Part shown: piece after piece, positions 1 to 64,000 of the stretch
How positions within the stretch are numbered: position 1 is the first letter of the stretch
How the letters are laid out: the number at the start of each line of letters is the position of its first letter
NCBI GenBank assembly: GCA_046595815.1
Contig: JBKJSN010000019.1
Coordinates: 4,936-68,935 of the forward strand
Source: Mycobacteriales bacterium
GTDB lineage: Bacteria > Actinomycetota > Actinomycetes > Mycobacteriales > SCTD01
Direction: 5' to 3'
Length of the DNA: 64,000 nucleotides
Translations under genes and position numbers: made by a program
Notes under the pieces: model-generated
The model's database searches: none
What the model was told of the DNA's origin: nothing
Seen by the model: only the letters and a program-made list of their open reading frames with translations

Positions 1-288
1 CGAGGGAACCGAGATGCGAAGGCTGGTCGCGAGATAGGCCCAAGCCTTCAGGCAGGCGGCGTAGGGCTGCGCGCCGCCCTGTGCGGTGTAGTCGAGCAGG
101 GCCACCCCGCCGAGGGAGGCGGAGTCCGAAGCCGAGCGGTTCAGTCGACGGTCCTGCCGTACGGCGGAGATGTCGACGACGATCGCGGCGAAGCCGATGA
201 GGACGAGCACCAAAGTGGCGTACAGAACCGCGTAGACACCACTTTCGCCGTCGGCGGGATGCAGCCGTCGACGCATCAGCTTGTTCAT
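1..288 (-). CDS. TadG/Tad-domain pilus-associated protein, N-terminal part (runs off window start)
   Basis: Hand translation from ATG at 288 (ATGA overlap with the TadE-like stop): MNKLMRRRLHPADGESGVYAVLYATLVLVLIGFAAIVVDISAVRQDRRLNRSASDSASLGG. Prepilin-like G followed by a hydrophobic helix, then VD and a D-x-A-x-L-x-G pattern typical of Tad domains. Confidence 0.75.
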   Translation of the reverse strand, partial: MNKLMRRRLHPADGESGVYAVLYATLVLVLIGFAAIVVDISAVRQDRRLNRSASDSASLGGVALLDYTAQGGAQPYAACLKAWAYLATSLRISVPS

Positions 289-827
289 TCGAACTTCCCC
301 TCGTACGGCGTCACGGAGACCGCGTCGAGGTGGATCTTCGGGTTGATGAACAGCACGAAGAACTGGATGTCGCGCAGCAGGACGGTCTGCACGTAGGTCG
401 TGTTGCCGATCGGTGCCGTGGCCGTGCTGGGGCACGCGCCGGTGGCAGGTGAGCCGCCGTTCTCGGAGTAGCGGCTCGCGTTGGTTGCGTTGCCGGCCCC
501 GTCGGTGACCACGATGGCCACGCAGCGGTAGTCGTACCCACCGATGGGGTTCGCGACATTCCCGACGGACTGGCGCAAAGCGTTGTCAACGGCAGTTATC
601 CAGGTTTGGGTGCGAGCGGCGAGAGTCCCGCCCGCGATGCCCTTGATGTCGTAGGTCGCGCCGTACCGGGAGGCCTCACGTGCCGCCTGGGTGACGTTGA
701 TCTGCCGGCTGAAGGCGGTTCCGGTGGTGATGATCCCCAGCGCCAGGATCATGAAGATAGGGAACAGCAGAGCGAACTCCACCGCAGCGGCCCCGTCGTC
801 AGCCTGTGCTCGTCGGAAGGGACGCAC
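285..827 (-). CDS. TadE-like pseudopilin
   Basis: DDGAAAVEFALLFPIFMILALGII...AAREASRY motif. Start trimmed to GTG at 827, after a G-rich SD-like tract. Confidence 0.85.
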   Translation of the reverse strand: MRPFRRAQADDGAAAVEFALLFPIFMILALGIITTGTAFSRQINVTQAAREASRYGATYDIKGIAGGTLAARTQTWITAVDNALRQSVGNVANPIGGYDYRCVAIVVTDGAGNATNASRYSENGGSPATGACPSTATAPIGNTTYVQTVLLRDIQFFVLFINPKIHLDAVSVTPYEGKFE

Positions 828-937
828 CGTGCCACCCCCCTTGCCGTCGGTCACCGCCTGCCCCCTGCAGCCGTGTCCTGCAGGGCAATGTAGAGCGCAT
901 CGCGCCTCTGCGCAGGAAATGGGCAAGATCCGATTTG

Positions 938-2434
938 TCATCCGTAGGCCACCGTCGTCACGACGCGCGCCCGGTGTGTGGGTTGGGACCACAGTGAGAA
1001 GGTGTTGAGCAGCGACTTGCCGGCCAGGCAGGCGACGGCCACGCAGGCGGCCAGGGCGGCCACGGTGGACCCGGAGGCGCCAGCGCCGCCGAAGGCCAGC
1101 CCCGCCCAGGTCGTCGCCAGCGCGAGGCGCAAGGAGTAGATGGCCATCGTCGCCGGTGGGGCGGGGGTGTCCCGCGGGCCACGAAGATCCGCCTTGTGCG
1201 GTTGTTGCACCGACAGGCGGCCGCAAGCAGCCACCACCAGAAGCGTCGTGCCGACGATGCTGCCCACGAGTGCGATGACCTCAGCTGTGCTCGGCCACTC
1301 GCGTACCTGCGTCGCCGCGAGGCCGACCGCGAGGAGCACCGCGATCAGACAGGTCTGTCCGATGACGACCAACTTGGCCACGAAAGTGTCCCGCGGGCGA
1401 TGGGGGAGCGAGGCCACCCACAGGGCCCCCGCACCGTCGAGGCAGAAGGCGTTCACCCCGAAGAGCAGGCCTGCACCTGCTGCCACCAGCCCGGGCAGCA
1501 GCGCCAGGGAGGGCCAGGTCGGGTGGGCCAGCATGGCCACTGCGCCAGGCAGTACGGCGAGCACCAGGCAGCCGCGGCGCAGGGCCGTCGAACGCCACAC
1601 CGACGCCTGGTCGATCGCGACGAGCTCGGCGAGGCCGCTGCGCCGGCTCGCGCGCCGTTGCACCGGTGCCAACTCTGGGCGGCCGAATGGCGCCGTACGC
1701 CGAAGTGCCCAGCCGCAGGCCAGCGAGCCCAACCGGGCACCAGCCACAGTGAGCAGGAGCATCGCCCCGGTCACGGGTGCCCACGCGCGGTGGTCGCCAG
1801 CGGCGCCGGAGAGCGCGGCGATGACGACCTGCTGAGTGGGCGCCTGGTCGAGCAACGTCGTGGCAGTGCCGGTGGCCAGGACCGCCAACCCCAGCAGCAG
1901 GAGCACCAGGCCCGCCGCGCGCGTGGCCTGGCGCCCTGCCTGCCGCTGTCGCACGCCCACCACAGCCCAGGCGGCCGCCTGACCCACCACCGTGCACATG
2001 ACGATGAAGGTCGCGGTCGTGACGAGCGCGAGCGCCAAACGCGGTCCGCGTTCCGCGATCGCCGAGATCACGCTGACGAGCACGAGCGTCTGGAGGAGCC
2101 AGGCGAGGTTGAGCGGCGCCGTGACCAGGGAGCCGGCGAAGACCGTGCGAGGCTCGATCGGGTAGGCCACGAGCTGCCCCTCGGGGAACAGCTCGTTGCC
2201 GCCGCCAGCGACCAGGGGCGCGACGACGGTGAGCGCTGCGAAGGCGAGGAAGACCGTCGGGGCCAACAGGGCGAGGTCGAACAGGCGTTGGCTGGGCGGC
2301 AGCCGCTGGCCCAGGACGATGCCCTGCACCAGGAGCAGGCCGAGCAGAGCGAGCAGCGCCAAAAGGCCCCGACGGGTACGGCGGGAACGCACCATGCGCC
2401 AGCGCAGGCCGACTAACGCCTGCAGCTGGCTCAT
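938..2434 (-). CDS. Multi-pass membrane protein, putative ABC-2-type permease
   Basis: 498 aa with many hydrophobic segments; YPI and W..SLP..P...F..K internal motifs resemble ABC-exporter permeases. Confidence 0.6.
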   Translation of the reverse strand: MSQLQALVGLRWRMVRSRRTRRGLLALLALLGLLLVQGIVLGQRLPPSQRLFDLALLAPTVFLAFAALTVVAPLVAGGGNELFPEGQLVAYPIEPRTVFAGSLVTAPLNLAWLLQTLVLVSVISAIAERGPRLALALVTTATFIVMCTVVGQAAAWAVVGVRQRQAGRQATRAAGLVLLLLGLAVLATGTATTLLDQAPTQQVVIAALSGAAGDHRAWAPVTGAMLLLTVAGARLGSLACGWALRRTAPFGRPELAPVQRRASRRSGLAELVAIDQASVWRSTALRRGCLVLAVLPGAVAMLAHPTWPSLALLPGLVAAGAGLLFGVNAFCLDGAGALWVASLPHRPRDTFVAKLVVIGQTCLIAVLLAVGLAATQVREWPSTAEVIALVGSIVGTTLLVVAACGRLSVQQPHKADLRGPRDTPAPPATMAIYSLRLALATTWAGLAFGGAGASGSTVAALAACVAVACLAGKSLLNTFSLWSQPTHRARVVTTVAYG

Positions 2435-2438
2435 GGGG

Positions 2439-4235
2439 TCAGTCCTTCCCGCTCCCGCTGTAAAGCGCGTCGACCTCGGCCGCGAACTCCTTCATCACGA
2501 CGGAGCGCTTGAGCTTCAAAGAGGGCGTGAGTTGGCCACCCTCCTCCGTCCAGTCCACCGGCAGGACCGTGAACTTGCGGATCGCCTCGGCCTTGGAGAC
2601 CGCCTTGTTGGCCTCGTCGACGCCCTTCTGGATCTCTGCGAGCAGGTCGGGGTCCTTGGCGAGCGAGGCAGCGTCACCTGGTTTGTCGTGCGCGGCGCCC
2701 CAGGGGACGATCGCCTCGGCATCGAGCGTGACGAGGCAGGCGATGTAGGGCTGCTGGTCGCCGACAACCATGCACTGGCTCACCAGCGGGTGGGCGCGCA
2801 GGCGGTCTTCGAGCACGGCGGGGGCGACGTTCTTGCCGCCGGCGGTGACGATGAGCTCCTTCTTGCGCCCGGTGATCCGGATGTACCCGTCCTCGTCGAT
2901 CTCGCCGATGTCACCGGTGTGGAACCAGCCGCCGTGCAGGATCTCCTCGGTCGCAGCGGCGTTGTGCCAATAGCCGGTCATGATGTGCTGACCCGTCATG
3001 AGCAGCTCACCGTCTTCCGCGACACGCACGGTGACGCCGGGGGACGGCCGCCCGACCGTCCCGACCTTGATGTTGGCGGGCGTGTTCACCGTGCCGGCAG
3101 CAGTTGTCTCGGTCAGTCCCCAGCCCTCGAGGATCGTGACGCCGATGCCGCGGAAGAAGTGCCCGAGGCGGGCACCGAGCGGGGCGCCGCCGGAGACGGC
3201 CCAGGCGACCTGCCCGCCCATCGCCGCACGCAGCTTGACGTAGACCAGCTTGTCGAACAGGGCGTGCTGGGCCTTGGTGCCCAGCCTGACCGATCCGCGC
3301 TCGAGCCCTTCGCTGTAGGCGATGGCGACGTGCTCCGCGCGGTCGAAGATCTTGCCCTTGCCCGCGGCGTGGGCCTTCTGCTTCGCGGTGTTGTAGACCT
3401 TTTCGAACACCCGCGGCACCGACAGGATGAAGGTCGGCTGGAAGGTCCCGAAGTCGGCGAGCAGGTTCTTGATGTCGGCGGTGTGGCCCATGGTGGCGCC
3501 GGTCTCGACGCACGCCACCTCGATCAAGCGTGCGAAGACGTGCGCGAGCGGCAGGAACAACAGCGTGGAGCCTTCTGGGTTGAACAACTCAGGGAGCACG
3601 GCCGAGGCCGAGCGCCCGGTGTAGAGCAGGTGCCCGTGGGTGAGCTCGCAGCCCTTGGGGCGACCCGTGGTGCCGCTGGTGTAGATGATCGTGGCGAGGC
3701 TGGAGCTGTCGAGGGTGGCGCGGCGCGCCTGCAGCTCGCTGTCGGGAAGGCTCGCCCCGGCGGTCTTGAGGGCCTCGAGGTCGCCGGCGTCCAGGCCCCA
3801 GGCGTGCTTGAGGTCGGGGAGCTGGCCGCGCACGGAAGCCAGGGTCGCGGAATGCGCGTCCGACTCCATGAAGGCCGCGACCGCGCCGGAGTCGCCGAGG
3901 TTCCACTGCACCTGCTCGGCGGAGCTGGTCTCGTAGACGGGAACAGTGACGGCGCCTGCGGTCCAGATCGCGTAGTCGCACAGCGTCCACTCATAGCGCG
4001 TCTTGCTCATCAGGCCGACGCGCTCGCCGGGCTGGACGCCGCTGGCGATGAGGCCCTTCGCGACGGCGGCTACCTCGTCGGCGAACTCCCGCGCGGTGAT
4101 GGGGCTCCAGCCCGCGCCGTCCTTGCGCCTGAACACCACGGCGTCGGGGGTCTGGGTGGCGTGCCTGAGCACGGCATCGGGTAACGCCGCCGACTCGTCG
4201 ATGTCGACGGCCAGGGGGGTTGAGTACTCCTGCAC
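2439..4235 (-). CDS. fadD: Long-chain fatty acid-CoA ligase (AMP-dependent synthetase)
   Basis: IIYTSGTTGRPKG AMP-binding motif, GWGLTE, TGDIG, GRKKELIVTAGGKNVAP. Confidence 0.93.
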   Translation of the reverse strand: MQEYSTPLAVDIDESAALPDAVLRHATQTPDAVVFRRKDGAGWSPITAREFADEVAAVAKGLIASGVQPGERVGLMSKTRYEWTLCDYAIWTAGAVTVPVYETSSAEQVQWNLGDSGAVAAFMESDAHSATLASVRGQLPDLKHAWGLDAGDLEALKTAGASLPDSELQARRATLDSSSLATIIYTSGTTGRPKGCELTHGHLLYTGRSASAVLPELFNPEGSTLLFLPLAHVFARLIEVACVETGATMGHTADIKNLLADFGTFQPTFILSVPRVFEKVYNTAKQKAHAAGKGKIFDRAEHVAIAYSEGLERGSVRLGTKAQHALFDKLVYVKLRAAMGGQVAWAVSGGAPLGARLGHFFRGIGVTILEGWGLTETTAAGTVNTPANIKVGTVGRPSPGVTVRVAEDGELLMTGQHIMTGYWHNAAATEEILHGGWFHTGDIGEIDEDGYIRITGRKKELIVTAGGKNVAPAVLEDRLRAHPLVSQCMVVGDQQPYIACLVTLDAEAIVPWGAAHDKPGDAASLAKDPDLLAEIQKGVDEANKAVSKAEAIRKFTVLPVDWTEEGGQLTPSLKLKRSVVMKEFAAEVDALYSGSGKD

Positions 4236-4354
4236 GAAGGTCTCCTCAGAGGTTGGCCCCCTGAACCTAGCGCGTGACCTGCGTCACCGGCTCCCCCCAG
4301 GTCAAGCCCTCGTCCGAACCTGCCGAACCATCAAGCGTGGGACCTGACCTCAAC

Positions 4355-4912
4355 GTGGCGCCGCGTACGGCCGCCTGCCCCTCCTGCGGCGCGGGACTGC
4401 GCCCGGACGCCTTGTGGTGCTCGCTGTGCCATCAGGACCTGCGCCCTGCGCCCGCACCCGTCGAACCCGACCCGGCTCCGGCGCCGGTGTACGCCGGGCA
4501 CGACCCGTTGACCGCTCCGCTGCTCGACATGTTCCTCGCTCCTGCACCCGCACCCGCACCCGAGGCGACCGGCGTACCGGCTGTTCCTGAAACGGCCGCG
4601 ACCGCCGCTGCCGAGCCCGGGGCCGCGGTCACCTGGCCCTGCACCCTCTGCGGCGCCCAGAACGCTCTCGCGCTGGACGTCTGCGCAGCCTGCGGCAGTC
4701 CCTTCCTCGCCGGGGCCACCGAGCTCCCCACAATCGTGCTGCCCGGTGTCGGTGATCTGCGCAAGCTCTCTCGTGTGCACCGCGCCGGCGTTGCCTTCGC
4801 GGTGCTCCTCGCCGTGCTCCTCCCGCTGGCGTTGATCACCTTCCTGCTGACGGGGGAGCCCCCCAAGGACGGGACCGGGATCGAGACGACCGTCACGACG
4901 GTCGCGCCGTAG
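4355..4912 (+). CDS. Hypothetical membrane protein with two zinc-ribbon (CxxC...CxxC) modules
   Basis: CPSC..CSLC, Pro-rich linker, CTLC..CAAC, then a C-terminal TM helix. Start uncertain (4274 or 4355). Confidence 0.6.
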   Translation: MAPRTAACPSCGAGLRPDALWCSLCHQDLRPAPAPVEPDPAPAPVYAGHDPLTAPLLDMFLAPAPAPAPEATGVPAVPETAATAAAEPGAAVTWPCTLCGAQNALALDVCAACGSPFLAGATELPTIVLPGVGDLRKLSRVHRAGVAFAVLLAVLLPLALITFLLTGEPPKDGTGIETTVTTVAP

Positions 4913-4923
4913 TCTGCGGACCC

Positions 4924-5697
4924 GTGAGGGTCCATGTCGTCAGCGACGTCCACGGCAGCGTGGAAGCGCTCGAGCGCGCCTCGGACGGGGCGGACGCCCT
5001 CGTGTGCCTCGGGGACCTGGTGCTGTTCCTGGATTACCACGACCTGAGCGGTGGCATCTTCGCTGACGTCTTCGGCGTGGCGGCGACGGAGAAGTTGGTA
5101 GCCCTGCGCCGCGAGAAACGGTTCGACGAGGCCCGCGCCTGGTCGCGCTCGCTCTGGGAGGGGCTGGGGGACAACCCCCGGGATGTCATAGAGGGCAAGG
5201 TTCGAGAGCAGTACGCCGCGTTGTTCGCCGTGATGCCGGACCCGACCTACCTCACCTACGGCAACGTCGACGTGCCCGCCCTCTGGCCTGAGTTCACCCA
5301 GCCCCACCACCGGGTGCTGGACGGGCAGACCACGGTCATCGGCGGCCGGACTTGGGGCTTCGTCGGCGGTGGTCTGCAGACGCCCATGCGTACGCCGTAC
5401 GAGATCACGGACGAGGCGTACGCCGCGAAGGTGGCCGCGTTGGGCCCGGTGGACGTGCTGGCCTGCCACATCCCGCCCGACGTGCCGGAGCTGCTCTACG
5501 ACGTCGAGGCGCGGCGCTTCGAGCGGGGGAGCGCGGCGGTGCTGGAGTATGTGCGCGAGGTGCAGCCGTCGCTGGTGCTCTTCGGTCACGTGCACCAGCC
5601 GCTGCAGGCGCGCGTCCGGATCGGGCGCACCGAATGCGTGAACGTCGGCCACTTCCGGGGGTCAGGCGTCCCCTTCGTGCTGGAGTACTCGTACTAG
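4924..5697 (+). CDS. Calcineurin-like metallophosphoesterase
   Basis: SDVHG, GD, GNVD, HIPP and GHVH motifs. Confidence 0.9.
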   Translation: MRVHVVSDVHGSVEALERASDGADALVCLGDLVLFLDYHDLSGGIFADVFGVAATEKLVALRREKRFDEARAWSRSLWEGLGDNPRDVIEGKVREQYAALFAVMPDPTYLTYGNVDVPALWPEFTQPHHRVLDGQTTVIGGRTWGFVGGGLQTPMRTPYEITDEAYAAKVAALGPVDVLACHIPPDVPELLYDVEARRFERGSAAVLEYVREVQPSLVLFGHVHQPLQARVRIGRTECVNVGHFRGSGVPFVLEYSY

Positions 5698-5723
5698 GGT
5701 CGCGCGAAACAAGGAGGCGCCCC

Positions 5724-6158
5724 GTGGCTGACCAGGCGAGTTCGAGCATCACCATCGACGCCGAGCCGTCGGCTGTCCTCGACGTCATCCGCGACGTCGA
5801 GGCCTACCCCGACTGGACCGGGGGGATCGCCAAGGCGGTCGTGCTCGAGGCGGGCGACGGGGGTCCGAGGAAAGTGACCTTCTCGATGAGCCAGAGCGGC
5901 CTGTCGGATGAGTACACCCTCGTCTATGACTGGCAGCCGGACGGAGTCGAGTGGTCGCTGGCGGAGCCGAGCAAGCTGCAGAAGTCGCAGCGAGGTTCCT
6001 ACCGGCTCGCAGGGTCGGGCGGCTCCACCAAGGTGACCTACCTGCTCACCATGGACATCAAGGTCCCGATGATCGGGCTCATGAAGCGCAAGGCAGAGAA
6101 GATGATCATCGACTCCGCCCTGAAGGAGCTCAAGAAGCGCGTCGAGTCCCTCGGCTAG
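5724..6158 (+). CDS. SRPBCC/START-family (polyketide cyclase-like) protein
   Basis: AGGAGG SD then GTG at 5724; YPDW motif and C-terminal LKELKKRVE; usual neighbour of ArsA in actinobacteria. Confidence 0.85.
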   Translation: MADQASSSITIDAEPSAVLDVIRDVEAYPDWTGGIAKAVVLEAGDGGPRKVTFSMSQSGLSDEYTLVYDWQPDGVEWSLAEPSKLQKSQRGSYRLAGSGGSTKVTYLLTMDIKVPMIGLMKRKAEKMIIDSALKELKKRVESLG

Positions 6159-6190
6159 GGGCCAGTGAGTCATCGAATAGCCTCGCCTGC

Positions 6191-7366
6191 ATGCGCGTCC
6201 TGCTGTTCACCGGCAAGGGCGGCGTCGGCAAGACCACCACGGCGGCCGCGACCGCCGCCTTGGCTGCCTCGCGCGGCCTGAAGACCCTCGTGCTGTCCAC
6301 CGACCCCGCGCACTCCCTTGGGGATGCCCTCGACGTGCCGCTCAGCGGCAGCCCCACCGAGGTGCAGCCCGGCCTGTGCGCCATGCAGGTCGACGCCCAG
6401 CGGGCCTTCGAGCGCTCTTGGCGGGACATTCAGGACTACCTGCGGTCGGTGCTCGAGAAGGCCGGCGTCGATGCGTTGCAAGCCGATGAGCTGACGGTGC
6501 TCCCCGGCGCGGAGGAGGTGCTGGCGCTGCTCGAGCTGCGTCGCCAGGTCGCTTCCGGGCTCTACGACCTGGTCGTGGTCGACTGCGCGCCGACCGGCGA
6601 GACGCTGCGACTACTGGCCCTTCCCGAGGCCCTTCGTTGGTACGTCGAGAAGGTCTTTCCCACACAGCGGCGGGTGCTCAAAGCGGTCCGGCCGCTGCTC
6701 GGACGGGTGGCCCACGTCCCTGAGGATGGCGTCTTCGACGCGGTCGCCCGGCTGCACGCAGACCTGTCGGAGGTCCACGAGCTGCTCACGGCTCCCACGA
6801 CCTCTGTGCGCCTCGTGCTCACGCCCGAGGCTGTCGTGGTGGCGGAGTCCCGGCGGACCTTGACCTCCCTCGCCCTCTACGGCTTTCGCGTCGACGGCCT
6901 GGTTGCCAACCGGGTCCTGCCCGTCTCGAAGGACCCGTGGAACGCCGGCTGGGCGAGCGCCCAGGCAGTGCAACTGGCCCGCGTCCGCACGGATGTCGCA
7001 CCCCTGCAGGTGCGCGAAGGCCTTTATGCCGCAGGCGAACCCGTAGGCCATGAGGCGCTGCTCGCCTTCGCCGCCGACCTCTACGGCGACGACGATCCAG
7101 CCGCCGTCACACCCGCGGAGGACCTTCTCGCCGTACGGCGGACGACCGACGGTTTCGAGCTGTCCCTGGCGTTGCCGCTGGCCCGGCTCGAGGACCTCGA
7201 GCTGGCCCGCTCGGGTGATGAGCTGGTCATCACGCTGGCTGGCCATCGCCGTCACCTGGCGCTCCCGAGCGCCTTGCAGCGCTGCGACGTCGTCGGTGCA
7301 CGCCTGGCCGCCGGTCGCCTTCTCGTCTCGTTCACCCCCGACCCGACCCAGTGGAGGATTCCGTGA
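6191..7366 (+). CDS. ArsA/GET3-family ATPase
   Basis: GKGGVGKTT, STDPAHSLGD, DCAPTG, with a C-terminal HSP20-like extension. Confidence 0.92.
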   Translation: MRVLLFTGKGGVGKTTTAAATAALAASRGLKTLVLSTDPAHSLGDALDVPLSGSPTEVQPGLCAMQVDAQRAFERSWRDIQDYLRSVLEKAGVDALQADELTVLPGAEEVLALLELRRQVASGLYDLVVVDCAPTGETLRLLALPEALRWYVEKVFPTQRRVLKAVRPLLGRVAHVPEDGVFDAVARLHADLSEVHELLTAPTTSVRLVLTPEAVVVAESRRTLTSLALYGFRVDGLVANRVLPVSKDPWNAGWASAQAVQLARVRTDVAPLQVREGLYAAGEPVGHEALLAFAADLYGDDDPAAVTPAEDLLAVRRTTDGFELSLALPLARLEDLELARSGDELVITLAGHRRHLALPSALQRCDVVGARLAAGRLLVSFTPDPTQWRIP

Positions 7367-7373
7367 GCCAGCG

Positions 7374-7673
7374 ATGACGCAGCCCGTCGGCTCAGCGGCA
7401 GAAGAGGCCGCCAAGCTGTTCGCGGCAGCGCAGGAGTGGGCCCGAGCCCGGTTCGACCACGAGCACCTGGCCACGGGTTCGGCCGAGTGTCAGGTCTGCC
7501 CGGTCTGCCAGGCGATTGCTGCGCTGCGGCAGATCCGTCCGGAGACCGTCGAGCACCTGCTGGACGCCGCAGCCTCCTTCGTGGCAGGGCTGAAGTCCGC
7601 GTTCCCGCACGCGACACCGGACAGCCCTCGCAGCGCCGAACGGGTCCAGCACATCGACGTTCAGGGGGACTGA
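7374..7673 (+). CDS. Conserved hypothetical protein (CxxCPxC motif)
   Basis: GSAAEEAAKL and ECQVCPVCQ; sits between the ArsA-family gene and glucokinase as in many actinobacteria. Confidence 0.75.
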   Translation: MTQPVGSAAEEAAKLFAAAQEWARARFDHEHLATGSAECQVCPVCQAIAALRQIRPETVEHLLDAAASFVAGLKSAFPHATPDSPRSAERVQHIDVQGD

Positions 7674-7676
7674 GAC

Positions 7677-8621
7677 ATGGGTTTGGCGATCGGCGTGGAC
7701 GTGGGCGGGACCAAGGTCGCGGCCGGTGTGGTTGACGGTGACGGTCGCGTGCTGGCCAAGGCCAGGCGTCCCACCCCGTCGCAGTCCCCGGCGGACGTGG
7801 AGCAGACCATCGCTGCCCTCGTCGCCGAGCTTCGGCAAGACCATGAGGTCGTGGCCGTCGGCATCGGGGCGGCCGGCTTCATCGACGCGCACCGGGCGAC
7901 CGTCATGTTCGCCCCGAACCTCGCGTGGCGCGACGAGCCGCTGCGCGATGCCATGCATGCGCTCATCGATCTGCCTGTCGTGGTCGAGAACGACGCCAAC
8001 GCGATGGCCTGGGCCGAGCATCGGTTCGGAGCAGGCAAGGGAGAGCCGAACCTGGCGGCCGTCACGGTCGGCACCGGTATAGGCGGGGGGATCGTGCTCG
8101 ACGGCCGCCTCTACAGGGGTCGCTGGGGCGCGGGTGCGGAGTTCGGGCACATCCAGGTCGTGCCGGACGGACGCCGCTGCGGGTGCGGCCAGAACGGGTG
8201 CTGGGAGCAGTACTGCTCCGGGCGGGCGCTCGTGCGCGAGGCCCGCGAAGTGGCCGATGTGTGGCCCGGCCTCGGGGCCCGGTTGCTCGAGCTCGGAGGT
8301 GGCTTCCCCGAAGGCATCACCGGGCCGGCCGTGACCCAGGCAGCGCGCGAAGGGGACCCGGCGGCGCTGGAGTGTGTGCGCATCATCGGCGAGTCGCTCG
8401 GTCAGGGGCTCGCCAACCTCGCCTCGATCCTGGACCCGGGTGCGTTCGTGGTCGGTGGTGGCGTGGCTGAGGCCGGCGAGCTCCTGCTCGGCCCGGCACG
8501 GGCGGTCTTCTCCGCACGCCTCACGGGAGGCTCGCACCGGCCGCACGCCCCCGTGCTCCTCGCCAAGCTCGGCAACGACGCGGGCCTCGTGGGTGCCGCC
8601 GACCTGGCCCGCTCGGCCTAG
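7677..8621 (+). CDS. glkA: ROK-family glucokinase
   Basis: GVDVGGTK, ENDANA, GTGIGGG, EFGH...CGCGQNGCWE. Confidence 0.93.
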   Translation: MGLAIGVDVGGTKVAAGVVDGDGRVLAKARRPTPSQSPADVEQTIAALVAELRQDHEVVAVGIGAAGFIDAHRATVMFAPNLAWRDEPLRDAMHALIDLPVVVENDANAMAWAEHRFGAGKGEPNLAAVTVGTGIGGGIVLDGRLYRGRWGAGAEFGHIQVVPDGRRCGCGQNGCWEQYCSGRALVREAREVADVWPGLGARLLELGGGFPEGITGPAVTQAAREGDPAALECVRIIGESLGQGLANLASILDPGAFVVGGGVAEAGELLLGPARAVFSARLTGGSHRPHAPVLLAKLGNDAGLVGAADLARSA

Positions 8622-8623
8622 CG

Positions 8624-9553
8624 GTGCGGGTCGTCGTCGCGCTCGGGGGCAACGCGCTCACGCCCTCGGACGGGACGGGCTCCGTGGAGGAGATGCGCGA
8701 GGCGCTGCGGACGACGGCGGTGTCGCTGGCTGACCTCGTCGCAGCTGGCACCTCCCTCGTGCTCACTCATGGCAACGGGCCGCAGGTGGGCCGGTTGTTG
8801 CTGCAGCAGGAGTTGGCCGCGGGCGAGGTTCCGCCGATGCCGATGGACGTCTGTGGGGCGCTGTCTCAGGGACAGCTCGGCTATTTGATCGCCCAGGCGC
8901 TCGACAACGAGCTGCGTACCCGACACCTCGCGACGCGGGTGCTCTCCTTGGTCACCCAGGTGGTCGTCGCCGGACGCGACCCTGCCTTCCGCCGACCCTC
9001 CAAGCCGGTCGGTCCGTCGTACGAACGTCCAAAGGCGCAGGAGATCGCGCAGGCCACGGGGCACGTGTTCACCATCCAGCCAGACGGTCGCTGGCGGCGC
9101 GTGGTCGCCTCACCTCGTCCGGTGCGGCTGGTGGAGGAGGGACCCCTGCGAGCGCTCGTGGAGTCCGGGCACGTCGTGGTGGCCGCCGGTGGCGGCGGGG
9201 TGCCGGTGGTCGAGCACCGTGGCCAGTTGCACGGTGTCGAGGCCGTCATCGACAAGGACCGTACGGCGGGCCTGCTGGCCACCGCGGTCGGCGCCGATGC
9301 CCTGCTGGTACTGACCGAGGTGGAGCGGGTCCAGCTCGACTTCGGCACCGCACACGCACGGGAGGTCGACAGCCTCACGGTCGCCGAGGCCCGGCGGCTG
9401 CTGGGGCAGGGACAGTTCCCGGACGGGTCCATGGGGCCCAAGGTCGAGGCTTGTGCGACGTTCGCGGAGTTGGGCGGGCGGGCCGCGATCGGAGCCCTTC
9501 GCGACGCTGCTCAGGTGCTCGAGGGAAGGTCCGGCACCCACTTCCGCCGCTGA
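8624..9553 (+). CDS. arcC: Carbamate kinase
   Basis: VVVALGGNAL, THGNGPQVG, KPVGP, RRVVASP, GGGGVPV, EAVIDKD, GSMGPK. Confidence 0.93.
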   Translation: MRVVVALGGNALTPSDGTGSVEEMREALRTTAVSLADLVAAGTSLVLTHGNGPQVGRLLLQQELAAGEVPPMPMDVCGALSQGQLGYLIAQALDNELRTRHLATRVLSLVTQVVVAGRDPAFRRPSKPVGPSYERPKAQEIAQATGHVFTIQPDGRWRRVVASPRPVRLVEEGPLRALVESGHVVVAAGGGGVPVVEHRGQLHGVEAVIDKDRTAGLLATAVGADALLVLTEVERVQLDFGTAHAREVDSLTVAEARRLLGQGQFPDGSMGPKVEACATFAELGGRAAIGALRDAAQVLEGRSGTHFRR

Positions 9554-9560
9554 CTGGCAG

Positions 9561-10787
9561 TCAGGCCCCGGCGTAGTCCGGGATCAGCTCACGTGCGAGC
9601 TGCTCGAGGAACAGGCCGATGTCGGTGACGATGCCGATCGCCTGCGAGGAGCCCCGGTCGGCGAGCTTGGTGACCGTCGCGGGGTTGATGTCCACCGACA
9701 CCAGCGGGATCGAGGCGGGCAGGATGTTCCCCGTCGCGATGGAGTGCAGCATCGTCGCCACCATGATCGCGAACCCAACCCCAGGGAGCTCGGCGCGCAT
9801 CGCGCGCTGTCCTTCGATGACGTCGGTGTAGACGTCTGGCAGTGGGCCGTCGTCGCGCACCGAGCCCACGAGGACGAAGGTCTTCTGGTGGCGGACCAGC
9901 GCGTGCATGATGCCGCTGGTGAGCACTCCCTGCTCCACTGCGGCAGCGATCGAGCCCGCTCGGCGGATCGTGTTGATGGCCCGGATGTGGTGCTCGTGGC
10001 CGTGCTCGACGCCCTTGCCCTGGGAGAGGTCGACCCCGAGCGAGGTGCCATAGAGCGCGGACTCGATGTCGTGGGTGGCCAGGGCGTTGCCCGCGAACAA
10101 GATGTCGACGTACCCGGCGTTGACGAGCGAGGTGAAGGCCGGTGCCGCGCCCGTGTGCACGATGCCGGGCCCGCCGACCCAGAGGACCTTGCCGCCATCG
10201 TCCTTCACTTCGCGCATGCGCTCGGCGATCTGCCGCACCAGCAGGGCCTGCGGCTTCTCCGACGACACGCTGGAGGACATGAACTCGAAGGAGTCGCCGC
10301 CGCGCTCGACCGGCGGTAGCACCACCTTGACGCCGCCGGCCCCGCAGACGATCTCGTCGCCGGCCTTCACATCGCTCACCGGAACGGTCCGCACTCGGCC
10401 GTCGGTGAGCACCAGGCCGCAATCCATCTCGGGCTGCTCCACCGGCACCCACGAGCCTTCCAGGCGTACGACGGTCTCCAGGTTGGTCGTGGAGTAGAAG
10501 TCGTCAGGGAACACCCCGTCCCGCTCGCAGGGACGAGTCACGGCCTCGCCAGGGTCGACCTGGTTGACGCCGTGCGTCTGCAGGCGCATGAGCAGCCGCT
10601 GCAGGGCCTCGTCGTCCTCGGCAGAGACGGTGAGGGTGGCGTGCGACTCGTCCTCGTGGTGCTTGCCGATGTCGATCCGGTCGATGCGGTAGTCACCGCC
10701 GTACCCCAGGACATCATCGAGCACCCTGGCAAGGATGCCGCTGTCCATGAGGTGCCCGTGGACCTCGACCGACTCGCTGTGCTGCAC
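9561..10787 (-). CDS. TIGR00300-family LOR/SDH-like protein (related to the ArgZ/AgrE C-terminal ornithine cyclodeaminase region)
   Basis: GHLMDSG, FYSTTN, EMDC, FMSSSVSSE, GNALATHDIE, GSVRDDGPLPD, TMLHSIATGN, KLADRGS. Confidence 0.85.
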   Translation of the reverse strand: MQHSESVEVHGHLMDSGILARVLDDVLGYGGDYRIDRIDIGKHHEDESHATLTVSAEDDEALQRLLMRLQTHGVNQVDPGEAVTRPCERDGVFPDDFYSTTNLETVVRLEGSWVPVEQPEMDCGLVLTDGRVRTVPVSDVKAGDEIVCGAGGVKVVLPPVERGGDSFEFMSSSVSSEKPQALLVRQIAERMREVKDDGGKVLWVGGPGIVHTGAAPAFTSLVNAGYVDILFAGNALATHDIESALYGTSLGVDLSQGKGVEHGHEHHIRAINTIRRAGSIAAAVEQGVLTSGIMHALVRHQKTFVLVGSVRDDGPLPDVYTDVIEGQRAMRAELPGVGFAIMVATMLHSIATGNILPASIPLVSVDINPATVTKLADRGSSQAIGIVTDIGLFLEQLARELIPDYAGA

Positions 10788-10808
10788 GTGTCCTCCTGGA
10801 GTTGCGGA

Positions 10809-11306
10809 TCAGACGACCGCGCCGCCGTCGGGGCGGTCGTCCGGCCCTGGAGCATCGCGCATCGAGCCGACGAGCACAGCGAGGCCCGCCAGGACCAGCA
10901 GACTGCCCAGCAGCAGGGAGCCCGGTGAGTCGTCGAGACCGACCCGGAAGGGCAGGAAAAGCGCGCAGAATCCGGAGAGCAACAACGCGACCCCCCCGAC
11001 GGTGCGGGGGCGCACCCGCGGCAGCCGTGGCGGGGGCGGGGGCTCGAAATGGCCTTCGTCCTGCAGTGCAGCCGGCTCGAGCCACCCGGGAAGCGCCTCT
11101 GCTGAAGCCGGGCGAGGGCCCGGTGACTCCTCCGCGGGAGCCGGGGGCTGCTCGGCAGGCTCCTCAAGGTCTTCGGAGACAGGCCAGCGGGGGACAGGAT
11201 CGGTGAGTGCATCGCTGAACCCCGCGACGATCTGACGGAAGACGGCGTCATCGTCACGCCCCTCTTCGCGTCCATGGTCGCGGTCCGGTTCCTGCGGTGC
11301 TGTCAT
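10809..11306 (-). CDS. Hypothetical membrane protein
   Basis: F.QIVAGF, EGHFEPPPPP, two TM helices and C-terminal DGGAVV; a conserved actinobacterial type found next to plsC. Confidence 0.75.
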   Translation of the reverse strand: MTAPQEPDRDHGREEGRDDDAVFRQIVAGFSDALTDPVPRWPVSEDLEEPAEQPPAPAEESPGPRPASAEALPGWLEPAALQDEGHFEPPPPPRLPRVRPRTVGGVALLLSGFCALFLPFRVGLDDSPGSLLLGSLLVLAGLAVLVGSMRDAPGPDDRPDGGAVV

Positions 11307-11401
11307 CGTGACCATCGTCGCACGGTCCGGTGCGTTGCAGCCCCCCTGCATGGGGCATAAGGTCGGGCTCCGACGTAAGGCTGAGTGGAAGGGGGCGACA
11401 G

Positions 11402-12142
11402 GTGTTCTACTGGATGGTCAAGGCGATCTTGACGCCCATCCTCCGAACCCTGTTCCGTCCGTGGGTCGAGGGTGGCGAGCACATCCCCACCGAGGGTCCG
11501 GCGATCCTGGCGAGCAATCACCTGTCGTTCAGCGACTCGATCTTCCTGCCGCTCGTGGTGCCGCGGCGCATCACCTTCCTGGCCAAGGCGGACTACTTCA
11601 CCGGCACCGGACTGAAGGGCAAGCTCACGAAGGGCTTCTTCGCGGGTGTCGGCCAGGTGCCCATCGACCGCAGCGGGGGCGCAGCTTCCGAGCGTGCGCT
11701 GTTGACCGGCAAGCGCATCCTGGCCGAGGGCAACCTGCTGGGCCTGTACCCCGAGGGCACGCGCAGCCCCGACGGCCGGCTCTACCGGGGCAAGACCGGG
11801 GTCGCCCGCATGGCCATCGAGTCCGGTGTCCCCGTTATCCCCGTCGCCATGATCAACACTGATGTCATCCAGCCCACCGGCAAGGTCATCCCGCGCCTGG
11901 GTCGCGTCGGGGTGAAGGTGGGCGCTCCGCTCGACTTCAGCCGGTACGCCGGGATGGAGGGCGACCGGTTCGTGCTCCGCTCGGTCACCGACGAGATCAT
12001 GTACGAACTCATGCTGCTGTCGGGCCAGGAGTACGTCGACATGTACGCCACGAAGGCCAAGGCGGATATCGAAGACGCCCGCAAGGCCGCTCAGGAGGCG
12101 CTCGTCAGCGACGCCCCCGCCCCGGAGCGCCGGGCCTCTTAG
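11402..12142 (+). CDS. plsC: 1-acyl-sn-glycerol-3-phosphate acyltransferase
   Basis: NHLSFSD (HxxxxD) and YPEGTRS motifs; GTG start at 11402. Confidence 0.92.
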   Translation: MFYWMVKAILTPILRTLFRPWVEGGEHIPTEGPAILASNHLSFSDSIFLPLVVPRRITFLAKADYFTGTGLKGKLTKGFFAGVGQVPIDRSGGAASERALLTGKRILAEGNLLGLYPEGTRSPDGRLYRGKTGVARMAIESGVPVIPVAMINTDVIQPTGKVIPRLGRVGVKVGAPLDFSRYAGMEGDRFVLRSVTDEIMYELMLLSGQEYVDMYATKAKADIEDARKAAQEALVSDAPAPERRAS

Positions 12143-12155
12143 CTCAGGCGCTCCG

Positions 12156-15100
12156 TCAGGCCTCGGCCGGGAGTTCGGCGAGATAGTCCAGGAAGACCAC
12201 GGCTTTGTTGCGCTCGACGAATGCCCGGATGACGGCTGCCTGCTCTTGGGCGAGCACCACGTCGCCCGCGGCGATGGCTGCGCGGGCGAGCCGCACACGT
12301 GCGAACACCGTCGTGGAGGCGTCGCCGATGCGCTCGTAGAGGGCCACCGCCTCGGAGGCGTGCTCAACCGCGTCGAGGGTCTTGCCCTCCCTGGCGGATT
12401 GGAACGACCGCCCGATGTGGTGTGCCGCGACGATCCATGGTGTCTTGGGCTCCAGCGATGACAAACGCTCGGTGATGGCGTCGAGACGGTCGCCACCGAG
12501 GTAGGACGCCAGCGCCACTGCGCTGTAGGCCCACTCCCGGACTGTGCCGCGCACGTGCTGGCTGGTATGCCTGATCAGCTCGTCGAACAGGTCCTCGGCC
12601 TCCTCGACCCGCCCCTGCAGGAAGCGCGCGCAGCCGAGCAGCGCGACAGAGCTGCGGGCGATCGTGGGGAAGGCCGATCGCCGGGAGCGCTTCACGATGG
12701 TTTCGAGCTCTGGTGGGATGGGCTCGGCGCGCATGGCGTGCACGATGCAGGCGAGCGAGATCAGGTGCGTCTCCCATTGGTGGGCCTCCTCCCCGGATTC
12801 GGCAACGAACGCGTCCGTATGCGCGAGCAAGCGGTCCCAGTCCCCGTCGTACCAAGCCATGAGGGCGATCTCGGAGTCGTCGGCACGCGTGGTGAGCGAC
12901 AGTCCCCATCCACGGGTCGCACTGGCGCTCTGCTCGATGAGCTCGTACGAGCGGCGCAGTCGACCCTCCTCCTGCATGGTCGTGGCGAGGTTGTTGGCGG
13001 CGCGCTGCAGCGCGCGCAGATTGTGCTGGTGGCTCAGCCGCAACGCCTCCTCCTGCTGCACGACCCCAAGCGGGTCACCCAGGGAGTAACGAGCCGTCCC
13101 TGCAGTGACCAGCGCGTTCGCTTCGACCTCCAACAGCCCCAACGGCCGGGCGACGGCCATCGCTCGGTCGCTGAGGGCTACGGCCTCGGCGTACTGGTGG
13201 TTGAGCATCCGGTAGCGGCCCAACTCGGCAAGGGCCGTGGCGGACTGCTCGCTCGCCGGCTGCTCAGCCATCAGGTCTACGGCACGTTGCAGGTGCTGGG
13301 CCGCCAGACCCGGCGAGCCGCCGCGGTACCACTCCGCTTGGCCCAACATCCCCTCTGCCCGCGCGGCGCCGGCGACGTCCCCCAGGCACAGGAGCTTGTC
13401 GGCGGTGTCCTCGACGCGGGCCGGTCCGCCCTCGGTATAGAACGAGTGCGGGTCGTTGAGGAAGGCCAGGCTTGCTTCGACGAGCGTGGCGTGCAGGGCG
13501 CCCAGCTCCTCTTCCTGGCCGTACCACAGCATCGTGGCCCGACGGGCGTAGGCGTGGGCTGTGGAGACGGAGTGCAGCCGCAGCGCGTGTTCGGCCGCAG
13601 CCGTCAGTGCCTCGCGTGCAGGTACGGCGTACGGCTCGAGGTCTGCGCCCAACACGGCCGCGAGCTCGTACGCCGTGCTGCGGTGGTGGGCGCGCAGCTC
13701 GGACAGGTCGGCACCGCGCTCGTGCGACAAGGCCTCCATCCAATCGGCGCAGCGCCGGTGCTGCACGACGCGCAGGAATCGCGGGATGCGGCTGTACGCG
13801 GCGTCCCGCACGAGCACGTGGCGGAAGGCGAACTCGAACTCCCCAGCGACGGAGGACGACAGCGACTGGCGCACGACCTCTCGGCGTTCGAGCGCCTCCA
13901 GGCACCGAAGTACCTCGTGCCGATCGGCGTCCGCCACGGCGGCAACAGCGCTTTCCCAGAAGACCTCACCCACCACAGCCGCAGCCGAGACCACGCTTCG
14001 CTCCGAGGCGGTGAGCAGATCGAGGCGGCTGTCGACCACGCCCTGGACGCTGTCAGGCAGTGGCAGGTCAGCGAGGACGTCGAGCGAGCGACTCAAAGTG
14101 CCGCCGGCGGGTGTCGCCTCGTCCCGGGGGATCGCCCCCGAGTCGATGAGCATCCGGACGTACTCCTCGGCGTAGAGCGGATTGCCGCCGACCCGGTCAA
14201 GAAGCCTGCGCTGCAGGGGCTCGGGGAGCACGGTGTCACCGAGGAGGCGAGCCAGGACGTTGATTGTCTCCGCCTCGTCCAGCGGCGTCAGGGTGATCGT
14301 CATGGCGTCCCGAAGGCCGGCCAACCAGTCGGAGGGCCGCTCCATGAGCTCGGTGCGGGCCGTGCACAGCACAAGCAAGGGGGTCGAGCCGGCGGCCTCC
14401 ACGAGGGTGCGCAGGAAGGTCAGGAAGCCGTCGTCGGCGCTATGGAGATCCTCGATGACGAGCACTGTCGGAGTGTCTTCGGCCAGTGCGAGCAGGTAGC
14501 GGCGCCAGGCTGAATAGCTCGCGTCGACGTCGTCCGTCGGATCGGTTACCACCCCTGGGAGCCCAATCAGCGCGGCCAGCCGTTCCTTGACCTGGGTGAC
14601 CACAGCCGGATCGGTCGCTTGTGGCAGCACGCGGTCGACGGAGATGTCGAGCTTGGCCCTTGCCACGGCACCGCTGTCGGACTCCAGGACCGAAGCCTGG
14701 GTCTTGACCACCTGGCTCAATGCCCAGTAGCTCACGCCTTCGCCGTACGGCAGGCACTGGCCTGTGCGCCATCGAACGATGGTGGGGGTGGCCGGTGAGT
14801 CGACGTGGTCGAACAGAGCGCGGGTGAGGCGGCTCTTGCCGATGCCGGGCTCACCGATCAGCGTGACGAGCTGGCCGCGCCGCTCCTGGATCACCCTCCG
14901 CAGACTGCTGACCAGCAGCGCGAGCTCCGGCTCACGTCCCACGAGGGGGAGGTTCTCACCGGATCGGCTCACACTCGCGGCAAAGCCCTGCGCGAGCCAG
15001 ACCTGCTCGGGCTCGGGGTCGCTGCCGAGGCGTACGGGCGAATGGGCGGCATACAGCACACGGGGAGTGGTCATGCGGTGTGTCTGGCGCCCCACGAGCA

Positions 15101-15710
15101 CCCCTCCCGGGGGTGCGGCAGCCTGCAAGTGCATGGCTCGCGTGAGCACCTCGCCGGACACTCGTGGGATCTCGTTCTCCGGGTCGAAGCTGACCATCGC
15201 CTCGCCGGTGGACACACCGACGCGTGCGACGAGCGGCCGGCCGTCGGGAAGCAGTTGGGTGGAGAGCGAGAGTTGGGTCTCGACGGCGGCCTTCACGGCG
15301 CGCTCAGGGTCGTTCTCATGGGCGATGGGGGCGCCGTAGACGGCCACCACGGCGTCACCGATGCGCTTGGCGACCACGCCACCGGAGTTGAGCACCGCCG
15401 TGGCGACGGCGGAGAAGAAACTGCGCTGGGCCGCATGCAGATCCTCAGGCTCCAGAGACTGAGCTGTGCCGGAGAAGTCGACGAGGTCGACGGCCAGGAC
15501 GCTCACCCAGCGACGCTCCTCCTGGGGACCGGCGAGGCCGGGAGGCGCTGGCTTGGCGGCTACGAGCGCCTGACCGCAACAGATGCAGAACGACGTTCCG
15601 GGGTCGGTGAGCATGCCGCAGGCGGAGCACGGGGCAGGTAGAGGCGACCCGCACTGTCCGCAGAAGTACGCCCCTGCGGGTGCTGGGCTCGTGCACGCAA
15701 AGCAGGTCAT
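12156..15710 (-). CDS. Double zinc ribbon + class III nucleotide cyclase-like + STAND/AAA ATPase + TPR-like protein
   Basis: N-terminal CxxC pairs; VSVLAVDLVDFS and KRIGDAVVAVYG cyclase motifs; Walker A GEPGIGKS; Walker B VLVIEDLH; GGNPLY; FRHVLVRDAAY; helical C-terminus. Confidence 0.88.
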   Translation of the reverse strand: MTCFACTSPAPAGAYFCGQCGSPLPAPCSACGMLTDPGTSFCICCGQALVAAKPAPPGLAGPQEERRWVSVLAVDLVDFSGTAQSLEPEDLHAAQRSFFSAVATAVLNSGGVVAKRIGDAVVAVYGAPIAHENDPERAVKAAVETQLSLSTQLLPDGRPLVARVGVSTGEAMVSFDPENEIPRVSGEVLTRAMHLQAAAPPGGVLVGRQTHRMTTPRVLYAAHSPVRLGSDPEPEQVWLAQGFAASVSRSGENLPLVGREPELALLVSSLRRVIQERRGQLVTLIGEPGIGKSRLTRALFDHVDSPATPTIVRWRTGQCLPYGEGVSYWALSQVVKTQASVLESDSGAVARAKLDISVDRVLPQATDPAVVTQVKERLAALIGLPGVVTDPTDDVDASYSAWRRYLLALAEDTPTVLVIEDLHSADDGFLTFLRTLVEAAGSTPLLVLCTARTELMERPSDWLAGLRDAMTITLTPLDEAETINVLARLLGDTVLPEPLQRRLLDRVGGNPLYAEEYVRMLIDSGAIPRDEATPAGGTLSRSLDVLADLPLPDSVQGVVDSRLDLLTASERSVVSAAAVVGEVFWESAVAAVADADRHEVLRCLEALERREVVRQSLSSSVAGEFEFAFRHVLVRDAAYSRIPRFLRVVQHRRCADWMEALSHERGADLSELRAHHRSTAYELAAVLGADLEPYAVPAREALTAAAEHALRLHSVSTAHAYARRATMLWYGQEEELGALHATLVEASLAFLNDPHSFYTEGGPARVEDTADKLLCLGDVAGAARAEGMLGQAEWYRGGSPGLAAQHLQRAVDLMAEQPASEQSATALAELGRYRMLNHQYAEAVALSDRAMAVARPLGLLEVEANALVTAGTARYSLGDPLGVVQQEEALRLSHQHNLRALQRAANNLATTMQEEGRLRRSYELIEQSASATRGWGLSLTTRADDSEIALMAWYDGDWDRLLAHTDAFVAESGEEAHQWETHLISLACIVHAMRAEPIPPELETIVKRSRRSAFPTIARSSVALLGCARFLQGRVEEAEDLFDELIRHTSQHVRGTVREWAYSAVALASYLGGDRLDAITERLSSLEPKTPWIVAAHHIGRSFQSAREGKTLDAVEHASEAVALYERIGDASTTVFARVRLARAAIAAGDVVLAQEQAAVIRAFVERNKAVVFLDYLAELPAEA

Positions 15711-15757
15711 GTCGATGGACGGATGTTCCCAGGTGGGTGAGCCGTCCGCTACCTCAC

Positions 15758-15805
15758 GTTCTTGACAGGGTTCTCAACAGGGTTCTCGACAGGGTTCTCG
15801 ACAGG
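15758..15805. repeat. Four tandem 12-bp repeats (consensus GTTCTCGACAGG)
   Basis: gttcttgacagg/gttctcaacagg/gttctcgacagg/gttctcgacagg, read directly between the glpK stop and the cyclase start. Confidence 0.95.
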
Positions 15806-17275
15806 TCAGTGCTCCCACGCGCGGCTGCGCTCGACGGCGCGCAGCCACCGGGCGTGGCTGCCGTCGTCCCGCACTCCTGCGGTCGGCTCAAAGCGTCGGT
15901 CCAACCGCCAGGTCGCTGCGAGCTCGTCGGTGCTGGCCCAGACTCCCGTGCCGAGCCCTGCGAGGAACGCAGCCCCTAGGGCCGTGGTCTCGAGGACCTG
16001 AGGACGTTCGACGGGTACGGCGAGCTGGTCGGCCTGCAGGGCACAGAGCAGGTCGTTGGCGCTGGCACCCCCATCGACCTGAAGCGCAGGAAGGGTCACC
16101 CCCGCTTCGCTGGTCATCGCATCGACGACGTCACGGACCTCGAAGGCGATGGCATCGAGAGTGGCGCGGGCCAGGTGGGCCCGGGTGGTGCCGCGGGTGA
16201 TGCCCAGGATGGTCCCGCGTGCGGAGGGGTCCCAGTGCGGTGCCCCCAGCCCGGTCAGCGCCGGGACGAAGACGACGCCGCCGGAGTCGGGCACGTGACC
16301 GGCGAGCGACTCGACCTCGGCTGCCCCCGCGATGACCTGCAGCCCGTCACGCAGCCATTGCACGGCGGCTCCGGTGACGAAGACCGCTCCCTCGAGGGCG
16401 TAGGTCAGCTTCCCATCGGGTGCCATCCACGCCACGGTCGTGAGCAGGCGCTCGCTCAGGCAGGGGGTCGATCCGGTGTTGACCAGGACGAAGGAGCCGG
16501 TGCCGTAGGTGCACTTGCTGCGGCCGGCGTCATAGCAGCCCTGACCGAACAAGGCAGCCTGCTGATCGCCCGCGATACCGGCAATGGGCAGGTCCAGCCC
16601 GAGGAAGGTCGCCGGGTCGGTGCGTCCCACCTCGCCGTACGACGGCACGACGCGCGGGAGGGCCGCGCGGGGGACCCCGAACAGCTCGCACAGCTCGTCG
16701 GACCACTCCCCGGTCCGCAGATCGAGCAGCAGGGTCCGGCTGGCGTTGCTGGCGTCGGTCACGTGCAGGCGACCACCGGAAAGCCGGGCGCAGACGTAGG
16801 CGTCCACCGTCCCGATCGCCGTGGCTCCAGAGGTGACGCCGGCCCAGACCGAGGGGTCGTTCTCCCTGATCCACGCCAGTTTCGTGGCGGTGAAGTAGGG
16901 GTCCAGTCGCAGCCCGGTGAGCTCGGCGACGCGTGGTTCGTGCCCGGCGTCCTTCAGCCGCTCGCAGATCGCGGTCGTCCGTCGGTCCTGCCAGACGATC
17001 GCTCGGCGTGGCGGCTGCAGGGTCGTGCGGTCCCACAGCACCGCGGTCTCGCGCTGAACGGTCACACCAACGGCGGTCACGGTCTGCCCGGCGAGGGCCG
17101 CCCGGCAGGAGCCGAGGACTGCCACCCAGATCTCTTCGGGCTCGTGCTCGACCCAGCCCGGCTGGGGGAAGTGCTGCTGGAACTCCTGGTACCCGCGGGA
17201 GAGCACCTGGCCCTGCTCGCTGACCACCAGGGCCGTGACTCCGGTGGTGCCGCAGTCGATGGCCAGGACGCTCAC
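15806..17275 (-). CDS. glpK: Glycerol kinase
   Basis: PQPGWVEH, QRET, AIVWQDRRT, TDASNASRT, GDQQAALFGQ, KCTYGTG, GLGAPHWD. Confidence 0.95.
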   Translation of the reverse strand: MSVLAIDCGTTGVTALVVSEQGQVLSRGYQEFQQHFPQPGWVEHEPEEIWVAVLGSCRAALAGQTVTAVGVTVQRETAVLWDRTTLQPPRRAIVWQDRRTTAICERLKDAGHEPRVAELTGLRLDPYFTATKLAWIRENDPSVWAGVTSGATAIGTVDAYVCARLSGGRLHVTDASNASRTLLLDLRTGEWSDELCELFGVPRAALPRVVPSYGEVGRTDPATFLGLDLPIAGIAGDQQAALFGQGCYDAGRSKCTYGTGSFVLVNTGSTPCLSERLLTTVAWMAPDGKLTYALEGAVFVTGAAVQWLRDGLQVIAGAAEVESLAGHVPDSGGVVFVPALTGLGAPHWDPSARGTILGITRGTTRAHLARATLDAIAFEVRDVVDAMTSEAGVTLPALQVDGGASANDLLCALQADQLAVPVERPQVLETTALGAAFLAGLGTGVWASTDELAATWRLDRRFEPTAGVRDDGSHARWLRAVERSRAWEH

Positions 17276-18069
17276 GCGGTCGCCTTCCGTAGCTCGGCCA
17301 GGACGAGGGCGTCGATGCCATCAGGCACTAGTCGTTCCTCGAAGTTCTCGATCCCCGCCCACTCCTCCAGACTCGCGTGACCGAGCTGGGTCAGCCGGGT
17401 CGTGACCTCAGCGGCCAGCTCGCCCTCCAGGGGCAGCACCGTCTCCGGCTTGCCGAAGTACAGGGTGTGCAGCTCAAGCAGCCGTACCAGCTCCGGCACG
17501 GGGTCCGGGTGGTCATCGGCGCGGAGGTCGACCAGGACGTCCGACCCTCCGCCGTACCCGCCTGCTTCGCTGACGACGAGCAGTGCAGCGCTCTGCCTGC
17601 CGCGCCGGTCGCCGCCGGCGCGGTCACCGGCGAGAAGCGCTTGCAGCAGCCGTGCCGCGAGCGGGCCGGTGCTCGCTTCGTACGTCGAGGCCACGGCCTC
17701 GAGGACTTCGGGGCCGGTGAGGATGTTGCCCTGCGTCGCATAGCCCGGACCCGTGAGATCGCCGGCCCAGGCGTTGCACTCCGCCCCCGTCCACGTCGCG
17801 GCCTCGCCGTACCTGTCGACGACGCCGAGCTGGCGGTGCTCACGCATCGGGTCCCTGCCGATGAGCGCTTCCATGACGTCCGGTGCTGCCCGGCCCTCGC
17901 GGAGCAAGGCCAGGCCCTCCGGCCGGTAGGCGAGGTTGGCCCAGGCCTGGGTGGCGACGGCGCCGACGTCCCAAGCGGCTGCGGGCACGGCGGCGCCGAC
18001 GGCGAGGAACTTGCTGGCGACGGCGACGCCCCACTGGCCGTCGGCGTGGGCCACGATCGAGAAGGTCAC
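17272..18069 (-). CDS. DUF1028-family (Ntn-hydrolase-like) protein
   Basis: TFSIVA...GVAVASKFLAVGA, ATQA, QGNIL, GGDRRGRQSAAL, DLRADDH; GTG start at 18069. Confidence 0.88.
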   Translation of the reverse strand: MTFSIVAHADGQWGVAVASKFLAVGAAVPAAAWDVGAVATQAWANLAYRPEGLALLREGRAAPDVMEALIGRDPMREHRQLGVVDRYGEAATWTGAECNAWAGDLTGPGYATQGNILTGPEVLEAVASTYEASTGPLAARLLQALLAGDRAGGDRRGRQSAALLVVSEAGGYGGGSDVLVDLRADDHPDPVPELVRLLELHTLYFGKPETVLPLEGELAAEVTTRLTQLGHASLEEWAGIENFEERLVPDGIDALVLAELRKATA

Positions 18070-18099
18070 GCCGGAAGAGTAGAAGGCAGACTGCTGCTC

Positions 18100-18585
18100 A
18101 TGCGGTTCTTCTACGACTTGGAGTTCGGCGACACGTCGTCGGTGGTGACGTTGGTGTCGATCGGCGTCGTGGCCGAGGACGGGCGCGAGTACTACGCCGT
18201 GTCGAGTGAGTTCGACCCTCTTGCGGTGCATCCGTGGGTCGCCGAGAACGTCCTGCCGCAGCTTCCGCCCGCCTCGACGTGGAAGCCGCGCTCGCTGATC
18301 GCGGCCGAGCTGGCGGACTTCTTCGGGACCGAGCCCGTGTGGTGGGCGTGGTATGGCGCCTACGACCACGTGGCGCTGTGCCAGCTGTGGGGCGCGATGC
18401 CTTCGCTGCCGCGCGCGTTCCCCAGGTTCACCCTCGACGTCCGCCAGCTGTGGGAGCACCTGGGCCGTCCTGCACTGCCCGTGCAGCAGTCGCGGCTGCA
18501 CGACGCCCTCGCCGACGCCCGCCACGTCAAGGCGAGGTATGACGCGCTCGCCGAGAAGGCCTATCTGCTTGGTCTCAGCCTGTGA
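18100..18585 (+). CDS. DEDDh 3'-5' exoribonuclease, RNase AS (Rv2179c) family
   Basis: MRFFYDLEF, LVSIGVVAEDGREYYAVS, WAWYGAYDHV, HDALADAR. Confidence 0.9.
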   Translation: MRFFYDLEFGDTSSVVTLVSIGVVAEDGREYYAVSSEFDPLAVHPWVAENVLPQLPPASTWKPRSLIAAELADFFGTEPVWWAWYGAYDHVALCQLWGAMPSLPRAFPRFTLDVRQLWEHLGRPALPVQQSRLHDALADARHVKARYDALAEKAYLLGLSL

Positions 18586-19606
18586 AGGCGAGGATCTCGA
18601 TGGTGACGGTGGCAACGCCGCTGTAGCCCAGAGCCCGGGACCCGGCGCGGGACATGTCGAGCACCCGGGCTCCGACGTACGGGCCCCTGTCGTTGACCAG
18701 GCAGCTCACGGCCAGACCTGCTCTGCTCACTCGGATGACGGTGCCTAGGGGAAGGGTCTTGTGGGCGCAGGTCAGGCGCTCGGGGTCGTACGGCGCGCCG
18801 CTGGCCGTCGGGTTGCCTACGAAGCCCGGGCCGTACCAGCTCGCCTGGCCGACAATGACCTCGCCGGTAGGTGCGAAACCGACGGGGTAGTTCGCGCCGC
18901 TGGCTTCGACCAGCGCCACGATGGGCGCCTCCCGGTCGAGGGCACGCCGCGCACGAGAGGTCTGGCCGGGCGTCAGCACCAGGGTGGTCCGGGTCGACAC
19001 GTCGTCGAGGGTCGAGCGCTGCGCTTGGAGGGCAAGCAGGACCTGCGTAGCGTGCTCCGCTGTGGCGAGGGCTTGGGCCTGGGCAAGCAGTGCACGGGCC
19101 TTGTCCTGCGCGGCGAGCACCGCCTCCACCTGCGGCCGCAACGTGCGGCGGAAGGCGTCGGCTCGCTCTTGCAGGGCGGCCAGCCGCCGGGCCTGCGACG
19201 TGACAGCGTCGACGAGGCCCTGGTCGACCCCGAGCACCGCCTGCTGGGCCCGGTGAGCGAACAGCTGCATGTCGGCCGAGGCGACCCGGTCCAGCAAGCC
19301 CCCGAAGGGGACCGTCGCCCCCGCGATGTAGACCTGCCGTGCGCGGGAGTCGAGGGCCAGCTGCGCCTCGCGCCGTTGCTGTTGGGTGCGGTCGTACTCC
19401 ACGCGCAGTCCCGCGTCGAGAGCGGCAGCCTGGTCCAGCTGCTCGGCGAGCCGGCCCGCCCGTGCGGTCACCTGAGCGAGCTCGGCCGTCAGTCTCGGCA
19501 GGTCGAGGGAGGTCACGGGTGCAGGTTCGGCAGAGCCCGTCGCCGACCACGGCAGCAGCATCCCGACGAGGGCAGCCGTCACCGCCGTACGACGAAAACC
19601 ACCCAT
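18575..19606 (-). CDS. Secreted coiled-coil + RlpA-like (DPBB) lytic transglycosylase
   Basis: Signal peptide, long coiled coil, ASWYGPGF, TASG, AHKTLPLGT, VNDRGPY, LDMSR. Confidence 0.88.
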   Translation of the reverse strand: MGGFRRTAVTAALVGMLLPWSATGSAEPAPVTSLDLPRLTAELAQVTARAGRLAEQLDQAAALDAGLRVEYDRTQQQRREAQLALDSRARQVYIAGATVPFGGLLDRVASADMQLFAHRAQQAVLGVDQGLVDAVTSQARRLAALQERADAFRRTLRPQVEAVLAAQDKARALLAQAQALATAEHATQVLLALQAQRSTLDDVSTRTTLVLTPGQTSRARRALDREAPIVALVEASGANYPVGFAPTGEVIVGQASWYGPGFVGNPTASGAPYDPERLTCAHKTLPLGTVIRVSRAGLAVSCLVNDRGPYVGARVLDMSRAGSRALGYSGVATVTIEILAFTG

Positions 19607-19659
19607 GCAAGATGCCTCGACCGCTGACGGACCGGCCTTGACTCGTTAGCGTCCAGATC

Positions 19660-23399
<3,740 letters not shown>

Positions 23400-23422
23400 G
23401 TCGATGAGCCTACGGTGAAGGG

Positions 23423-24409
23423 GTGATCGTCGACCTGCGTAGCGACACCCTGACCCGCCCGACTCCCGGGATGCGCGCCGCGATGGCCGCCGCCGAGGTC
23501 GGGGACGACGTCTATGGCGAGGACCCCACGGTCAACGCCTTGGAAGCCCGCGTGGCCGAGCTGTTCGGCCATCAAGCGGCGGTGTTCGTGCCCAGCGGCA
23601 CCATGGGCAACCAGATCTGCCTGCGCCTGGTGGTCCCGCAGGCGGGGGAGCTGCTGTGCGACGCGGACGCGCACGTTGTGACCTACGAGGGAGGAGGGGC
23701 CGCCCAGCACGGTGGGCTGCAGTCCCGCACCGTCAGCGGCGGACAGCTCTCCGTCGAAGCGTTCGCCGAAGCCATCCGCCCCGAGGGCTTCCACACGGTG
23801 GTGACAAGCGCGGTGTCGGTCGAACAGACGCACAACCGGGGCGGCGGGCTTGTCCAGCCGCTCGATGACCTGCGCGCCTTGCGCGAGCTGACTCGTGCGC
23901 ACGGCGTCGCTCTGCACTGCGACGGGGCACGCATCTGGAACGCCCACGTCGCCTCCGGCGTCTGTTTGCGCGAGTACGGCGAGCTCTTCGACACGCTGTC
24001 GGTGTGCCTGTCCAAGGGCCTGGGCGCCCCGGTCGGCTCGCTGGTGGTCACCTCGCACGAGCTTGCGAGGGAGGCGCGCGTGCTGCGGCACCGGTTGGGC
24101 GGCGCGATGCGTCAAGCCGGAATTCTCGCGGCCGCAGGCCTTTTCGCCCTTGACCATCACCTCGACCGGCTCGCCGAGGACCACGAGCGGGCCCGGCTGC
24201 TGGGGGAGCGGCTGGGGGTCCAGCCACAGACCAACATCGTCACCGTGCCGGTCGGCAACGCTCGCGAAGTGGCGGCCGCGGCGGCCGAGCAGGGCGTCCG
24301 GGTCGGCGTCGTCGGCCCCACGCGGATCCGCCTGGTCACACACCTCGACGTGGACGACGAGGGCGTCCGGCGCGCCGGGGAGGTCGTCAGCTCACTGCTC
24401 GGGCTGTGA
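23423..24409 (+). CDS. ltaE: Low-specificity L-threonine aldolase
   Basis: DLRSDTLT, VGDDVYGEDP, SGTMGN, DGARIWNA, SKGLGAPVG. Confidence 0.92.
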   Translation: MIVDLRSDTLTRPTPGMRAAMAAAEVGDDVYGEDPTVNALEARVAELFGHQAAVFVPSGTMGNQICLRLVVPQAGELLCDADAHVVTYEGGGAAQHGGLQSRTVSGGQLSVEAFAEAIRPEGFHTVVTSAVSVEQTHNRGGGLVQPLDDLRALRELTRAHGVALHCDGARIWNAHVASGVCLREYGELFDTLSVCLSKGLGAPVGSLVVTSHELAREARVLRHRLGGAMRQAGILAAAGLFALDHHLDRLAEDHERARLLGERLGVQPQTNIVTVPVGNAREVAAAAAEQGVRVGVVGPTRIRLVTHLDVDDEGVRRAGEVVSSLLGL

Positions 24410-25765
24410 ACCCTTCGGGTTCCCGCACCAGGCACCGTTGAGGAAGGTCGTCAGACCGGTCCGTCGCACGTCGTACCGCTGCTGGAGCGCTGTCCGGGTG
24501 TCCACCGCGCCCTTGCCGGGCGTCCAGCGGTAGACGTCGAACCCGCGGGCGAGGTCGTTGGCGTAGAGGTACCGGGAGTCCTTGTACTGCTTGGCGCTCC
24601 AGGTGTCGGCGTCGATCGCGGTGAAGGAGGCGAGCTCCTTCGGGATCCCGATCCGGTTGGTGATGTCGACGATGCGCACCCCCGCGGCGTAGCCCGCATT
24701 GGAGAACGACGTCGCCTGCGGGCCGTAGTCCAGGACGTGGGCGGTGCAGGTGAGGACGCCGCTGTTGGTGGTGGCGGTGAGGGAGTTCTGCGGGTTGAAG
24801 GCGTAGAACCCGGTCTTCACGGGGACCAGCTCGTTGGTGATGTCGTACACCGACACGCCGCCGACGTTGCAGACGCCGTTCGCGGCGGCGCCGGCCTGCT
24901 CGTCGGTGATGTACAGGTGCTTCTGGTCCGGGGTGATGTCGGCGCCGTGGCTGATGTTGATCGCCGGGTCGACGATCGTGGTGAGGATCGTGGGCCGCGA
25001 CGGGGTCGTCGTGTCGACGATCAGCGTCTGGGTGATCGCTGCGGAGTACGCGCGAGTCCCCTTGCGGTTGAAGGAGATGTCGTGGCTCGACAGGCCGGTC
25101 GGAAGTCCGAGGGTGGACACGATCTTCATCCGCTTCGGGTTGCTCACGTCGAGGACCTGGATGCGCCCCGTGTGGGCGGTCGGGTCGGTGCCCGCGGTGA
25201 TGGGCGTCAGTTCGCTGTCGCTGACGTAGAGCCACTTGCCGCTCGGGTGCAGGGAGGAGTTGTGCGCGCCGTACGGGACCTTCACGAAGCCGAGCGGGGT
25301 GGGGCGACGCGGGTCGGCGATCGAGATCGCGAGCACCCCGAGGGCAGGGCTGACTCCGAGCCGCTCGAAGCAGTCGGTGCCCTTCACCCCTCCGTCGACG
25401 CCCATGAACACCGTGGTGCCGCGGACCTGGACGTCGTTCTGGGTCACGTTGCAGGGAAGGAACCCGACCAGCGGCGGCGCGGCAGGGTTGGCCGTCAGGT
25501 CGAAGATCCGCAGCGCACCGAAACCGCTGTGTGCGTCCTCGGAAGGAGCGACCGCGTAGTCCCGGCCCTTGATGGTCGCGAACTCCAGGTCCGTGCCGCC
25601 CTTGTAGCTCCAGTTGGAGACCGGGGTCAGGTCCACCCCGGTGCCGTGGGCCGGCGTCCCGCGCCGGCCGGCCTCGCCAGGGAAGGCGGCGGGGGCGGCC
25701 TGCGAGACAAGGGGTGAGGCCAGGAGGGCGAGGACGGCCAGGGGGGCGAGGGAACGCAGACGCAT
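24392..25765 (-). CDS. Secreted LVIVD-repeat beta-propeller protein
   Basis: Signal peptide; repeated LRIFD/IQVLDVSNP/TLIVDTT/VRIVDIT blades; HN, HD, HG and CTAH motifs. Confidence 0.75.
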   Translation of the reverse strand: MRLRSLAPLAVLALLASPLVSQAAPAAFPGEAGRRGTPAHGTGVDLTPVSNWSYKGGTDLEFATIKGRDYAVAPSEDAHSGFGALRIFDLTANPAAPPLVGFLPCNVTQNDVQVRGTTVFMGVDGGVKGTDCFERLGVSPALGVLAISIADPRRPTPLGFVKVPYGAHNSSLHPSGKWLYVSDSELTPITAGTDPTAHTGRIQVLDVSNPKRMKIVSTLGLPTGLSSHDISFNRKGTRAYSAAITQTLIVDTTTPSRPTILTTIVDPAINISHGADITPDQKHLYITDEQAGAAANGVCNVGGVSVYDITNELVPVKTGFYAFNPQNSLTATTNSGVLTCTAHVLDYGPQATSFSNAGYAAGVRIVDITNRIGIPKELASFTAIDADTWSAKQYKDSRYLYANDLARGFDVYRWTPGKGAVDTRTALQQRYDVRRTGLTTFLNGAWCGNPKGSQPEQ

Positions 25766-25806
25766 GACCCCATTCTGTCAGCATCTGCCCTGCTCGTCCC
25801 GGTACG

Positions 25807-26829
25807 TCAGGTCGTGGCCAGCCTGCGGCCCACCGCCGGAGGAAGATCGCGGCAGGCGGCAGCCAACTGGGCCAGGTCCTCGCCGTACAGCGCCTGCGGG
25901 CCGTCGCACAGCGCCGACTGAGGGTCCGGGTGGATGTCCACGATCACGGCATCGGCCCCGACCGCGATCGCCGCCCGGGTGAGAGGCACGACGAGGTCAC
26001 GACGGCCGCCGGAGTGGCTCGGGTCGATGACGATCGGCAGGTGGCTCAGTGCATGGATCATCGGGACCGCGCTGATGTCCAGGGTGTTGCGGGTCGCGGT
26101 CTCGAAGGTCCGGATCCCCCGCTCGCACAGGACGATGTCGAGGTTGCCGCGCTGGGCGACGTACTCCGCGGCCATCAGCCACTCCTCGTAGGTCGCGGTC
26201 ATCCCACGCTTGAGCATGACGGGCTTGCCCGCCGAGCCGACAGCCTGCAGGAGCGCGAAGTTCTGCATGTTGCGGGTGCCGACCTGCAGCATGTCGGCCC
26301 ACTCTGCGACGAGCGGTACGTCGGCCGCGTCCACGACCTCGGTGACGATCGGCAGGCCTGTCTGCTCGCGCACCTCGGCGAGGATCCGCAAGCCCTTCTC
26401 GCCCAGCCCTTGGAAGGCGTAGGGGCTGGTGCGCGGCTTGAAGGCGCCACCGCGCAACAGGGTCGCGCCCGCGGCGAGCGCCATCTGCGCGGCTTGCAGG
26501 GTCTGCTCGGCCGTCTCGACGGCACAGGGACCGGCGATGAGGGTGAAGGTCTCGGGGCCGATGGGGACGCCGCCGACCCGCACGGTGGTCGCCTCGGGGT
26601 GGTGCTCGCGGCTCACGAGCTTGTAGGGCTTGCTGACGCGGACGACGTCGCCGACGCCACGCATGGCCCGCAGGTTCAGCGTCGTGAAGTGCTCGATGTC
26701 GCCGACAAGACCGACGATCGTGCGCTGCACGCCTCGGCTGACAAAGGCCTCGCCACCGGCGGCTTCGACGCGCGCGACGATCGCGTCGATGTCCTCGGGG
26801 GTGGCGTCGGGGCGCATGACGACGACCAT
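25807..26829 (-). CDS. aroF: Class I-beta DAHP synthase with N-terminal ferredoxin-like regulatory domain
   Basis: IAGPCAVE, RGGAFKPRTSPYAFQG, RNMQNF, LKRG, CERGIRTFE, DPSH. Confidence 0.93.
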   Translation of the reverse strand: MVVVMRPDATPEDIDAIVARVEAAGGEAFVSRGVQRTIVGLVGDIEHFTTLNLRAMRGVGDVVRVSKPYKLVSREHHPEATTVRVGGVPIGPETFTLIAGPCAVETAEQTLQAAQMALAAGATLLRGGAFKPRTSPYAFQGLGEKGLRILAEVREQTGLPIVTEVVDAADVPLVAEWADMLQVGTRNMQNFALLQAVGSAGKPVMLKRGMTATYEEWLMAAEYVAQRGNLDIVLCERGIRTFETATRNTLDISAVPMIHALSHLPIVIDPSHSGGRRDLVVPLTRAAIAVGADAVIVDIHPDPQSALCDGPQALYGEDLAQLAAACRDLPPAVGRRLATT

Positions 26830-26850
26830 CAGATACCTGCTCCTTCAACG

Positions 26851-26878
26851 AAAAAGCCCCGGGCAGGTGCCCGGGGCT
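26851..26878 (-). terminator. Intrinsic terminator of the aroF leader (attenuator 3:4 hairpin)
   Basis: Minus strand reads AGCCCCGGGCA-CC-TGCCCGGGGCT-TTTT, directly before the GAAGGAG SD of aroF. Confidence 0.85.
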
Positions 26879-26894
26879 CGTGTGGTCAGGTGCG

Positions 26895-26951
26895 TCAGCA
26901 GGCACCCGACCGGGAGTCCCGGTCGGGAAAGCCATACCACCGCGCCTGCAT
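26895..26951 (-). CDS. Putative attenuator leader peptide MQARWYGFPDRDSRSGAC
   Basis: 18-aa ORF with W-Y-G-F; TAGCGT -10-like box 7 nt upstream (leaderless); overlapping alternative hairpins and terminator downstream. Confidence 0.75.
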   Translation of the reverse strand: MQARWYGFPDRDSRSGAC

Positions 26952-26999
26952 GAGTACGACGCTACCCCAGGCGTTCGGGCCGATGAGCGCAGGGGCAGG

Positions 27000-27623
27000 A
27001 TGACGGATGTGACCACCCCGTTCCACCGCGTGGGCGCCGCGAAGCGGGCTCGCGGTGTTCCGGCGGAGCGCATGCCCCCTGGTCAGTACATCCCGCGTGG
27101 GTGGCCGGCCCTGCACTACGGACCGGTGCCGCGCTTCACGCCGGCGACGTGGGACTTCCGGGTCTTCGGGGTAGGGCAGGACGAGCTGCGCTGGACCTAT
27201 GACGAGCTGTCGGCACTCCCGATGTCGGACTTGGTCGCGGACTTCCACTGCGTCACGAAGTTCACGATCCTCGACAACCTTTGGCGCGGTCTGGCCTGCT
27301 CGACGCTGCTGACCCTGGCCCCGCCGCCGCCGTCGGTCTCGCACGTGATGGTCTGGGCGGAGTACGGCTACTCGGCCAACCTGTCGCTCGCCGACTTCGC
27401 GGCCGGCATGTTCGTGACCCACCGCAACGGTGCACCGCTGTCCCCTGAGCACGGCTTCCCGCTGCGCCTTGTCGTGCCTCACCTCTACGCCTGGAAGGGC
27501 CCCAAGTGGGCACGGGGCGTGGAGTACCTCACCGAGGACCGGCGAGGCTTCTGGGAGGAGCGCGGCTACCACAACAACGCCGATCCTTGGCGCGAGCAGA
27601 GGTACGCCTACCAGGAGGAGTAG
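27000..27623 (+). CDS. Sulfite oxidase-like molybdopterin oxidoreductase
   Basis: PPGQ, DFHCVT, HGFPLRLVVPHLYAWKGPKW, GFWEERGYH. Confidence 0.9.
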   Translation: MTDVTTPFHRVGAAKRARGVPAERMPPGQYIPRGWPALHYGPVPRFTPATWDFRVFGVGQDELRWTYDELSALPMSDLVADFHCVTKFTILDNLWRGLACSTLLTLAPPPPSVSHVMVWAEYGYSANLSLADFAAGMFVTHRNGAPLSPEHGFPLRLVVPHLYAWKGPKWARGVEYLTEDRRGFWEERGYHNNADPWREQRYAYQEE

Positions 27624-27861
27624 CACCGGGGGGCCCACAGTCCGCGAGGCGGGAGAAGCCCTGCCCTGACTAGGGCTTCTGAGGTGCACGGTGCGCGGTC
27701 GCCCGCTTCTCCCTGCCGCTCTGGTCGGGCTTCTCCCGCCTGCGGCCAGTGCACCTCGCGCGGTTGTCCTGCGCAAGGGTCGAAGGTCCCGATTGGCGTT
27801 CTGGTTCTGCGAGGTCGAAGGCGGGTACGACGCTGGTCATGGGACGAGATGGGTCGCGGCG

Positions 27862-28065
27862 ATGAGCCCCTTGCTGCTTCCAGCGTCTTTGCTGGTGATC
27901 CCCGGGCTCATCGGGCTCGCGTTGCTCATGGAGTGGCTCGAGCGCGTGTTCGCCCAGCAGTACGTCGCGGATGAGATCGCCCGGCTGCTTGCCGATGAGC
28001 AGGAATTCGAGCGCCTCGAAGCGCGGGTGGCGCTGGCTGCCCAGCCCCTCCTCGATCGCCCCTGA
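27862..28065 (+). CDS. Small hypothetical membrane protein
   Basis: 67 aa: N-terminal hydrophobic helix followed by an amphipathic helix, with GC-rich third positions. Confidence 0.5.
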   Translation: MSPLLLPASLLVIPGLIGLALLMEWLERVFAQQYVADEIARLLADEQEFERLEARVALAAQPLLDRP

Positions 28066-28237
28066 CCGTCCCGTTGCGTTCCACCGCGCCCGTCTCCGAA
28101 GTGACCCCGGCGATCTTCGCCGAAACGTGGTCCAGGAGCCCCTGGAGCGACATTTTGACGAAGATCGTTTCCGAGAACGTGAGCCACGCTCGCGGAAGGC
28201 CTGCTCGAACTGCTCCACCGCCGACTCCCGGGCGTGG

Positions 28238-29113
28238 TCAGACCTCCAAGCGGGAGACCGAACCCTCCGCTCCGTGCCGGGGGCCGACCTCCGTCAGCAC
28301 CATGGCGGCCAGCACGAGCACCGCTCCGACCAGAGTTCGGGGCCCGAGCCTTTCACCGGCGACCGCCACCGCGAACAGCCCGCTGAAGACCGGCTCCATC
28401 GTCATGATGACCGCGGCCCGGGTGGGCGCCAGGTGTGCCTGCGCCCAGGTCTGCACCACGAACGCCAGGGCCGTGGCGCCCAGTGCTGTCACGGCCAACG
28501 CCCGCAAGACCGACGACGAGGGTGGGACCACGACACCGCCTGGGACGGCCACCAGCGCGCAGAGCACCGCCGTCGTGGCGAGCTGGACGACCGCGAGACC
28601 GAAGGCGTCATACGACGAGGCCCAGTGTCCGAGGCCCACGATGTGCAGCGCGAAGGCGGCTGCGCAGCCGAGGGTCAGCAGCTCGCCGTACCCGACGGCG
28701 AAGCCGTGCAGGGACATCAGCGCCAGGCCCACGGTCGCGAGCGCAACGGCGCTCCACGCCAGCAGGGGCACACGCGCCTTCAGGAGCAAGGCTGAGCCGA
28801 GCGGCGTGAGCACTACGAACATGCCGGTGATGAAGCCGCTCACCGCGGCGGAGGTGTGCTGCAGCCCGAGCGTCTGGAGCAGGTAGCCCGCGCCGAGCGC
28901 GAGGCCGACGATCACTCCCGCACGCCGGCCGGAGGGCCCGAGCGCTGCGACCGAGCGGGGCCGGATGGCCAGCATCACCAGCGCCGCCAGCCCGAACCGC
29001 CAGGTGAGGAAGTCGGTGACGGGCATCTGCTCGACCGCGTCCTTCACGACGACGAAGGTTGAACCCCAGATCGCGGTGACCCCGATCAGCGCCAGGGTGG
29101 GGCGGTCAGGCAT
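28238..29113 (-). CDS. DMT/EamA-family transporter
   Basis: IWGSTF, RF, LQTLGL, EPVF; about 10 TM segments. Confidence 0.9.
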   Translation of the reverse strand: MPDRPTLALIGVTAIWGSTFVVVKDAVEQMPVTDFLTWRFGLAALVMLAIRPRSVAALGPSGRRAGVIVGLALGAGYLLQTLGLQHTSAAVSGFITGMFVVLTPLGSALLLKARVPLLAWSAVALATVGLALMSLHGFAVGYGELLTLGCAAAFALHIVGLGHWASSYDAFGLAVVQLATTAVLCALVAVPGGVVVPPSSSVLRALAVTALGATALAFVVQTWAQAHLAPTRAAVIMTMEPVFSGLFAVAVAGERLGPRTLVGAVLVLAAMVLTEVGPRHGAEGSVSRLEV

Positions 29114-29957
29114 CCCGCAGCGAGCACAGCAGCTCGACGTCGCGTCGGTGCGCGGCGGCGTCTCCGGGCGTCTCGATCACGACGGGGACATTGCGGGTCG
29201 CCGGGTGCCGGAAGAGCTCGGCGAAGGGGTCCTTGCCGATGTGACCCTGCCCGATCGCCTCATGCCGGTCGCGCAGCGAGCCGAGCGGGTCCTTGGAGTC
29301 GTTGGCGTGGACCAGTTGCAGCCGTCCGCGGCCGATGGCCTTCACCAGCGCGTCGAGGGTGCGTTTCATGCCGCCAGGTGTGGCGAGGTCGTGGCCCGCG
29401 GCGAACGCGTGGCAGGTGTCGAGGCAGACGCCCAACATGGCGTGTTCGTCGAGGGCGGCGAAGTACGGAGACAGGTCCTGGACCGTGGCGGCCAGGGCCT
29501 GTCCCCCTCCGGCCGTGGGCTCGATGAGCAGCAGCGGGCCAGCCGGGTCCAGGCCCTCGAGCACGGGCAGGAGGTGTTCGCGGAGCTGGCGCATGGCGTC
29601 GTCGCGATGTGCCCCAGCGACGGCGCTGCCTGCGTGCACGACGACGCCGCGGGCCCCGATCGCGGCCGCCCGGTGCAGGGAGTGCTCGACCGCCTCGATC
29701 GACCGACGCAGTGTGGCCTCGGTGGGGGAGCCGAAGTTCACGAGGTACGGCGCGTGCACGAACACCGGTTGCACGCAACGGCCTCGGAACTCCTCGTCCC
29801 GGGCCGGGTCTCCTGCCGACTGGGCCCAGCCCCGCGGGTTGGACACGAAGACCTGCAGCGCCGCCGCACCGATCTCCTCGGCGTAGGCGAGCCCCTTGAG
29901 CAGTCCTCCCGCGACGGGGACATGGGAGCCCACGGGAGAGGGCTTACGGGGGGGCAC
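29106..29957 (-). CDS. nfo: Endonuclease IV (AP endonuclease 2)
   Basis: GSHV, QVFVSNPRGW, HAPYLVN, CLDTCH, HANDS, DRHE, IETP. Confidence 0.93.
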   Translation of the reverse strand: MPPRKPSPVGSHVPVAGGLLKGLAYAEEIGAAALQVFVSNPRGWAQSAGDPARDEEFRGRCVQPVFVHAPYLVNFGSPTEATLRRSIEAVEHSLHRAAAIGARGVVVHAGSAVAGAHRDDAMRQLREHLLPVLEGLDPAGPLLLIEPTAGGGQALAATVQDLSPYFAALDEHAMLGVCLDTCHAFAAGHDLATPGGMKRTLDALVKAIGRGRLQLVHANDSKDPLGSLRDRHEAIGQGHIGKDPFAELFRHPATRNVPVVIETPGDAAAHRRDVELLCSLRDA

Positions 29958-29977
29958 GAAGCAGAGCGTAAGGCCCG

Positions 29978-31828
29978 CTAGTAGACGTACATCACAACGG
30001 TGGTCCCGCGCTTGACGCGCTTGCCGCCCTTGGGGTCGGTCTGGAGCACGTTGCCAGGGCCGCCCTGGACCACCACACGTTCCTCCACGACCAGCCCCGC
30101 TTCCTCGAGCAGGCGGCGGCCGGTCGCACGGTCCATGTCCTTGACGTTGGGGACGGTCACGATGTCCGGGCCCTTGCTCACCTGGAGGGTGACCGTCGAG
30201 CCCTTGTCCGCCGTACCGGAGGAGGGCGATTGGGAAACGACCACTCCGACCGCAACGGTGTCGCTGAAGACCTGCTGGATGGCCACCCCGAAGCCGCGTG
30301 CGATCAGCTTGCGCTCGGCGTCGTCCTGCTTGCTGCCCGTGACGTTCGGGACCTCGATGGGCTGCTTGCCCTTGGAGACGACGAGCGTCACCACCGCACC
30401 GGGCTTGAGTCGTTGCCCCGGCGCGGGATCGGTCGTCACGACCCGACCCTTGGCCACGGTCTGGCTGTAGACCGACTTGTCGACCGCCGCCACCTCGAGC
30501 CCCACCCCGACGAGCTCGGTGCGAGCGTTTGCGACGTCCTTGCCCGCGACCCGTGGCACCACACGCCGGTCCGGCCCCTTCGAGAGCTGGAGAGTCACGG
30601 TTCCGCCCTTGCGGACCCGGTCACCGGGGCCAGGGCTCTGCTCCAGGACCAGACCGCGGGCGACGGTTTCGCTGAAGGCATCCTCGCCGCGCTCGACCTT
30701 CAGGCCCTCAGCCTCGAGCGACTGGGTGGCCTTGGCGAGGGTGAGGCTCAGGACCGGCGGCGTCGTGGTGAAGCGGTAGCTGCCGAGGTAGAAGCCACCG
30801 CCCAGAGCCAGCAGTGCCAGCACGAGGATCAGGACCAGGCCGCGACGGCCGCTCCGTCGGGCCTTCGCCTTCTTCGCCGGCTTCTCCGCAGCCTTCTCCG
30901 AGGGCGCTGCCGCGACGGGCGCACGCCGAGGAACCACCAGGGTCTGCTGCTGACTCACGGGTACGGCGGGCAGCTGGCCCTTGACGGAGACGAGCTCGGC
31001 GAGGAACTCGCCCGCGTCAGCAGGGCGGTCCTGCGGGTCCCGGCGGGTCGCCCGGACCACGAGGGCGTCCAGCGACGGCGGGATGCCCGCGACAGCGGAC
31101 GAGGGGGGCGGCACGTCCTCGTGCACGTGGCGGTAGGCCACCGACAGCGGTGTCTCCCCGGCGTACGGCGGGGTGCCGGTGAGCAGCTCCCACAGCAAGA
31201 TGCCGGTCGCGTAGACGTCGCTGCGCGCATCGGCCGTGCCCGACTCGACCTGCTCGGGGGACAGGTAGGCAACGGTGCCGATGAGCAGCCCGGTGGTCTG
31301 GGTGAGGTTGCTGGTCTCGATCGCGCGAGCGAGCCCGAAGTCGGCGACCTTCACCCGACCGTCGTCGGCGAGCAGCACGTTCTCTGGCTTGATGTCGCGA
31401 TGCACCAGGCCGGCGGCGTGCGCGGCAGCCAGGGCGCGCAGGACCGGCTCGATGAGGGCGACCGCTCGGGCGGGAGTCAGCGCTCCACGCTCCAGCAGCA
31501 GCTGCCGCAGGTTGATCCCCTGCACGTGCTCCATGACGAGGTAGGCCAGACCGGTGTCGCGGTCGGTGCCTTGGTCGTGCACCCCCACGACCTCGGGTGC
31601 CTGCACCCTGGCTGCGGCGCGGGCCTCCCGCGCGAAGCGCGCCACGAACTCCGGATCCTCCGCCAGCGCCCGGTGCATCACCTTGACGGCGACTTGGCGG
31701 TCCAGGCGCGTGTCCGTGGCGACGTACACCGTTGCCATCCCGCCGCGTGCGATGACGCGGTCCAGGCGGTAGCGGTCGTCAAGGAGCCGCCCGGTCAGCG
31801 GCGCAGCGGCATCCGACGCAGTCTCCAT
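29978..31828 (-). CDS. PASTA-domain Ser/Thr protein kinase (PknL-like)
   Basis: GGMATVY, VAVK, HRDIKPEN, DFG, YLSPE, one TM, four PASTA-like repeats. Confidence 0.93.
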   Translation of the reverse strand: METASDAAAPLTGRLLDDRYRLDRVIARGGMATVYVATDTRLDRQVAVKVMHRALAEDPEFVARFAREARAAARVQAPEVVGVHDQGTDRDTGLAYLVMEHVQGINLRQLLLERGALTPARAVALIEPVLRALAAAHAAGLVHRDIKPENVLLADDGRVKVADFGLARAIETSNLTQTTGLLIGTVAYLSPEQVESGTADARSDVYATGILLWELLTGTPPYAGETPLSVAYRHVHEDVPPPSSAVAGIPPSLDALVVRATRRDPQDRPADAGEFLAELVSVKGQLPAVPVSQQQTLVVPRRAPVAAAPSEKAAEKPAKKAKARRSGRRGLVLILVLALLALGGGFYLGSYRFTTTPPVLSLTLAKATQSLEAEGLKVERGEDAFSETVARGLVLEQSPGPGDRVRKGGTVTLQLSKGPDRRVVPRVAGKDVANARTELVGVGLEVAAVDKSVYSQTVAKGRVVTTDPAPGQRLKPGAVVTLVVSKGKQPIEVPNVTGSKQDDAERKLIARGFGVAIQQVFSDTVAVGVVVSQSPSSGTADKGSTVTLQVSKGPDIVTVPNVKDMDRATGRRLLEEAGLVVEERVVVQGGPGNVLQTDPKGGKRVKRGTTVVMYVY

Positions 31829-31877
31829 CGAGTGCGATTCTAGGCGGCTTCCCGGCGGAGAAGGTGCTGGCGCGCCG

Positions 31878-32777
31878 TCAGGAGAAGCGCGCCCGCAGCA
31901 GCAGCACGTTGCGGACGTACTGCTTGGTCTGCGGCAGCAGCCCCACCCGGCTGATCGAGCCCAGGCCTTGGTAGTAGCCGGCGAGGGCCTTCTCCACACT
32001 CCCGGTGGCCCGCAGCAGGTCGCTGAGCAAGATCACGCCCGCCTCGACGTTGTCGGAGGCCTTCAGCAGATCGAAGCGCCGCCCGTGCAGTCGCCCGAGG
32101 GCGTTGCCGGTGCGCGGCAGGACCTGCATCGCGCCGATCGCGTCCACGGGCGAGACGACACCTTGCTGGAAGCCGCTCTCCTGGTACGCGAGGGCCAGTG
32201 CCAGGTTCACCGGCACATCGTGCCGCCGTGCGGCACGGACGATCAGCTGCTGCACGACCGCCTTGCTGGGCAGCGAGCGCGCCCGCAGCGCCGCCCGGTG
32301 CGCCGCTGCGGACTGTGCGACCGAGCCCGCCACCCGCACCGTGCTCGAGGGAGGCGCGAGGCGAACGGTCACCGGGTAGCGCAGGCGCTCGCCGAGCAGG
32401 AGGTAGTCGCGGCGCAGACCGTTGGCCCTGGTGAGCACCTCGGGCGTCGTCCGCAGCTTCCGAGCGACGACGATCAGTCCGTCCCCGGGGCGCACCGTGT
32501 AGGTCTGGACGGTGGTCCGGGTGGCAGGGTTACTAGGGGTGGGGCGAGCGCTCGCCGTACCCGGAACGCGCAACGTCGCGCCTGCATAGAGGGTCGTGCT
32601 GCCGCCCATGCCGTTCAGGGCCTGCAGCGTCGCCACGGTCGTGCGATGGCGGAGGGCGAGCTCGCTGAGGGTGTCGCCGCTGCGGATCCGGATCACGTTG
32701 GGCGCGCCGGCCGTCACAGCGGCGGCAAGGAGGGCGAGCAGGCCAACGGCGCGCAGCCCACGGGTGGGACGAGACAT
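31878..32777 (-). CDS. LysM (x2) + SLT lytic transglycosylase
   Basis: Signal peptide, GDTLSELA and PGDGL LysM repeats, QESGF, AIGAMQ, YYQG. Confidence 0.9.
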   Translation of the reverse strand: MSRPTRGLRAVGLLALLAAAVTAGAPNVIRIRSGDTLSELALRHRTTVATLQALNGMGGSTTLYAGATLRVPGTASARPTPSNPATRTTVQTYTVRPGDGLIVVARKLRTTPEVLTRANGLRRDYLLLGERLRYPVTVRLAPPSSTVRVAGSVAQSAAAHRAALRARSLPSKAVVQQLIVRAARRHDVPVNLALALAYQESGFQQGVVSPVDAIGAMQVLPRTGNALGRLHGRRFDLLKASDNVEAGVILLSDLLRATGSVEKALAGYYQGLGSISRVGLLPQTKQYVRNVLLLRARFS

Positions 32778-32847
32778 GTCCAGTCCTTCATCGGTGCCCA
32801 GCACGGGTGCTGCGCGGCGGTTCCCCGGCCGCCGACGGTACGCCGCC

Positions 32848-32889
32848 TGTGACTGGTGTGGCAAATGTGACAGGTGGGGCACAAGTGAC
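32848..32889 (-). promoter_or_regulatory. Array of five GTCACA-like hexamers at 9-bp period upstream of the LysM/SLT gene (candidate MtrA-type site)
   Basis: Plus-strand TGTGAC, TGTGGC, TGTGAC, TGGGGC, AGTGAC at 32848, 32857, 32866, 32875 and 32884. Confidence 0.5.
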
Positions 32890-32936
32890 GCTCAGCCGCG
32901 CACGCCGGGTACGGCGGGGCTAGAGTCGAGGGGTCA

Positions 32937-33034
32937 GGCCGGGGAGCTCGCGACAGGCGGGCTGAGAGGCCGATCCGCCTTCGGGCAGCGTCGGCGACCC
33001 GTACCACCCGATCGGGATCATGCCCGCGTGGGGA
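32937..33034 (+). ncRNA. TPP riboswitch
   Basis: GGGGAGC...GCTGAGAG...GACCC...ACCCGATC...CATGCCCGCGTGGGGA fits the THI-box core and lies immediately before thiG. Confidence 0.88.
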
Positions 33035-33043
33035 GTCGCTGGA

Positions 33044-33820
33044 GTGAACGCAATCGACGTTTTCGAGATCGCCGGCCGCCGCTATGGGAGTCGGCTGCTC
33101 GTCGGCACGGGCAAGTTCCGGTCCCACGCCGTCATGCGCGATGCGCTGGTCGCCAGCGGCGCCGACATTGTCACCGTCGCCCTGCGTCGCGTGGACCTGA
33201 GCCGCGCCGGCGAGGGTGACGTGCTGGACTTCGTGCCGGAGGGCATGACGCTGCTGCCGAACACCAGCGGCGCGGTCGACGCCGACGAGGCGGTCCGGCT
33301 GGCGCGCCTGGGTCGTGCGGCGACCGGCGCCGATCTCGTAAAGCTCGAGGTGACCCCGGACCCGCGCACGCTCGCCCCGGACCCTATCGAGACCCTGCGC
33401 GCCGCGGAACGGCTGGTGGCAGAGGGCTTCGTGGTGCTGCCCTACTGCTCGGCAGACCCGGTGCTGTGCCGCCATCTCGAGGAGGCCGGCTGCGCCACCG
33501 TCATGCCGCTCGGCGCGTGGATCGGCAGCAACCGCGGGCTACGGACGCGCGACGCGATCGAGGTCATCGTGGCGCAGGCAGGTATCCCGGTCGTGGTGGA
33601 CGCCGGGCTCGGGGTGCCGTCGGACGCTGCGGAGGCGATGGAGGTGGGCGCCGACGCCGTCCTGGTCAACACCGCCATCGCGATCGCCGACGACCCGGTG
33701 ACGATGGCGCGGGCCTTCGCGCTCGCCACCCAGGCAGGGCGGCTGGGACACCTCGCCGGTCGCGGCGCTGTGCTCGACACCGCCGAGGCCTCCAGCCCGC
33801 TGACCGGATTCCTGCAGTGA
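33044..33820 (+). CDS. thiG: Thiazole synthase
   Basis: [46 protein letters not shown]. Confidence 0.95.
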
Positions 33821-34908
33821 GCCAGCCGCCTGGCCGCTTCGCGCGCCATCTCGTCACGGTGCCCGCCCCGGTCCAGGTGGCCGTGGAGACGGCGCTCGCC
33901 CAGCCGACGCTCGCGCACCTGCCGACGCTGCTGTCGCCTGAGGCCACGCCGTACCTGGAGGACCTGGCGCAACGCGCGCGGCAGGTGACGCTCCAGCGCT
34001 TCGGGCGGGCCGTGCGGTTGTTCGCCCCGCTCTACGTCAGCAACGCCTGCCTGTCGACGTGCACCTACTGCGGCTTCTCCAAGGGGCTGGACGTCGTACG
34101 CCGAACGCTCACGGTCGAGCAGGTCGTCGAGGAGGCAAGAGCCCTGGTGGAAAAGGGTTTCCGGCATCTTCTGCTCGTCAGCGGTGAGCACCGCCTCGAG
34201 GTCAGTCAGGACTACCTCGTGGCGTGCGTCGAGGCGTTGCGCTCGATCGTGCCGAGCCTGAGCATCGAGACACAGACGTGGTCCGACGACACCTACGCGC
34301 GCCTGGTCGAGGCGGGGCTCGAGGGCGTCGTGCACTACCAGGAGACCTACGACAGGACGCGGTACGCCGAGGTCCACCAGGCGGGTTGGAAGCGCGACTA
34401 CGACCGCCGGCTGAGCTCCACCGAGCGCGCCGCTGAGGCAGGGGTGCGACGGCTTGGGATCGGTGCGTTGCTGGGGCTCAGCGAGGACTGGCGCGCTGAC
34501 GTGGTGGCGGTCGCCGAACATGCGCTGTGGCTGCAGCGGCACTACTGGCGCACCGAGGTGACGGTGTCACTGCCCCGCATCAAGCCGAGCGCCAGCGGGT
34601 TCCAGCCGCTGTCGCCGGTCACCGACGCGGAGTACGTCCAGGCGATGGCGGCGCTGAGGCTGGTCGCCCCTGAGGTCGGCATCGTGCTGTCCACCCGGGA
34701 GCCGGCCGTGCTGCGCGACGGATTGGTCCGCATCGCCGTGACGACGATGAGCGCGGGAAGCTCGACCGAGCCGGGGGGCTACCTGCACCCCGGGGAGGCA
34801 CAGGAGCAGTTCGCGATCAGCGACGAGCGCTCGCCTGCCGAGGTCGCGGCCATGCTGGTCGCGGCCGGCTACGAACCCGTCTGGAAGGACGCCTTCGCCC
34901 TGCGCTGA
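33817..34908 (+). CDS. thiH: 2-iminoacetate synthase (radical SAM tyrosine lyase)
   Basis: [19 protein letters not shown] (CxxxCxxC), [35 protein letters not shown]; GTGA overlap with thiG. Confidence 0.92.
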
Positions 34909-34939
34909 ACACCGCTCGCCGAGGCGGCTCTCGGCGCCG

Positions 34940-35635
34940 TCAGGAGACGGTGAAGGTGCCCTTCATGCCCTTGTCGGCGTGCCCGTCGACGGTGCAGGAG
35001 AACGTGTAGGTGCCGGCCGTGGCCAGCTCGATGATGGCCTCGCCCTCCTTGCCGGGGGCGACATCGTGGACCTCACCGACCTCCTTGCCGGCGGCATCGA
35101 CGATGACGAGGTTGTGGGGCGCCTGGCCGTTGTTGTGCAGCTTGAACTCGATCTTCTCGCCCGCCTTGGCGGTGAAGCCGGACATACCCGCGAAGGCGAA
35201 GTCGGTCGTCGTGACCTCGAGCTCGCGGTCGTACGCAGCCTCGCTCGTGCCGGCCTTGCCGGTCACGGTGATCTCGGTGCGGATGCCGTCGCCCTTCTGC
35301 CCGGGCTTGCAGGCGACTTCGTACTCGCCCCCGTCCAGCGAGACGTGCAAGTCCCGGCTCGTGCCCGGCGCGATGTTCTCGACCTCGCCGACGACGGTCG
35401 CGAAGGCGCCGCCGCTGTCCTTGCCGTAGACGTAGACCTCGGTCACGTCCTTGCCCGTGTTCGCGACCTCGAGCTCCACATCGCCCGCCGTGAACGTGGT
35501 CTGAGTCAGGCCGCAGGTCGTGTCGTTCGCCACCACCTTCGCGCGCTGCAGGGTGGAGTTGGTGGTGTCGTCCTTGGCGCAGCCGGCGAGCGGCAGCAGC
35601 AGGGCGAGGGCAACGGCGGCGGAGGAAGAGCGCAT
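34940..35635 (-). CDS. Lipoprotein with two cupredoxin-like domains (EfeO N-terminal-like plus type-1-copper-like)
   Basis: Lipobox LAGC; GEVENIAPG and YEVACKPG; then HN...CTVDGHADKGM. Confidence 0.8.
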   Translation of the reverse strand: MRSSSAAVALALLLPLAGCAKDDTTNSTLQRAKVVANDTTCGLTQTTFTAGDVELEVANTGKDVTEVYVYGKDSGGAFATVVGEVENIAPGTSRDLHVSLDGGEYEVACKPGQKGDGIRTEITVTGKAGTSEAAYDRELEVTTTDFAFAGMSGFTAKAGEKIEFKLHNNGQAPHNLVIVDAAGKEVGEVHDVAPGKEGEAIIELATAGTYTFSCTVDGHADKGMKGTFTVS

Positions 35636-35678
35636 GGAGACAACAAGCCTTTCGAGGTGGGAGAGGTGCGGCGGGAAG

Positions 35679-36527
35679 TCAGGCAGCGATGGGCTGCTGC
35701 GGTGCGGGGGTGCCGCTCGCGGGGGTCTTCGCGGGGCGGAGGAACAGGTAGAGCACAGGCACGAGGTAGGCGAGCCAGACCATGACCTGGAGCACTGTCG
35801 GGTTGGGCTGGAAGTTGAAGATGCCCTTGAGGAGCGTGCCGTACCAGGAGGACGGCGGGATGGTGCTGCTGATGTCGAAGGCGCGGTCGTTCAGACCGGG
35901 TAGGTCTCCGGCCTCCTGCAGGTCGTGCACGCCGTAAGCCGCGACGCCGGCGGCCACCACGACGAGCGCAGCGCCGGTCCAGGCGAAGAACGTCTTGAGG
36001 TTGAGGGTGATGGCGCCCTTATAGAACGCCCAGCCCAAGACCACCGAGGTGAACAGGCCGAGGAAGGCGCTGCTGGTGGACACGACGGGATCGGAGCTGG
36101 ACTGGACGGCTGTCCACAGGAACAGCGCTGTCTCCAGACCCTCGCGTCCCACGGCGACGAAGCCGGTGAGGGCTAGGGCGATGGGGCCCAGTGCGAGGGC
36201 TGCGTCGAGCTTGCCGTGAAGCTCGGTCTTGAGGAACCGCGCTGTGCGGCGCATCCAGAAGACCATCCAGGTCACGAAGCCGACGGCGATGAGGGAGGCG
36301 TACCCGCCGAACCGTTCCTGTGCCTCAAAGCTCATGCTCGCGCTCGTGTACTGCAGGACGGCCCCGAAGGCCAGGCTCAGGGCGACGGCTGCAACCACGC
36401 CCGACCAGAGCGGGGCGAGCCTGTCCCGACGTCCGGTCTTGACGAGGTAGGCCACGAGGATGCCGACGACGAGGGACGCCTCAAGGCCTTCGCGCAGGCC
36501 GATCAGGTACGTGGGGAGCGAGAACAC
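35679..36527 (-). CDS. efeU: FTR1/EfeU iron permease
   Basis: Two REGLE motifs, MVFWM, HDLQEAG. Confidence 0.92.
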   Translation of the reverse strand: MFSLPTYLIGLREGLEASLVVGILVAYLVKTGRRDRLAPLWSGVVAAVALSLAFGAVLQYTSASMSFEAQERFGGYASLIAVGFVTWMVFWMRRTARFLKTELHGKLDAALALGPIALALTGFVAVGREGLETALFLWTAVQSSSDPVVSTSSAFLGLFTSVVLGWAFYKGAITLNLKTFFAWTGAALVVVAAGVAAYGVHDLQEAGDLPGLNDRAFDISSTIPPSSWYGTLLKGIFNFQPNPTVLQVMVWLAYLVPVLYLFLRPAKTPASGTPAPQQPIAA

Positions 36528-36552
36528 GAAAGGCCTTCCCTCGGGGAGCTAC

Positions 36553-36571
36553 TAAAGGAAACCTTACCTAC
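36553..36571. promoter_or_regulatory. Candidate IdeR/DtxR iron box
   Basis: Minus strand GTAGGTAAGGTTTCCTTTA resembles TTAGGTTAGGCTAACCTAA (left half good, right half weak); 25 bp upstream of efeU. Confidence 0.55.
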
Positions 36572-36611
36572 TCCTCCTCGGAGGCGGCAATGCGAACCCA
36601 GGTGATGCCCG

Positions 36612-37055
36612 TCACGCTCTGAGCACGAGATGACCCGCGCGCACCTCGACCTGCTCGAAACCCAGCCGGTGAAGCAGGCGCAGTGACGCCTCGTTGCCGG
36701 GCAGCACCTCTGCCCGGACACTGCTCGCGCCTTGCTTTCGAACCCACTCGAGCAGCGCCCGGACGGCGGCGGTGCCCACGCCTTGCCCGCGGACGGAGCG
36801 TGCCAGGCCGTACCCGATCTCGACCTCGCCATCGTCCCCAGGCGGGCCGAACCAGCCGCAGTCGCCGACCACCACCCCCTCGAGGAGGACCAGGAAGGTC
36901 CCTGGACCGGTGTGCTCGGGGTGCTCAGCCAGTGGACGCAAAGCGTCGGCGGTGTCCGGATGCGGCCAGTCAGGGGCGTGTCTGATCTCGCCCAGGTCCG
37001 TCCCCTCCAGCACAGCCCTTGCCACGGCCACGGTGCAGGGGAGGAGTTCGATCAC
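36612..37055 (-). CDS. GNAT (RimJ/RimL-like) acetyltransferase
   Basis: EIGYG, RGQGVG, NEASLRLLHRLGF; GTGA overlap with the RNase D stop. Confidence 0.85.
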   Translation of the reverse strand: MIELLPCTVAVARAVLEGTDLGEIRHAPDWPHPDTADALRPLAEHPEHTGPGTFLVLLEGVVVGDCGWFGPPGDDGEVEIGYGLARSVRGQGVGTAAVRALLEWVRKQGASSVRAEVLPGNEASLRLLHRLGFEQVEVRAGHLVLRA

Positions 37056-38266
37056 GGTTCGGGAAGCGCCTGCGCGAGTGCGGCAGCGGTGAGCGTGACC
37101 TGCCACGAGCGGGCGCCATGGCCCGACAGGGTCTGGGCGACGACGGTTTCGCTGAGCTCGCTCGGTGGCGTCCAGGCGAGGCGGCGTACGGCGTCCGGCG
37201 CGATGAGGTTCTCTGCCGGGATCCGGTGGTGCTCAGAGAGCGCTGCGAGGGCCGCGCGGACTCGGACGAGCCGCCGTGCAGCGATCGGGTCGCGCTCAGC
37301 CCATCTGCTCGGCGGGGGTGGTCCGTCGCCCGGGGGTGAGGCGAGGGGCAGATCCTCTTCCGGAAGGGTCGCCGCGCGCTGCAGGGCACCCCACCAGAGG
37401 TCCACATGGCGCCGCGTGGAACGGCCCCCGAAGACGGGGAGCGCCAGCAGTTCGGCGGGCGTCGCAGGGGCGGTGCTCACCGCACTCACGATGGCGGCGT
37501 CGGGCAGCACCCTGCCTGGCGCGGTGTCGCGCTTGCGGGCGAGCACGTCGCGAGCGGACCACATCTCGCGTACGGCGGCCAGCTGCCGCCTGCTCCGAAG
37601 CTTGTGGATCCCGCTGGTACGCCGCCAGGGGTCGACGCGCGGGCCCGGCGCCGGAGCGGTGCGAACCGCTTCGAACTCCTCTTCGGCCCAGGCCAGTTTG
37701 CCTTGCGCGGCGAGCTCGTCCTCCAGGGCGTCCCGGAGCTCGAGCAGCACCTCGACGTCGAGGGCGGCGTAGACCAGCCAGTCATGGGGGAGTGGACGGG
37801 TGGACCAGTCCGCCGCGCTGTGCCCCTTCTCGAGGGCATAGCCCAGGACGTTGTCGACCATGGCGCCGAGGCCCACGCGGTCGAAGCCGGCCAGTCGACC
37901 CGCGAGCTCGGTGTCGAACAGAACCGGAGCGGTCATGCCGACCTCGGCCAAGCAGGGGATGTCCTGGTTGGCTGCGTGCAGCACCCAGGGGGCGTCCTGC
38001 AGGACCTTGCTGAGCAAAGACAGGTCGGGGCAGGCGATCGGGTCGATCAGCGCCGTACCGGAGTTCTTCCTGCGCAGCTGCACGAGATAGGCGCGCTGGG
38101 AGTAGCGGTAGCCAGAGGCGCGCTCGGCGTCCACGGCCAAAGGTCCCGTGCCCGCGGCGAAGCGCGCGATGACTGACGCGAGCTGAGCGGACGTCTCGGT
38201 GACAGGCGGGACACCTTCGCGGGGGGCCAGCAGTGGCGTCACGGGACGCTCGGCGACCTCCTCCAC
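37052..38266 (-). CDS. rnd: Ribonuclease D (HRDC domain)
   Basis: AVDAERASGYRY, LHAANQD, FDTELA, SAADWS, YAALDVE. Confidence 0.92.
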   Translation of the reverse strand: MEEVAERPVTPLLAPREGVPPVTETSAQLASVIARFAAGTGPLAVDAERASGYRYSQRAYLVQLRRKNSGTALIDPIACPDLSLLSKVLQDAPWVLHAANQDIPCLAEVGMTAPVLFDTELAGRLAGFDRVGLGAMVDNVLGYALEKGHSAADWSTRPLPHDWLVYAALDVEVLLELRDALEDELAAQGKLAWAEEEFEAVRTAPAPGPRVDPWRRTSGIHKLRSRRQLAAVREMWSARDVLARKRDTAPGRVLPDAAIVSAVSTAPATPAELLALPVFGGRSTRRHVDLWWGALQRAATLPEEDLPLASPPGDGPPPPSRWAERDPIAARRLVRVRAALAALSEHHRIPAENLIAPDAVRRLAWTPPSELSETVVAQTLSGHGARSWQVTLTAAALAQALPEP

Positions 38267-38289
38267 GAGGTCAGACTACGCGGAAGGAG

Positions 38290-38994
38290 TCAGCGGATGA
38301 CCCCGGCACGCATGGCCAGGGCGACCATCTCGGCGCGGTCGCCTGTGCCGAGCTTGCGCGCGATCCGGGCAAGGTGCGACTTAACGGTCAAAGCGGACAG
38401 GCCGAGCTCATCGCCGATCTGCTTGTTGCTCTGCCCATCGGCCACCAGACGCAGGACCTCGACCTCGCGGCCGGACAGTTCCGACACGCCGGTCTCGACC
38501 GGACCGCCGCGCAGTCCGGCAGCCAAGAGCGAGGCGACGGACGGGTCGGCGTAGACGCCACCGTCGAGCACCCGGCGTACGCCGTCCGCGACGACGACAG
38601 GGGAAGCGGACTTGAGCAGGTAGCCCTGCGCGCCGGCGACGAACGCCGCGCGGACGGAGTAAGGGTCGTCCGCTGCAGAGAGCACGACGAGGCGCTGCCA
38701 TCCGGCGGCGCGCAGGTCAGCAAGCAGATCCAGGCCGGAACCGTCGGGGAGTCCGAGGTCCAGGACACACAGCTCGCGGGGGCCGGAGACGTTGGCGCGG
38801 GCCCGGGCCTCACCGATGGTGGCTGCCTCGACGACCTCGCGGGCGCCCATCATCTTGAGCCTGTTGACCATCGACTCCCGCACGAGCGGGTGGTCGTCGA
38901 CGACCATGGCGGAGAAGCCAGGGGTCTCCCCTGACGTCTGCGCCGGGATGCTCTCCAGCGCGCTTTCGAGACCGGCAGCCACCGCGTCCTCCAC
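38290..38994 (-). CDS. NarL/LuxR-family response regulator
   Basis: VVDDHP, VLDLGLPDG (phosphoacceptor Asp), GYLLK, LSGREVEVL...SNKQI...TVKSHL HTH. Start uncertain. Confidence 0.92.
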   Translation of the reverse strand: MEDAVAAGLESALESIPAQTSGETPGFSAMVVDDHPLVRESMVNRLKMMGAREVVEAATIGEARARANVSGPRELCVLDLGLPDGSGLDLLADLRAAGWQRLVVLSAADDPYSVRAAFVAGAQGYLLKSASPVVVADGVRRVLDGGVYADPSVASLLAAGLRGGPVETGVSELSGREVEVLRLVADGQSNKQIGDELGLSALTVKSHLARIARKLGTGDRAEMVALAMRAGVIR

Positions 38995-39186
38995 CTACTG
39001 CGTGCGGCCCAGGAGAGGGCCGTTCCTGTGATCCATCGGCCGGATTGAAGGGTTCCTGTAGCACGGGTTGGTCCGACTGGCCCAACGAGTGTTGTTAGGC
39101 CGTTCGGCTGACAAGCCCCGTGATCACTGCAGTTGGGCGCCGAATCTGCCGAGAGATGCACGTAACCCCTGATCAGGAGGCCCCCC

Positions 39187-40668
39187 TTGACCCGTCCGGC
39201 CGCTATCCGACGCAGCTCGGTGACCGTTGCCCTGGCTGCCCTTGCGGTGGCCGGCACCCCCGTGGTGACAGCGCTCCCGGTCCTGCAGGCGGTGGTGTCC
39301 TTCCACGGTCCGGCCGTGATGGCGCCCGGGGTGGAGGTGGTTTCGACGCTGGCCGGCCTGGACGTGCAGGTCGTCCGAGGCGACGCGCCGTCGCTGTACC
39401 GCCTGGCCCACGCACGCGGCGTACGCGGGCTTGCCCTTGACGTCGCCGTGGAGCTGACCAGCGGCAGTGACACTGACAGTGACAGTGACAGCAGCGACAA
39501 GGTCACCGCGGTCCGAGCCAGCGATGGACTTGCGAGTCCGGCGGGCGACCCCGGCGCCGGCGCCGGGGTACGCGTGGCGGTCATCGACACCGGTGTCTCC
39601 GACACGGCGGCTCTCAACCGCGCCTCCGGGCGCCTCGTTGATGCAGTGGACACCTCGACTGGAGCGGTGCGCACCGGCGGCAGGTACGACGACGGGTACG
39701 GCCACGGAACCTTCATGGCCAATCTGGTCGCGGGTGGGGAGTTGCCGGGCAGCCAGGGGGCGATCGGCATCGCCCCCGGCGCCACTGTGTTGGTCGTGCG
39801 CGTTGCAGAGGCGGATGGCTCAACGAGCCTGGTGCGAGTGCTGGCTGCTCTCGACTGGCTGAAGGGGCATGCGGCGGAGGTCGATGTCGCCAACTTGTCA
39901 CTGTCGGCGCGGCGACCCTTCAAGGTGTACGGCGCCGACCCTCTCACCGATGCTGTCGAGGCCGTTCGGGACGCTGGCGTCAGCGTGGTGGTCTCGGCCG
40001 GCAACAAGCGCAACCAGCTCGGTGACCCAGGATTCGACCCGAAGGTGATCACGGTCGGCGCCGCCGACCTGGACCGAAGCCGGGTCCGCGTGGCCACGTT
40101 CTCCGGCAGCGGCACGGTGGCTGGTGTCGCCAAGCCTGATGTCGTCGCCAACGGCGTGCACGTGCTCGGTCTGCTCCCGGAGGACTCCGTCCTGGCGCAG
40201 AGCGCAGGCACGGTGCGCCTGGACAACGGAATGTTCCGGGGGACGGGGACCAGCCAGTCGGCCGCCGTCACCTCCGGACTGGCCGCGCTCCTGCTCAACG
40301 CTCACCCAAGCGCGACCCCTGCCCAGGTGAAGGCATCGCTGCGTTGCGCGGCTACGGATCTGCGTGGTGAGCGTGACGGCGCGGGTCTGGTCCGCACCAC
40401 CTCGACGCTGTGCGCCGGTCCTGACGGGCAGGCGCTGGACGGCAGTGGGGACCTGACGGGTGAGGCCGACTTCGATGCTTCCTCGTGGGGTGCCTCTTCG
40501 TGGGGCGCGTCTTCGTGGGGTGCCTCGTCGTGGGGTGCCTCGTCGTGGGGCGCGTCTTCGTGGGGCGCGTCTTCGTGGGGTGCCTCGTCCTGGGGGGCTT
40601 CTTCTTGGGCTGCCTCCTCGTGGGCTGGCTCGGCGTGGGGCCTCGCAGACCCGGGAGTCGCCCCGTGA
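39187..40668 (+). CDS. Secreted S8 (subtilisin-like) serine peptidase with C-terminal (ASSWG)n tail
   Basis: AGGAGG SD then TTG; signal peptide; VAVIDTG, GHGTFMA, SAGN, KPDVVA, GTSQS; 11 pentapeptide repeats. Confidence 0.92.
   Translation: MTRPAAIRRSSVTVALAALAVAGTPVVTALPVLQAVVSFHGPAVMAPGVEVVSTLAGLDVQVVRGDAPSLYRLAHARGVRGLALDVAVELTSGSDTDSDSDSSDKVTAVRASDGLASPAGDPGAGAGVRVAVIDTGVSDTAALNRASGRLVDAVDTSTGAVRTGGRYDDGYGHGTFMANLVAGGELPGSQGAIGIAPGATVLVVRVAEADGSTSLVRVLAALDWLKGHAAEVDVANLSLSARRPFKVYGADPLTDAVEAVRDAGVSVVVSAGNKRNQLGDPGFDPKVITVGAADLDRSRVRVATFSGSGTVAGVAKPDVVANGVHVLGLLPEDSVLAQSAGTVRLDNGMFRGTGTSQSAAVTSGLAALLLNAHPSATPAQVKASLRCAATDLRGERDGAGLVRTTSTLCAGPDGQALDGSGDLTGEADFDASSWGASSWGASSWGASSWGASSWGASSWGASSWGASSWGASSWAASSWAGSAWGLADPGVAP
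40477..40641 (+). repeat. 11 x 15-nt coding tandem repeat (8x ASSWG, 2x ASSWA, 1x GSAWG)
   Basis: Read directly; units differ mainly at synonymous positions. Confidence 0.97.
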
Positions 40669-42065
40669 GCCCCACGCGGCGGGTGCGCTCCGTCGCCCTC
40701 GTCGCTGCCGTCCTCACCGCTGCTGCGGTGGTAGGTGACAGCTGGGGGAACTCGCCCTGGTGGGCCATCCCGGCCCTCGCAGTCGCGGTGGCGCTGTCCG
40801 AGATCGCGGTCGTCAGCCTGCAGTTCGGCCGTCAGACCTGGGCCTTCTCCCTCACCGAGAGCGTCCTTGGCGCCGCCTGGGTCATGCACACGGGGGCCTG
40901 GTCGGTCTTCGGCGTGGCGATCGGCGTACTCGTGGCGCAGGTTGCTCTCAAGCGACCCCTCATCAAAAAGCAGTTCAACATCGCGATGTTCTCCTGCGCG
41001 ACGGCTCTCGGGTCCGTCGTAGCGGGGCTGACCGGCGGTCACACGGCTGGCGCCATCGCGGGCCTTGCGGTGTTCTTCCTGGTCAACCACACGCTGGTCG
41101 CGATGGCGGTCGCCGCAACGAGTCGACGACCACTTGTTCCGTTGCTGGTGAACTCCATGCCGCTGTCCGCCGTGCACATGGCGGGGAACAGCTCCATCGG
41201 CTTGCTGGCGGCCTTCCTCGCTGGTGCGGCGCCCTTCGGGCTCTTGGGCCTGCTTGTCCCGCTGGCGCTGCTGTGGTCCTCCTATGACCAGCAGACCCGG
41301 CGCAGCCAGGAGGCACGGCTGTTCGCGGAACTGGCCGCCGGCCAGGAGCGGGCGGCGGGGCGCTCGAGCGACGTGTCTGCCAAGGTGATCGTGACCGCCG
41401 CTGCCCGACTGTTCGGGGGAGCGGACGTCGAGATGGTCCTGCTCGCAGCTGACGGACCCGTTCGGTACGCCGGTGACGAGCTCACCGTGCCGCAGCGGCT
41501 GCGCGTGGATGCCGAGGTGTTCGACGAGCCCTGGGTGATGCGTGCTCTGGGCGAGCGAGGGGTAGCCACAGGCGTCGAGCACGGGCGCCCCTGGTGCTCG
41601 GCCCTGCTGGGTGACCCTGCGCAGCCGCAGGCCGTCCTCATCGCCCGTCGGCCGCTCGGATCGGCACCGTTCGGACGACGCGAGGTCCGCCTGGCAGAGG
41701 TGCTGGTGGGGCAAGCCGACTCCTGGCTGTCCGTCGCAGACCTGTCCGACCGTGCGCGTGAGGCGCAAAAGCACGTCGAGGTGGCCGAAGGCGCGGCGCG
41801 CGCTCTCGGTGACCTGGGTGCCGCCACGGCGCCCGCACTGCTCGTGCTGCGCGAGTCCGCTGACCGTCTCGCGCGGCTGGCGGAGAACGACGGCAGGGTG
41901 GACGACATCATCGATGAGCTCCAGCTGGTCGAGCGTGCTGTCGCCTCGCTGCTCGGGGCCGTTGCGCTTGCTGCTGACCCGGACCTGCTCGCCGCTGATG
42001 ACGGGAGGGCACCGCTGGCCGTGCGCCCCTCGACCGACTGGACCACGACCGGCGTCCTGCGATGA
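40665..42065 (+). CDS. Multi-pass membrane sensor-like protein (MASE-like N-terminus, GAF-like region, helical C-terminus without catalytic domain)
   Basis: GTGA overlap with the peptidase stop; about 7-8 hydrophobic segments with KQFNIA and FFLVNHTLV; FGRREVRLAEVLVGQA resembles a GAF C-terminal helix. Confidence 0.7.
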   Translation: MSPTRRVRSVALVAAVLTAAAVVGDSWGNSPWWAIPALAVAVALSEIAVVSLQFGRQTWAFSLTESVLGAAWVMHTGAWSVFGVAIGVLVAQVALKRPLIKKQFNIAMFSCATALGSVVAGLTGGHTAGAIAGLAVFFLVNHTLVAMAVAATSRRPLVPLLVNSMPLSAVHMAGNSSIGLLAAFLAGAAPFGLLGLLVPLALLWSSYDQQTRRSQEARLFAELAAGQERAAGRSSDVSAKVIVTAAARLFGGADVEMVLLAADGPVRYAGDELTVPQRLRVDAEVFDEPWVMRALGERGVATGVEHGRPWCSALLGDPAQPQAVLIARRPLGSAPFGRREVRLAEVLVGQADSWLSVADLSDRAREAQKHVEVAEGAARALGDLGAATAPALLVLRESADRLARLAENDGRVDDIIDELQLVERAVASLLGAVALAADPDLLAADDGRAPLAVRPSTDWTTTGVLR

Positions 42066-43186
42066 GGATCCGGTCCCGCGCCGGCATGCCGCTGGCCGTC
42101 TGGGCAGCGCTGCTCGGCGGCGGGGCCGTCTTCGTCGTGGTCGGCGTGGCCGGCGTGGTCGTGAGGACAAACACCGCGGCCATGCCCTGGGACGCCCTAG
42201 TTGCGGGCGCGGCTGCTGGCCTCGTCGTCGTCGCCGCCGCTGTGGTGGCAGCGGGCCGGCTTGCCGCGACGCTACGTGGCCTTCACGAGGACGCAGCACG
42301 GCGCCTCGCCGAGCCCGGTCTGCCTGTCAGCAGTACCCGACGCGTCATCACCGCCTCGAGCGTCGAGGTTGGCGAGTTGGCCCGGACACTGGACGCGCTG
42401 CACCTTCGCGTACGCATGGCTGATCAACTCGGTGAGCGTCACCGACGGGAGGCGGAGACTGCAGGCGCCGGAGTCTTTGAACTGCTCTCCGGCCTCGTGG
42501 CGGCAGAGGAAGGGGCGCGAGGCCAGCTCGCCGCTGAGCTCCACGACACGGTCGCCCAGTCACTGATGATCGCTCGAGGTCTGCTCGCTGCCGGACCCAC
42601 GTCGCCGCAGGACCTCGCCAAGCTCTCGGACTACGTCGAGGACGCAGAGGAGCAGGTTCGCGCGGTCATGGCCCGTACCCGCCCGCCGGCTCTCCGCGAT
42701 GGCGACCTTGCATCGGCAGTTGGTGCCTTGCGGTTGGACATGGGCGCGCGTTACGGCCTGCACGTCGATCTGGCGTGGCCCGACTCGCCGTACCCGCTTC
42801 CGCTTGCCAGCGCGATCACGGTGTACAGGTTCTTCCAGGAGGCCCTGCTCAACGTCGTCAAGCATGCCGACGTCGACGACGCTGTGGTGTCGTTGGAGGT
42901 GGACGAGAGCGCTGTGGTCGCCATCGTGCGGGACGAAGGCCCCGGGTTCGACCCGGACGCGGTCCGTCCCGACCGTGGCCGGCACGTGGGACTGGGGCTG
43001 CTCCGCGAGCGCGCCCGGCTCTCCGGCGGGTCGTTGGAGGTCGAGAGCCTGCGTGGTCACGGAACGACCCTGACCCTGCGGCTGCCGCGCCCCTCCGTGG
43101 CTGTGCCGGACAACATCCCCGTCCCCGAGAACATCGACGACGAGCTCGGGCTGCGCCGCCGGCTGACGGATCGCGCCGTCGGCTAA
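42062..43186 (+). CDS. HisKA_3 (NarX/DesK-type) sensor histidine kinase
   Basis: ATGA overlap; two TMs; H-box ELHDTVAQSL; N-box QEALLNVVKHA; DEGPGF; GLGL; GTT. Confidence 0.92.
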   Translation: MRIRSRAGMPLAVWAALLGGGAVFVVVGVAGVVVRTNTAAMPWDALVAGAAAGLVVVAAAVVAAGRLAATLRGLHEDAARRLAEPGLPVSSTRRVITASSVEVGELARTLDALHLRVRMADQLGERHRREAETAGAGVFELLSGLVAAEEGARGQLAAELHDTVAQSLMIARGLLAAGPTSPQDLAKLSDYVEDAEEQVRAVMARTRPPALRDGDLASAVGALRLDMGARYGLHVDLAWPDSPYPLPLASAITVYRFFQEALLNVVKHADVDDAVVSLEVDESAVVAIVRDEGPGFDPDAVRPDRGRHVGLGLLRERARLSGGSLEVESLRGHGTTLTLRLPRPSVAVPDNIPVPENIDDELGLRRRLTDRAVG

Positions 43187-43193
43187 CGGTGGG

Positions 43194-43787
43194 CTATGGC
43201 CGAGTGCGCAACGGGGTGATGCCGACCGGCGGCAGTCCCGCGGTCAGGCACAGCAGGTCGCACCAGGCCCGCAGGTGTACGGCGAGGTCCAGCGAGCCGT
43301 TGTCGGCGTGCAACGGGCTCCAGGAGGCGCGCAGCTCGACCTCGTTGGTCTCCTGAGGGTCATCCACGAGCCCGAAGGTCAGCGAGGCCGTCCGGGTCAC
43401 CGTGCCGCCCGCGGCGGTGTGCTGCGCACCCCGCTCGCGTAGCGCCTCCGTAAGCCAGCTCCAGCCGACCTCTGCCAGAGCCGGGTCGCGCGCCATCTCG
43501 GGGTCGACGTCCGCGCTGACGAAGGCAACGACTCGCGTGTCGCCGCGCCAGCCCGGCTGGCCGGCCGGATCGTGAAGCACCACGAAGCGGCCCGTCGCGA
43601 CGTCATCGCCGTCCACGAGCACCTCTGCGCTGTAGGCCGCGGAGTAAGGCGCCAGCCGGCGCGGCGCAGGTACCTCGTGCAGCGTCAACGTGCCGGGGCG
43701 CTGGGCGTCTGACAGCGCGGCCTGCAGCCCGGTCAGTGCCTGTGCGAACACGCTCGGAGGTCCTGCGGGTTCGAGCGGTGCGGTCAC
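43194..43787 (-). CDS. DUF3000-family protein
   Basis: PAPRRLAP, GRFVVLHDP, VGWSWL, GTVTR, ELRASW, GLPP. Confidence 0.88.
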   Translation of the reverse strand: MTAPLEPAGPPSVFAQALTGLQAALSDAQRPGTLTLHEVPAPRRLAPYSAAYSAEVLVDGDDVATGRFVVLHDPAGQPGWRGDTRVVAFVSADVDPEMARDPALAEVGWSWLTEALRERGAQHTAAGGTVTRTASLTFGLVDDPQETNEVELRASWSPLHADNGSLDLAVHLRAWCDLLCLTAGLPPVGITPLRTRP

Positions 43788-43844
43788 CTGCCCACGGTAG
43801 GTCGGCGGCAGCCTCCCGTCGCGCCAACGCGCCGCACTCCTAGG

Positions 43845-44678
43845 GTGTCCGGCGTGGTTGCCGTTCTTGCGCTGCTCTCCAGCCTGCTGTGGGGCGCCGC
43901 CGACTTCCTAGGGGGTACGGCGACCAGACGGCTCTCTGCCGTGCTGGTCGTTTTCCTGTCCCAGCTCACGGCCCTGCTGGTCTTGCTCCCGCTGGCCCTG
44001 CTCCTCGGCGACAGGCCGGACCACCTGTGGGCCGCTCCGCTCGCCGGCGTCGCTGTCGCGCTGGGGCTTGCGGCCTTCTATGCCGCCCTCTCCCTCGGGA
44101 CGATGGGCGTGGTCGCCCCGATCGCCGCGACCGGCGCCATCGTGCCGGTGCTCGTCGGCCTGGCACGAGGCGAGAGCCCCTCGGCCCTGCAGGTCTTGGG
44201 GATCGCGATATCCCTGTTTGGCGTGGTTCTCGCCAGCGGGCCCGAGCTCACCGGAGGGGCGTCCGCCAGGCCGCTCGTCCTGGCGGGGGTGTCGGCGCTG
44301 TGCTTCGGCGCGGTCGTGGCCCTGCTCGCCGAGGGCAGCAAGGGTGGGTCGGGTGCCGCGCTGGTGACCCTGCTGGTCATGCGCGTCGTCACGGTCGCGG
44401 TCATGGGCTGGGTGCTGGTGATCCGGCGTCCAGGCGGAGGGATGCGCGGCAACGCGCGGGTGCTGGTCGCGATCGGAGTGCTCGACGTCGGAGCCAACGC
44501 GGCCTTCGCCTTCGCCTCGCGGGGCGGCCTGCTCAGCGTCGTCGCGGTGCTGGGCTCGCTCTACCCCGTTGTGACGGTCCTGCTGGCCCGCCAGGTGCAC
44601 GGCGAGCGGCTCAAGCCGATCCAGGGCCTCGGAGTCATGGTGGCACTCGGGGGCGTGGTCCTGCTCACCGCAGGCTGA
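43845..44678 (+). CDS. DMT/EamA-family transporter
   Basis: WGAADFLGG, MGVVAPI, SLYPVVTV; about 10 TMs. Confidence 0.88.
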   Translation: MSGVVAVLALLSSLLWGAADFLGGTATRRLSAVLVVFLSQLTALLVLLPLALLLGDRPDHLWAAPLAGVAVALGLAAFYAALSLGTMGVVAPIAATGAIVPVLVGLARGESPSALQVLGIAISLFGVVLASGPELTGGASARPLVLAGVSALCFGAVVALLAEGSKGGSGAALVTLLVMRVVTVAVMGWVLVIRRPGGGMRGNARVLVAIGVLDVGANAAFAFASRGGLLSVVAVLGSLYPVVTVLLARQVHGERLKPIQGLGVMVALGGVVLLTAG

Positions 44679-44686
44679 ACCGGGAC

Positions 44687-44851
44687 TTAGGCGGCGTGCT
44701 CCTCGCGGGCCTCGAGCTCGCCGAGCAGCAGTCCGCCCAGGCTCAGGGCTGCGCCGCACAGGACGCACATGAGGTCAAGATCGCTCTCGCCGCCCAGGTC
44801 GGGGACGTTCACGAGAAGGCCGTCGCAGTCGCTGCAGATTCGTTCGTTCAT
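44687..44851 (-). CDS. Small Cys4 zinc-ribbon protein
   Basis: 54 aa, CSDC...CVLC. Confidence 0.55.
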
Positions 44852-44940
44852 GCCCCGAACCGTGCCACGCCCCTGTGACAGAACGGGGGAGGCCGCGCGA
44901 ACGGACAAGCCCGTGCAGCCTCCCGGCTAGCCTCGCTCGG

Positions 44941-45960
44941 GTGAGCGCTGCCCTCTCCCCGTTTCTCGCCGCCTGTCGTCGCGAGCCTGTCCCGCACACC
45001 CCCGTGTGGTTCATGCGACAGGCCGGCCGTGCCCTCCCGGAGTACCGCAAGCTGCGCGAGGGCATCCCGATGCTCGAATCGTGCTTCCGGCCGGACCTCG
45101 TCACCGAGATCACCCTGCAGCCGGTACGCCGGTTCGGCGTCGACGCGGCGATCTTCTTCAGCGACATCGTCGTGCCGCTGAAGGCCGTCGGGGTCGACCT
45201 CGACATCGTCGCGGGGGTCGGCCCGGTCGTCGCCAAGCCCTTCGCCGACAAGACCGACCTTGACCGCTTGCCTGCGCTGACCGCCGTACCCGAGGTGACG
45301 GAGGCCGTGAAGCTGCTCGTCGCCGAGCTCGGGGCCACGCCGCTCATCGGCTTCGCGGGCGCGCCGTTCACCCTCGCCTCCTACCTCGTCGAGGGCGGAC
45401 CGTCGAAGGATCAGCGCAAGACCAAGGCACTGATGTACGGCGACCCCCAGCTGTGGGACGCCCTCATGACCAGGCTCGCCGACATCACCCTGGCGTTCCT
45501 GCGGGTGCAGATCGACGCCGGTGCCTCAGCAGTGCAGCTGTTCGACTCGTGGGTGGGCGCCCTGCCGGTGGAGGACTACCGCCGCTTCGTGGCCCCCCAC
45601 TCCGCCCGGATCCTCGCCGGCGTGGCCGACGTGCCGCGCATCCACTTCGGAGTCGGCACGGGGGAGCTGCTGCACGACATGGGGGCGGTCGGTGCCGACG
45701 TGGTCGGGGTCGACTTCCGCGTGGCGCTCGATGACGCCGTACGCCGGATCGGCCCAGGCAAGGCGGTGCAGGGCAACCTCGACCCGACGGCGGTCTTCGC
45801 GCCGTGGGGGGTGCTCGAGGGGCTCGTCGACCGGGTGCTCGCGCAGGGAGCGGCCGCAGAGGGGCATGTTTTCAACCTCGGGCACGGGGTGCTCCCCGAG
45901 ACCGACCCCGACGTGCTGACGCGGATCGTGGCGCACGTGCACGAGGCGTCCGCTCGCTGA
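44941..45960 (+). CDS. hemE: Uroporphyrinogen decarboxylase
   Basis: [48 protein letters not shown]. Confidence 0.96.
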
Positions 45961-45974
45961 TCCCGCGCTGACTG

Positions 45975-47513
45975 TCAGATGTCGCGGAAGGGCTCGATCT
46001 GGGCGCCGAGGCTGGACAGGCGTGCCGCCAGGTCCTCATAGCCGCGGTCGATGACGTAGACGTTGCGCAGCACGCTGGTGCCCTTGGCCGCGAGCATGGC
46101 GAGCAGGATCACGACGGCCGGTCGCAGCGCCGGGGGGCACATGACCTCGGCCGCGGACCAGTGGGTCGGGCCGTCGATCCAGATGCGGTGCGGGTCGAGC
46201 AGCGTCACACGGCCGCCGAGCCGGTTGAGTTCGGTGAGGTAGATCGCCCGGTTCTCATAGACCCAGTCGTGGATGAGCGTTCGGCCGTGCGCCGAGGCCG
46301 CGATGACGGCGAAGAACGGCACGTTGTCGATGTTCAGGCCGGGGAACGGCATCGGGTGGATCTTGTCGAGCGGCGCCCGGAGCTGGGACGGGGTGGTGGT
46401 GACGTCGACGAGTCGGGTCCGACCGTTCTCCGCGGGGTACTCCTGCGACAGCTGCATGTGGCAGCCCATTTCTTCGAGGACCGCGAGCTCGACCTCGAGG
46501 AATTCGATGGGTACCCGCCGTACCTCGATCTGGGAGCCCGTCACGATGGCTGCAGTCAGCAGCGACATCGCCTCGATCGGGTCCTCGGAGGGGGCGTACT
46601 CGACATCGACATCGATCTGGGACCGGCCGTGCACCGTCAGGGTCGTGGTGCCGACGCCGTCGACCTGCACCCCGAGCAGATCGAGGTAGAAGCACAGGTC
46701 CTGGACCATGTAGTTGCTGCTCGCGTTGCGGATGACCGTGACCTGGTCGAGCCGGGCCGCGGCCATGAGGGCGTTCTCGGTCACGGTGTCGCCGCGCTCG
46801 GTGAGCACGATCGGCCGCGTGGGGAACTGGCCGACGTCGCGGGTCACGTTGTAGGAGCCCTCGGTCGCCACCACCTTCACGCCGAACGGCCGCAGCGCGG
46901 ACTTGTGCGGCTCGACGGTGCGGGTGCCGAGGTCGCAGCCCCCGGCGTACGGCAGCTGGAAGTCGTGCTCGCGGTGCAGCAAGGGGCCGAGCAGCAGCAG
47001 GACAGAGCGGGTACGGCGAGCGGCCGTCGCGTCGAGGCTGTCCAGCGCCAGCTGGGCCGGGGGCTGGAGCGTCAGGTCGTCGCCGCTCCAGGACGCCTCG
47101 ACGCCGATGCTGCGCAGCACCTCCAGGATCCGGTTGACCTCCTCGATCCGGGCCACGCCCCGAAGGGTGGTGCGGCCGGCGTTCAGCAGGGAGGCACACA
47201 GCAGCGCGACAGCGGCGTTCTTGCTGCTCTTGACCTCGATGGAGCCGGATAGGCGCTGCCCGCCGACGACGCGAAGATGAGTGGGGCCTGAGTGTCCGAG
47301 TTGCACTAGACCAGCGTCGAGGGCGGTACCTATGCGCGCCAGGATCTCCAGGGAGACGTTCTGCTTGCCCTGCTCGATGCGGGCCACTGCGCTCTGGCTC
47401 GTGGCAAGCGCGTCGGCCAGCTGCGACTGGGTCCAGCCTCGGTGCTTGCGCGCGTCGCGCACGAGGGCGCCGATCTGCTGCAGGTAGTCGTACTGCGGGT
47501 CTGACTCAGTCAT
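45975..47513 (-). CDS. XRE-family HTH fused to MurA-like enolpyruvyl transferase
   Basis: RGWTQSQLA...SQSAVARIEQG HTH, then SKNAAV, GGCDLGTR, TENALMAA, PFPG, YENR, LR, IDRGYE. Confidence 0.88.
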   Translation of the reverse strand: MTESDPQYDYLQQIGALVRDARKHRGWTQSQLADALATSQSAVARIEQGKQNVSLEILARIGTALDAGLVQLGHSGPTHLRVVGGQRLSGSIEVKSSKNAAVALLCASLLNAGRTTLRGVARIEEVNRILEVLRSIGVEASWSGDDLTLQPPAQLALDSLDATAARRTRSVLLLLGPLLHREHDFQLPYAGGCDLGTRTVEPHKSALRPFGVKVVATEGSYNVTRDVGQFPTRPIVLTERGDTVTENALMAAARLDQVTVIRNASSNYMVQDLCFYLDLLGVQVDGVGTTTLTVHGRSQIDVDVEYAPSEDPIEAMSLLTAAIVTGSQIEVRRVPIEFLEVELAVLEEMGCHMQLSQEYPAENGRTRLVDVTTTPSQLRAPLDKIHPMPFPGLNIDNVPFFAVIAASAHGRTLIHDWVYENRAIYLTELNRLGGRVTLLDPHRIWIDGPTHWSAAEVMCPPALRPAVVILLAMLAAKGTSVLRNVYVIDRGYEDLAARLSSLGAQIEPFRDI

Positions 47514-47523
47514 CGAAGCACCT

Positions 47524-47541
47524 TATCTCACATGTGAGATA
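47524..47541. promoter_or_regulatory. Perfect 18-bp palindrome TATCTCACATGTGAGATA (candidate operator)
   Basis: Self-reverse-complementary, AT-rich in a GC-rich background, 10 bp upstream of the HTH-MurA start. Confidence 0.75.
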
Positions 47542-47595
47542 CCAGACGGATCGCCTGGTTCCGGGCGGCTCGAGCCGTGCCGATAGCCTTGCCGC

Positions 47596-48183
47596 ATGGC
47601 ACGCACGGCGGTGATCACCCGCACGACCAAGGAGAGCGACGTCCGCGTCGAGCTCGACCTCGACGGCACGGGGCAGGGCAGCTCTGACACCGGCGTGCCC
47701 TTCTTCGACCACATGGTCAGCCAACTAGGGCGACACGGGGGCTTCGACCTCACCGTCAAGACCGAGGGCGACCTGCACATCGACGCCCATCACACCGTCG
47801 AGGACACCTCGCTGGCGATCGGCCAGGCCCTCAAAGAGGCTCTCGGGGACAAGGCGGGCATCCGCCGGTTCGGTGATGCGCTCGTGCCGCTCGATGAGTG
47901 CCTCGTGCAGGCGGCCGTGGACCTCTCTGGCCGGCCATACCTGGTCCACGAGGAGCCCGACATGGTCGAGCTCATCGGCTCCTACGACACCACCTTGACC
48001 AAGCACATCTGGGAGTCCCTCGTAGCCACCAGCGGGATCGCCCTGCACGTGCGCGTGCTGAGCGGTCGCAACGCCCACCACATCGTCGAGACGCAGTTCA
48101 AGGCCGTCGCCCGCGCCCTGCGGGCCGCCTGCGAGCTCGACCCGCGCGTGACGGGAGTGCCCAGCACCAAGGGCGTGCTGTGA
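47596..48183 (+). CDS. hisB: Imidazoleglycerol-phosphate dehydratase
   Basis: [27 protein letters not shown]. Confidence 0.96.
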
Positions 48184-48794
48184 CCCGTGCGGCCAAGGTG
48201 GTGGTCCTCGACTACGGGTCGGGGAACCTCCGCTCCGCCGAGCGGGCGCTCGCCCGCACCGGCGCCGAGGTCACCGTGACCGCCGACCTGGACGCTGCCG
48301 CGGCCGCGGATGGCCTTGTCGTACCCGGTGTGGGTGCGTTCGCCGCGTGCATGCAGGGGCTCAATGCGGTGCGCGGCGGCACCGTCATCTGGGACCGCCT
48401 CCGCAAGCAGCGCCCGGTGCTCGGGATCTGTGTCGGCATGCAGGTGCTGTTCGAGCGTGGGCTGGAGCACGGCACCGAGACCCCGGGGCTGGGGGTGCTC
48501 GCCGGCGACGTCAGCAGGATCGAGGCACCGGTCGTGCCGCACATGGGCTGGAACACCGTGTCGGTCCCCGAGGGCAGCGAGCTGTTCAAGGGCGTCGAGG
48601 GCGAGCGCTTCTACTTCGTGCACTCCTACGCCGCTCGCGAGGTCCCCGACGTGCTGCTCACGACCGCGACTCACGGCGCCACGACCTTCGCGGCAGCGGT
48701 GGAGCGCGGGCCGCTGAGCGCGACGCAGTTCCACCCCGAGAAGAGCGGCGACGCGGGCGCACAGCTGCTGGAGAACTGGGTGCGTGCCTTATGA
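48180..48794 (+). CDS. hisH: Imidazole glycerol phosphate synthase, glutaminase subunit
   Basis: DYGSGNL, PGVGAF, GICVGMQ, PHMGWN, YFVHSY, QFHPEKS. Confidence 0.96.
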
Positions 48795-48818
48795 GTCAGG
48801 TGCGTGCCTTATGAGTCA
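48779..48818. repeat. Exact 20-bp tandem duplication GGTGCGTGCCTTATGAGTCA x2
   Basis: Read directly; spans the hisH stop/next start ATGA overlap. Confidence 0.95.
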
Positions 48819-49122
48819 AGAGCGTCGCAGGGCGCGGGAAGCCCGGGAGGCCGCCCGCCGTCGGCACCTGGAGACCGCGGCCTCGTCGCGGGCTCGGCAG
48901 GCGCGCAGGGCCGAGGTGCGCGACCGGCTGCGCCCGAGCCTGCCGCGGCGACGGCGCCGCTTCGGCCAGCTGACGACGCGCGCGCTCGTGCAGGTCGTGG
49001 CGCTCTACCTCGGCGTACAAGCGCTTGTGTGGCTGTTTGTGCCTGACCTTCGGACGCGCCTGGCCCTGGCCGTCGTGTCCCTCGCTTTTCTCGCCATACT
49101 CGTCCGCACCCGAAAGCGATGA
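48811..49122 (+). CDS. Hypothetical Arg-rich two-TM membrane protein
   Basis: [12 protein letters not shown]..., two C-terminal hydrophobic helices; between hisH and priA. Confidence 0.7.
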
Positions 49123-49126
49123 CCGC

Positions 49127-49846
49127 ATGAGCCTTGAGCTGCTACCCGCCGTTGACGTCGCGCAGGGGCAGGCAGTCCGCCTCGTGCAGGGCGAGGCTGG
49201 GTCGGAGACGTCCTACGGCGACCCCGTCGAGGCTGCCCTGCAGTGGCAGCGCGACGGTGCCGAGTGGGTCCACCTCGTGGATCTCGATGCTGCCTTCGGG
49301 CGGGGCTCCAACCGAGACCTGCTCGCCGAGGTCGTCGGCACGCTCGACGTCAAGGTCGAGATGAGCGGCGGCATCCGCGACGACGCCTCGCTGGAGGCAG
49401 CCCTCGCCACCGGCTGCGCCCGGGTCAACCTGGGCACCGCTGCCCTGGAGTCACCCGACTGGGTCCGCTCGGCCATCGCCAGGTACGGCGAGAAGATCGC
49501 CGTCGGACTGGACGTCCGCGGGACCACCCTGTCCGCGCGCGGCTGGACCCAGGACGGCGGCGAGCTGTTCGAGGTGCTGGCCCGGCTCGACGCCGACGGC
49601 TGCGCCCGCTACGTCGTCACCGACGTACGCCGGGACGGCACCCTGACCGGCCCCAACCTCGAGCTGCTCGCCCAGGTCACGGCGGCGACGAACCGGCCGG
49701 TGGTCGCCAGCGGCGGCGTCTCCTCGCTCGCGGACCTGGTGGCGATCGCCGCCGTACCCGGGGTCGAGGGCGCCATCGTCGGGAAGGCGCTGTACGCCGG
49801 GGCCTTCACCCTGCCTGAGGCGCTCGCCGCCGTGCACCGTTCGTGA
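49127..49846 (+). CDS. priA: Bifunctional HisA/TrpF phosphoribosyl isomerase
   Basis: [43 protein letters not shown]. Confidence 0.94.
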
Positions 49847-50013
49847 AGCTTTGGTGACGGACTCCCGACTGCGCCGTTGACGCGCTGGCTGTCGCGTGTT
49901 CTGCTCCCCGCGACCCGTCGGGGGGATGGGTCCGGGGAAGCGCGGCAGGAGCCGGTCGTCGGAGCCATGGGCTCCGGTGCCGAGTGCGGGGGCTGCGCCG
50001 AAAGGAGCGCACC

Positions 50014-50487
50014 ATGGAACGTAGAACCCTCCACCGGCTCGGGCTTGTGGGAGTCGTGGCTATCGCGTTACCGCTCGTCCACGTTGGTCTCGCACTGGGG
50101 ACCTCCGGCAGCGGCGTGAGTTCCGCCGTCACCGGCCGATTTACGTCCGAGGACAAGATCAAGACACGAGGCAACCAGCCCTTCGACGTCATCACGCAGA
50201 CGGTCACGATCCAGCCCGGCGGGCACACCGGCTGGCACGCGCACCCGGGTCAGGCGATCGTGCTCATCAAGGCCGGGAGCTTCACGACCTACGACGCGAG
50301 CGACCCCACCTGCACGCCGCATGTCTATGGTGCCGGTGACGTCTACGTCGATCACGGTTACGGGGACGTGCACATCGCTCGCAACGAGGGAACGGTGCCG
50401 ACCGAGCTTGCGGTCACCTACCTCGACGTGCCGGTCGGTAGCCCGTTCCGACTCGACGGCGCGAACCCGGGCAACTGCCCCTTCTGA
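50014..50487 (+). CDS. Secreted cupin-domain protein
   Basis: AAGGAG SD, signal peptide, PGGHTGWHAHPG, VHIARNEG. Confidence 0.82.
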   Translation: MERRTLHRLGLVGVVAIALPLVHVGLALGTSGSGVSSAVTGRFTSEDKIKTRGNQPFDVITQTVTIQPGGHTGWHAHPGQAIVLIKAGSFTTYDASDPTCTPHVYGAGDVYVDHGYGDVHIARNEGTVPTELAVTYLDVPVGSPFRLDGANPGNCPF

Positions 50488-50549
50488 CCGGGCTTGCCAC
50501 TAGTCTCGGCACGTGCTTGGGGTGTTAACAGTTCTGGTCCACCAGGTCC

Positions 50550-51164
50550 GTGGCTGAGCACGCCGAGGACCGGTCGTCTGCGGACTGCGAGGTCGGGCAC
50601 GAGGACTGGGGCGGCGAGCAGTTGCTGCAGCGCTCCTTCATTCGGGTGCGCTTCGTGGAGGTCGACCTGTCGGAGGTCATCACCGAAGGCACGGTCTTCG
50701 ACGAGTGCACCTTCCACGGGGTGCGCTTCAACGTCTCCGAGCACCGGGCCTCGGCGTTCTTGAACTGCACGTTCACCCGGTGCTCGTTCTTCGACGCGAG
50801 CTTCAGCGGCTGCAAGTTCACAGGCAGCAGGTTCCACGACTGCTCGCTCGACCTGCTGAAGGTCGACGGTGGGGACTGGTCGTTCGTGTCGATGGCCGGC
50901 GCGGACCTCGGCAGCGCCACCTTCACCGACGTGCGCCTGCGCGAGGCCGACCTGCGTGGCGTGCGCGCTGTGAACGGAACGCTGCGCGGCGCGGACCTGT
51001 CCGCAGCGGACCTCACGCGCGCAGACCTCACCGGTTGTGACCTGCGCGGGGCGGACCTGTCCTCGCTCGACCCGCGTTCCGCGACCCTGACAGGGGCGGT
51101 TATCACGGGCGACCAGGCAGTGCTGCTGGTCGCCGCGCTGGGCCTGGACGTGCGCCCCGAGTGA
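50550..51164 (+). CDS. Pentapeptide repeat protein
   Basis: Repeated A(D/N)Lxx and CxFxx units. Confidence 0.9.
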   Translation: MAEHAEDRSSADCEVGHEDWGGEQLLQRSFIRVRFVEVDLSEVITEGTVFDECTFHGVRFNVSEHRASAFLNCTFTRCSFFDASFSGCKFTGSRFHDCSLDLLKVDGGDWSFVSMAGADLGSATFTDVRLREADLRGVRAVNGTLRGADLSAADLTRADLTGCDLRGADLSSLDPRSATLTGAVITGDQAVLLVAALGLDVRPE

Positions 51165-51175
51165 GCCGGTGGCGG

Positions 51176-51421
51176 TCAGTCCGGCTGGACCGTCAGCTCC
51201 ACCTTGAGGGGACCGACGCGCAGGGCCTTGCCGACGCCATCGGAGGCCCGGACGATGCGCGGCCGGGACCAGCGCAGCGGTGAAAGGCCCAGTGACAGGG
51301 TGGGCGTCACGTCGAGCGACTCCGGGGGGAGCGGCTCAGGCTCGACCGGGGTGGCCGGATCGTCGTCCACTCGGGGAGCGAGGTCCGCCAGGAGGTCGGC
51401 GTGCAGGTCGTCGCGGCTCAT
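51176..51421 (-). CDS. Small hypothetical protein coupled to ParA
   Basis: 81 aa, MSRDDLHADLLADLAP...; ATGA overlap with the ParA stop. Confidence 0.6.
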   Translation of the reverse strand: MSRDDLHADLLADLAPRVDDDPATPVEPEPLPPESLDVTPTLSLGLSPLRWSRPRIVRASDGVGKALRVGPLKVELTVQPD

Positions 51422-52185
51422 GACAGCAGGTCCTTGTAGGCGTTGAGGACGTCCTGGGTCAGGTCTGCGTAGGCCAGCGCGACCGAGGACGTGGGGGCGG
51501 ACAGGACGACGGGGCGCTTGGCGAGCGTCGAGGACGGCACGCGCCGGGACATGGGCACCCGGGTGGGGAGCACGGGCAGCCCGGTGCTCTCCAGAGCGGC
51601 CAGCACCTCCTTGGCGGCTTTCCCGTCCTTGTCCCACAGCGAGCAGGCGACACCGAGCAGGTGGGCGACGGTGTTCTCGAAGCGGCGGTGCTGGTCCAGG
51701 AACGCCGTCACCCGCGCAGCGCCCAGGGCCGAGCCGGGGTCGCTGGTGAACACCGTGAGCACCGCGTCGGCGGCGCAGACAGCCGACAGCGTCAGGTTGC
51801 CCAGATCCCCGTGGGTGTCGATGATCACGTGGTCGTAGTCGTCGAGCAGAGGGCGCAGCACCCGGCGTACCCCGGTGACGATGCCGCCCTGAGCGGCCAG
51901 CGCCACGCCGACCTGCTCGAGCGAGGGGTGGGCCGGCAGCAGGTCCACGCCCGGCGCGACGGACGCGCGGACAGCAGCGCGCGGGTCGGCGTCGGGTGAC
52001 TCGAGCAGCCCGGCGAGGGAGTCGTCCTTGTCCTTGGCCACGACGCCGAAGGCCCGGCCGAGGGAGTCCTGGGGGTCCGCGTCGACCGCGAGCACCCGCC
52101 CGGTCCTGCCGAGGACGACTGCGAGGTTGGCGGCGGTCGTGGTCTTGCCGACCCCGCCCTTGGACGAGCAGACGGCGAGCTTCAT
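51418..52185 (-). CDS. ParA/Soj-family ATPase
   Basis: SKGGVGKTT deviant Walker A, VDADPQ, IIDT. Confidence 0.9.
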   Translation of the reverse strand: MKLAVCSSKGGVGKTTTAANLAVVLGRTGRVLAVDADPQDSLGRAFGVVAKDKDDSLAGLLESPDADPRAAVRASVAPGVDLLPAHPSLEQVGVALAAQGGIVTGVRRVLRPLLDDYDHVIIDTHGDLGNLTLSAVCAADAVLTVFTSDPGSALGAARVTAFLDQHRRFENTVAHLLGVACSLWDKDGKAAKEVLAALESTGLPVLPTRVPMSRRVPSSTLAKRPVVLSAPTSSVALAYADLTQDVLNAYKDLLS

Positions 52186-52493
52186 ACGGATGCCCCTCGG
52201 GTGGGTCGTAGGACCATGACGAGCACGACGGCGCTCGCCACCTGGAGCAGCAACCGGGCCAGCGACCCGGTGTCGAGCGCCCTCGCGAGGGCCGTACCCA
52301 GCAGACCGCCGAGCACACCGACGAGCGAGGTGGTCAGGCAGCCCATCCGTCCGCCGCCGGGGGTGATCATGCGGGCGACGGCGCCCAGCAGGAGCCCCAC
52401 GAGCAGTGTCGTCAGCAACGCCCAGACCGTCGCGTGCAGGAACGGCAGCACCACGAAGAGCAGCACGGACAGCAGCAGGACAGCGAGGAGCAC
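52182..52493 (-). CDS. GlsB/YeaQ/YmgE (transglycosylase-associated) membrane protein
   Basis: [27 protein letters not shown]; start approximate. Confidence 0.7.
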
Positions 52494-52529
52494 CTGGTCA
52501 GGGTACGAGGCGGCACTAGCCTCTCGCTG

Positions 52530-53282
52530 GTGAGCCTCGCCGTACGCGTGATCCCCTGCCTGGACGTCGACGCCGGCCGGGTCGTCAAGGGCGTGAACTT
52601 CACCGACCTCGTCGACGCGGGGGACCCCGTGGAGATGGCGCGCCTCTACGACGCGGAGGGCGCCGACGAGCTGGTCTTCCTCGACATCACGGCGAGCTCC
52701 GGGTCGCGGGAGACGACGTACGACGTGGTTCGGCGGACCGCCGAGGAGGTCTTCATCCCCCTCACGGTGGGGGGCGGGGTGCGGACGGTCGAGGACGTGG
52801 ACCGCCTGCTGCGCGCCGGCGCCGACAAGGTCGGCGTGAACACCGCAGCCATCGCCCGGCCAGAGCTGCTCAGCGAGATCGCCGACCGGTTCGGCTCGCA
52901 GGTGCTGGTGCTGTCGGTCGATGCCAGACGAGGCCCGGACGGCTTCGAGGTCACCACCCACGGCGGTCGCCAGGGCACCGGGATCGACGCCGTGGAGTGG
53001 GCGGCCCGGGGTCAGGCCCTCGGGGTCGGGGAGATCTTGCTCAACTCGATGGACGCCGACGGCACCAAGGCCGGGTACGACGTGGAGCTGGTCAGTGCGG
53101 TACGCGCCGTGGTGACGGTGCCCGTGATCGCCAGCGGGGGAGCGGGGGCCGTGAGCGACTTCGCACCCGCGATCGCTGCTGGGGCCGATGCGGTGCTCGC
53201 AGCCAGCGTCTTCCACTTCGGCACGATGCGCATCGCCGAGGCTAAGGCGGCCTTGCGGACCGCCGGTTACGCCGTCCGCTGA
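52530..53282 (+). CDS. hisF: Imidazole glycerol phosphate synthase, cyclase subunit
   Basis: [45 protein letters not shown]. Confidence 0.96.
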
Positions 53283-53327
53283 AGTCGTTTGACCTGCACC
53301 GGGGTGCAGGTGCTGAGGTGGGGGGTA

Positions 53328-55154
53328 ATGGCTGAGTCGTCGAAGGACAGAGGCGTGATCCGCCGCGGCCTCGGGGTGCTCTGGTTGGGCGTGCGCGAGG
53401 AGCCGCGGATCTTCGCGATCTCCGCCGTGGGTAGCGCCGTGTTCGGCGCCATGACCATCGCCCAGGCGTACGTCTTCGGCTACATCACGAGCGACGTCAT
53501 CGCGCCCAGCATCTCCCGCGGCGACGCACAGCCTGCGCTGCTGGGCGGTGCGGTGCTGCTCATCGCCGGGGTCACGACGCTGAAGATCCTCGGCATCCTG
53601 GCCCGCCGCCTCGGTGCCGGGGTCATGCAGTACCGCCTCCAGGGCACCTACCGGCGGCGCGTGACCCGGCGCTACCTCGAGCTCCCCCTCGAGTGGCACC
53701 AGCAGCACCCCACAGGCGAGCTTCTGTCCAACGCCAACAGTGACGTCGAGGCGACGTGGTACCCGATCGCGCCCTTCCCCTTCGCCGTCGGCGTCGTCTT
53801 CATGCTCGTCACGACCCTGACCCTGCTGCTGTTCACCGACCCCGTCCTGGCGATCGTCGGGGCTGTCGTGTTCCCTGCGATCGCGGTGCTGACCGTCGTC
53901 TACTCCCGTCGCATGTCGCCGCTCATGACGCGCGCCCAGCAGCTGCGCGCTGAGGTCAGCGGCATCGCGCACGAGTCCTTCGACGGAGCGCTGGTCGTCA
54001 AGACCCTCGGGCGCGAGGCGGATGAGACCGAGCGGTTCAGCGCCACCGCCCGCGAGCTGCGCAGCACCCTGGTGGAGGTGGGCAGAGTCCGAGGCCTGTT
54101 CGACCCCCTCATGGAGGCGCTTCCGGTCATCGGGGTGCTGCTCGTTCTGGTGGTGGGCACCAGCCGGGTCGGCAACGGTGACATCAGCGCCGGTCAGCTC
54201 GTCCGGGTCGCCTACCTGTTCACGCTGCTGGCCTTCCCCGTCCGGGCGATCGGGTGGGTGCTCAACGAGCTCCCCCGCAGCGTCGTGGGCTACGAGCGCG
54301 TGTCCCGGGTGCTCGAGGCGACGGGGGCCCAGGTCCACGGCACGCAGCCCCTGCCCGGTGGTGAGGCGGTGGCTCTCGGCGTACGGGGACTTGCCTTCTC
54401 ATACGGCGAGGACCAGGTGCTGGACGGCATCACCTTCGACGTGGTTCCGGGCCGGACCGTTGCGGTTGTCGGCCCTACAGGGTCGGGCAAGTCCACGGTC
54501 GCTTCGCTGCTCGTCCGGTTGGTGGACCCCTCAGCGGGTGAGGTGGCCTACGACACGGTCGACGTGCGGACCTTGGCTGCGGGTGTGGTGCCGGGGGCGG
54601 CCAGTCTGGCTCCGCAGACGACGTTCCTGTTCGACGACACGGTGCGCGGCAACGTCACCCTCGGCGCCGACATCGCTGATGACCAGGTGTGGGCCGCGCT
54701 TCGCGTCGCGCAGGCCGACGGCTTCGTCGCGGCGCTGCCCAAGGGGCTCGACACGGTGGTGGGCGAGCGCGGCACCACGCTGTCGGGCGGGCAACGGCAA
54801 CGGCTCGCCCTGGCCCGAGCGGTCGCCCGTCGCCCCCGGCTGCTCGTGCTGGACGACGCCACGAGCAGCGTGGACCCGACCGTCGAGCAGCGCATCCTGG
54901 CCGGGCTGCGCGAGGCAAGCAGCACGGTGGTCGTGGTGGCCTACCGACGGGCGACGATCGCGCTCGCCGACGAGGTGGTCTATGTCGAGGACGGCCGGGT
55001 GTCGGCCCGCGGCACGCACGACGAGCTGATCGTGGTCTCCGAGGGCTATCGCAGCCTGGTGACGGCGTACGAGCGGGATGAGGTCGAACGGCTGGCCGAG
55101 CGCGCTGGCGACGAGCTCGACCTGCTGCCTGCGACCCCGGACGAGACGTCATGA
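53328..55154 (+). CDS. ABC exporter half-transporter (TMD+NBD)
   Basis: GPTGSGKS, LSGGQRQ, LVLDDAT (non-canonical), AYR in place of the H-switch. Confidence 0.92.
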   Translation: MAESSKDRGVIRRGLGVLWLGVREEPRIFAISAVGSAVFGAMTIAQAYVFGYITSDVIAPSISRGDAQPALLGGAVLLIAGVTTLKILGILARRLGAGVMQYRLQGTYRRRVTRRYLELPLEWHQQHPTGELLSNANSDVEATWYPIAPFPFAVGVVFMLVTTLTLLLFTDPVLAIVGAVVFPAIAVLTVVYSRRMSPLMTRAQQLRAEVSGIAHESFDGALVVKTLGREADETERFSATARELRSTLVEVGRVRGLFDPLMEALPVIGVLLVLVVGTSRVGNGDISAGQLVRVAYLFTLLAFPVRAIGWVLNELPRSVVGYERVSRVLEATGAQVHGTQPLPGGEAVALGVRGLAFSYGEDQVLDGITFDVVPGRTVAVVGPTGSGKSTVASLLVRLVDPSAGEVAYDTVDVRTLAAGVVPGAASLAPQTTFLFDDTVRGNVTLGADIADDQVWAALRVAQADGFVAALPKGLDTVVGERGTTLSGGQRQRLALARAVARRPRLLVLDDATSSVDPTVEQRILAGLREASSTVVVVAYRRATIALADEVVYVEDGRVSARGTHDELIVVSEGYRSLVTAYERDEVERLAERAGDELDLLPATPDETS

Positions 55155-56920
55155 CGACCGACGCCCCGGTTGTGGAGCGAGGTTCACTCGCGACGCTGGC
55201 CCACGGGCTGCGCCTGGCGCCGGAGTTCCGGGCTGGGCTGCCGGTGACCTTGTTGCTCGCGTTGCTGTCCACGGCGGGGCGGGTCGTCGTACCCCTCGCT
55301 GTGCAACAGACCATCGATCACGGACTGTCCGGTCCGACCCCGGACCTGGCCCTGGTGCGCTGGGCCTGCGCGCTCGCCGGGCTGGCTGTCCTGATCACCG
55401 CCGGCGCGAACTACGCCATGAACGTGCGGCTGTACCGAACCACCGAGAACGGGCTGCTTGCCTTGCGCACCAGGGCCTTCCGCCGGGTGCACGACCTGTC
55501 CGTGCTGCACCAGGCGGCCGAACGGCGGGGGTCGCTCGTCTCGCGGGTGACCGGCGACGTCGACACGATCAGCACCTTCATGCAGTACGGCGGGATGCTC
55601 ATCGTCGTCTCTGTCGCCCAGCTCGTCCTGGCCACCGCGGTGATGCTCTGGTGGTCCTGGCAGCTCACTGTCGTGGTCTACGTCTGCATGCTCCCTCTGC
55701 TGCTGATGCTGCGAGTGTTCCAGCACCGCATCCAGCTGGCCTACCGCGCTGTGCGCGAGCGGATCGGCGAGATGCTCGGGGCGGTCGCGGAGTCCGTCGT
55801 CGGTGCGCCGGTCATCCGCGCCTACGGCGCCCAGGCACGCACCGCCCAACGCGTGGATGCCGCCGTGGCCGCGACGCAGAAGGCCCAGGTGCGTGCGCAG
55901 ACGCTGACGGCCGCGACCTTCTGCAGCGGCGAGGTGGTGACCGCAGCGGCGAACGCCCTCGTCGTCGTCTTCGGGATCCTGCTCGCCAACGACGGGCAGC
56001 TGACCCTCGGCCGGCTCGTCGGGTTCCTGTTCCTGGTGACGCTGTTCGTCCAGCCCATGCAGGTCGCCACCGAGGTGCTCAACGAGGCACAGAACGCCAT
56101 CGCCGGGCTGCGCAGGGTGCTGAGCGTGCTCGACACCCCGACCGACGTGGCGGACCCGGTGCCAGGCGTGGACCTCCCGCCGGGCCCGCTGGCGGTGCGG
56201 TTCGAGCATGTCCGCTACGCCTACCCCGGCGGGCCCGATGTGCTGCACGACGTCGACCTGGAGATCGCCCCCAAGACGCGGGTTGCGGTGGTGGGGGAGA
56301 CCGGTAGCGGCAAGACCACCTTCGCCAAGCTGCTGACCCGTCTCATGGACCCCACCGGTGGTCGGGTGCTCTTGTCCGGCGTCCCGCTCGACGAGGTGCG
56401 CTTCGCCTCCCTGCGCAGGAGGGTGGTGATGGTGCCGCAGGACGGCTTCCTGTTCGACACCACGGTCGCGGAGAACGTCCGGTACGGCGACCCCAGCGCC
56501 TCCGACGAGGACCTGCTGCTTGCCTTCACCGAGCTCGGCCTCCTCGACTGGCTCGAGGCGCTCCCCGAGGGGCTCAGGACTCAGGTCGGAGAGCGCGGTG
56601 ACTCCCTGTCGGTGGGCGAGCGTCAGCTCGTGGCGATCGCCCGCGCGTACCTCGCCGACCCCGACCTGCTGGTGCTGGACGAGGCGACGTCCGCGGTCGA
56701 CCCCGCCACCGAGGTGCGGCTGTCGCGGGCTCTTGACTCCCTCACCCGCGGGCGCACCACGTTGACCATCGCGCACCGGCTGTCCACGGCCGAGGCGGCG
56801 GACGAGGTGCTCGTGGTGGACAAGGGCGTGGTGGTCCAGCGTGGCCCGCATGCCGAGCTGTCCGCCGTACCCGGCATCTATGCCGACCTCTACGCCTCCT
56901 GGGTCCGGCAGTCCCGCTGA
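55151..56920 (+). CDS. ABC exporter half-transporter (TMD+NBD), heterodimer partner
   Basis: GETGSGKT, LSVGERQ, LVLDEAT, AHRLST. Confidence 0.92.
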   Translation: MTTDAPVVERGSLATLAHGLRLAPEFRAGLPVTLLLALLSTAGRVVVPLAVQQTIDHGLSGPTPDLALVRWACALAGLAVLITAGANYAMNVRLYRTTENGLLALRTRAFRRVHDLSVLHQAAERRGSLVSRVTGDVDTISTFMQYGGMLIVVSVAQLVLATAVMLWWSWQLTVVVYVCMLPLLLMLRVFQHRIQLAYRAVRERIGEMLGAVAESVVGAPVIRAYGAQARTAQRVDAAVAATQKAQVRAQTLTAATFCSGEVVTAAANALVVVFGILLANDGQLTLGRLVGFLFLVTLFVQPMQVATEVLNEAQNAIAGLRRVLSVLDTPTDVADPVPGVDLPPGPLAVRFEHVRYAYPGGPDVLHDVDLEIAPKTRVAVVGETGSGKTTFAKLLTRLMDPTGGRVLLSGVPLDEVRFASLRRRVVMVPQDGFLFDTTVAENVRYGDPSASDEDLLLAFTELGLLDWLEALPEGLRTQVGERGDSLSVGERQLVAIARAYLADPDLLVLDEATSAVDPATEVRLSRALDSLTRGRTTLTIAHRLSTAEAADEVLVVDKGVVVQRGPHAELSAVPGIYADLYASWVRQSR

Positions 56921-56934
56921 ACCCCCCCTCGCAA

Positions 56935-56977
56935 CGTCCTCACGTCTGGGCGCCGGAGGGGGTCAGGCGTGAGGACG
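56935..56977. terminator. Intergenic 14-bp stem-loop after the ABC pair (possible terminator)
   Basis: CGTCCTCACGTCTG ... CAGGCGTGAGGACG, one G-U pair, no U-tract. Confidence 0.5.
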
Positions 56978-57011
56978 CAAGGTAGTGGAGAGGCTCTGGA
57001 AGGATGGGTGC

Positions 57012-57386
57012 ATGTCTTCCGTGCGTCCCACCGACCTCGACCCTTCCATCGCCGCGCAGCTCAAGCGCGACAGCAACGGCCTCGTCGTGGCGGTGTGCCA
57101 GCAGCACGACACCGGCGAGGTGCTGATGGTTGGGTGGATGGATGACCAGGCGCTGCACCTGACCCTCACCACCGGGCGCTGCACCTACTGGTCGCGCTCG
57201 CGTCAGGAGTACTGGGTCAAGGGCGAGACCTCGGGATCGCAGCAGTGGGTGAAGTCGGTCGCCCTCGACTGCGACGGTGACACCCTGCTGGTGAAGGTCG
57301 ACCAGGTCGGCGGGGCCTGCCACACCGGGGACCGCACGTGCTTTGACGCCATTGCGCTGCCCGCTGTCCTCGGCGAACGCCCATGA
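57012..57386 (+). CDS. hisI: Phosphoribosyl-AMP cyclohydrolase
   Basis: [25 protein letters not shown]. Confidence 0.95.
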
Positions 57387-58861
57387 CCTTGGGGACCACG
57401 TCACCCTCGGCGGCGGAGTTCGCGACCCTCGACCAGCCGCTCGTGCCAGTCGTGCGTCGGCTCCTCGCCGACGGGGAGACCGCGGTGGGGCTCTACCGCA
57501 AACTGGCTGGCAACCGGCCCGGCACCTTCTTGTTGGAGTCCGCGGAGCAGGGCAAGCAGTGGTCGAGGTGGTCGTTCGTCGGGGTGCGCTGTGCCGCAGC
57601 CCTGACCGAGCGGGACGGTGCGGCGTTGTGGCTGGGAGAGGGACTGCCGACGACCTCCAGCGATCCGTTGGAGGCGCTGCGTGAAGCCGACGCCCTGCTG
57701 CGCTCGCCCCACGACCCGTCGCTCCCGCCCTTCACCGGGGGGCTGGTCGGTTACCTGGCCTATGACGTCGTACGCCGGATCGAGCGGCTCCCCGCCACCG
57801 CGCCTGACGAGCTCGGGATGCCCGAGATGACGATGTTGCTCGCGACCGACCTGGCCGTTCTCGACCACAGCGACGGCACGGTGATCCTCATCGCCAACGT
57901 CGTCCAGGGCGGGTCGTACGACGACGCAATGGCTCGGCTCGACGCCATGCAGGCTGACCTTGCCAAGCCGGGCGAGCCCTCCGTCGCGGTGCTCGACATG
58001 GACGCAACGCCGACCTTCTCCCGCCGCACCGCTGCCGCTGATCACATGGCGGCGGTGGAGGTGGTCAAGGAGCACATCCGGGCGGGGGACGCCTTCCAGG
58101 TCGTGCTCTCCCAGCGGTTCGAGGTGGCCACCGACGTGGACGCCCTCGACGTCTACCGCGTGCTCCGTGCGACCAACCCTTCGCCGTACATGTACCTGCT
58201 CCGCTTCGCCGGGCGCGAGTCGCCGTACGACGTCGTGGGGTCGTCGCCGGAGGCCCTCGTGACGGTCACCGACGGCAAGGCTGTGCTGCACCCGATCGCA
58301 GGGACGCGGCCGCGCGGGGCGACGCCGGAGGAGGACGCAGCCCTCGGCCTCGAGCTGCTCGCGGACCCGAAGGAGCGGTCGGAGCACGTGATGCTGGTCG
58401 ACCTCGGACGCAACGACCTGGGCCGGGTCTGCACCCCTGGCACGGTCGACGTCGTGGACTTCATGTCGGTGGAGAGGTACTCCCACGTCATGCACATCGT
58501 CTCCACCGTCGTGGGGGAGGTGACTCCGGGTCGGTCGGCCTTCGACGTGCTCACCGCGACCTTCCCCGCTGGCACCCTCTCGGGGGCGCCGAAGGTGCGG
58601 GCCATGGAGATCATCGAGTCGCTCGAACCTGTCCGTCGGAACCTGTACGGCGGGTGCGTCGGCTACCTCGGAGCCGGCGGCGACATGGACATGGCCATCG
58701 CGATCCGCACAGCCGTCCTGCATGGTGGTCGTGCCGTCGTGCAGGCCGGCGGGGGGCTGGTCGCGGACAGTGAACCGGCAGCTGAACAGGCCGAGTGCGA
58801 GAACAAGGCTGCGGCCGTGCTGCGGGCGATCGCGATCGCCCAGACCCTGCGCCCGGCATGA
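57383..58861 (+). CDS. trpE: Anthranilate synthase component I
   Basis: [54 protein letters not shown]. Confidence 0.95.
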
Positions 58862-59460
58862 GCACGGCTCGGCGCGAGATCGGCCTGGCGGTGGGGCTGT
58901 GCCTGCTCGGATCGCTGCTGCTGTTGTGGGGCACGGCGCAGACGTGGGTGAGCCTCGCCCTCCCGGAATCACTGACCCTCGCGGACCTGCAGCGCACCGG
59001 CAGCGGCGCGCAGGTGGCCCCAGGACTGCGCACCCTCGGAGTGCTTGGGCTGTCCGGGGTGGTGGCGATCGCAGCGACGCGGCGCACCGGTCGGGTCGCT
59101 GTCGGCGTCCTGCTGCTGCTGGCTGGACTGCTCGCGACGGGTGCCGCGGCTCGCTGGGTGTCGACCGAGCGGCTGCGGACCTGGGCTCTTGGCCACCTGC
59201 TCGACTGCACGGGGCTGTGTGTGGTGAGCGACGCCGAGTTCGCCGCGCCGCGGACGCACCAAAGCGGCGTGCTGATCGCCGTGTGCGGTGGGCTGCTGCT
59301 CGCCGCCGCTGGGGCGATCGTTGCCCTGCGCGGGAAGGCCTGGCCCGCCCTGGGAACGTCCTATGCCGCCCCCGCCGTGGGCAACGGGCTGCCCGCTGCC
59401 CCCGCGACTGACAAGGGTGTGTGGGACGCCCTCGACCGCGGCGACGACCCGACAGCCTGA
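58858..59460 (+). CDS. Trp biosynthesis-associated membrane protein
   Basis: Four TMs, C-terminal WDALDRGDDPT; between trpE and trpC. Confidence 0.85.
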   Translation: MSTARREIGLAVGLCLLGSLLLLWGTAQTWVSLALPESLTLADLQRTGSGAQVAPGLRTLGVLGLSGVVAIAATRRTGRVAVGVLLLLAGLLATGAAARWVSTERLRTWALGHLLDCTGLCVVSDAEFAAPRTHQSGVLIAVCGGLLLAAAGAIVALRGKAWPALGTSYAAPAVGNGLPAAPATDKGVWDALDRGDDPTA

Positions 59461-59544
59461 CCCCCCGGGGGAGGGCGTCCGCGAGGCCCGGTCTAACGTG
59501 AGCCAGGACAGCGGCCACCCCGTGGAACGAAGGCAGGTCAACTC

Positions 59545-60354
59545 GTGAGCGTGCTCGACGACATCCTCGTCGGGGTACGGGAAGACCTTGCGGCCCGACA
59601 GGCCGAGACCTCCCTGGAGCAGCTCAAAGAGCGGGCCGCGCACGTACCTCCCGCCAAGGACGGCTACGCCGCGCTGAGGCAGCCCGGGGTCGCGGTCATC
59701 GCAGAGGTCAAGCGCAGCAGCCCCTCCAAGGGTGCCCTCGCTGCGATCGCTGACCCAGCAGCTTTGGCTGAGGACTACGAGGCCGGTGGGGCGAGCGTCA
59801 TCTCGGTGCTGACCGAGGGGCGGCGCTTCGGCGGCTCGCTCGCTGATCTCGACGCGGTGCGCCAGCGGGTCGACGTACCCCTGCTGCGCAAGGACTTCAT
59901 CGTCTCCAGCTACCAGCTCTGGGAGGCGCGGGCGTATGGGGCGGACCTTGTCCTGCTCATCGTCGCGGCGCTGGAGCAGGAAGCGCTCGTGAGCCTGCTC
60001 GAGCGCACGGAGTCCTTGGGCATGACGCCGCTCGTGGAGGTCCACGACGAGGAGGAGCTCGTGCGCGCCCTGGCGGCGAACGCGCGGATCGTGGGCGTCA
60101 ACGCGCGCAACCTCAAGACCCTCGAGGTCGACCGGTCAGTGTTCAGCACTCTGAGCCCGCTCATCCCCGACGGCGTCATCAAGGTCGCTGAGTCCGGCGT
60201 CAGGGGCCCGCACGACCTGCTTGCCTACGCCGCCCACGGGGCGGACGCGGTCCTCGTCGGCGAAGGCGTCGTCGTCGGGGGCAACCCGAGGCAGGCCGTT
60301 GCCGACCTCGTGACGGCCGGCTCCCACCCGGCGGCCCGGCACCAGCAGCCATGA
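59545..60354 (+). CDS. trpC: Indole-3-glycerol phosphate synthase
   Basis: [35 protein letters not shown]. Confidence 0.96.
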
Positions 60355-61541
60355 CCGTTCCGGACGCCTCAGGGCACTTCGGCCCGTACGGCGGTCGCTT
60401 CATCCCCGAGGCGCTGGTCGCTGCCCTGGACCAGCTCACCGAGGCACACGCCACGGCCCAGCAGGACGAGGCCTTCACAGCCGAGCTGGACGACCTGCTG
60501 ACGAACTATGCGGGGCGGCCGACACCGCTGACCGAGGCCCGCCGCTTCTCCGAGGCGGCCAGGGCGCGGGTGCTCATCAAGCGCGAGGACCTGGCGCACA
60601 CTGGCAGTCACAAGGTGAACAACGTGCTCGGTCAGGCGCTGCTCACCAAGCGGATGGGCAAAAAGCGCGTCATCGCCGAGACCGGCGCTGGTCAGCACGG
60701 GGTCGCTACCGCCACGGCGGCGGCGCTCTTCGGCTTCGACTGCACCGTCTACATGGGCGAGGAGGACACCCGCCGACAGGCGCTCAACGTCGCTCGGATG
60801 CGGCTGCTCGGTGCCGAGGTGATCCCGGTGACCACGGGTACCCGCACCTTGAAGGACGCCACGAACGAGGCGTTCCGTGACTGGGTGGCCAACGTCGAGA
60901 CCACGCACTACTGCATCGGCTCGGTCGTGGGTCCGCACCCCTTTCCCATGCTGGTCAGGGACTTCCAGCGGATCATCGGGGTCGAGACGCGCGAGCAGGT
61001 GCTGGCACTGACGGGCACGTTGCCCGATGCCGTCGTGGCCTGTGTCGGCGGCGGCAGCAACGCCATGGGCATCTTTCACCGCTTCCTCACCGATGACGGC
61101 GTCGCCTTGATCGGCTGCGAGGCGGGCGGTGACGGCGTCGAGACCGGTCGGCATGCCGCTCCGCTGACAGCGGGGGAACCAGGTGTCCTGCACGGCGCGC
61201 GCTCCTACCTCATGCAGGACGACGACGGCCAGACCCTGGACACCCACTCGATCAGTGCGGGGCTGGACTACCCAGGGGTCGGACCTGAGCACGCCTGGCT
61301 GCGCGACTCTGGGCGTGCGGTCTACAGGGGTATCACCGACGCTGACGCGATGGCGGCACTGAAACTGCTCGCCCGCACCGAGGGCATCTTGTGCGCGATC
61401 GAGTCGGCACACGCCTTCGCCGGCGCCCTGCAGTGGGTCAAGGAGCAGGACCGCGAGGACCTGACCGTCGTCGTGAACTGCAGCGGACGCGGTGACAAGG
61501 ACGTCGACACGGCAGGCCGCTACTTCGGGCTGCTCGACTGA
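60351..61541 (+). CDS. trpB: Tryptophan synthase beta chain
   Basis: [41 protein letters not shown]. Confidence 0.97.
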
Positions 61542-62320
61542 TGGGGCGGATCGAAGAGCTCTTCACCGCATGCCGTTCTGAGGGGCGTGCTGCGCTTGTG
61601 GGCTACCTGCCGGTCGGTTTCCCGTCGTACCAAGCCTCCGTCGACGCGATGCTCGCGATGGTGGACGGGGGAGTGGACCTCGTCGAGGTGGGCGTGCCGT
61701 ACTCCGACCCCGGGATGGATGGCCCTGTCATCCAGGTCGCCGTGGATGCGGCTCTGAAGGCGGGGTCGCGCGTGGCGCACGTCTTCGACGCGGTCCGGGC
61801 GGTGAGCGCCGTCGCGCCGACTGTGGTGATGGGTTACTGGAACCCCATCGAGAAGCAAGGCCCCGGCCGCTTCGCCGAGCAGCTCGTCGCTGCAGGGGGG
61901 AGCGGCGCGATCACGCCCGACCTCATCCCCGAGGAGGCGGGTCCCTGGCTGCAGGCAGCGCGTGCCAACGACCTCGACCCGGTCTTCCTCGTCGCGCCGT
62001 CGAGCACCGACGCACGGATCGCGGTGGTGGGGCGGACGAACCGCGGGTTCGTGTACGCCGCGTCGACGATGGGGGTGACGGGCACGCGCTCCGCAGTGGG
62101 GGATCGAGCGGAGGAGCTCGTCGCTCGGGTCCGCGCGCACACTGACCTTCCGGTCTGCGTGGGACTCGGCGTGAGCAACGGCGAGCAGGCGGCCGAGGTG
62201 GCCGCCTACGCCGACGGGGTGATCGTTGGCTCGGCCTTCGTCAGGGCGTTGCAGGAGGGTGGGGCCGACGCGGTGCGAGCTCTCGCCCAGGACCTCGCTG
62301 CCGGCGTTCGTCGCCGCTGA
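61541..62320 (+). CDS. trpA: Tryptophan synthase alpha chain
   Basis: EVGVPYSDP, DGPVIQ, YWNP, GVTG, ADGVIVGSA. Confidence 0.96.
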   Translation: MGRIEELFTACRSEGRAALVGYLPVGFPSYQASVDAMLAMVDGGVDLVEVGVPYSDPGMDGPVIQVAVDAALKAGSRVAHVFDAVRAVSAVAPTVVMGYWNPIEKQGPGRFAEQLVAAGGSGAITPDLIPEEAGPWLQAARANDLDPVFLVAPSSTDARIAVVGRTNRGFVYAASTMGVTGTRSAVGDRAEELVARVRAHTDLPVCVGLGVSNGEQAAEVAAYADGVIVGSAFVRALQEGGADAVRALAQDLAAGVRRR

Positions 62321-62324
62321 CAGC

Positions 62325-63491
62325 TCACCGGCTGTTGCGGCGGATCCAGTCGTTCAGCGCGGGGTACAGCACCGCCTGACCCTCCGGGCCGACGAGCATC
62401 GCCACATGACCGGCCGTGCACTGAACCTGCTCCACCTCTAGTCCTGGGACCGACCCGAGGGCAGTCGAGGAGGCCGGCGGGACGATGTGGTCCCGGACGG
62501 TGGTCACGACCAGGATGGGCAATCCAGCGAGCCGTCGCAGGTCGCTGCCGACGCCGCCCATCACCAGGCCACCACGGACCAGGGAGTTGCTGCGCGCGAG
62601 GTCGACGACGTCGAACAGCAGCGCGCCGGACACCGGCGTCTGCTCCCAGGCCCAGCGCCCCAGCGCACCGGCCGCCGTGCGCCGGAACGCATCAGCCCGC
62701 AGGCGCAGCACCTTGCGCATCGTCTTGACCGCTTGCGGTCGCAGCGCGTGGAAGGCCTCCCTGATCACGGCCGGTGGCACCAGCCCGTTGCCGTCCAGGA
62801 CCGCGCCGGGCAGCACGAAGGGGCGGCGCAACAGCTGGAAGAAGCCGCCGGCCGACTCGGTGTCGAGGGGCGCCGCGAGCAGCGAGAGCGACTGCGCAAC
62901 CCCGTGCCCTTGCGCCGCGTGAACGGCCACGGCGAGGGTTCCGCCCGCGCAGTAGCCCACCACGTGCACGCGCTGACCGGTGTGGGACGCCACGACCTGC
63001 TCGGCCTGCCACAACGCCCCGCCGTAGGCATCGAGCCCCCAGTTGGCCTCCCTCGCGGACACGGTGCCCCAGTCGAGCAGCCACACGTCATGTCCCTGTT
63101 GCAGCAGCGACTCCACCAGGCTCAGCCCTGGAGTCAGGTCCAGCACGCTCGGTCGCGTGACGAGGGAGTGCACGAGCAGGACGGGCACCCCACCGGGAGT
63201 CCCCTGGTAGCGAGAGAGCTGCACCGGGCCGTGGGTCCAGACGACCCAGCGCCGCGTCATCGCGGTGGGGGTCCGGTGCAGTCCCAGCGCCAGCTCGAGC
63301 AGGTGCGGCCACGCAGGTACGGCGAGCGCCACCGTCAGCCAGAACGCCCGGATGCCTCGGGTCGCACGGATCAGGGCGTTGGGCCGGAGCTGGCGTCGCC
63401 GGGTACTTCGGAGCAGGAGTAGGTACTCCACCCAGAACCCACTCGCGGCGAGCGCCACCAGGACACCCGCCACGATCTGGGTCAACAGCAT
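62325..63491 (-). CDS. PhaC (class III PHA synthase)-like alpha/beta hydrolase with N-terminal TM segments
   Basis: TP..., PVLLVHSLV..P.VLDL, LLDWG, GYCAGG (Cys nucleophile box), RDHIVP, GHV. Confidence 0.75.
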   Translation of the reverse strand: MLLTQIVAGVLVALAASGFWVEYLLLLRSTRRRQLRPNALIRATRGIRAFWLTVALAVPAWPHLLELALGLHRTPTAMTRRWVVWTHGPVQLSRYQGTPGGVPVLLVHSLVTRPSVLDLTPGLSLVESLLQQGHDVWLLDWGTVSAREANWGLDAYGGALWQAEQVVASHTGQRVHVVGYCAGGTLAVAVHAAQGHGVAQSLSLLAAPLDTESAGGFFQLLRRPFVLPGAVLDGNGLVPPAVIREAFHALRPQAVKTMRKVLRLRADAFRRTAAGALGRWAWEQTPVSGALLFDVVDLARSNSLVRGGLVMGGVGSDLRRLAGLPILVVTTVRDHIVPPASSTALGSVPGLEVEQVQCTAGHVAMLVGPEGQAVLYPALNDWIRRNSR

Positions 63492-63549
63492 GGCGGCAGG
63501 CTAGTGGCGTCTGAGGTCCGGCGCCGGACTCCCGCCTAGGCTGCCCTAC

Positions 63550-64000
63550 GTGCCCCTTACGTCAATCCCCAGCCCGTCCTCCGGCGTCCTGTACCTCGGA
63601 CCGGTGCCGCTGCGCGCCTACGCCGCATCGATCCTGCTCGGTGTCCTCGTCGCCGTGTTCTACGGCGACCGTCGCTGGGTGGCCCGGGGTGGCGAGAAGG
63701 GGGTCGTGGCCGACATCGCGGCAACCGCCGTACCCGCCGGGCTTGTCGGTGCACGGCTGTACCACGTCATCACCACGCCGGCGGAGTACCTCAAGCACCC
63801 GATCGAGGCGCTCTACATCTGGCACGGCGGCCTGGGGATCTGGGGCGGCATCGCCGGCGGTGCCCTTGGCGCGTGGTTCGTGCTGCGCCGGCGCGGCATC
63901 CCCTTCGCCGACTTCTGCGACGCCCTCGCGCCCGCGCTTCCGATCGCGCAGGCCATCGGACGCTTCGGGAACTACTTCAACCAAGAGCTCTACGGCAAGG
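63550..64000 (+). CDS. lgt: Prolipoprotein diacylglyceryl transferase (partial, runs off window end)
   Basis: IPSP, LRAYA, GARLYHVIT, IWHGGLGIWG, AQAIGRFGNYFNQELYG. Confidence 0.95.
   Translation, partial: MPLTSIPSPSSGVLYLGPVPLRAYAASILLGVLVAVFYGDRRWVARGGEKGVVADIAATAVPAGLVGARLYHVITTPAEYLKHPIEALYIWHGGLGIWGGIAGGALGAWFVLRRRGIPFADFCDALAPALPIAQAIGRFGNYFNQELYGK

Follow-up and report, generated by a model that had tools for sequence, protein, structure and literature searches.

The minus strand of the 64,000-nucleotide stretch of Mycobacteriales DNA analyzed here (the window; G+C content, 70.4%) very probably carries a ribosome-mediated leader-peptide attenuator in front of aroF, which would answer the supply of aromatic aminoacyl-tRNAs and which belongs to a conserved actinobacterial family. 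A first-pass annotation of the same DNA had proposed an aromatic-codon leader-peptide attenuator before aroF. That core reading is upheld by the recurrence of the leader in 63 of the 81 orthologous regions compared, by a bias in its codons, and by base pairing that is conserved in register.

The gene itself, aroF (25807 to 26829, minus strand, with its ATG at 26829), encodes a protein of 340 residues. In profile searches the protein scored above the cut-offs of both NF006421 (469.6 bits; cut-off, 335) and TIGR01361 (380.2 bits; cut-off, 267.75), and it matched the Pfam families PF00793 (250.6 bits) and PF18152 (74 bits). By these matches the product is a 3-deoxy-7-phosphoheptulonate (DAHP) synthase of type I-beta that bears a ferredoxin-like (FXD) domain at its N terminus, the class already assigned to it by the first-pass annotation. 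From work on the Thermotoga enzyme, the FXD domain is expected to give allosteric control. The top NCBIfam row, BagF/FevY, scored below its cut-off (603 versus 700), and aroF was therefore not filed as a secondary-metabolite paralogue. Among the matches listed, the nearest AroF proteins appear to come from metagenome-assembled genomes (MAGs) labeled Mycobacteriales or Frankiales bacterium. An Oxidored_molyb gene (PF00174, 112 bits) starts on the plus strand at 27000, which places the leader between two divergent genes, in an intergenic stretch of about 170 nt. A minus-strand open reading frame of 293 codons (26895 to 27776) shares the frame and the stop of the leader; it runs antisense through the Oxidored_molyb gene, and for that reason we took it to be spurious and rejected it as a gene. 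Further along the minus strand lie genes for an EamA transporter (28238 to 29113) and a PASTA-domain Ser/Thr kinase (29978 to 31999).

Every feature listed for this region by the first-pass annotation was recovered in its place on the minus strand from the sequence, the predicted fold, and a terminator scan. A putative −10 hexamer, TAGCGT (26964-26959), preceded by TGGGG (26969-26965), is separated by a 7-nt spacer, CGTACTC, from the leader ATG (26951-26949). The leader ORF (26895 to 26951) consists of 18 codons and a TGA stop (26897-26895) and reads MQARWYGFPDRDSRSGAC. Its putative regulatory codons are TGG TAT GGC TTT (26928 to 26939), encoding W5 (26939-26937), Y6 (26936-26934), G7 (26933-26931), and F8 (26930-26928). 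Immediately 3′ of the Phe codon begins hairpin A:B, in which CCCGACCGGG and CCCGGTCGGG form 10 pairs (26905 to 26927) in both the minimum free energy (MFE) and the centroid fold. Within it lies A′, CCGGGACTC (transcript nt 30 to 38; 26914 to 26922), the 5′ strand of the antiterminator favored below. A second predicted hairpin, B:C (26884 to 26911), joins GGTCGGGTGC (26911-26902) to GCACCTGACC (26893-26884) and spans the stop codon. It is followed by a predicted intrinsic terminator (26851 to 26879), identified by both the fold and the terminator scan, with a 5′ arm of GAGCCCCGGGC (26879-26869), the loop ACCT, a 3′ arm of GCCCGGGGCTT (26864-26854), and a T-run at 26855-26851; the scan gave it a stem of 11 pairs, nine of them G-C, a 4-nt loop, and a T5 tract. 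The sequence GAAGGAG (26840 to 26846) resembles a Shine-Dalgarno (SD) element for aroF. The 126-nt leader has an MFE of −71.0 kcal/mol, compared with −50.8 ± 4.09 kcal/mol for 200 dinucleotide shuffles (z = −4.94), and none of the 200 was as stable as the native sequence.

Conservation was examined before orthologous aroF genes. A genome scan with the AroF protein gave at least 600 matching stretches and at least 587 confirmed relatives, of which the best 80 were used (73 to 89% identity to the window protein); the comparison set comprised the 300 nt upstream of the aroF start in these 80 loci and the window, 81 regions in all. The search rule called for TANNNT, 5 to 9 nt, and an ATG or GTG opening an ORF of 18 to 28 codons with a W/Y/F cluster. 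Within this set, drawn from the best 80 of the at least 587 relatives plus the window, 63 of the 81 regions carried such an arrangement. The same rule found none on the reverse complements (0/81), a mean of 0.06 and a maximum of 1 in 81 over 50 dinucleotide shuffles, and none in unrelated 300-nt segments of the loci (0/69). The alignment of orthologues that the first-pass annotation had offered as a check on its W/Y/F leader is thus borne out, with controls near zero.

Leader openings among the 63 include MRTAFWFWYGDGP, MRQQFWFWFGYRPG, MRNVVYFFWFDQPG, and MQRNFWRFYGYRP; of the five closest relatives among the matches listed, four read M-x-x-x-W-Y-G-F-P and one W-Y-A-Y-P. All 63 leaders could be aligned as one family (alignment A1), in which TGG TAT GGC of the window lines up with W-Y-G of longer leaders. 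A covariance model, R1, was built from A1 and recovers its own 63 sequences. It adds two Nocardioidaceae loci with Y-L-F leaders (L020 and L022; 41.3 and 40.9 bits) that the regular expression had missed, bringing the element to 65 of the 81 regions (best 80 of at least 587 relatives plus the window). In the 64-kb window, the sole R1 score above 20 bits is the leader itself (26847-26951, minus strand, 50.7 bits). A match at 46141-46258 on the minus strand (17.5 bits, E = 0.053) was treated as noise because the region reads as coding sequence, and minus-strand matches of R1 within the loci correspond to the near-palindromic terminator.

Among the relatives listed, the element was seen in genera of the Streptosporangiales, in Nocardiopsis, Streptomonospora, Actinomadura, and Spirillospora, and also in MAGs of Frankiales, Mycobacteriales, Nocardioidaceae, Nanopelagicales, and Motilibacteraceae; it is missing from the listed loci of Amycolatopsis, Actinokineospora, and Pseudonocardiales. 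Neither the regular expression nor R1 found it in 16 of the 81 regions from the best 80 of at least 587 relatives and the window. In 10 of these 16, a same-strand open frame extends to within 22 to 45 nt of aroF. The upstream frame in L034 belongs to a PASTA kinase gene, which stops 128 nt short of aroF, and that in L007 belongs to an EamA gene, which stops 22 nt short of it. The order of PASTA and EamA genes is as in the window, which suggests that some genomes lacking the element may transcribe aroF from an upstream gene. By sequence, two further loci without a leader, L012 and L041, seem to share the divergent molybdopterin gene of the window.

Two helices are well conserved in A1. The terminator helix is 97.6% paired, with two-sided changes at 5 of 10 pairs; A:B is 82.2% paired, with two-sided changes at 5 of 6 pairs, and slid controls reach at most 60%. 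The compensatory stem changes that the first-pass annotation had named as a further check are therefore present in both helices, and the first (1:2) hairpin of its scheme stands. In the free window RNA, outer pairs extend A:B down to nt 4-65 of the transcript. A stem between the 5′ end and the end of the ORF (AUGCGC with UGCGCUGA) is 78.5% paired, against 72.6% when slid by −2, and has almost no covariation.

The antiterminator had to be redrawn. As the 2:3 pairing, the first-pass annotation had matched 26908-26899 with 26873-26864, inside the terminator. These segments can indeed be drawn as paired over 10 positions, two of them G-U, but as the main antiterminator the pairing is about 7 kcal/mol worse than the fold preferred by the RNA: when a ribosome masks W5 or Y6 and the RNA ends short of the terminator 3′ arm, the MFE is −32.7 kcal/mol, compared with −25.7 kcal/mol when 2:3 is forced. 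The 2:3 duplex is also weaker in the five closest relatives among the matches listed (−7.1 to −13.6 kcal/mol) than in the window (−17.2 kcal/mol), because their terminator loop differs. It was rejected as the main antiterminator on both counts. The favored masked fold has two parts: B:C, pairing nt 41 to 50 with nt 59 to 68 (duplex energy in the window, −20.3 kcal/mol), and, enclosing it, A′ (nt 30 to 38) paired with the terminator 5′ arm (nt 73 to 81; 26879-26871), which we call A′:D. When the RNA is masked at codon 6, this fold is alike in the window and its five closest relatives among the matches listed, and across these six the A′:D duplex ranges from −14.6 to −17.6 kcal/mol. In the window it is short (5 + 3 pairs, −14.6 kcal/mol) beside the 11-pair, GC-rich terminator.

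Across the family, A′:D keeps its register: columns 51 to 58 of A1 are 81.7% paired with columns 144 to 151, compared with at most 55% when slid. The A′ strand is provided by Pro-Gly codons (GGCCCGG) in most subfamilies and by GGACCC in the GDGP subfamily, the terminator arms of which are GGGTCC/GGACCC, while those found elsewhere are GGGCC/GGCCC. As a consequence of the GDGP arms, 13 sequences have U in place of C at column 149, along with A in place of G both at column 164, in the terminator, and at column 53, in the antiterminator. In the alignment, this three-way change at columns 149, 53, and 164 is what alternative pairing predicts; the A-U covariation is confined to the GDGP subfamily and may represent a single evolutionary event. 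Alternative pairing would likewise account for the sequence conservation of the terminator core, GCCCCGGG; in plain terminators the core sequence is not conserved. Each subfamily has its own complementary B and C segments. Cognate B:C pairings average −16.5 kcal/mol, compared with −13.2 kcal/mol for non-cognate ones, and are better in 51 of 63 leaders; the difference is −18.1 versus −12.7 kcal/mol in the subfamily of the window and nil in seven DQPG-type leaders (−13.69 versus −13.69 kcal/mol). Judged from these sequences, the B:C hairpin is moderately backed across the family. Alignment and folding together point to A′:D around a nested B:C as the conserved alternative that should replace the 2:3 pairing.

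Ribosome masking was modeled with an assumed footprint of −15 to +10 relative to the first base of the A site, with an uncertainty of 2 to 3 nt. In the free window RNA, A:B forms and the terminator 5′ arm is left unpaired (probability, 0.01). With the A site on any of codons 2 to 7, the only positions at which A′:D forms, sequestration of the 5′ arm rises to about 0.7; it is about 0.3 on F8 and low or irregular farther on. From this fall at F8, W5 and Y6 appear to be the last codons at which a stall opens A:B and leaves A′ free, and F8 is marginal, at the edge of the modeled stalling zone given the uncertainty of the footprint. Masking of this kind had been suggested by the first-pass annotation, and its outcome is divided: sequestration is high on codons 2 to 7, but the equilibrium fold of the full-length window leader retains the terminator at every ribosome position. 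Since the full-length fold always keeps the terminator, and since the short A′:D faces a GC-rich terminator of 11 pairs, read-through would have to be kinetic. Read-through in classical trp attenuation is likewise kinetic.

The related leaders were folded in the same way. In truncated RNAs, at least 5 nt of the terminator 5′ arm pair with bases of the ORF in all 63 leaders when a ribosome is stalled, in 43 when none is present, and in 56 when one has reached the stop codon. Such pairing is common to all three states, so folding alone does not separate them; with the ribosome at the stop codon, we infer that it would be sterically excluded, the helix having to close around the bound ribosome. 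When the intervening sequence was shuffled, sequestration of the 5′ arm averaged 0.57, compared with 0.73 for the native sequences, which were higher in 61 of 63 related loci; in just 12 of the 63 did no more than 1 of 30 shuffles reach the native value. For 59 of 63 loci, the MFE structure of the full-length, ribosome-free leader includes the terminator.

These results are consistent with the following scheme. Transcription would start at the leader ATG (26951) or 1 to 2 bases from it, and a ribosome trailing the polymerase would translate the 18-codon leader. If charged Trp-, Tyr-, and Phe-tRNAs are available, the ribosome would reach the UGA and cover both B and C, upon which the terminator (26879-26854) would form and transcription would stop at the T-run near 26851. 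In RNA that is not translated, A:B would form, leaving the terminator 5′ arm free, and termination would again follow. A stall at the rare aromatic codons, for which W5 and Y6 are best placed and F8 is marginal, would cover the 5′ half of A; B would then pair with C, and the freed A′ would take the terminator 5′ arm before the 3′ arm has been transcribed. With A′:D formed, the polymerase would read through into aroF.

The hairpin need not act by termination. The leader ORF could be translated and functional, with control exerted through Rho-dependent polarity, through the stability of the mRNA, or through the accessibility of the ribosome-binding site of aroF, and with the GC-rich hairpin serving as a stabilizer or processing site. 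Equilibrium folds that never remove the terminator would fit such an arrangement, as would the interrupted T-tracts of many relatives (for example, TTCGTCGTTT) and the description of Corynebacterium glutamicum aroR, discussed below, as “negative translational control of aroF” (PMC7356990). We nevertheless regard it as unlikely. By the terminator-finding rule, 62 of 63 leaders have a GC-rich hairpin with a T-rich run after the ORF (the bulged terminator of L066 was missed by the rule and recognized by eye); the hairpin lies 18 to 102 nt before aroF, without overlapping its SD; and a complement of the terminator 5′ arm is conserved within the leader ORF, which is the logic of antitermination.

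Attenuation governed by tRNA charging is also favored by the codons of the leader. In the 65 leaders, W, Y, and F account for 5.0, 6.1, and 8.3% of residues, respectively (19.4% combined), with two to seven aromatic residues per leader; W is present in 56 leaders, Y in 63, and F in 63, and all three occur together in 52. Phe is spelled TTT 72 times and TTC 48 times in 63 leaders, and Tyr is spelled TAT 52 times and TAC 36 times. The corresponding ratios in the adjoining aroF genes (62 loci) are 3:353 and 4:292, and those in five Pfam-supported genes of the window are 1:42 and 3:30. The window leader spells its Tyr as TAT and its Phe as TTT, both rare in the genes around it. The order and number of aromatic residues vary freely between leader subfamilies, and the residues swap for one another, which argues that the codons have been selected as regulatory elements and not for a functional peptide. 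On this sequence comparison, the leader codons, and not the RNA alone, appear to be under selection. The window leader has a single codon each for Trp, Tyr, and Phe; classical attenuators repeat their regulatory codons. The proposal of the first-pass annotation that a shortage of any one of the three amino acids would be enough to turn on DAHP synthase is not supported in that form: F8 is marginal in the masking model, and at C. glutamicum aroR the availability of Tyr is reported to have had no effect although a Tyr codon is present (PMC11802643).

The same features weigh against a nascent-chain sensor of the TnaC type, in which the ribosome would stall on a free aromatic amino acid or another ligand and not on uncharged tRNA. 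Most leaders do have a Gly after the aromatic cluster and Pro-Gly or Gly-Pro a few residues on, as such a sensor might. Yet W, Y, and F vary freely in order and number, and the peptide downstream differs by subfamily (PDRDSRSGAC, GDGPVRT.., GYRPGSRTVARQTLR, and DQPGRLVCQTLR). What is conserved instead is RNA pairing, in that CCCGG, from the Pro-Gly codons, or else GGACCC is complementary to the terminator arm. The bias toward rare codons fits sensing of tRNA charging, and a sensor of excess would act in the wrong direction for a biosynthetic gene. We consider a nascent-chain sensor less probable still than control without termination.

Attenuation by a translating ribosome presupposes that the leader is read, and the promoter region suggests how. 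In the 63 leaders the TANNNT hexamer stands 7 nt from the start codon in 37, 6 nt in 18, 8 nt in 6, and 9 nt in 2. Anchored on the hexamer, T is found at −5 in 54 leaders, G at −4 in 48, and G at −2 in 57, and no −35 consensus is visible in this set. The putative −10 region of the window (26959 to 26969, minus strand), TGGGG-TAGCGT, agrees with the resulting family motif, T-G-n-G-n-TANNNT. A scan of the window region with a sigma-70 consensus gave no sites; actinobacterial promoters depart from that consensus, which makes the scan uninformative. With TANNNT 6 to 9 nt before the start codon in 63 of 63 leaders, the arrangement expected of leaderless mRNA at the level of sequence, the mRNA from which the leader is translated is probably leaderless or close to it, as the first-pass annotation had supposed.

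An in-frame start at this spacing in all 63 loci with an aromatic ORF is hard to reconcile with an RNA element that binds a protein or ligand, like a riboswitch or T-box, and carries the short ORF by accident. A conserved, structured 5′ region ending in a terminator would suit such an element. However, the aromatic residues interchange where nucleotides are not conserved, rare codons are favored, and no Rfam family is matched at its gathering score, so that we give it slightly less credence again than a nascent-chain sensor. A chance ORF beside an ordinary terminator, with no regulatory role, is scarcely credible even in high-GC DNA rich in spurious ORFs and hairpins and with a leader in frame with a spurious ORF of 293 codons, in view of controls of 0/81, a mean of 0.06/81, and 0/69 against 63/81 observed, a fold z of −4.94, and a terminator directly before a gene start in a divergent intergenic region, where it terminates nothing else.

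Taken as a ribosome-mediated attenuator, the element would add RNA-level setting of shikimate flux to allostery in many high-GC actinomycetes, among them the antibiotic-producing genera Nonomuraea, Microbispora, and Streptosporangium. It would matter for engineering strains that make products from aromatic precursors; aroR has been removed in C. glutamicum strains for aromatic-derived products, according to one account (PMC7356990). For annotation, it offers an RNA/leader family of 65 examples that is absent from Rfam 15, and its natural series of leaders with two to seven aromatic codons in varied order could reveal how one leader weighs three amino acids. We lean, with distinctly less assurance than for the attenuator itself, toward a broader reading: that this is an undescribed, multi-lineage family of leaderless attenuators through which the charging of Trp-, Tyr-, and Phe-tRNA jointly controls the committed step of the shikimate pathway. 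Such a family would be distinguished by its sensors, rare U-ending codons; by Pro-Gly or Gly-Pro leader codons that mimic the terminator 3′ arm and give a nested antiterminator; and by an origin probably independent of C. glutamicum aroR.

Searches of existing collections found no counterpart. No Rfam 15 family reached its gathering score in the leader region or in the whole 64-kb window. The best match was RF00512, Leu_leader (31.1 bits, E = 3.5e-4, under a gathering score of 50), and the likeness is one of general architecture, namely, two hairpins and a terminator. Leu_leader is the enterobacterial leucine leader, with Leu codons. In a 2005 survey of Actinobacteria, RNA elements were not found for the genes of Phe or Tyr (PMC1262725). 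An older database listing gives predicted attenuators, without leader peptides, for some Thermus and Thermoanaerobacter operons that include a I-beta aroA gene (PMC1173090). No description of this aroF leader family was found in the full-text literature, the coverage of which leaves most subscription journals outside.

Among known systems, close in layout are the leaders of Streptomyces lividans, described as peptides of 12 to 29 residues on leaderless transcripts, with a TAnnnT −10 box, hairpins, and a U-rich stretch (PMC8079986). The window element resembles those of trpL1, leuL, and ilvL in its TANNNT box and general layout. Eight S. lividans leaders are reported there to serve trpE, trpS, leuA, leuS, ilvB, alaS, metN, and thrS, and none of the eight, as described, serves a DAHP synthase or combines W, Y, and F (PMC8079986). 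With trpL and pheL of E. coli, the window element shares a leader ORF with end-product codons, a first hairpin, an alternative antiterminator, and an intrinsic terminator. Unlike it, these are SD-led, respond to one amino acid each, and act on terminal branches, and their antiterminator is a simple 2:3 pairing, whereas that of the window is nested (A′:D around B:C). The DAHP synthase genes of E. coli are described as controlled by the TyrR and TrpR repressors (PMC11802643).

The first-pass annotation had implied that a leader of this kind on aroF was without precedent, but C. glutamicum aroR already attenuates aroF (PMC11802643, PMC4046766). There, a leader peptide with the motif F-Y-F lies upstream of aroF and was predicted to form an attenuator (Mentz 2013, PMC4046766); it is reported to answer Phe limitation, with no effect of Tyr availability despite its Tyr codon (PMC11802643). 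The F-Y-F motif, as given in that report, has no Trp, unlike the window leader (PMC11802643). Compared by description, the two systems are alike in placing a short aromatic leader peptide directly before an actinobacterial DAHP synthase gene. An abstract by Neshat from 2014 is said to describe attenuators of C. glutamicum as leaderless transcripts as well. The C. glutamicum aroF (cg1129) presumably encodes a DAHP synthase of a class other than the FXD-bearing I-beta enzyme, and because the classes differ, aroR and the family of the window are probably convergent. The window element thus apparently represents a conserved, unnamed family of textbook ribosome-mediated attenuation, with an analogue in C. 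glutamicum.

The bases directly upstream of the TANNNT box, the putative -10 hexamer of the aroF leader, occupy 26965-26969 on the minus strand of the window, a position that is conserved across the 63 leaders found among the window and L001-L080 (orthologous aroF loci, the best 80 of 587 confirmed relatives). Counted relative to the hexamer, T(-5) is present in 54 of 63 leaders, G(-4) in 48, and G(-2) in 57, and the conserved bases frequently read ATGCGC or GTGCGC; no -35 consensus was visible upstream of the box in these 63 leaders. The conserved bases could extend the -10 element or serve as a site to which a protein binds.

The leader mRNA carries at its 5' end a segment (AUGCGC..) whose complement lies in the last part of the leader ORF (..UGCGCUGA). 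In the alignment of the 63 leaders (A1), the complementary segments correspond to columns 14-18 and 101-105 in most loci, and in the window to nt 4-11 and 58-65 of the transcript, counted from the inferred start at the leader ATG. The stem is 78.5% paired in A1, but the GCGC repeat also pairs when it is slid out of register, and covariation is almost nil. Such a stem could close the whole leader, with the start codon buried after one round of translation.

A search of the whole 64-kb window (1-64000) against Rfam gave no family that attained its gathering score. A 293-aa ORF on the minus strand (26895-27776) is read in the frame of the leader peptide and ends at the same stop codon. This ORF runs antisense to an Oxidored_molyb gene on the plus strand (27000-27623) and looks like a high-GC artefact, so we rejected it as a gene. 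A gene caller could take this ORF for a gene, and the leader would then be hidden. Directly 3' of aroF (24387-25784), long ORFs overlap on opposite strands, including one of 465 aa (minus strand) and one of 326 aa (plus strand). No Pfam or NCBIfam family matched any of these overlapping ORFs.

Upstream, a gene order of PASTA kinase, EamA transporter, and aroF recurs in the window (kinase/EamA stretch at 28238-31999, minus strand) and in relatives (L034, 3-1373; L007, 2-589). A divergent molybdopterin-oxidoreductase gene intervenes in this order in the window; some relatives have aroF immediately behind the kinase or the EamA gene, with no leader between them. Two loci, L012 (82% identity) and L041 (79%), apparently carry, judging by their sequence, the same divergent neighbor gene as the window, but the intergenic region upstream of their aroF is short, and both the leader ORF and the terminator are absent from it. 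This arrangement points to loss of the element from these two loci.

Follow-up and report, generated by a model that had tools for sequence, protein, structure and literature searches.

The window, i.e. the whole 64,000-nt stretch of DNA analysed here, contains a four-gene locus which, judged by its gene content, belongs to a type of extracytoplasmic signalling module that is met repeatedly. In this module a secreted Trp-motif polypeptide is encoded right before a sensor consisting of a MASE9 relative followed by a GAF domain, and the motif conforms roughly to the consensus [G/A/S]-[S/R/N/T]-[S/T/A]-W-[S/A/T/Y]. The chances appear about even that secreted Trp-motif peptides are the ligands of the sensor, with the S8 protease of the locus serving as their carrier and processing enzyme. 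The pairing of an S8-borne Trp tail with a membrane sensor, recurrent over several phyla, may represent an undescribed peptide signalling system.

Locus layout and the S8 protease with its Trp-repeat tail

A sequence-only reading of the locus had described three genes joined by 4-nt overlaps and a NarL/LuxR regulator transcribed divergently across a gap of about 190 bp. The same layout was obtained upon re-reading the ORF list, with the following features:

38290..38994, minus strand: NarL/LuxR-type response regulator (receiver and GerE HTH), divergent from the operon (Pfam)
38995..39186, no strand: divergent intergenic region, 192 nt, presumed shared promoter/operator
39187..40668, plus strand: S8 serine peptidase, secreted, 493 aa (Pfam PF00082)
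40477..40641, plus strand: Trp-pentapeptide array of the S8 tail (TRF, unit table, W columns across homologues)
40665..41360, plus strand: membrane sensor domain, aa 1-232 of a 466-aa protein (AF2, VIA, hhalign)
41361..41675, plus strand: cytoplasmic GAF-fold domain of the 466-aa protein, aa 233-337 (VIA, Foldseek, paralogues)
41676..42065, plus strand: helical C-terminal region of the 466-aa protein, aa 338-443, and its low-confidence end (AF2)
42062..43186, plus strand: HisKA_3 histidine kinase, 374 aa (Pfam HisKA_3 and HATPase_c)

The overlap of the S8 and membrane-protein genes (GTGA, 40665-40668) was read directly in the sequence, and that of the membrane-protein and kinase genes (ATGA, 42062-42065) was deduced from the ORF ends. 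Overlapping stop and start codons of this kind suggest translational coupling and stoichiometric co-production. The S8 gene starts with TTG, preceded at a distance of 6 nt by AGGAGG, and the membrane-protein gene starts with GTG at 40665 in a frame that stays open to 42065. The neighbours are rnd, the regulator, the sensor, the kinase and DUF3000, with the S8 gene between regulator and sensor. A promoter scan of 38800-43400 returned no sigma-70-like site, and the terminator-like matches of the scan were all located inside coding sequence. Repeats within 38995-39186 were short and unconvincing, with one palindrome at 39168-39177. Five DNA runs on soil metagenomes, belonging to 2 studies, contain parts of the stretch; none of the RNA sequencing runs searched contains the locus stretch.

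The S8 peptidase has an intact D/H/S triad, as had been proposed from the sequence, together with the oxyanion Asn (D134, H173, N273 and S356), and all four positions are invariant across 29 aligned homologues. The match to Peptidase_S8 (PF00082) reaches 139.4 bits against a Pfam cut-off of 21.8. A signal-peptide-like N-terminus is followed by a propeptide-like domain (aa 33-84) and the catalytic domain (aa 125-410), the latter modelled by AF2 with high confidence. Conversely, the tail (aa 414-493) is without secondary structure in the model, at a pLDDT of about 29, and is predicted to be long, flexible and disordered. The best-scoring curated S8 subfamily is that of the mycosins (TIGR03921, E 5e-35, aa 124-410), albeit at 121.2 bits relative to a curated cut-off of 278.75, which places the protein outside this subfamily. 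Of the mycosin traits sought, neither a C-terminal TM anchor nor an ESX/type VII neighbourhood was found at the locus; the C-terminus reads ...GLADPGVAP and has no hydrophobic segment.

The tail does contain 11 Trp at a period of 5, the number of units counted in the sequence-only reading. At the DNA level, TRF reports a 15-nt tandem array at 40476-40641 with 10.5 copies. The units comprise 8 ASSWG, 2 ASSWA and 1 GSAWG, and the 8 ASSWG units are spelled by 7 different DNA sequences. Over all pairs of the 11 units, 110 codon differences are synonymous and 38 non-synonymous; from this excess, the unit appears to be conserved at the peptide level, beyond what recent slippage alone would leave. 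The W columns of the tail are likewise invariant or nearly so across homologues. A reading of the tail as a pentapeptide-repeat beta-helix (A(D/N)LXX) was considered and rejected, as none of the four tails in the source genome gave a Pfam match and AF2 found no ordered structure in aa 414-493. In addition, a beta-helix of this type requires a small residue at the inward-facing position, where units such as ARQWS place an Arg.

The membrane sensor and the two-component pair

The 466-aa protein had been taken for a 7-8-TM protein devoid of enzymatic output, and the AF2 model (pLDDT 90.5) agrees, showing eight membrane helices and no enzymatic domain. Two of the helices are short (34-47 and 64-74) and flank a beta-hairpin (50-61), and the outer loops of the membrane domain are short. 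C-terminal to the eight helices, a GAF fold precedes a helical region (338-383, 389-407 and 412-437), and the low-confidence end carries a WTTTG motif conserved in the family consensus.

At default thresholds, neither Pfam nor NCBIfam matched the 466-aa protein; 5TMR-LYT was without match in Pfam, and MASE9 (PF20972) stayed below its gathering score (E 0.36, 11.2 bits vs 24.3). Nevertheless, when a family profile of 52 sequences was aligned by hhalign with the L095 protein, a bona fide MASE9 reference (45.6 bits in Pfam), the probability was 95.8% and the E-value 7.9e-9 over 193 columns; the L095 gene itself follows a W-tailed S8 gene. MASE9-bearing clusters were also among the ESM Atlas neighbours of the membrane protein (0.90-0.91). 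The membrane domain accordingly combines homology to MASE9 with the eight segments and short hairpin of that family.

A Foldseek search against the PDB matched the GAF domain only, with no match at E ≤ 0.001, and the membrane fold surfaced only in the wider VIA comparison with the PDB. In the latter, the six-helix S-component fold was recovered in 4hzu_S (Z 13.7, 158/164 aligned) and 5kbw_A (Z 13.5, 161/170), although Z values near 13 can be reached by helical bundles through arrangement alone. Further matches were FolT, BioY, ThiT and RibU at Z 11.6-12.8; in total, six different S-component families were matched over almost the whole length. In combination, the models point to a distant relative of MASE9 that adopts the ECF S-component fold. 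Small molecules are bound from the outer side by S-component folds (Partipilo & Slotboom 2024, PMC11109136), and a transport role is unlikely for this domain given its fusion to a cytoplasmic GAF domain. The GAF fold was identified by VIA (3jab_B, Z 15.1; 2vks_A, Z 13.9) as well as by Foldseek; Pfam GAF matched the paralogues and gave no match in the 466-aa protein itself. A complex prediction of sensor aa 1-235 (52-row alignment) with S8 tail aa 420-493, run without controls, returned no answer (score 0.00), an outcome that weighs neither for nor against contact between the two.

The adjacent kinase matches HisKA_3 at 24.4 bits, relative to a cut-off of 24, together with HATPase_c (Pfam). Its two hydrophobic N-terminal segments are about 10 residues apart, in line with the near absence of an extracellular sensor noted from the sequence. 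The best NCBIfam matches, UhpB, MctS and NarQ, are all under cut-off. The kinase gene lies immediately 3' of the sensor gene in 11/11 loci examined. The regulator scores 58 bits for Response_reg and 68 bits for GerE (Pfam), and its counterparts at the orthologous loci of six families share 78-97% identity. A HisKA_3/HATPase_c kinase beside a receiver/GerE regulator is the arrangement of a two-component pair.

Recurrence of the gene pair and replacement of the S8 gene

The sequence-only reading had suggested asking across genomes whether repeat-tailed S8 genes always precede this membrane domain while the output differs, and such a pairing was found consistently, with a separate kinase, a fused kinase, PP2C, GGDEF-EAL or HD-GYP as downstream output. 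In the source genome, which is 89% complete, all four S8 homologues have (xxxWx)n tails with a W period of 5 and directly precede a sensor with the same membrane domain and GAF; the four outputs are a separate kinase, PAS-PP2C, a PAS-HisKA kinase and GGDEF-EAL. Across 41 related genomes, the membrane domain was encoded downstream on the same strand at 78/96 S8 matches (E ≤ 1e-20), a count that overstates the number of separate events since the genomes are not independent. Five of the non-paired matches were inspected: one was paired after all and four lay at a contig end, three of these breaking inside the repeat. At least five W-W spacings of five were present in 23/24 S8 genes examined, the exception being cut by a contig end.

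Among the loci listed with one genome per species, 16/80 were W-tailed S8 genes; they belong to Actinomycetota, Chloroflexota, Dormiibacterota and Saccharimonadales. Leaving out L098, where the contig ends at the repeat, 12 of the 15 listed loci adjoin a downstream signalling protein, 10 of them with this membrane domain, and three (L080, L094 and L113) are without a downstream signalling gene. The pairs from Chloroflexota, Dormiibacterota and Saccharimonadales consist of S8 and MASE9-HD-GYP. The gene order was always S8 followed by sensor, with tiny gaps, and the tandem motif reached up to about 24 copies. The membrane domain has a wider distribution than the S8 pairing, and 69 of the 150 membrane-domain matches listed have no S8 gene upstream. 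Repeat units vary among arrays (ASSWG, ARQWS, GQSWY, SGAWT and others), and array-specific units could stem from concerted evolution without any specificity code. The W-period-15 DNA pattern on its own was rejected as a marker of the system, as 64/80 of the listed loci were off-frame or unrelated repeats and a reversed-pattern control also matched some genomes.

Orthologous loci without an S8 gene provide the strongest evidence for the Trp motif as ligand. A small signal-peptide ORF was located directly before the sensor gene in 13/13 such loci examined, from five families (f13, f4, f9, f11 and f16). These ORFs carry 1-3 Trp motifs, e.g. DGLTWT, DITWT, DGSSWS and DTVTWG, with a single motif in L219-L223 and L225, and the peptides have no match in Pfam. 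The criteria for such ORFs were fixed after inspection of the first five loci; by chance, an ORF of this kind would end 0-250 nt before a long ORF of the source genome at a rate of 58/1209. A putative precursor-peptide gene adjoining a candidate receptor gene, as in pheromone circuits, is present in all 13 loci, and the small Trp-motif gene in the S8 slot lends independent support to the motif as the percept of the sensor. Likewise, the paralogous S8-less locus L209 encodes a signal peptide and about 13 NEASW units with no protease. By the criteria used, 14/20 S8-less paralogous loci had no small Trp-motif ORF, and in L019 and L020, from the same genus as the source, the sensor-kinase locus had neither an S8 gene nor a small ORF.

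At the rnd-DUF3000 locus, the S8 gene occurs only in the family of the source genome, with the small peptide gene in the 13 loci of five other families. A conserved rnd-regulator-DUF3000-hemE block with an orphan regulator, put forward in the sequence-only reading, was seen in only 1/5 module-less genomes of the order, and in 3/5 rnd lies beside DUF3000 with no regulator. In view of these junctions, the unit of regulator, peptide or S8 gene, sensor and kinase behaves as a cassette between rnd and DUF3000.

Proposed mechanism and relation to known systems

On the reading given even chances above, the Trp motif, present in 11 tandem copies on the tail of a predicted-active S8 protease, would be the ligand of the sensor membrane domain, either as short peptides freed by the protease from its own or neighbours' tails or while still attached. 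Occupancy would be relayed via the GAF and helical regions of the 466-aa protein, and the HisKA_3 kinase of intramembrane type encoded next to it would in response phosphorylate the divergently encoded NarL-type regulator, whose target would be the 192-nt region between the two transcription units. The gene layout, the recurring pair, the membrane fold and the replacement of S8 by small Trp-motif genes are observed, and we infer binding, cleavage, the direction of regulation and feedback; the signal may be diffusible (quorum-like) or autocrine. A wider reading, tentative and rather doubtful, extends Trp-peptide signalling to Actinomycetota, Chloroflexota, Dormiibacterota and Saccharimonadales, with the peptides as ligands of MASE9-type S-component-fold receptors and the repeat unit as a specificity code. 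The motifs would then reach the receptor in one of two forms, on small secreted precursors or in tandem, up to about 24 copies, on an S8 protease that processes itself, and each of the several paralogous pairs in a cell could feed two-component, c-di-GMP or PP2C signalling through a channel of its own.

Alternatively, the Trp tail or small protein could dock the protease or an accessory protein to the sensor from outside, and the sensor would report the fate of its partner (proteolysis, displacement or substrate load), like the accessory proteins of intramembrane-sensing kinases. The long, flexible tail and the co-production suggested by the overlapping genes would suit such a tethered co-receptor, as would the nearest curated S8 family, since mycosins act within membrane complexes; the one-motif small ORFs fit docking as well as a signal. 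Still, up to 24 tandem copies would be superfluous for docking one protease to one sensor, and the outer loops are short in this domain as well as in MASE9, and we consider docking unlikely. The strictly conserved active site, the diverse small nutrients bound by S-component folds and the preference of Trp for membrane interfaces would be compatible with a protease that degrades external proteins or wall peptides, a sensor that detects the products or another small molecule, and a tail that acts as a surface anchor. However, this leaves unexplained the small secreted Trp-motif gene in the S8-less slot as well as the protease-free NEASW-repeat protein before a sensor, and appears quite unlikely.

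The protease could also be an output of the two-component system in envelope quality control or remodelling, the pairing reflecting co-regulation only. The kinase belongs to the intramembrane-sensing type and matches LiaS weakly (E 4e-10), and protease genes adjoin envelope-stress two-component systems in MprAB-PepD and CssRS-HtrA. Yet S8 genes are paired in the same way with sensors whose output is GGDEF-EAL, PP2C or HD-GYP and involves no transcription factor, and the constant order of S8 then sensor with tiny gaps likewise makes a stress regulon very improbable. Finally, a Trp at every fifth residue could cluster the protease into oligomers or condensate-like assemblies with no ligand role; the tail is predicted to be disordered, and the only Trp-pentapeptide repeat found in the literature search is that of NANOG, reported to mediate prion-like assembly (PMC9106587). 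As self-assembly accounts for neither the strict adjacency to one sensor domain nor the single-motif small peptides, it seems barely plausible.

If Trp-motif peptides are indeed sensed, the motifs would be the long-sought ligands of MASE9-type receptors, peptide signals could be made in a new way, by a protease that itself bears the presumptive signal in many copies, and the link to S-components would show concretely how a transporter fold can be turned into a peptide receptor. MASE9-type sensors are without known ligand, and a linked candidate consequently makes the question testable with synthetic pentapeptides. The module feeds kinases, c-di-GMP turnover and PP2C phosphatases and could thereby control lifestyle switches in abundant soil bacteria. 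To our knowledge, extracellular peptide signalling is barely documented in Actinomycetota, and we know of none in Chloroflexota or Saccharimonadales.

A literature search, with subscription journals outside its coverage, found no paper on Trp-repeat-tailed bacterial subtilases and none naming a MASE9 partner. As far as the available text of Galperin & Chou (bioRxiv 10.1101/2021.11.05.467447) goes, ligand binding within the membrane is proposed for MASE9, with no partner gene or ligand put forward; that domain shares with ours the eight membrane helices, including a hairpin of two short ones, as well as the promiscuous fusion to HD-GYP, GGDEF-EAL and kinases. It differs in that the actinobacterial branch of the locus protein always has a GAF domain. 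5TMR-LYT of LytS-YpdA also places an S-component-like membrane fold before GAF and a kinase, and combines modularly with PAS, GGDEF and EAL (PMC11109136), whereas the locus domain has extra short helices and a hairpin, and its kinase is a separate polypeptide. The NANOG repeat shares Trp at each fifth residue in a disordered region, a resemblance of pattern only, as NANOG is a eukaryotic nuclear transcription factor. Mycosins are likewise actinobacterial extracytoplasmic subtilases working beside a membrane complex, but the S8 protein has a Trp-repeat tail where their TM anchor sits.

Known ligands of the 5TMR-LYT/S-component group are small metabolites, not peptides. Short peptides are the signals of Agr, Com and Phr systems, which also have a secreted precursor gene beside the receptor or kinase, and Phr pentapeptides are matured by subtilisin-type proteases. 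The present candidate receptor domain resembles MASE9 and S-components and is unrelated to AgrC/ComD-type and cytoplasmic RRNPP receptors, the HisKA_3 kinase type differs from the HPK10 type of Agr/Com receptor kinases, the motif is multiplied on the protease itself with no adjacent export or modification gene, and c-di-GMP enzymes and a PP2C phosphatase are among the outputs. The yeast alpha-factor/Kex2/Ste2 system combines a tandem Trp-containing peptide precursor with a subtilase-family processing enzyme and a multi-pass receptor. This likeness is a functional analogy only, to unrelated eukaryotic proteins; at the present locus, precursor and protease are one polypeptide, with no dibasic spacers between the units.

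Organization of the operon

The S8 peptidase gene stands at the head of three same-strand genes, within the following neighbourhood of the window:
37052-38266, minus strand, rnd
38290-38994, minus strand, NarL-type response regulator
39187-40668, plus strand, S8 peptidase
40665-42065, plus strand, 466-aa membrane protein (the sensor)
42062-43186, plus strand, HisKA_3 histidine kinase
43194-43787, minus strand, DUF3000
An EamA transporter gene and then hemE complete the neighbourhood.

The ORF coordinates and the sequence bear out an earlier sequence-only reading of this DNA, with 4-nt overlaps at both gene junctions and a divergent gap of 192 nt. The S8 protein is predicted to begin like a signal peptide and to continue through a propeptide-like domain into a catalytic domain modelled with confidence; no structure is predicted for its tail, in which 11 Trp residues are spaced five residues apart. 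The eight ASSWG units of this tail are encoded by seven different DNA sequences, and the peptide unit itself therefore appears conserved. The 466-aa membrane protein has no family match in Pfam or NCBIfam, and its model (pLDDT 90.5) places a GAF fold between a membrane domain and a helical C-terminus. Within the low-confidence C-terminal stretch (aa 444-466, window 41994-42065) the family consensus ends with a conserved WTTTG-x-L, itself a Trp-Thr motif, presumably cytoplasmic, just 5' of the overlapping kinase start.

Two further features of the window were recorded. A 512-aa protein adjoining hemE and hisB (45975-47513, minus strand) combines an N-terminal XRE-type HTH (HTH_31/HTH_3) with a full EPSP-synthase/MurA-like domain, an unusual regulator-enzyme fusion. 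At 34940-36527 (minus strand) a cupredoxin-domain lipoprotein-like gene lies beside an FTR1-family iron permease, in what looks like an ordinary iron-uptake pair.

Trp-tailed S8 peptidases and their membrane partners

Four S8 homologues were retrieved from the window's own genome, all with period-5 Trp tails, and each is followed, after at most ~30 nt or with an overlap, by a gene whose product shares the N-terminal membrane domain and GAF. The outputs differ, being a separate kinase in the window, PAS and SpoIIE-type PP2C at the paralogous locus L023, PAS, HisKA and HATPase at L024, and GGDEF and EAL at L026; the repeat units likewise vary (ASSWG, GQSWY, ARQWS, SRSWS-like). Across 41 related genomes, including two flagged as unpublished (G023 and G030), the domain profile matched directly 3' of the S8 gene on the same strand for 78 of 96 S8 matches (E ≤ 1e-20) among the matches listed. 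The earlier expectation that Trp-repeat S8 genes are followed by the same membrane domain with variable outputs is borne out. Five of the 18 misses were inspected; one carried the domain and four ended at a contig end, three of these inside the repeat, and several other misses, by their coordinates, lie no more than a few hundred bases from where their contigs stop. In 23 of 24 S8 genes read, five-residue intervals between Trp residues occur five times or more, the remaining gene being truncated by a contig end. The converse pairing fails, with 69 of 150 domain matches lacking an upstream S8 gene among the matches listed.

Alignment of 29 tails, each with 6 to 24 period-5 Trp residues, gave the consensus [G/A/S]-[S/R/N/T]-[S/T/A]-W-[S/A/T/Y], and the final Trp lies at most two residues from the C-terminus in 19 of them. 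In the SGAWT-type S8 proteins of L029 (G020:C10) and L034 (G016:C12), 50-56 non-repeat residues extend beyond the array, and the tail is therefore not always terminal. Three contigs, G009:C1 (L041), G014:C207 (L042) and G013:C222 (L044), stop inside Trp-repeat arrays. Short-read assemblies thus seem to break at the 15-nt repeats, so that metagenome-assembled genomes may understate the copy number, that of the window (11) included.

A wider scan, covering one genome for each species and looking for eight TGG codons spaced 15 nt apart, returned at least 80 loci. Among the matches listed, 64 of 80 were off-frame or unrelated repeats, so that the spacing by itself was rejected as a marker of the system; the other 16 were Trp-tailed S8 genes, from Actinomycetota (including Acidimicrobiia and Micromonosporaceae), Chloroflexota, Dormiibacterota and Saccharimonadales. 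Downstream of these 16, again among the matches listed, ten carry a match to the domain profile, two another membrane or kinase signalling protein and three no signalling gene, and one ends at the repeat. The outputs following distant S8 genes were GAF-PAS-HisKA-HATPase, GAF-HisKA-HATPase, GAF-GGDEF-EAL and GAF-GGDEF among the matches listed, and MASE9 with HD-GYP in the Saccharimonadales record. In an Acidimicrobiaceae record (L113) two S8 genes with GATWS-type tails stand in tandem, and the downstream DNA shows no sensor gene. A seven-TGG match occurred in 120 of 401 genomes sampled evenly across the phylum, with eight unpublished genomes included and reading frame unfiltered, and the matches cluster in a few families (21/21, 21/26 and 13/21 genomes); a reversed-pattern control gave matches in some genomes too.

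The orthologous locus without the peptidase

Six families of the order share the block of rnd and regulator, divergent from sensor and kinase, followed by DUF3000 and hemE, and only the window's family among them has S8 at this locus. In the other families the gap, of 460-690 nt, is occupied by a small ORF on the same strand that starts like a signal peptide and contains Trp motifs; further sampling, centred on a different family, gave the same result. Such an ORF ends next to the sensor start at 13 of 13 S8-less orthologous loci in five families; at the four loci measured, its end falls between 1 nt inside that start and 109 nt upstream of it. By formal criteria, the background rate is 58 of 1209 long ORFs of the window's genome with such an ORF ending 0-250 nt upstream. 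Each small ORF encodes one to three motifs (e.g. DGSSWS, DGLTWT, DITWT, DTVTWG, DSTTWS, GGMTWLG, SGAWE), outside which the mature part is not conserved. At S8-less paralogous sensor loci a small Trp-motif ORF was present in 5 of 20, one of which encodes a protein of 111 aa that lacks a protease domain and is made up of a signal peptide together with ~13 NEASW units.

At the orthologous locus, two species of the window's own genus have neither S8 nor small ORF. Elsewhere in the same two species lies a paralogous locus, L025 (G020:C11) and L031 (G016:C13), with a regulator divergent from S8 (SSTSW tail), sensor and kinase; in L031 the sensor is read in two frames, perhaps because of a frameshift. 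The sequence-only reading had put forward a rnd-regulator-DUF3000-hemE block in which the regulator has no kinase. Among five module-free genomes of the order this holds for one, with a kinase-less NarL-type regulator, and not for the other four; three of the five have rnd directly beside DUF3000, and one has an unrelated stretch between the two.

The membrane domain and a putative peptide-sensing circuit

The Saccharimonadales partner passes Pfam MASE9 at 45.6 bits, and the window protein, at 11.2 bits, does not. A 52-member family profile aligned to the Saccharimonadales MASE9 protein with 95.8% probability, and MASE9-bearing clusters occur among the ESM Atlas neighbours of the sensor. The 466-aa family is small, with 331 representatives (E ≤ 0.001) among 1.84 billion proteins. 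In structural superposition, model residues 23-192 match ECF-transporter S-components of six specificities (Z 11.6-13.7) along almost the entire length of the target chains. A tiny ORF lies just 5' of the MASE9 gene at each of four loci from the class with a canonical Pfam MASE9 (L233, L236, L234, L235), ending ...GAGIRW, ...GAGWKW, ...AHWI and ...ANWT, with Trp at or near the end; the last two endings are conserved across a pair of congeneric species.

The constant neighbour of the sensor, with or without the protease, is a secreted Trp-centred motif. Because this motif persists beside the sensor where the protease is missing, and because the modelled membrane fold is a ligand-binding one, it would most likely be a ligand or docking partner of the sensor, with S8 as its carrier and probable processing enzyme. 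We give a peptide-ligand circuit an even chance. A tethered co-receptor, in which the Trp motif would still bind the sensor, is distinctly less probable, and readings as anchoring, stress output or self-assembly jointly take what remains. For the peptide-ligand circuit, we infer from gene order that the 466-aa protein would control the adjacent kinase, since the kinase adjoins the sensor in 11 of 11 loci and the same sensor is fused to a kinase in paralogues; the kinase-regulator pairing is putative and follows from the known HisKA_3/NarL association.

In the full-text literature outside subscription journals and supplements, neither bacterial subtilases with Trp-repeat tails nor a partner for MASE9 were found described, and the sole Trp-pentapeptide repeat to surface there is that of NANOG. 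The window model displays the same two short helices and hairpin as described for MASE9 in bioRxiv 10.1101/2021.11.05.467447, and the S-component superposition links the predicted membrane domain to the S-component-fold sensors of Partipilo and Slotboom (PMC11109136). We propose that the locus is a variant of peptide-to-membrane-sensor signalling, with an orphan receptor family, several kinds of output and an unusual precursor which, if the proposal is true, would be a protease bearing many copies of its own putative ligand.
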